From Candidatus Fraserbacteria bacterium (GTDB taxonomy: Bacteria; Bipolaricaulota; Bipolaricaulia; RBG-16-55-9): 18,192 nt of DNA. The notes under the pieces were generated by a model that searched no databases, was not told the origin of the DNA, and saw only the letters and a program-made list of their open reading frames with translations. The stretch spans positions 1 to 18,192 of the forward strand of contig JBBIPG010000047.1 of assembly GCA_037442925.1 (NCBI GenBank), given 5' to 3'. Each line of letters opens with the position of its first letter. The first letter of the stretch is position 1. This document shows, in pieces, positions 1 through 18,192 of the stretch. The position numbers and the translations under genes were made by a program.

Positions 1-25
1 TGGATCTTAGATCTGGTTGAGACAT
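1..25 (-). CDS. 5' end of a gene running off the window edge (MSQPDLRS...)
   Basis: ATG at 25 preceded by strong SD AGGAGG; only 8 codons visible. An alternative ATG at 86 (SD GGTGAGGT) in another frame is also open to the edge. Confidence 0.35.
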
Positions 26-422
26 CAGGACCTCCTTTGTGAGTGTGATGACTCATCTTGAAGGAGCCCTCTTGGTGTCTCAACATTTCTACCTCACCCC
101 TTTTTACACACCAAACTCTACACTACCTCGTTGAGGAAAAGTCACCGCCACGAGGCAGGTTTTTATTTGCTTCCCAGGCCTTTCCGAACTTCTTTAGTTC
201 AGCAGCTGGAATTGATATCGTAGGCATTTTCTGTAGTGATAGCTTTCGCGTTGGCATATAAATAACCTCAAACGAGATGAGAGATTTATCTATAGATTCC
301 AGGTCTGTGGCATAAATCCTCTCCTGTCTTAGGGGAATCCTCCTCTTCGCCTGTTCGTTTCCTCCTCTCTTCGCATTCGAATGATGCGTTATGGTATCAA
401 AAGGCGACGAAGTCAGCCATCC

Positions 423-1745
423 CTAAATGATCCCCAGCTTGAACATTCCATAAAGCAATATACTCGCAACCAGCAACTGCACGAGCACAATCGGAATCCC
501 GACCCGAAGCCAGCTCTGGAAGCGAATAGGAAGCCCCGAGCGCTCGCTCAAGCTCATTATATAGACATTGGCCGAGGCACCAATGGGCGTGGCATTCCCC
601 CCAATGGCCACCCCCGCTGCCAAGGCCCACCAGAGTAGAGCCACGTTGGCCCCCAGTTGCTCCAGATTCAGAATGATCGGGATGAGCGCGATGGTGAACG
701 GCACGTTGTCCACGATGGCCGACAGTAACGCCGTTCCCCAAAGCATAACCAGCAGGGCCACAACAGGGTATTCTAAGACGACAGCCCCCATCCAATCCGC
801 AACGATCTTGAGAACTCCCGCCGCTTCAAGACCCCCCACAATGACGAACAGCCCCGCAAAGAAGAGCAACACATCCCACTTGGTGCGATGGAGAATTTCG
901 ATCAAGTTCGGGCGAATCCAAAGGAGCGCCAAGGACGCGCCGAGGATCGCGACCTCCGAGGGCAGAAGATGGAGGTCATCATGAATGACAAAGAGCACGA
1001 TCACCATTCCGAAGACGAGAAGCATTTTCTTGAGAGTCGCCCGATCCCGCAGCGCTTCCTCCTCGTCGAGTGCCATCAAGCCTTGCGGATCTTCGACCTC
1101 ATGAGCTACGTCACTGCGGAAGAGCCAGCGAAACGCAATGCTGGATGCCAAGCCCACGACCACCGCCACCGGCCCCAGATACGTGACGAAATCGAGAAAG
1201 CTCAGCCCCGTAGCTGATCCAATCATGATGTTCGGTGGATCACCAATCAGCGTAGCCATGCCTCCGATTCCGGCCATGATGGCCTCACTGATGAGCAGAG
1301 GCACCGGGTTCACCCGCAAGATCGAAGCAATCGAGATCGTAATGCTGCCTACGAAGATCACTGTCGTTACGTTATCGAGTAGGGCAGAAGCGATGAACGT
1401 GAACCAGCCCAGTGCCAGCATCAAGAGCCAGTAGCTGCCTCGGGTGAGCTTGGCCAGCCGGATGGCGATATACTCGAACATGCCTGTCCCTTCGAAGATC
1501 CCCACGATGATCATCATCCCGAAGAGTAGGCCAAGAGTGTTCCAGTCGATGGCGATGAGAGCGGTATTCTCGGGTGAATGACCTGCTTGGGGGAGGGTGT
1601 CATAGAAGCCGAGGGCCTTGCCAGCGAGGACCATGGCCGTCGCTCCCGCCAGGCTGATGATCGTGCGATGGATCTTGTCAACAAACAAAAGGATATAGGT
1701 GATAGCGAGTATGCTAAGCGAGACCGTAATGGGAGTGATGAGCAC
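423..1745 (-). CDS. ArsB/NhaD (IT superfamily, SLC13/P-protein-like) ion transporter
   Basis: 440 aa, many hydrophobic segments; family motifs SALLDNVTT, GGMATLIGDPPNIMIG, SAIVDNVPF, GGNATPIGASAN. Confidence 0.9.
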   Translation of the reverse strand: MLITPITVSLSILAITYILLFVDKIHRTIISLAGATAMVLAGKALGFYDTLPQAGHSPENTALIAIDWNTLGLLFGMMIIVGIFEGTGMFEYIAIRLAKLTRGSYWLLMLALGWFTFIASALLDNVTTVIFVGSITISIASILRVNPVPLLISEAIMAGIGGMATLIGDPPNIMIGSATGLSFLDFVTYLGPVAVVVGLASSIAFRWLFRSDVAHEVEDPQGLMALDEEEALRDRATLKKMLLVFGMVIVLFVIHDDLHLLPSEVAILGASLALLWIRPNLIEILHRTKWDVLLFFAGLFVIVGGLEAAGVLKIVADWMGAVVLEYPVVALLVMLWGTALLSAIVDNVPFTIALIPIILNLEQLGANVALLWWALAAGVAIGGNATPIGASANVYIMSLSERSGLPIRFQSWLRVGIPIVLVQLLVASILLYGMFKLGII

Positions 1746-1755
1746 GATTCTTCAA

Positions 1756-4700
1756 CTAGTCGATGTCAAGCTCTTTGCCCTCTTGGTCGTAGGCCTTAAA
1801 CGAGAGCGCCAAGCTCCTTAGTTCCTTGAGGAGCACGCGGAACGATTCGGGCAGACCCGGCTTGGGATACTCCTCCCCTTTGAGGATGGCCTTGTAGAGC
1901 TTCACACGACCCTGAGGATCATCGCTCTTGAGCGTGAGCATCTCTTGCAGCGTATGCGCCGCCCCGTACGCTTCCAACGCCCAGACTTCCATCTCACCCA
2001 GACGCTGGCCTCCCAAGCGTGCCTTGCCTCCCAGGGGTTGCTGGGTGATGAGCGAGTACGGTCCGGTCGAGCGGGCATGGACTTTCTCGTCCGCGATGTG
2101 CTCGAGTTTGAGAATGTACATATAGCCGACCACCACGGGGTGTTCGAAAGGCTCGCCGGTACGTCCGTCGCGCAAGATCACCTTGCCGTCGGGCTTCCCA
2201 TCGGGGTTCTCTAGACCATCCCCATCGGCCAGTCCCCGCTGCTTGCGCAGCTTGTGCAGCTCTGTGAGAATCTCCTCCTCGGGGGCACCATCGAAGATGG
2301 GTGAGGCGGCATACTCCCCTTTGAGATACGTGAGCCAACCTAGGTGACTCTCGAAGACTTGTCCTAAGTTCATCCGGGAGGGCACGCTCAAGGGATTCAG
2401 GATGACATCCACCGGAGTGCCGTCGGGCAGAAACGGCATGTCTTCCTCAGGCAATACGCGAGCAATCACGCCTTTGTTGCCGTGGCGCCCGGCGAGCTTA
2501 TCGCCTACGGAGATCTTCTTGCGCTGTGCGACATAGACCTTGACGAGCTCGTTCACTCCGGCCTCCAGCTCGTCCCCTTTGTTGCGGGAGAACTGCTTGA
2601 TGCGAATCACCTTGCAGCCTTCGCTCGAGGGCGGAAGCGTCTTGGAGGTGTTTTTCACGGCGCGCGTCTTCTCACCGAAGATCGAGCGGAAGATCCGTTC
2701 CTCCGGCGTGGGCTCGCTCTCACCGCGGGGCGTCAGTTTCCCAACGAGAATATCCCCGGTGCGTACTTCTGTCCCCACACGAATGACTCCGGAGTCATCC
2801 AGGTTGCGCAGTTCTTCCTTGCCGATGTCGGGGATATCGTTGGTGATCTCCTCCGGGCCCAGCTTCGTCTCCTCCGCACGCACTTCAAACTCCTGAACGT
2901 GAATGGAGTCCAGCACGTCTTCTTTGACAAGACGTTCCGAAATGACAATGGCGTCCTCATAGTTGAGTCCTTCAAAGGGCATGAAGGCCACCAGCACGTT
3001 GGTGCCCAGCGCCAGCTCACCACCGTCGGTGCTCTCGGCATCCGCGAGCACTTCGCCCTTCTGAACTTTCTGTCCCTTGGAGACGATGGGGCGCTGATGC
3101 AAGATCGTATCTTGATTGGAATTATCAAATGTCGTCAGCTCATACACCCGTTCTTTCCTGCCGCTTTTGACGCGGATCGCTTGAGCATCGACGTAGTTTA
3201 CTATACCTTCCTCCTCTGCCAGGACCAGTCGGCCGGAGTCGCGAGCGGCTGCCCGCTCCATACCCGTGCCCACATAGGGTGCTTGCGGCTTAAGAAGAGG
3301 AACGGCCTGGCGTTGCATGTTGGCTCCCATGAGCGCGCGGTTGGCGTCATCGTGCTCCAAGAAGGGAATGAGCGATGCGGAGACACCCACCAGCGCTGAG
3401 GGCGCCACTTCGATGTAATCCACTTGCTCCGGAGCAACGTAGCGGATCTCTTCTTTGCCGGTGCGAATCTCGACCAACTCACCGACGAGTCTCCCCTTGT
3501 CGTCGACTGGGGTAGTCGCCGTGGCAATATGGAATCTCTCTTCGGCGTCGGCCATCAGCCACTCGATCTTGTCGGTGAGTTTGCCCTTCTCGACCTTGCG
3601 GTAGGGCGTCTCGAGAAACCCAAACTCGTTGATGCGCGCATACGTCGCCATCGAGGTGATCAGTCCGATGTTCTGTCCCTCCGGGGTCTCGATAGGGCAG
3701 ATGCGCCCGTAGTGAGACGGGTGAACGTCGCGCACTTCGAGCTTGGCTCTGCGTTTGCTGGGGCTTCCCCCCATGGCAGAGAGTCGGCGCTTATGGGTGA
3801 GTTCCGTAAGCGGATTGACTTGTTCCAGGTACTGCGAGAGGCGCCCCGTGTAGAAGAGCTTGTTCAGCGCGCTCTGTACCACGCGCGCCATGACGAGATT
3901 TCGCAGGGGCTCCTCTTGATCGAGCGAGTACTTGCTCAAGCGGTCGGCTGTGATGCGCGCCATGCGCTTCAGACCCGCTCTCAGTGCATCCGCCGCCGTC
4001 TCGCCCGGACTCTTCACGCGCTTGTTCGCCAGGTGATCCCGGTCATCGCACAGCTGGGGATTGTCCGGAGTCTGGAGTAGACGCTCGAGGATGAGAACAA
4101 TCTCCTCCAGGTGCAGTACGGTGTCGCGCGTATCCCGCTCCAACCCCAATTTCTTATTGAGCAGGAAGCGTCCCACGCGGGAGAGGTTATAGGTCTCTGG
4201 ATTGCTGTAGAGCTGCTCAAAGTACTCCTGCATGGTCTTCAGAGACGCTCGATCACTGGAACGCAACTTGCGATAGATGATCTGTAGTGCTTCCTTCTGA
4301 TCGGCAACCCGATCCTCATCCAGACTCTTCTGGAAATAGCGATGGACCAGGCGAAGGCGGGGCAGCTTGGCTTTGACGACCTCCTCAATGACCTCTGCGT
4401 TAAGCTCCTCGCCCTCGTGCAGGATGGTCTTGCCGTTCTTGACGGCCTCGCTCACCCGGTAGCCGATGTACCGTGCCAGTTTCTCTGGGCTGATGGGATT
4501 GAGCACAAAGTGGAAGCGGCGCATGATCTCCGCAGACGACATCCCGAAGGCTTTAAGCAGGGTAGTCGCGGGGACCGTGGCCTTGCGATCCAAGTGAGCT
4601 GTGATTCGTTCGCGCTTGGTGTCCAAGACGAACTCCAGCCATGCGCCGGTCTCCGGCCGGACCTGCGCATGGAACTCGTGGGGAGCCTCTTGGGTGAAGT

Positions 4701-5103
4701 AGACCCCCGGTGAGATGGCCAAGTGGTTGACGATGACGTTTTCACTGCCATTGATGATGAACGTCCCCCGATCCGTCATGAGGGGGATGTCGGCCAGGAA
4801 GATGTCCTCTTCTTTGACCAGCTTGCCGCCTTTCAGCAGCCGTCCCTTCACCCGCAGGGGTGCATCATACGTCAAATTCTTATCTTTGCAATCTTGTTCG
4901 GTCTTGTGGGGCTCAAGCCGACGAGGGTCGCGCAGCTCAAGCACCAAGTCATCCTTCCCATCGCTCTGTATGACAGAGTATTCTTTGAATATCTCGCGCA
5001 ATCCCTGATTCAAGAATCGGGCATACGAGCGCTTCGGGTCTTCCAACAGATACGGCAGCGGCAAGACCCGTTTCACACGACCATAGGAACGCCTCTCCCT
5101 CAC
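1756..5103 (-). CDS. rpoB: DNA-directed RNA polymerase subunit beta
   Basis: Motifs RDVHPSHYGRICPIETPEG, HDDANRALMGANMQRQAVP, GDKLAGRHGNKG, GEMEVWALEAYGAA; GTG start with SD AGGAGA. Confidence 0.99.
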   Translation of the reverse strand: MRERRSYGRVKRVLPLPYLLEDPKRSYARFLNQGLREIFKEYSVIQSDGKDDLVLELRDPRRLEPHKTEQDCKDKNLTYDAPLRVKGRLLKGGKLVKEEDIFLADIPLMTDRGTFIINGSENVIVNHLAISPGVYFTQEAPHEFHAQVRPETGAWLEFVLDTKRERITAHLDRKATVPATTLLKAFGMSSAEIMRRFHFVLNPISPEKLARYIGYRVSEAVKNGKTILHEGEELNAEVIEEVVKAKLPRLRLVHRYFQKSLDEDRVADQKEALQIIYRKLRSSDRASLKTMQEYFEQLYSNPETYNLSRVGRFLLNKKLGLERDTRDTVLHLEEIVLILERLLQTPDNPQLCDDRDHLANKRVKSPGETAADALRAGLKRMARITADRLSKYSLDQEEPLRNLVMARVVQSALNKLFYTGRLSQYLEQVNPLTELTHKRRLSAMGGSPSKRRAKLEVRDVHPSHYGRICPIETPEGQNIGLITSMATYARINEFGFLETPYRKVEKGKLTDKIEWLMADAEERFHIATATTPVDDKGRLVGELVEIRTGKEEIRYVAPEQVDYIEVAPSALVGVSASLIPFLEHDDANRALMGANMQRQAVPLLKPQAPYVGTGMERAAARDSGRLVLAEEEGIVNYVDAQAIRVKSGRKERVYELTTFDNSNQDTILHQRPIVSKGQKVQKGEVLADAESTDGGELALGTNVLVAFMPFEGLNYEDAIVISERLVKEDVLDSIHVQEFEVRAEETKLGPEEITNDIPDIGKEELRNLDDSGVIRVGTEVRTGDILVGKLTPRGESEPTPEERIFRSIFGEKTRAVKNTSKTLPPSSEGCKVIRIKQFSRNKGDELEAGVNELVKVYVAQRKKISVGDKLAGRHGNKGVIARVLPEEDMPFLPDGTPVDVILNPLSVPSRMNLGQVFESHLGWLTYLKGEYAASPIFDGAPEEEILTELHKLRKQRGLADGDGLENPDGKPDGKVILRDGRTGEPFEHPVVVGYMYILKLEHIADEKVHARSTGPYSLITQQPLGGKARLGGQRLGEMEVWALEAYGAAHTLQEMLTLKSDDPQGRVKLYKAILKGEEYPKPGLPESFRVLLKELRSLALSFKAYDQEGKELDID

Positions 5104-5130
5104 AAGCTCTCTCCTCTATGCACCGTTACT

Positions 5131-5514
5131 TTACTGCAACTCCACTTCGGCACCCATCTCCTCGAGTTGGGCCTTGATCTGAGTTGCCTCTTCCGGGCTG
5201 ATGCCCTGTTTGACTACAGCCGGGAGTTTGTCTACAAGCTCCTTGCACTCTTTGAGGCCCATGCCCGTGATGTCCTTGATCTTCTTGATGAGCTGGACCT
5301 TCTGCTGGCCCGCGTTCTTGAGAACGACCTTCGCCATCGACGGCGCTGCTGCCGTGGCTCCTCCTTGAGCTCCCCCAGCCGCCGGGGCTCCTACTGCTAC
5401 GGCCACCGCGGCCTGCGCGCTTACTCCGTACTTCTCCTCCAGCGCCTTCACTAAGGCGTGGAGGTCCTTCACCGTCATATTGTCGACGGCTTCTAAGATT
5501 TGCTCTGTCGTCAT
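5131..5514 (-). CDS. rplL: 50S ribosomal protein bL12 (L7/L12)
   Basis: LEEKYGVSA, Ala/Gly hinge, ITGMGLKECKELVD, LEEMGAEVEL; ATGA overlap with rplJ stop. Confidence 0.98.
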   Translation of the reverse strand: MTTEQILEAVDNMTVKDLHALVKALEEKYGVSAQAAVAVAVGAPAAGGAQGGATAAAPSMAKVVLKNAGQQKVQLIKKIKDITGMGLKECKELVDKLPAVVKQGISPEEATQIKAQLEEMGAEVELQ

Positions 5515-6086
5515 GTCGTTTCAGAGGCTCCTTTCTCTTCTTGTTCTACCGGTTGCGGTTGCTGCGATTCAGTGGGGGCTTTGACTCTCTCGACTTCGCT
5601 TACCACGACAACCAGGCTGCGCACGAGGGCCTGGAGTGTCCCAGCCAGAGCTCGAATCGGTCCTTGCAAAACACCAGCCAGCCGAGTGAGCAACTCCTCG
5701 CGTGAGGGCAGCTGGGCCAGCTCTTCTACTCCCTTGGCATCGACGAACTCTCCCTCGATGATGCCGCCTTTCACTTTGTACTGGGAGTATTTCTTGGTCA
5801 ATGCGATCGAGAGCTTGAAGGCGATGGCCGGGTCATCATAGCCAAAGCAAAGACCTGTAGGGCCTATGAGCAGCGAATCAAGGGGCAGACCCGCACGCTG
5901 GGCTGCCAGCTTGGCTAGTCGGTTCTTCACGACGCGATACTCCAGATGATTGCGCTTATGCTCGCGGCGAAGTTCGACCATCTCGCTGGAGTTCATCCCC
6001 CGGAAATCCGTGAGCACCAGTGCTTTTGAACGCTTGAAACGCTCTTCCAGCTCCTGAACTTCCCGTTCTTTCTCTGCCGTAGGCAT
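5511..6086 (-). CDS. rplJ: 50S ribosomal protein uL10
   Basis: DFRGMN, YRVVKNRL, LIGPT, LAQLPSREELL motifs; position between rplA and rplL. Confidence 0.97.
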   Translation of the reverse strand: MPTAEKEREVQELEERFKRSKALVLTDFRGMNSSEMVELRREHKRNHLEYRVVKNRLAKLAAQRAGLPLDSLLIGPTGLCFGYDDPAIAFKLSIALTKKYSQYKVKGGIIEGEFVDAKGVEELAQLPSREELLTRLAGVLQGPIRALAGTLQALVRSLVVVVSEVERVKAPTESQQPQPVEQEEKGASETT

Positions 6087-6089
6087 GTG

Positions 6090-6803
6090 TTAGAGTCTCC
6101 TCTCCGCGACGCGCCGGGCCAGTTCATCGGGGTCGAGCTTGATCCCGGGCCCCATCGTGAAAGAGATCGTGGCACGCTTGAGATATCGTCCTTTGACATC
6201 GGCTGGTCTTTCCTCAAATACGGCAGCGGTTAGGGCTAGAAAATTCTCTAAGAGTTGCTCCTCGCGGAAGGAGGCTCGCCCAAAGGGAGAGTGAAGTTGT
6301 GCGTATTCATCCAGGCGAAACTCCAGTTTCCCCTGCTTGAGCTCTTTCACTGCCTGCCCGATGTCCTTGGTGACCGTGCCCGTCTTAGGTGATGGCATGA
6401 GCCCTCTGGGTCCCAAGATGCGCCCCAAGCGGCTGACGGTGCCCATCATGTCGGGCGTGGCCACGACTCGATCGAAATCCATCCAGCCCCCCTCGATCTT
6501 CTTCACCCAGTCTTCCCCACCGACCCAATCGGCTCCCGCTTCCTCGGCTTCCTGGACGGCTTCGCCCTTGGCAAATGCCAACACCTTGACGCCTTTGCCC
6601 GTCCCATGGGGCAGAATCACCGTACCGCGAATGCGATGTTCATTCTTCTTCGGGTCGAGCCCCAAGCGAAACGCCACTTCCGCGGTCTCGTCGAACTTGG
6701 CCGAGGCCGTCTGCTTCAAGAGATGGATGGCTTCATTCACAGGGTAGAGCTGGCTTCGGTCGACTTTCTCTCGTACCGCCAAAAAACGCTTGCCGTGATG
6801 CAT
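6090..6803 (-). CDS. rplA: 50S ribosomal protein uL1
   Basis: AKFDETAE, RGTVILPHGTGK, ATPDMM, LGRILGPRGLMPSPKTGTVT, TMGPGI motifs. Confidence 0.99.
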   Translation of the reverse strand: MHHGKRFLAVREKVDRSQLYPVNEAIHLLKQTASAKFDETAEVAFRLGLDPKKNEHRIRGTVILPHGTGKGVKVLAFAKGEAVQEAEEAGADWVGGEDWVKKIEGGWMDFDRVVATPDMMGTVSRLGRILGPRGLMPSPKTGTVTKDIGQAVKELKQGKLEFRLDEYAQLHSPFGRASFREEQLLENFLALTAAVFEERPADVKGRYLKRATISFTMGPGIKLDPDELARRVAERRL

Positions 6804-6806
6804 CGT

Positions 6807-7250
6807 TTACGCACTCTCCACGACTTCGATTCCCATATTGCGGGCTGTGCCCGCGATGACGCGCTGTGCGGCTTCGAGGTTGTCCGTGTTGAGATCGGGC
6901 AGCTTCATCTCGGCGATCTTGCGCAGCTGGTCGCGGGTGATCTTGCCCACCTTCTGGCTGTTGGGGGTTCCTGAGCCTTTTGAGACACCGGCCGCTCGCT
7001 TGAGCAGTTCACTGGCTGGGGGTTTTTTCAGCACGAAATCGAACTTCTTGTCAAAATAGACGTAGATCTGGACAGGGATGAGCAGGCCCTTCTCTAGATC
7101 TTTCGTGGCCTCATTGAACCTCTTGCAGAAGTCCATGATGTTCACCTTGTGCTCACCCAGGGCCGGGCCCACAGGAGGAGCGGGCGTGGCTCCCCCGGCG
7201 GGGATCTGCAGCTTGATCACAGCGTCCACTCTCTTGCCCGGTGCCGGCAT
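6807..7250 (-). CDS. rplK: 50S ribosomal protein uL11
   Basis: [40 protein letters not shown]. Confidence 0.99.
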
Positions 7251-7281
7251 GGTCTATCCCTCTCCTTCTTCTGTTCTGGCC

Positions 7282-8364
7282 TCACAGTTTCTCGATGCCC
7301 TCAAAGCCTAGCTTCACCGGCGTCTCTCGACCGAAGATCTTGACCATCACGGTCACTTCTTCCTTCTCCTTGTCGATCTCCACGATCTCGCCGGTGAAGT
7401 CCGCAAACGGACCTTCCACGATCTCCACGACCTCACCGAGGTCGAAGTCGACCTCGATCACCGGCTGCTCGCGCTGGGCAGGAGCGGGAGTCTCCAGGAA
7501 GCCTGCCTTGCGCTTGACGACTTTCATATCATCCTCAGGAAGCGGCAGCGGCGGATCCCCCACAAAGCGAGCCTTAAGATCGCTCACCAGATCCAGAATC
7601 TCCTCGCTGATCTCCATCTTCCCGAAGACATAGCCCGGGAAGAGGCGGCGCTTCTCGATCCGCTGCACGGTGATCACCCGTTTGTCTTTGTACTCCTTGA
7701 TCTTGACCATTCCCGACGCTTTCGAATCCATGCGATCTTCCTTCTCGATGAGATCGCCCTTCGTAAGCTTCATGCCCTCTTTGAGCTTGACCAAGTAGCG
7801 CTCGGGGACCTCTTCGATCACCTGTTCGCCATCGGGTTTCTCGAGCACGATCCTGCGGATGCGCGAGCGGTCGACAATCTTCCCTTTCACTTTCGTGAAG
7901 AATTTCGGGTCACGATCCGTCGTGAGCGGCACATTGGCCGGGACTTTCTCACCCACCCGAATGTCACGCCGAATTCGCTTGTCCTCGGGGATATTGTAGA
8001 CCTCCTCGTTGCGATTGGTGAGTTCAATGATCACCCGCTGCAGCGCCTCCATGCTCACGACCTTCGCATCGTATTCGAGGGTCCGTTCCGACTTGACCGC
8101 GAGCAGCTCTCCTCGGTTGATCCGCTGGTTCGACTCCACCTTAAGCTCATAGTCGTACGGGACGCGATACTCTGCCGCGCGCCCCCGTCGGCTCTTGGAA
8201 GTGATCACTTCCTCAACGGGAGCCAAGAAGTAGCTCTCCTCGCCGTTGATGTGGAAGCACTCGAAGCGTTTCGCCAAGCCCATCTCGCGGACCCTCTTGT
8301 CCAGCTCTTCCTTGACTTTGAGCTCTGAGCCGGCATAGGTCTGAATCGCATACCATTTCTTCAT
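7282..8364 (-). CDS. nusG: Transcription termination/antitermination factor NusG with large internal insertion (Thermotoga-type, 360 aa)
   Basis: N-terminal KWYAIQTYAGSELKVK, LFPGYVF, KOW domain GEVVEIVEGPFADFTG...IFGRETPV; ~180 extra residues before LFPGY; follows secE. Confidence 0.97.
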   Translation of the reverse strand: MKKWYAIQTYAGSELKVKEELDKRVREMGLAKRFECFHINGEESYFLAPVEEVITSKSRRGRAAEYRVPYDYELKVESNQRINRGELLAVKSERTLEYDAKVVSMEALQRVIIELTNRNEEVYNIPEDKRIRRDIRVGEKVPANVPLTTDRDPKFFTKVKGKIVDRSRIRRIVLEKPDGEQVIEEVPERYLVKLKEGMKLTKGDLIEKEDRMDSKASGMVKIKEYKDKRVITVQRIEKRRLFPGYVFGKMEISEEILDLVSDLKARFVGDPPLPLPEDDMKVVKRKAGFLETPAPAQREQPVIEVDFDLGEVVEIVEGPFADFTGEIVEIDKEKEEVTVMVKIFGRETPVKLGFEGIEKL

Positions 8365-8576
8365 AGGGCTCCCGCGCTTCGTATGCCAAAGATCTGGAAG
8401 AGCTCCCGAACGACGGCGGAGAAGGAGACATCATAGACGAAGATGATCACGGTGAGGACCACAACCATGGAGATGACCAACACCGTGAGCACCAAGGTCT
8501 CCAGCCGACTCGGCCAGCTGATCTTGGAGAACTCGCCACGTACTTCTCGAAAGAACTGCATCACTCGTTCGAGCAT
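8361..8576 (-). CDS. secE: Preprotein translocase subunit SecE (single TM)
   Basis: FFREVRGEFSKISWPSRLET followed by a TM helix; start moved to ATG 8576 because the longer ORF runs through tRNA-Trp (ATG 8561 is an alternative). Confidence 0.93.
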   Translation of the reverse strand: MLERVMQFFREVRGEFSKISWPSRLETLVLTVLVISMVVVLTVIIFVYDVSFSAVVRELFQIFGIRSAGAL

Positions 8577-8579
8577 CGT

Positions 8580-8655
8580 TGGCAGGCCCGGGAGGAGTTG
8601 AACCCCCAACCTGCGGATTTGGAGTCCGCTGCTCTGCCAATTGAGCTACGGGCCT
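8580..8655 (-). tRNA. tRNA-Trp(CCA), 3' CCA encoded
   Basis: AGGCCCG acceptor, anticodon arm GCGGA-CTCCAAA-TCCGC, GGTTCAACTCC T-arm; canonical position between rpmG and secE. Confidence 0.97.
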
Positions 8656-8668
8656 ACACACCCCCGTG

Positions 8669-8815
8669 TTATACTTCTTTATGCGGTGTATGCTTGCGGC
8701 ACCACTTGCAGTATTTACTCAACTCCAGCTTGTTGCGCACCGTCTTTGGGTTTTTCGTCGTGTGGTAGTTACGACGGCGGCACTGGGTACACGCGAGCGT
8801 CACATGCTCAGCCAT
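8669..8815 (-). CDS. rpmG: 50S ribosomal protein bL33, zinc-binding (C+) form, 48 aa
   Basis: Hand translation [48 protein letters not shown]; two CxxC; not in the ORF track (too short). Confidence 0.97.
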
Positions 8816-8828
8816 AGCCGTTCATCGC

Positions 8829-10028
8829 CTACTCGATGATCTTGGTGACCACGCCCGCGCCCACGGTCCGTCCCCCCTCGCGGATGGCGAAGCGCAACCC
8901 CTCTTCCATGGCGATGTGCTTGATGAGTTCGCCCGTGATGCGCACGTTGTCTCCGGGCATCACCATCTCGACGCCGTTGGGCAGCGTGATGTTGCCCGTG
9001 ACGTCGGTCGTGCGGAAGTAGAACTGGGGCTTATATCCCGTAAAGAACGGGGTGTGACGGCCGCCCTCGTCCTTGGAGAGCACATAGACCTCGGCTTCGA
9101 ACTTCGTGTGGGGCGTGATCGTGTTGGGAGCTGCCAAGACCATGCCGCGCTCGACGTCCTCTTTCTCAATGCCTCGAAGCAGCACACCGACGTTGTCACC
9201 GGCGATGACGTTATCCAGGGTCTTATTGAACATCTCCAAGCTGGTCGCCACCGTCTTTACCGGCTTCTCGCGCAGCCCGACCAGTTCGACCTCTTGACCG
9301 GGCAGAAGCTGGCCACGATCGACTTTGCCGGTCACGACCGTACCACGGCCCTTGATTGAGAAGACGTCTTCGATCGGCATGAGGAACGGTTTATCGGTCT
9401 CTCGCTTCGGCTCGGGGATGAACTCATCTAAAGCGTTGAGCAGATCCATGATGGGCTGGGTGGCCTTGGGATCATTCGGGTTTTCCAGCGCCCTCTTGGC
9501 CGAACCGCGGATGACCGGGATCTTGTCGCCGGGGAACTGGTACTTCTTTAGTAGGTCACGCACTTCGATCTCTACTAGATCTACCAACTCGGGGTCATCA
9601 ACCAGGTCAACCTTATTGAGGAAGACGACCAGCGAGGGCACGTTCACTTGGCGGGCCAAAAGAACGTGTTCGCGCGTCTGGGGCATGGGGCCGTCGGCCG
9701 CATCCACGACCAGAATGGCCCCGTCCATCTGAGCTGCCCCGGTAATCATGTTCTTGACGTAATCGACGTGTCCCGGGCAGTCAATATGAGCGTAGTGTCG
9801 CTTTTCGGTCTGATACTCCACGTGAGCCACAGCCACCGTCAAGATCTTGGACGCATCGCGGACCACACCGCCTTTGGCAATATCCGCGTACGACTTCTCC
9901 TTGGCCATGCCCTTCTGGGCAAGAACCTTCGTCATGGCCGAAGTGAGCGTCGTCTTGCCGTGGTCGATGTGGCCGATCGTCCCGACGTTGACGTGCGGCT
10001 TCGTGCGCTCGAACTTCGCTTTCGCCAT
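8829..10028 (-). CDS. tuf: Elongation factor Tu (variant switch I)
   Basis: [45 protein letters not shown]. Confidence 0.99.
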
Positions 10029-10112
10029 GTAAACCTCCTCGATATTCCTCTAGAATGAAATGATGGCGACCGGGCAAATCGCACCCCTCTGCTCCGGACA
10101 GTGGGCTTCGGG

Positions 10113-10184
10113 AGCCCGCGGCCGGGATTGAACCGGCGGCCTTTTCCTTACCAAGGAAACGCTCTACCACTGAGCTACACGGGC
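10113..10184 (-). tRNA. tRNA-Thr(GGT)
   Basis: GCCCGTG acceptor, anticodon arm TTTCC-TTGGTAA-GGAAA, GGTTCAATCC; discriminator followed by CCC (no full CCA). Confidence 0.96.
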
Positions 10185-10195
10185 GCGATCTCGTT

Positions 10196-10224
10196 ATTAT
10201 AGCGGAAAGTCCCCCCTACAACAA
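10196..10224 (-). promoter_or_regulatory. sigma70-type promoter for tRNA-Thr(GGT)-tuf and downstream genes
   Basis: TTGTTG-17 nt-TATAAT, perfect -10, 11 nt upstream of the tRNA. Confidence 0.7.
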
Positions 10225-10229
10225 GCCGG

Positions 10230-10311
10230 TGGAGGGGGAGGGATTCGAACCCCCGTAGGCTGCGCCACCTGGTTTACAGCCAGGCCCGGTTGGCCGCTTC
10301 GGTACCCCTCC
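10230..10311 (-). tRNA. tRNA-Tyr(GTA)
   Basis: GGAGGGG acceptor, anticodon arm CCTGG-CTGTAAA-CCAGG, long variable arm, GGTTCGAATCC; discriminator followed by CCG. Confidence 0.96.
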
Positions 10312-10352
10312 AGATCCGATCTGTTCGTGTTCTTCCGTGAGCTCCACTGGGG

Positions 10353-10425
10353 AGCCGGCGGAGGGACTCGAACCCACGACCCGCGGTTTACAAAACCGCT
10401 GCTCTACCGACTGAGCTACGCCGGC
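10353..10425 (-). tRNA. tRNA-Thr(TGT)
   Basis: GCCGGCG acceptor, anticodon arm GCGGT-TTTGTAA-ACCGC, GGTTCGAGTCC; discriminator followed by CCC. Confidence 0.96.
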
Positions 10426-10439
10426 CCATCGCCCAGGGC

Positions 10440-10468
10440 ATGCTAACGCGCGGAGGGGCTACTGTCAA
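10440..10468 (-). promoter_or_regulatory. sigma70-type promoter for the tRNA cluster
   Basis: TTGACA-17 nt-TAGCAT followed by a GC-rich discriminator, 14 nt upstream of tRNA-Thr(TGT). Confidence 0.8.
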
Positions 10469-10515
10469 CTCCTCCCGACCCGTACGTGCGATAGAGGGCG
10501 CGTCTTCCGGATGGG

Positions 10516-10695
10516 TTACTTGCCCGGTCCTTTGTCTTTCTTCTCCTCGCGCTCCACATACTCGAGGATCGCTTGAACGACGAGGTAGTTGACCGAGCGA
10601 TCTCGCTTCTTGGCCAGTTTGGTCAGTCGCTCAATCGGCTGATACTGCCGCTTCTCTTGGGGCACGTAAATGCTCAACTTATCCATGGGCACCAT
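10516..10695 (-). CDS. Small ribbon-helix-helix (CopG/Arc/MetJ-like) DNA-binding protein, 59 aa
   Basis: Hand translation MVPMDKLSIYVPQEKRQYQPIERLTKLAKKRDRSVNYLVVQAILEYVEREEKKDKGPGK; very strong SD GGAGGAGGTGA; beta strand (KLSIYVP) then helix-RS-helix pattern. Confidence 0.85.
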   Translation of the reverse strand: MVPMDKLSIYVPQEKRQYQPIERLTKLAKKRDRSVNYLVVQAILEYVEREEKKDKGPGK

Positions 10696-10762
10696 GCTTC
10701 ACCTCCTCCGGGGTGTGGGCGTCCGCCTTACCCCATTCAGCTTGGTGTTATGGGTTGGTGTC

Positions 10763-10791
10763 ACTGTAGCAGAATCATCGATCCAAATCAA
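10763..10791 (-). promoter_or_regulatory. Putative promoter of the RHH gene
   Basis: TTGATT-17 nt-TACAGT with extended -10 TG; overlaps aroQ stop codon. Confidence 0.55.
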
Positions 10792-11222
10792 GTTGCTTCC
10801 GTGAGGAGTCTTTCGATTGCTACTAAATAGCTTTGATATCCTTTTCCGCTCACTTGTGCGAGGCAAACCGGCGCGATGACCGAGACCCTTCGAAACTCCT
10901 CACGCCGATGGATGTCTGATAGGTGCACTTCCACGGTGGGCAGTCCCACGGCAGCGATCGCATCCCGAATGGCATAGCTGTAATGGGTAAAGGCTGCCGG
11001 GTTGATCACCACGCCCTCGGCCCAATGGCGCTCATTCTGCAACACATCGATGATCGCCCCCTCGTGGTTGGATTGAAAGAACTTCACCTCCACTCCCTGC
11101 TGATCGGCGAATCGACGGATGCCTGCGTTGAGTTCCTCTAGCGTCTGAGAGCCATAGATCTGCGGCTCCCTCTCACCGAGCAAGTTCAGATTGGGACCAT
11201 GAATCACGAGGATCCTCTTCAT
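10788..11222 (-). CDS. aroQ: Type II 3-dehydroquinate dehydratase
   Basis: HGPNLNLLGEREPQIYG, QSNHEG, INPAAFTHYS, VEVHLS, REEFR. Confidence 0.98.
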   Translation of the reverse strand: MKRILVIHGPNLNLLGEREPQIYGSQTLEELNAGIRRFADQQGVEVKFFQSNHEGAIIDVLQNERHWAEGVVINPAAFTHYSYAIRDAIAAVGLPTVEVHLSDIHRREEFRRVSVIAPVCLAQVSGKGYQSYLVAIERLLTEAT

Positions 11223-11244
11223 GGAGTTTCAATTCCAAGAACGG

Positions 11245-12336
11245 TCATGAGAATACACGAAGATCTTCCAGTGCTTCCCGAATCTCGATTTCTTCCACTC
11301 CCGCGAGAGTAGCTTGGCCTATGCCCCGGAGCAATACGACGCGGATTTGCTTCTGCCGGGCCTTCTTGTCCCTGTAAATATAACCGAGAAATGACTCTTT
11401 TTCAAGATCAGCTGGAAGCGAGGGTCTGGGAAGCCGACCCAGCAGCGCTGCCATTCGCTCGAAGTCCTCTCGAGCTAGCCATCCTCTCTTGTGAGATAGA
11501 TGCCCTTCGGCCAGCATGCCCCAGGCCACCGCTTCCCCATGGAGGAAGTGCTGGTACTTCGTGGCCGCCTCCAAGGCATGGCCGAGCGTATGCCCAAAAT
11601 TCAGAAGAGCCCGCTGCCCCGCTTCTCGTTCATCTGCGGAAACGATCTGGCTCTTGATCCCCACGGAGCGCTCGATCAGAGGTGTCAGTCTCTCAAGGTC
11701 TTCCAGAGAACTCTCTTCTCTCAAGTGGGCTTCCAGTTGCGCGAAGAGTTCTCCATCGCAGCTGCAGCCATACTTGATGATTTCTGCCAGACCCGCCCAG
11801 CGCTCGCGTTCGGGCAGCGTCCGGAGAAATTGAGGATCGATCAGCACGAACTGGGGCTGATGAAAGGCTCCAATCAGGTTCTTCCCCAGGCGATGATTGA
11901 TCCCCGTCTTACCACCGATGGCCGCGTCCACTTGGGCCAGAAGCGTCGTGGGAACTTGAACCCAGCGTACACCTCGCAGGTACGTCGCGGCGACGAAACC
12001 GGCCAGATCGCCCACCACTCCGCCCCCCAGCGCCACAAGAGTCGTATCTCTATCGAATCCTACCCAGATGAGACGCGTGTACAGCTTATCCAGCCATTCT
12101 AAAGATTTGCTCGATTCGCCAGGGGGAACAGGGATCAACTGAGCATCCACTCCAACATGCTTTAGCTGGGCGAGCGTCGAAGCACCGTACAGTTTTTCGA
12201 CGGTCTTATCTGTAATGATCGCCGCACGTCTTCCCAACTCGTGCTGGGAATACAGCTGTCCCAACTTCTCTGAGGCCCCGGCTTCAACATAGATGGGGTA
12301 ACTCCGCTCGTCTAACGCCACGTGGATCGTTCTCAT
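11245..12336 (-). CDS. aroB: 3-dehydroquinate synthase
   Basis: GGGVVGDLAGF, PTTLLAQVDAAIGGKTG, LNFGHTLGHALE, HGEAV. Confidence 0.98.
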   Translation of the reverse strand: MRTIHVALDERSYPIYVEAGASEKLGQLYSQHELGRRAAIITDKTVEKLYGASTLAQLKHVGVDAQLIPVPPGESSKSLEWLDKLYTRLIWVGFDRDTTLVALGGGVVGDLAGFVAATYLRGVRWVQVPTTLLAQVDAAIGGKTGINHRLGKNLIGAFHQPQFVLIDPQFLRTLPERERWAGLAEIIKYGCSCDGELFAQLEAHLREESSLEDLERLTPLIERSVGIKSQIVSADEREAGQRALLNFGHTLGHALEAATKYQHFLHGEAVAWGMLAEGHLSHKRGWLAREDFERMAALLGRLPRPSLPADLEKESFLGYIYRDKKARQKQIRVVLLRGIGQATLAGVEEIEIREALEDLRVFS

Positions 12337-12869
12337 TTGAGTCCCGCATCTCGTAGTTTCTGTAAGATCTGCTCCAAGGCTTCTTCAGGAGTACGATCAT
12401 TCTCGATCACACAGTCTGCCTGTAGATAGTAGGGCTCGCGAGCCGCCAACAGTTTTTCAAGCAAGATCAGCCTCTCGTTGCGGTCTCTTCCCATTAGAAG
12501 AGGACGATATGGATGCTCGGGAAGGCGAGTTAGGATTGTTTCCGGCTGCACTTTCAGATAGATCGAGTATCCCCCAGCCTGGATCAGTTGGCGATTGATC
12601 GGGCGCAGTACCGCTCCCCCTCCGAGGGAGATGACCCAGCCCGTCTGCTGACTGAGCTCGAGAAGGGTTGTGGTCTCGAGATCGCGAAAATGGGCCTCCC
12701 CGTGCTCGCGAAAGATCCCCGCAATGGAGCAATTTGCACGTGCTTCGATCCATTCATCTGTGTCCGCGAACGGAGACCCCAGCTCCTCTGCCAGCAGCCT
12801 CCCCAACGTGGTCTTGCCGGAACCCATCATGCCCATGAGGTAGATGTTGGTTGCTGCTGCTTGTCGCAT
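12333..12869 (-). CDS. aroK: Shikimate kinase
   Basis: P-loop GMMGSGKTT, DTD, GEAHFRDLE, GGGAV, RPLL; ATGA overlap with aroB. Confidence 0.97.
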   Translation of the reverse strand: MRQAAATNIYLMGMMGSGKTTLGRLLAEELGSPFADTDEWIEARANCSIAGIFREHGEAHFRDLETTTLLELSQQTGWVISLGGGAVLRPINRQLIQAGGYSIYLKVQPETILTRLPEHPYRPLLMGRDRNERLILLEKLLAAREPYYLQADCVIENDRTPEEALEQILQKLRDAGLK

Positions 12870-12871
12870 GG

Positions 12872-13735
12872 CTATCCGAGGTGGGGTACCTCATTGGCTG
12901 GCGCTGGGGGAGCTACAGGTGAACCGGCACGTAGAGATGTCCTTAGTTCGCGGGCAAATTCCCGGAGTTGTTCCGGGGAGATCCCTGCAGCTATTCTCTC
13001 AGCTAGGGCATTCCCTACAATCGCGCCCTGTGCGCCCGCCCGAATGAATGTAGCAAACGACGCGAGGCCTGAACCCTCAGACGCTGCCACAAGGGGCAGT
13101 TCGCTAGGGACGAGTGCTCGAACGCGCTGCAGCGAGGTCTCCAGTTGGGTACCGCGATCCATCCCATACGGCAAGAGGAAGCACAAAAAACCTGTCGTCT
13201 CTGCTGCAATGGCCTTGAGACGCTCTTCTGACGTCTCAGGCGTGGCCAGAAAGATCGTGTCGACGCGATATCTGCGCGCGTGAGAGAGGAAAGAGGCCGC
13301 CTCTTCGACCGGCAGATCCAACACGAGTACCCCGTCGATACCCGTCTCCAAGCCGCGCTTGAGAAAGGCCTCCTCTCCCATGGCGAGAACGGGGTTGTAA
13401 TAGGTCACGAGCACGATGGGTATGGAAGTCTCCCGACGGAGTTCCTTCACCAACTCGAAGATGGCAAGAGGAGTGGTGCCGGCGTTGAGTGCACGCTGGT
13501 TCGCGTCTTGAAGGACCGGCCCATCGGTTATCGGGTCCGAGAAGGGGATGCTCAGTTCTACTGCATCCATCCCTGCGGCGATGAGCGCTCGGATGTACTC
13601 GCGGCTCCGCGCAAGATCGGGGGCGCCTACCACCAGATGTCCAACGAGTGCCCCTTCCCCTCGGACACTCAGTTCCTTAAAGCAGGTTTGAATGCGACTG
13701 ATGGTGTTCGCTGATTCTCCCAAGGTCTTTATCAC
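12872..13735 (-). CDS. trpA: Tryptophan synthase alpha subunit homolog with degenerate substrate/phosphate-binding motifs
   Basis: ELSIPFSDPITDGPVLQ, TYYNP, DLPVEE; start uncertain (GTG 13735, or TTG 13723 with SD GGGGTGA). Confidence 0.88.
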   Translation of the reverse strand: MIKTLGESANTISRIQTCFKELSVRGEGALVGHLVVGAPDLARSREYIRALIAAGMDAVELSIPFSDPITDGPVLQDANQRALNAGTTPLAIFELVKELRRETSIPIVLVTYYNPVLAMGEEAFLKRGLETGIDGVLVLDLPVEEAASFLSHARRYRVDTIFLATPETSEERLKAIAAETTGFLCFLLPYGMDRGTQLETSLQRVRALVPSELPLVAASEGSGLASFATFIRAGAQGAIVGNALAERIAAGISPEQLREFARELRTSLRAGSPVAPPAPANEVPHLG

Positions 13736-14984
13736 CCCGGCCGGAAAGCGTGACGACGATCAGCCCGTCGCGTCCGAGGAGCTTCGCTCGCTCGACGGCC
13801 GCGTAGACGGCATGTGCACACTCAAGCGCAGGACTGATCCCCTCCAGCTCTGAGAGTTGCCGAAAACCTTCGAGGGCCTGTTCATCCGTGACTGTGATGT
13901 ACTCCACTCGGTGCATCTCATGACAGAACGCAAGCTCTGGTCCGACAGCAGGGTACGCAAGTCCTGTGGCCAGGCTGTGCGCGTCTTTCGTTTGTCCCCA
14001 TTCGTCCTGCAACACATAGCTCTTCGCGCCATGGAACACCCCGACTCGGCCGTGACCGACCGCGCCGGCGTGACCGTTGGCGGAACCTCCCGCTTCGACT
14101 CCCAGAAGCTTCACCCACTCGTCGTCGATGAAAGAATGAAACGTGCCTACCGCGTTACTTCCTCCACCGACGCAGGCAATGATGAGATCCGGCAGGCGTC
14201 GCTCTTTTCGCAAGATCTGCCCCTTGAGTTCTTCGCCGATGATCCGCTGAAAGTCGCGCACCATAAGAGGATAGGGATGTGGACCTATGGCAGAGCTAAT
14301 CACATAGTGCGTCGTCCGCGCATTCGTCGCCCAGTCCCTAAAAGCCTCGTTGATGGCATCTTTCACAGTTGCTGTGCCTGTCTTTACAGAGTGCACTTTC
14401 GCGCCCAGAGACTGCATGCGAAGGACGTTTAGCTTCTGGTGTTGCCTGTCTACTTCCCCCATGTAGATCTCTGTCTGTAGTCCCAGGGCAGCCCCTGCCA
14501 TGGCCGTGGCGACCCCATGGTCACCTGCTCCGGTTTCGGCAATGAGCCGAATCTTCCCTGTGCGTTTGGCGAGCAGTGCTTGACCGATGGCATTGTTGAG
14601 CGTATGGGATCCCCCATGAACGAGATCCTCACGCTTGAGGTAGATGCGGGCTCCGCCACACGAGTCTGTCAGTCGGCGGGCGAAGTAGAGCGCAGTGGGC
14701 CGACCGCAGTACTCCGTCTGGAAACGTCGCAGCTCCTGCTGGAACGCGAGATCCTCGCGGGCCGCGTGATAAGCCTTTTCGAGTTCTTGAAGCGCAGGCA
14801 TGAAGATCTCTGGAACATACCGGCCGCCGAAGGGACCGAAGCGACCGTCTTGCGGCCAGCTGCTCAGCTTTTTCGGCTTTTCTTGAATCTGTGTCCGTGC
14901 GGATCGATCAGTCATGGCCGAGTCCATCTTAAGGGAAGAGGAGAAGCGAGAGCAAGCGAGGGACTCTGGAGTCGCGGGGTTCAT
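13677..14984 (-). CDS. trpB: Tryptophan synthase beta subunit homolog lacking the PLP Schiff-base lysine
   Basis: GRFGPFGGRYVPE, YLKREDL, AETGAG, GPHPYP, CVGGGSNA, LSGRGDKD; HK motif reads HT. True start may be a downstream ATG (~14927 or ~14915). Confidence 0.92.
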   Translation of the reverse strand: MNPATPESLACSRFSSSLKMDSAMTDRSARTQIQEKPKKLSSWPQDGRFGPFGGRYVPEIFMPALQELEKAYHAAREDLAFQQELRRFQTEYCGRPTALYFARRLTDSCGGARIYLKREDLVHGGSHTLNNAIGQALLAKRTGKIRLIAETGAGDHGVATAMAGAALGLQTEIYMGEVDRQHQKLNVLRMQSLGAKVHSVKTGTATVKDAINEAFRDWATNARTTHYVISSAIGPHPYPLMVRDFQRIIGEELKGQILRKERRLPDLIIACVGGGSNAVGTFHSFIDDEWVKLLGVEAGGSANGHAGAVGHGRVGVFHGAKSYVLQDEWGQTKDAHSLATGLAYPAVGPELAFCHEMHRVEYITVTDEQALEGFRQLSELEGISPALECAHAVYAAVERAKLLGRDGLIVVTLSGRGDKDLGRISEHHQSHSNLL

Positions 14985-14987
14985 TTG

Positions 14988-15146
14988 TCAATGCACTGCT
15001 ATCCACCCGATGGTGGCCAGGGTGAGAATCCTCCCGTAGACGCTGACGAGCCAGGATGCACAGCCTAGCAAGAAGAGCAACGCTTCCAGATTCACAAAGA
15101 CGAAGAGCAAAGCGTTCACAGTTTTTCTGCTGCCATGCAAGCCCAT
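14988..15146 (-). CDS. Putative small membrane protein (52 aa) upstream of trpB
   Basis: Hand translation MGLHGSRKTVNALLFVFVNLEALLFLLGCASWLVSVYGRILTLATIGWIAVH; stop 3 nt before trpB ORF ATG; no SD, but lies just below an extended -10. Confidence 0.45.
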   Translation of the reverse strand: MGLHGSRKTVNALLFVFVNLEALLFLLGCASWLVSVYGRILTLATIGWIAVH

Positions 15147-15154
15147 TACCGTCA

Positions 15155-15163
15155 AGAATAACA
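15155..15163 (-). promoter_or_regulatory. Putative extended -10 promoter (TGnTATTCT) for the trp/aro operon
   Basis: Minus-strand TGTTATTCT, 8 nt upstream of ATG 15146; no clear -35. Confidence 0.4.
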
Positions 15164-15171
15164 AGAAACCT

Positions 15172-15215
15172 GGTGGAAAGAGAATGGCTAGAGGGTGGAA
15201 GGCTGGTGGAAACTG
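15172..15215. repeat. Four phased 11-bp direct repeats (core GGTGGAA)
   Basis: ggtggaaagag|aatggctagag|ggtggaaggct|ggtggaaactg. Confidence 0.7.
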
Positions 15216-15297
15216 CTGCTAGCTTGCGTCACTGAGATCGTATCGCGCTCAAGTCTGCATGGGAAGCCCGTCCTGTAAGACTGCCGAGCCCGACGTT

Positions 15298-16233
15298 CTA
15301 GCGCCTGTCGTCTCCAGGTTGTGACCGAATGGGGGCTGTTTCGGGTTTAAAGCGCCAGAGGAGCAGAAGGCCAATGGCGGCGAAGTACACAACTACCGCC
15401 AGTAGGATCTCGATAAGGCCCGGAGATGAGGGGGCAAGCGGCCATTGGGCCTCCAGCAGTTGTGATTTGTGGTTGATCTTCAGAACTCCATTCGGGAACT
15501 TCACCTGTGAGGGGGCGGAGAGGATGTTGGCTAAGGTGAAATTGACCGCGAAGTGCACTCCAATGGGTAACCAGAGCGTACCACTCTTCAAATAGCCAAT
15601 CCCCATCAAGATACCCGCGAGCACGGCGTTGACAATGGGCATTAAATCCGGCGCTGAAGTCGATGCTGTTGTTACGACTCCTCCAGCATGTACAAGACCG
15701 AAGAGAATTGAACTGATAAGAACAGCAAGCCAGCGTCCCAATCCCGTCATTAAGGTCTGCAATAGATAACCTCGGAAGATGACCTCTTCTAGAGCCGCAG
15801 CCCCTAACCAGGCCAACCCATAGATCACGAAAATCCCTAGTGCAAACACGGGATTAACTCCGAGAATTCGTATTACTGCGGTGCTTCCTGAGGTGCTTTT
15901 AGTAGGTAAGACGAACAGGATGAGTGTAATTGCAGTCCCCAATAAGAAGCCGCCAGCGAATGCCAGCACACTCCTGCGGTTAAGTTCTAATCCCAGTGAG
16001 CTCCAGGGTCGTTTGTCGACATAGCGAATGAGAACGAAGATCACAACGAGAGTCGGAATCAACAGGGAAGCTTGAGCGCCTATTACCTCTAAGAATGAAT
16101 AGGCTGTGAAACCGAAAACAAGACGATAGAGTATCCTCCAGAGAACAAATGACATTCCCCAAAGGAATACGAATAAGACAAGCCGCCAGCCTGCTCTTAT
16201 CCGATTCTCTCTGCTTACAAAGACACTTCTCAC
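15298..16233 (-). CDS. CPBP family (CAAX protease/Abi, Rce1-like) intramembrane glutamic endopeptidase
   Basis: Motifs EEVIFRGY, SSILFGLVH, YLKSGTLWLPIGVHFAVN; N-terminal RAGWR; multi-TM. Confidence 0.93.
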   Translation of the reverse strand: MRSVFVSRENRIRAGWRLVLFVFLWGMSFVLWRILYRLVFGFTAYSFLEVIGAQASLLIPTLVVIFVLIRYVDKRPWSSLGLELNRRSVLAFAGGFLLGTAITLILFVLPTKSTSGSTAVIRILGVNPVFALGIFVIYGLAWLGAAALEEVIFRGYLLQTLMTGLGRWLAVLISSILFGLVHAGGVVTTASTSAPDLMPIVNAVLAGILMGIGYLKSGTLWLPIGVHFAVNFTLANILSAPSQVKFPNGVLKINHKSQLLEAQWPLAPSSPGLIEILLAVVVYFAAIGLLLLWRFKPETAPIRSQPGDDRR

Positions 16234-16382
16234 AGGTTCTTAGGAAGTATCACTCTCCTTCGTTTACCATTACAGACAGGTGAATCCATCATTAACAGGA
16301 TCGGGATAGTCTACGCAGGGATCAGGTGGTACTTCATAACAGTTGGCGCATTCTGAATGGATCAAGAGTTCGGCAACAAGGT

Positions 16383-16712
16383 TCAAGGCATATTGGGGCG
16401 CACTTCTTGAAGATTCTCCTCTACTTCCTTTCGCTTCTGGTACCAGAACCTCAAGACGGGGATTTCGATTAGATTGAGCACGGCAAAGAGAGCAAACATT
16501 AGGGCGATGCCACGGTGGCCACTGGAGAAGGCGAGAAGAGACGTAAGCACAACGGCAAACCAGCTAGGCACGAAGGCGAGTGGCTTCCAGTAGAACAGGG
16601 CAACCCCGTAGAATGCCTCAAGAGCCAGACCCACCAGGAGTTGAGAGATTGCGCCGCCAGGGGAACTCAGAAAAGCTTGAATCGCTTCCAACGCCTCAAA
16701 CACCGTTGCCAT
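16383..16712 (-). CDS. Hypothetical small membrane protein (~3 TM), candidate immunity protein
   Basis: 109 aa, SD GAGG, hydrophobic segments with charged C-tail, 12 nt after upstream gene. Confidence 0.75.
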   Translation of the reverse strand: MATVFEALEAIQAFLSSPGGAISQLLVGLALEAFYGVALFYWKPLAFVPSWFAVVLTSLLAFSSGHRGIALMFALFAVLNLIEIPVLRFWYQKRKEVEENLQEVRPNMP

Positions 16713-16724
16713 AAGATATCCTCG

Positions 16725-17033
16725 CTAGAGTTCCGCTCGGCGTCCGATCCGGTATTTGCTCAAAAAAGCATATCCCTGTATCACCAAGAGAGCTGTCAAG
16801 AGTCCCACAATGAAATAGTGGCCAGCATTGGCAGCAAGAACGATCCATGTAATGGCCCAGAGGATGTGGAGGATGATGAGTGGGAATAGCTTTACTTTCC
16901 GTTCCGCATGGGTTCTGAATCGTTTCCAATCTTGGAAGATCAGTAGGAAGCCTGATATCATCAACGAGATGCCTCCTATTAGGTAAAGCCAGCTTCCATA
17001 GTGCTGAACCAGATTGTTTATGAAATCCATCAA
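16725..17033 (-). CDS. Hypothetical small membrane protein (~3 TM), candidate immunity protein
   Basis: SD AGGAGGT at 17041-17047 positions the start at TTG 17033 or ATG 17030 (not GTG 17042); three hydrophobic helices, basic loop and tail. Confidence 0.8.
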   Translation of the reverse strand: MMDFINNLVQHYGSWLYLIGGISLMISGFLLIFQDWKRFRTHAERKVKLFPLIILHILWAITWIVLAANAGHYFIVGLLTALLVIQGYAFLSKYRIGRRAEL

Positions 17034-17047
17034 TTGCGACACCTCCT

Positions 17048-17956
17048 TTAAGGTTCAGGGCATGTGGGAGAACAGCCCGATGGGGGAGGTGGGTCTTCAT
17101 CAGTGGTGGTGCCGCTGCTGCTTCCTCCACCTGCACAACTGGAACAGGCACTGGCTGTGAGAACTGATCCGATTGCGAATGGAACAAGTACAGTCACGCA
17201 CCCGATTATGCCAAAGGCGCAACGAAGGAGATTCCACTTGCCGTACTCAAGCCCCGCTACGCCCAGTGCACAAGCTGAACAGGGATCAAGGAAATGTGCC
17301 TTAACCAAACCTTGCGAAGAAGCGCCGTTGGTAACAGATGGGAGGGTAGACGCTGTCTGAAATGCGAATTCCGTGTTTTTCTCTACAAGCCGGAGCAGAT
17401 TGTCGCCAAGAGTCCAGAGCGGATTGCCCTTGTCTTTCTGGAGCCCCGTAGCAAGCTGCTGAGAGGCTCTGCTCTCATCGCTATAGACGAGAGGGGCAAT
17501 AAGTATATTCTGTCCCTTCCAATGAATGCTGAGGCTGTGGGCACGGAATGCTGTGCGGTATCTCGATCTCACCTTTCCGTAATTTCGAACGATCTCATCG
17601 TGGACCTGTGACCTCTTTTCTGGATCAAGAAGGTCTACTAAATCAGAGGGACTAATGCCTATCGACTTCACGGCTTCGGAGATTCGCTGCAGTTGACTGG
17701 GAGCTATCCTAGAGCGGATCGTAAGCAAATCATCCTGTGAGCTTGCATAGGAGATCCATCTCCCTTGGCCAGCAAGGATTCGATTATATATGCCGCGTCC
17801 GCCTTGGAGCGAATTGAAGATGATATCGAACCCATACATCTGGTCTCGCCAGGAGACAGCTCTTACTGTGAGCTTCTCGTCTCCCGCCAGGAGGACTGCT
17901 TGTTGCTCACCAAAGAACAAACCATCCCCTCGACCCGGTAGTGCTAACAACACCAT
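17048..17956 (-). CDS. Hypothetical protein with C-terminal Cys-rich hydrophobic domain (bacteriocin/halocin-C8-like precursor body)
   Basis: 302-aa ORF; all 8 Cys in last ~80 aa (CxxC...C...C...CxxC...CxxxC); probably the frameshifted continuation of 17907..18128. Confidence 0.75.
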   Translation of the reverse strand: MVLLALPGRGDGLFFGEQQAVLLAGDEKLTVRAVSWRDQMYGFDIIFNSLQGGRGIYNRILAGQGRWISYASSQDDLLTIRSRIAPSQLQRISEAVKSIGISPSDLVDLLDPEKRSQVHDEIVRNYGKVRSRYRTAFRAHSLSIHWKGQNILIAPLVYSDESRASQQLATGLQKDKGNPLWTLGDNLLRLVEKNTEFAFQTASTLPSVTNGASSQGLVKAHFLDPCSACALGVAGLEYGKWNLLRCAFGIIGCVTVLVPFAIGSVLTASACSSCAGGGSSSGTTTDEDPPPPSGCSPTCPEP

Positions 17957-18128
17957 TCACTCCCTGTCTTGTTACATCCCGGTCGAAACCCAGGAACTGC
18001 GTACACCCCGTCAGCCCACCCAGCGCCATCAACCCGGTCCCGACTCCCATGGCCCGAAGCACCTTTCTACGTGTGAGTCCTCCCCGACCTTCCTTGACCT
18101 CTTCGTATGTCTCTTTGCCACAGCACAT
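17907..18128 (-). CDS. Tat signal peptide + lipobox-containing N-terminal ORF
   Basis: SD AAGGAGGT 7 nt before ATG; LTRRKVL twin-arginine motif, h-region, LTGC lipobox; ends ~30 aa after the Cys. Confidence 0.75.
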   Translation of the reverse strand: MCCGKETYEEVKEGRGGLTRRKVLRAMGVGTGLMALGGLTGCTQFLGFDRDVTRQGVNGVVSTTGSRGWFVLW

Positions 18129-18166
18129 GACTTGTACCTCCTTCTTTGGCGAACTTCAAGTCCACC

Positions 18167-18192
18167 GGTAAGGTAAGGTAAGGTAAGGTAAG
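18167..18192. repeat. Pentanucleotide tandem repeat (GGTAA)5+, truncated by window end
   Basis: Five perfect GGTAA units plus G at the end of the sequence. Confidence 0.9.

What the first reader, a model, noticed from the sequence alone, without database searches (positions are those of the whole stretch)
10788..15215. Intact but catalytically degenerate tryptophan synthase pair heading a shikimate operon: candidate pseudoenzyme sensor or neofunctionalised complex
Seen: trpB-trpA-aroK-aroB-aroQ are tightly packed (overlaps or gaps of at most 22 nt). The aro genes keep the hallmark motifs I checked, while both Trp synthase subunits carry several active-site substitutions yet no stops or frameshifts over ~2.1 kb. 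No trpE/G/D/F/C is nearby. Inference: purifying selection on the fold but not the chemistry, e.g. a Trp/indole/serine-binding regulator or scaffold for AroK/AroB/AroQ, or an enzyme acting on a different substrate. Early pseudogenisation is the alternative.
Basis: partly seen in the sequence, partly recalled or inferred. Interest (0 to 1): 0.85.

Follow-up and report, generated by a model that had tools for sequence, protein, structure and literature searches.

The report
Lysine-less spare tryptophan synthase pair
A second copy of the two tryptophan synthase genes sits in front of three shikimate-pathway genes and has lost its catalytic lysine and other key residues, while a normal copy lies elsewhere in the genome; the beta subunit likely still does some non-enzymatic job, and the alpha subunit is likely just decaying.

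Summary
On the minus strand, trpB'-trpA'-aroK-aroB-aroQ (14984..10788) are packed as described. Both Trp synthase subunits are intact ORFs with active-site losses. TrpB' has K87T, Q114D, R141H and D305A. TrpA' has no loop 6 or Thr183, and its phosphate-site glycines and Ser235 are replaced.

In this order, whose relatives' records are labelled Candidatus Bipolaricaulota/Acetothermia, trpF-trpB-trpA-aroK-aroB is the ancestral layout. The pair is therefore a redundant resident copy, not a new assembly with aro genes.

TrpB' belongs to a lysine-less subclade of four lineages, down to 79% identity. Relative to AroB it evolves as slowly as working TrpB, but with shifted constraints. This points to a retained, lysine-independent role of unknown nature. 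TrpA' evolves nearly neutrally here (omega about 0.6-0.9 against a close relative) and has lost its ancestral ATG, which points to decay.

Lysine-less TrpB arose several times in this order. In one genus it persists with TrpA at dN/dS of about 0.06-0.1, although trpE and trpC were not found and, in six of its nine lysine-less species, neither was aroB.

The closest analogue is the plant TSB-like pseudoenzyme. This scan flagged a similar pair before on other DNA (e1-7258355).

The parts
13677..14984 (-). trpB' : TrpB1-family gene without the catalytic lysine. The longest ORF is 435 aa; the form on record starts at ATG 14915 (412 aa).
   Evidence: TIGR00263 541 bits; P0241.
14601..14603 (-). Codon ACG (Thr) at the position of the PLP Schiff-base lysine (Salmonella beta-Lys87, P. 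furiosus Lys82).
   Evidence: (alignment to 5dvz_A).
13956..13958 (-). Codon GCG (Ala) at beta-Asp305. Its salt-bridge partner Arg141 is His (CAC, 14439-14441) and Gln114 is Asp (GAC, 14520-14522).
   Evidence: Roles of these residues: PMC9512447, passages.
12872..13735 (-). trpA' : TrpA-family gene with loop 6 shortened and the phosphate site replaced. The ancestral ATG start (MSRIQ...) is ATC at 13700-13702. In-frame GTG 13735 and TTG 13723 lie upstream.
12869..12874 (-). trpA' stop TAG, 2 nt, then the aroK ATG: a junction that fits translational coupling (inferred).
12333..12869 (-). aroK, shikimate kinase; single copy in the genome.
11245..12336 (-). aroB, 3-dehydroquinate synthase; single copy in the genome.
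   Evidence: (TIGR01357 384.9 bits).
10788..11222 (-). aroQ, type II 3-dehydroquinate dehydratase; single copy in the genome.
   Evidence: (TIGR01088 193.4 bits).
14985..15297 (-). Non-coding stretch upstream of trpB'. No RNA family and no promoter-like site was found in it (the three promoter-like sites in 10000-16400 lie elsewhere and are no more than chance gives). In canonical relatives trpF stands here; in this window it is a CAAX-protease gene (15298-16233).

Best explanation
The window holds a redundant second trpB-trpA pair, standing where this bacterial order ancestrally keeps trpBA in front of aroK-aroB-aroQ, that is predicted to be dead as tryptophan synthase. Its beta subunit likely survives as a lysine-independent, non-catalytic protein, and its alpha subunit is likely a decaying passenger.

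Shown:
- The substitutions themselves.
- A complete canonical trp operon on contig C31.
- The ancestral synteny trpF-trpB-trpA-aroK-aroB in relatives.
- A lysine-less TrpB' subclade of four lineages.
- Rate and dN/dS figures for TrpB', TrpA' and the relatives' lysine-less pairs.

Inferred from what is known of Salmonella tryptophan synthase:
- Without Lys87 there is no internal aldimine and no acid-base catalyst, so no beta-replacement.
- Without Gln114 and the Arg141-Asp305 bridge the closed state is not stabilised.
- Without loop 6, Thr183 and the phosphate-site glycines, TrpA' should not bind or cleave indole-3-glycerol phosphate.

Inferred from the evolutionary pattern:
- Once a second complete operon made the resident copy dispensable, catalysis decayed.
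- TrpB' settled into a new, still constrained state. Its role is most likely ligand or partner binding, possibly PLP with an amino acid held as a stable external aldimine, as in the laboratory K87T mutant.
- TrpA' drifts. Its frame is still open because the drift is young, and probably also because aroK starts 2 nt after its stop.

What TrpB' actually does is not known.
For: 1. Redundancy. Searches of the window's own genome find one trpE, trpD, trpC and trpF, plus a second trpB (574.9 bits) and trpA (283.5 bits), all in a row on C31. That TrpB deviates at 2 of 180 conserved columns (P0081).

2. Ancestral place. trpF-trpB-trpA-aroK(-aroB) is seen with canonical TrpB in 8 relatives of four families (G003, G007, G008, G009, G011, G014, G024, G027). 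In the tree the window's TrpB' sits inside its own family's clade, sister to G006's copy (SH-aLRT 91, quick tree).

3. A stable lysine-less state. The window (P0241), P0001 (95%), P0242 (89%) and P0243 (79%) all have HGGSHTLNN and GAGDHG. They share 14-15 of the window's 17 deviations at conserved columns. Their sister P0002 (80%) is fully canonical.

4. TrpB' is still constrained. The ratio of TrpB' to AroB protein divergence is 0.74 (window vs contig 25916) and 0.66 (contig 4730 vs contig 25916). Ten canonical genome pairs give a median of 0.72 (0.63-0.79). Against G001 the C-terminal 112 codons give dN/dS 0.12-0.14.

5. The constraints have shifted. Within the subclade, substitution at formerly conserved columns runs at 0.37-0.48 of the rate at variable columns, against 0.05-0.15 in canonical pairs of like divergence.

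6. TrpA' is relaxed.
- The TrpA'/AroB divergence ratio is 2.5, against a canonical 1.05 (0.95-1.25).
- The conserved/variable rate ratio is 0.62-0.68.
- Against the X4 relative, whose reconstructed codons match P0123, codons 21-175 show 20 amino-acid differences. That is at least 21 nonsynonymous changes out of 29-33 differences in all, over 343 nonsynonymous and 122 synonymous sites: omega 0.93 by script, about 0.6 if all 33 are counted.
- 13 of those 20 differences are window-derived.
- The ancestral ATG is ATC.

7. Independent recurrence. Lysine-less TrpB occurs in 16 of 41 genomes searched. The change needs 6 events on the tree, at least 3 of them forced by well-supported branches. In genus g10, nine lysine-less species differ from their lysine-bearing kin by only four fixed residues. 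Their dN/dS is 0.063 for TrpB (36 pairs, 0.043-0.093) and 0.095 for TrpA. trpC and trpE were found in 1 of 14 g10 genomes, and aroB was not found in 6 of the 9.

8. The open frame is not chance for trpB'. In substitution-only neutral simulation, 0.2% of runs keep the frame open at 0.2 changes per site.
Against: - No function was shown. No RNA run holds the stretch, so expression is untested.
- The closest TrpB' pair (window vs contig 4730) has a TrpB'/AroB ratio of 1.20, above the canonical range. Deviations at conserved columns keep accumulating in the subclade (17, 20, 23, 32). P0243 has also lost Asn of GGGSN and the Ser of SGRGDKD. This erosion argues against a role that needs PLP.
- K-retaining cousins in the same family are equally eroded (P0007 26 deviations, P0013 29, P0015 21), and one pair is near-neutral (conserved/variable ratio 0.75). 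Plain decay clearly happens in this family.
- dS is saturated in most comparisons (0.8-2.5).
- The rate argument rests on three TrpB' pairs and on protein distances only.
- The window's TrpB' is mosaic against P0001: 19 differences in the first 176 residues and one (Q406E) in the rest. This blurs branch estimates.
- Substitutions are not significantly depleted at the predicted alpha-beta interface (p of 0.1 or more in all 12 tests: 8 for TrpA', 4 for TrpB').
Confidence: 0.55

Rival explanations
1. Both genes are simply young pseudogenes with no protein-level function. The frames are open by chance, and because stops would disturb expression of the single-copy aroK-aroB-aroQ downstream through polarity or loss of termination-reinitiation at TAG-cc-ATG. 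Residual conservation would reflect selection against a misfolding translated product.
For: - TrpA' is near-neutral (omega about 0.6-0.9) and has lost its ATG.
- In neutral simulation trpA' stays open in 37% of runs at 0.05 changes per site and in 14% at 0.1.
- aroK starts 2 nt after the trpA' stop, with no close Shine-Dalgarno-like run.
- aroK, aroB and aroQ are single copy.
- Erosion in the TrpB' subclade goes on (17 to 32 deviations), and K-retaining cousins decay too.
Against: - Over the deep lysine-less pairs TrpB' evolves no faster, relative to AroB, than working TrpB (0.66-0.74 against 0.63-0.79).
- Its frame is open in four lineages down to 79% identity, while neutral simulation leaves 0.2% of frames open at 0.2 changes per site, before counting indels.
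- In relatives, lysine-less trpBA pairs with no aro genes downstream (L059, L061, L066) are under dN/dS 0.04-0.14. Polarity cannot be the general reason such pairs are kept in this order.
Confidence: 0.27
2. TrpB' works like the plant TSB-like pseudoenzyme. It binds an active TrpA (here the canonical one from contig C31, since TrpA' is degenerate), activates it and, being unable to consume indole, lets free indole escape for signalling or secondary metabolism.
For: - The plant precedent: a non-catalytic TSB paralogue activates TSA and releases indole (PMC12727527, abstract and passages).
- The genome makes IGP (trpC on C31) and has a canonical TrpA.
- A preprint on a cultured member of the phylum lists trpA-aroK-aroQ inside a region its authors tie to a terpenoid alkaloid-like compound (10.1101/2025.11.21.689855, one figure-legend passage). 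This is a lead only.
Against: - The residues that stabilise the closed, alpha-activating state are all replaced (Q114D, R141H, D305A). Salmonella mutants at Gln114, Arg141 and Asp305 are described as destabilising that state (PMC9512447, passages). The plant protein instead has a change (D to E) held to lock the active state.
- In the related genera g10 and g13, lysine-less TrpB with an intact TrpA persists where trpC and trpE were not found, so IGP cleavage cannot be the shared role.
- Binding of TrpB' to the canonical TrpA was not tested.
Confidence: 0.08
3. The pair is neofunctionalised: a Trp/indole/serine-binding regulator or scaffold for AroK/AroB/AroQ, or an enzyme with new, lysine-independent chemistry on another substrate.
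For: - Tight packing with aroK-aroB-aroQ.
- TrpB' keeps Glu109, His86, the GGGSN loop and the SGRGDKD motif.
- Position 87 is Thr, Ser or Ala in 15 of 16 lysine-less copies in the order. That would leave room for a PLP-amino-acid external aldimine like those seen in the K87T mutant structures (PMC9512447 passage; PDB 2trs, 2tsy, 2tys and 1ubs listed).
- The structure model places TrpA' on TrpB' (score 0.91, best of 3 controls 0.00; the mark was reached by 116 of 157 solved complexes and 2 of 215 mismatched pairs; runs agree in at least 96% of contacts; partner pLDDT at least 84). With tryptophan synthase complexes solved, this pass may be from likeness.
Against: - The aro linkage is inherited from canonical trpBA and is absent from 6 of 9 lysine-less g10 loci.
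- TrpA' is near-neutral.
- Three of the four subclade members have Glu109 replaced by Asp, and one has lost further PLP-site residues.
- No new lysine or other candidate base appears among the fixed changes.
Confidence: 0.1

Closest known systems
Plant TSB-like pseudoenzyme (non-catalytic paralogue of tryptophan synthase beta; PMC12727527; abstract and passages read)
   Same: A paralogue of TrpB that has lost residues essential for tryptophan formation, is kept alongside a working tryptophan synthase, and is a documented case of a TrpB-derived pseudoenzyme.
   Different: - The plant protein owes its behaviour to two changes, Glu109 to Ala and Asp305 to Glu. The passages read do not name a lysine change.
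- Here Lys87 itself is lost, together with Gln114, Arg141 and Asp305 (to Ala), so the closed-state lock is removed rather than fixed.
- The plant protein was shown to activate TSA and release indole; nothing was shown here.
- This one is bacterial and comes with its own degenerate TrpA'.
Laboratory beta-K87T mutant of Salmonella tryptophan synthase (PDB 1ubs, 2trs, 2tsy, 2tys; review PMC9512447, passages)
   Same: The same residue change at the same position. The mutant folds, assembles with the alpha subunit and holds amino acids as external aldimines in a closed alpha-beta state.
   Different: It is an engineered single change in an otherwise canonical enzyme. The window's protein carries 16 further deviations at conserved columns, including Q114D, R141H and D305A. 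That the mutant is nearly inactive and only slowly forms aldimines is my recollection of the older literature, which was not read here.
Canonical TrpB1 / TrpA (TIGR00263 / TIGR00262), e.g. the copy on contig C31 of the same genome
   Same: Same families by profile score, same fold (the TrpA' model matches solved TrpA chains with TM 0.83-0.88), same gene order, and 62% / 50% identity to the C31 copies.
   Different: Catalytic and allosteric residues are replaced, as listed above.
trpBA kept without the rest of the pathway for indole salvage, as in genital Chlamydia trachomatis (recalled, not read here)
   Same: trpBA persists in genomes that lack trpE-D-C. Three g10 species (G015, G025, G026) keep Lys87 in that situation and could work this way.
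   Different: Salvage needs Lys87. The window's copy and 15 others in the order lack it, and the window's genome has the whole pathway anyway.
TrpB2 / TrpB-like PLP enzymes (TIGR01415, NF009057)
   Same: Second TrpB-type genes in a genome.
   Different: TrpB' scores 153.5 bits against a cut-off of 518.85 on TIGR01415, so it is not a TrpB2.

Membership tests
Tryptophan synthase beta subunit, TrpB1 (TIGR00263) | Profile score above the curated cut-off | tested here: met
   541 bits against 392.45. Best solved relatives are TrpB chains, E 1e-148.
Tryptophan synthase beta subunit, TrpB1 (TIGR00263) | PLP Schiff-base / acid-base lysine (Salmonella Lys87) | tested here: not met
   Thr, codon ACG at 14601-14603. 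Thr in all 4 members of the subclade.
Tryptophan synthase beta subunit, TrpB1 (TIGR00263) | Glu109 (activates indole) | tested here: met
   GAA at 14535-14537, but Asp in the 3 other subclade members.
Tryptophan synthase beta subunit, TrpB1 (TIGR00263) | Closed-state switch: Gln114 and the Arg141-Asp305 salt bridge | tested here: not met
   Asp, His and Ala respectively. Roles from PMC9512447 passages.
Tryptophan synthase beta subunit, TrpB1 (TIGR00263) | PLP phosphate loop GGGSN and the Ser of SGRGDKD | tested here: met
   Both present. The assignment of these motifs to PLP binding is recalled.
Tryptophan synthase beta subunit, TrpB1 (TIGR00263) | Catalyses indole + serine to tryptophan | not testable with these tools
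   Needs an enzyme assay or complementation.
Tryptophan synthase alpha subunit, TrpA (TIGR00262) | Profile score above the cut-off and a TIM-barrel fold | tested here: met
   196.4 bits against 102.35. Model pLDDT 90.8. Top fold matches are TrpA chains, TM 0.83-0.88.
Tryptophan synthase alpha subunit, TrpA (TIGR00262) | Catalytic Glu49 and Asp60 | tested here: met
   GAA 13556-13558 and GAT 13523-13525. Glu49 is kept in all three distinct sequences of the clade (window/P0121, P0122, P0123). Asp60 is kept in two of them and is Glu in P0122.
Tryptophan synthase alpha subunit, TrpA (TIGR00262) | Loop 6 with Thr183/Gly184 | tested here: not met
   5-residue deletion; YGITG is replaced by YGMDR.
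Tryptophan synthase alpha subunit, TrpA (TIGR00262) | Phosphate site (Gly211, Gly213, Gly234, Ser235) | tested here: not met
   GFG is SEG and GS is GN. The assignment of these residues to phosphate binding is recalled.
TrpB-derived pseudoenzyme (as plant TSB-like) | Loss of residues needed for tryptophan formation while a catalytic paralogue is present | tested here: met
TrpB-derived pseudoenzyme (as plant TSB-like) | Kept by purifying selection after the loss | tested here: inconclusive
   For: TrpB'/AroB rate 0.66-0.74 in two deep pairs, against a canonical 0.63-0.79. Against: 1.20 in the closest pair, continuing erosion, and no nucleotide data for those lineages.
TrpB-derived pseudoenzyme (as plant TSB-like) | Binds and activates TrpA so that indole is released | not testable with these tools
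   A model places TrpA' on TrpB' (0.91 against a best control of 0.00), but this may reflect likeness to solved complexes. Activation and indole release need assays.
TrpB2 (TIGR01415) | Profile score above the cut-off | tested here: not met
   153.5 bits against 518.85.

The most novel reading that the evidence does not exclude
Bacteria of this Bipolaricaulota order keep a lysine-less tryptophan synthase as a protein with a new, non-tryptophan-making job. The state arose several times. In one genus it is held at dN/dS of about 0.06 together with an intact TrpA, in genomes where no trpE, no trpC and often no aroB was found. The window's TrpB' is an eroded member of the same phenomenon. This would be the first bacterial TrpB pseudoenzyme. 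It may be a PLP-amino-acid (Ser/Trp) or indole sensor built from the classic allosteric alpha-beta machine.
Probability: 0.4. Interest if true: 0.8.

Novelty: new variant of a known kind. Interest (0 to 1): 0.58.

Why it matters
Tryptophan synthase is the textbook case of PLP catalysis, substrate channelling and allostery, and beta-Lys87 is its central residue. Natural, repeatedly evolved and selectively maintained lysine-less TrpB would show that this machine has a use apart from making tryptophan. The laboratory K87T mutant would then have a natural counterpart.

It also matters for annotation. These genes pass the curated trpB and trpA models, so automated metabolic reconstructions of Bipolaricaulota genomes would credit them with tryptophan synthase activity that they probably lack. 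In the g10 and g13 genomes this would mislead calls of tryptophan prototrophy or indole salvage.

For this window itself the lesson is more ordinary. A resident gene pair was made redundant by a second operon, and its two halves are now on different paths.

Tried and rejected
- TrpB' structure from a 5-row alignment gave an unusable model (mean pLDDT 37.4). It was not used, and the second structure job went to TrpA'.
- No RNA holder is listed among the public runs, so nothing can be said on expression.
- Rfam at gathering thresholds found only four tRNAs in the window and no leader, T-box or riboswitch upstream of trpB'. Promoter-like and terminator-like sites in 10000-16400 are at the level of shuffles (3 against 2.4; 6 against 5.5).
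- The metagenome scan with TrpB' returned 13 loci at 49-74% identity. None came from the closest lysine-less lineages, so it gave no nucleotide data for them.
- The strict DNA pattern for KRED..HGGxH[T/A/S]xNN in 185,579 species genomes found 13 contigs. All are loci already found among relatives. It misses AGY-Ser codons and variants with other flanks (G035a, G005b), so it is not a census.
- Test for fewer substitutions at the predicted alpha-beta interface: not significant in all 12 tests.
- Search for aroB in the five trpB-less relatives, to see whether trpBA can be deleted while aroKB stays: aroB was not found there either, so the question stays open.
- Relocated catalytic lysine: none among the four fixed differences in g10 or among the window's 17 deviations.
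- TrpB2 identity rejected.
- The complex prediction passed, but tryptophan synthase complexes are solved, so it shows likeness to them and not that this copy binds.
- Read laying was unreachable six times before the same request was answered.
- Literature: 'tryptophan synthase' + 'pseudoenzyme' (6 papers, none on bacterial proteins by the search listing). 'K87T' + 'tryptophan synthase' (4 papers). 'TrpB' + 'catalytic lysine' + 'paralog' (1 paper, unrelated). 'Bipolaricaulota' + 'tryptophan' (11 papers). 'Acetothermia' + 'tryptophan synthase' (1 paper). By listing or passages, none describes a natural lysine-less bacterial TrpB. Subscription journals are not covered, and bioRxiv supplements could not be seen.

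Full report
WHAT IS THERE

The minus strand of the window carries, from 14984 down to 10788, five tightly packed genes:
- a TrpB homologue, 13677-14984;
- a TrpA homologue, 12872-13735, overlapping it;
- aroK, 12333-12869, which starts 2 nt after the trpA' stop (TAG-cc-ATG);
- aroB, 11245-12336, overlapping aroK by 4 nt;
- aroQ, 10788-11222, after a 22-nt gap.

Downstream come tRNAs, tuf, secE, nusG, the rplK-rplA-rplJ-rplL genes and rpoB. Upstream lies a CAAX-type protease gene.

Both Trp synthase homologues pass the curated family models: TIGR00263 541 bits against 392.45, and TIGR00262 196.4 against 102.35. AroB and AroQ pass theirs. AroK is clear on Pfam but falls under the NCBIfam cut-offs.

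THE SUBSTITUTIONS ARE REAL

Aligned to the genome's other TrpB, and to P. furiosus TrpB for numbering, the Schiff-base lysine (Salmonella Lys87) is Thr (ACG). Gln114 is Asp, Arg141 is His and Asp305 is Ala. Glu109, GGGSN and SGRGDKD are kept.

TrpB' deviates at 17 of 180 columns that are at least 93% conserved in 106 lysine-bearing homologues; those homologues deviate at a median of 2.

TrpA' keeps Glu49 and Asp60. It lacks five residues of loop 6, including Thr183/Gly184. It has SEG for GFG and Asn for Ser235. It deviates at 20 of 82 conserved columns, against a median of 1.

According to the review PMC9512447 (passages):
- Lys87 forms the internal aldimine and acts as catalyst;
- Gln114 and the Arg141-Asp305 bridge stabilise the closed state;
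- Thr183 of loop 6 supports Asp60.

I therefore predict that neither subunit works as tryptophan synthase. This is an inference, not a measurement.

The genome (2.07 Mb, 86 contigs, 94% complete) has a full canonical operon on contig C31. It holds trpE, trpD, trpC, trpF, then trpB (574.9 bits) and trpA, each family matching once there. That TrpB deviates at 2 of 180 conserved columns. The two TrpBs are 62% identical and the two TrpAs 50%. aroK, aroB and aroQ are single copy.

SYNTENY IS ANCESTRAL

Relatives' records are labelled Candidatus Bipolaricaulota or Acetothermia; two are labelled uncultured Thermotogae and one Candidatus Fraserbacteria. In 8 relatives from four families, a lysine-bearing trpB stands in trpF-trpB-trpA-aroK(-aroB), once with trpC in front.

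In a quick tree of 35 TrpBs the window's copy lies in its own family's clade, sister to G006's copy. The place of the C31 copy is not resolved (four partial rows were left out).

So the window's pair is the resident copy in its old place, with trpF replaced by other DNA. The link to the aro genes says nothing about a new function.

THE WINDOW'S OWN LYSINE-LESS SUBCLADE

Four distinct proteins share Thr87 and Asp114: the window (P0241), P0001 (95%), P0242 (89%) and P0243 (79%). They also share 14-15 of the window's 17 deviations.
- Three of them also have Glu109 replaced by Asp.
- P0243 has further lost Asn of GGGSN and the Ser of SGRGDKD.
- Their sister P0002 (80%) is fully canonical.
- Deviations run 17, 20, 23 and 32.

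Normalised to AroB from the same contigs, TrpB' divergence is 0.74 and 0.66 in the two deep lysine-less pairs and 1.20 in the closest pair. Ten canonical pairs give 0.63-0.79.

Within the subclade, formerly conserved columns change at 0.37-0.48 of the rate of variable ones, against 0.05-0.15 in canonical pairs.

In sum, the overall rate is unchanged and the constraint has been redistributed. That fits a shifted function better than loss of function, but the basis is thin: three pairs, and proteins only.

Neutral substitution-only simulation leaves the trpB' frame open in 0.2% of runs at 0.2 changes per site.

TrpA' IS DIFFERENT

Its divergence relative to AroB is 2.5, against a canonical 0.95-1.25. 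Its conserved/variable rate ratio is 0.62-0.68.

Run X4 holds a relative whose contig covers the gene. Codons rebuilt from the listed differences match protein P0123. In codons 21-175:
- there are 20 amino-acid differences, needing at least 21 nonsynonymous changes;
- 29 differences are unlisted rows beyond 13208, and at most 4 more lie in end zones, so 8-12 are synonymous;
- over 343 nonsynonymous and 122 synonymous sites, omega is 0.93 by the script, or about 0.6 by my arithmetic with 33 differences.

Thirteen of the 20 differences are window-derived.

Three-point arithmetic gives the window's branch 13 changes in 155 residues, while AroB changed by about 2.4%.

The C-terminal third, from about codon 176, is far more diverged and includes a 100-nt block that does not align. 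This suggests replacement by a distant allele.

The ATG that starts nine homologues (MSRIQ...) is ATC here. In-frame GTG and TTG codons lie upstream, inside the end of trpB'.

At such small divergence an open frame is unremarkable: 37% of neutral runs keep it at 0.05 changes per site.

The older comparison with G001 gives dN/dS 0.27-0.34 at saturated dS.

TrpA' still models as a confident TIM barrel (pLDDT 90.8; TM 0.83-0.88 to solved TrpA). A complex model places it on TrpB':
- score 0.91, best of 3 controls 0.00;
- the mark was reached by 116 of 157 solved complexes and 2 of 215 mismatched pairs;
- the runs agree in at least 96% of contacts, and the partner's pLDDT is at least 84.

Since tryptophan synthase complexes are solved, this shows likeness to them only. 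Substitutions are not depleted at that interface.

THE WIDER PATTERN

Among 41 genomes searched, 37 have a TrpB match and 16 carry a lysine-less copy: Thr in 8, Ser in 5, Ala in 3... corrected count by row is given here as listed, namely Thr, Ser or Ala in 15 copies and Leu in one. The label needs 6 changes on the tree, at least 3 of them forced by well-supported branches.

Four genomes besides the window pair a degenerate copy with a canonical one. In G005, G017 and G035 the degenerate copy is lysine-less. In G006 it keeps Lys87 but is otherwise eroded.

In genus g10 (14 species):
- 13 have trpB, and 9 of these are lysine-less;
- the lysine-less ones differ from the 5 lysine-bearing kin compared (G015, G025, G026, G027 and G024) by only four fixed residues: K87 to T/S/A, F88L, I92L and K99R;
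- dN/dS is 0.063 for TrpB (36 pairs, range 0.043-0.093) and 0.095 for TrpA, like the lysine-bearing species (0.057 and 0.116) and lower than AroK;
- their TrpA keeps its catalytic residues;
- trpC and trpE were each found in 1 of the 14 genomes;
- aroB was not found in 6 of the 9 lysine-less species, whose completeness is 61-92%;
- in three loci examined, the pair is followed by a convergent ABC-F gene, not by aro genes.

In genus g13, three species have Ser87, Ala109 and a changed phosphate loop, with dN/dS 0.087 and 0.069.

Absence in incomplete genomes is 'not found', not proof. Even so, the pattern across a dozen genomes says that a lysine-less TrpB-TrpA pair is kept for something other than tryptophan synthesis. 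Operon polarity cannot explain it there.

COMPARISON WITH WHAT IS KNOWN

The nearest described case is the plant TSB-like pseudoenzyme, which lost Glu109 and changed Asp305 to Glu. It activates TSA so that indole escapes (PMC12727527, abstract and passages).

The window's TrpB' differs in three ways:
- it loses Lys87 itself;
- it dismantles the closed-state lock rather than fixing it;
- it is bacterial.

The g10 pairs cannot cleave IGP that their genomes apparently cannot make.

The laboratory K87T mutant, with solved structures listed, shows that such a protein folds, assembles and holds amino-acid aldimines in a closed state. This is the basis for my suggestion of a ligand-holding role.

My literature searches found no natural lysine-less bacterial TrpB in print.

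A preprint on a cultured member of the phylum lists trpA, aroK and aroQ within a region that its authors connect to a terpenoid alkaloid-like product (one legend passage). This is a lead, not evidence.

VERDICT

The pair is a redundant resident copy. TrpB' is probably a maintained pseudoenzyme of unknown role. TrpA' is probably on its way out. The aro context is inherited.

The window's case is a new bacterial variant of a kind so far described in plants. The stronger and more surprising evidence lies in the related g10 and g13 genomes.

Noticed in passing
Relatives' loci L059, L061, L066 (and L023, L031-L033, L035, L040); L041-L043 / L057, L058, L062: In genera g10 and g13, 'clean' lysine-less trpB plus an intact-looking trpA stand alone, or beside SIR2-guaA-glycosyltransferase genes and a convergent ABC-F gene. 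This is in genomes where trpE, trpC and often aroB were not found. dN/dS is 0.04-0.14.
   Followed up: partly
window 13677-14984 against P0001: The window's TrpB' is mosaic against a 95%-identical protein from another assembly: 19 differences in the first 176 residues and only one (Q406E) in the remaining 236. At several of these sites the window matches the canonical sister P0002. This suggests recombination within trpB'.
   Followed up: no
window about 12880-13210: The last third of trpA' is far more diverged from the X4 relative (28 differences in 80 nt, plus a 100-nt block that does not align) than the first two thirds (about 6%). It looks like allele replacement or a local burst of change.
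   Followed up: partly
window 14957-18002: In the X4 relative, a contig joins 14957 to 18002 with 1721 other letters in place of the window's 3044. The CAAX-protease gene and the two family-less ORFs upstream of trpB' are therefore variable content.
   Followed up: no
window 16383-17956: Three minus-strand ORFs (109, 163 and 302 aa, partly overlapping) have no Pfam match.
   Followed up: no
window 7282-8364: NusG is 360 aa and carries an inserted 'NusG additional domain' (PF18298) between its NGN and KOW parts.
   Followed up: no
window 8583-8655 and 10113-10425: Four tRNA genes: three in a row upstream of tuf and one between tuf and secE.
   Followed up: no
L048 (G005:C5): An orphan TrpB homologue with Leu at position 87, NGG for HGG and many other changes. 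No trpA lies beside it, and the genome also has a canonical trpD-trpC-trpB-trpA.
   Followed up: no
Proteins P0007 and P0017 (both with a longest contig of 31108): Judging by the shared contig length, one metagenome contig seems to carry two TrpBs: an eroded lysine-bearing one (26 deviations) and a Thr87 one (11 deviations).
   Followed up: no
L047, L046, L049, L050: A second type of trp operon, trpD-trpC-trpB-trpA, with HTGAHKINN and NLSGRGDKD motifs and no trpF between trpC and trpB in three of four. It forms its own well-supported TrpB clade and co-occurs with degenerate resident copies in G005, G006, G017 and G035. This fits displacement of the resident genes by an acquired operon.
   Followed up: partly
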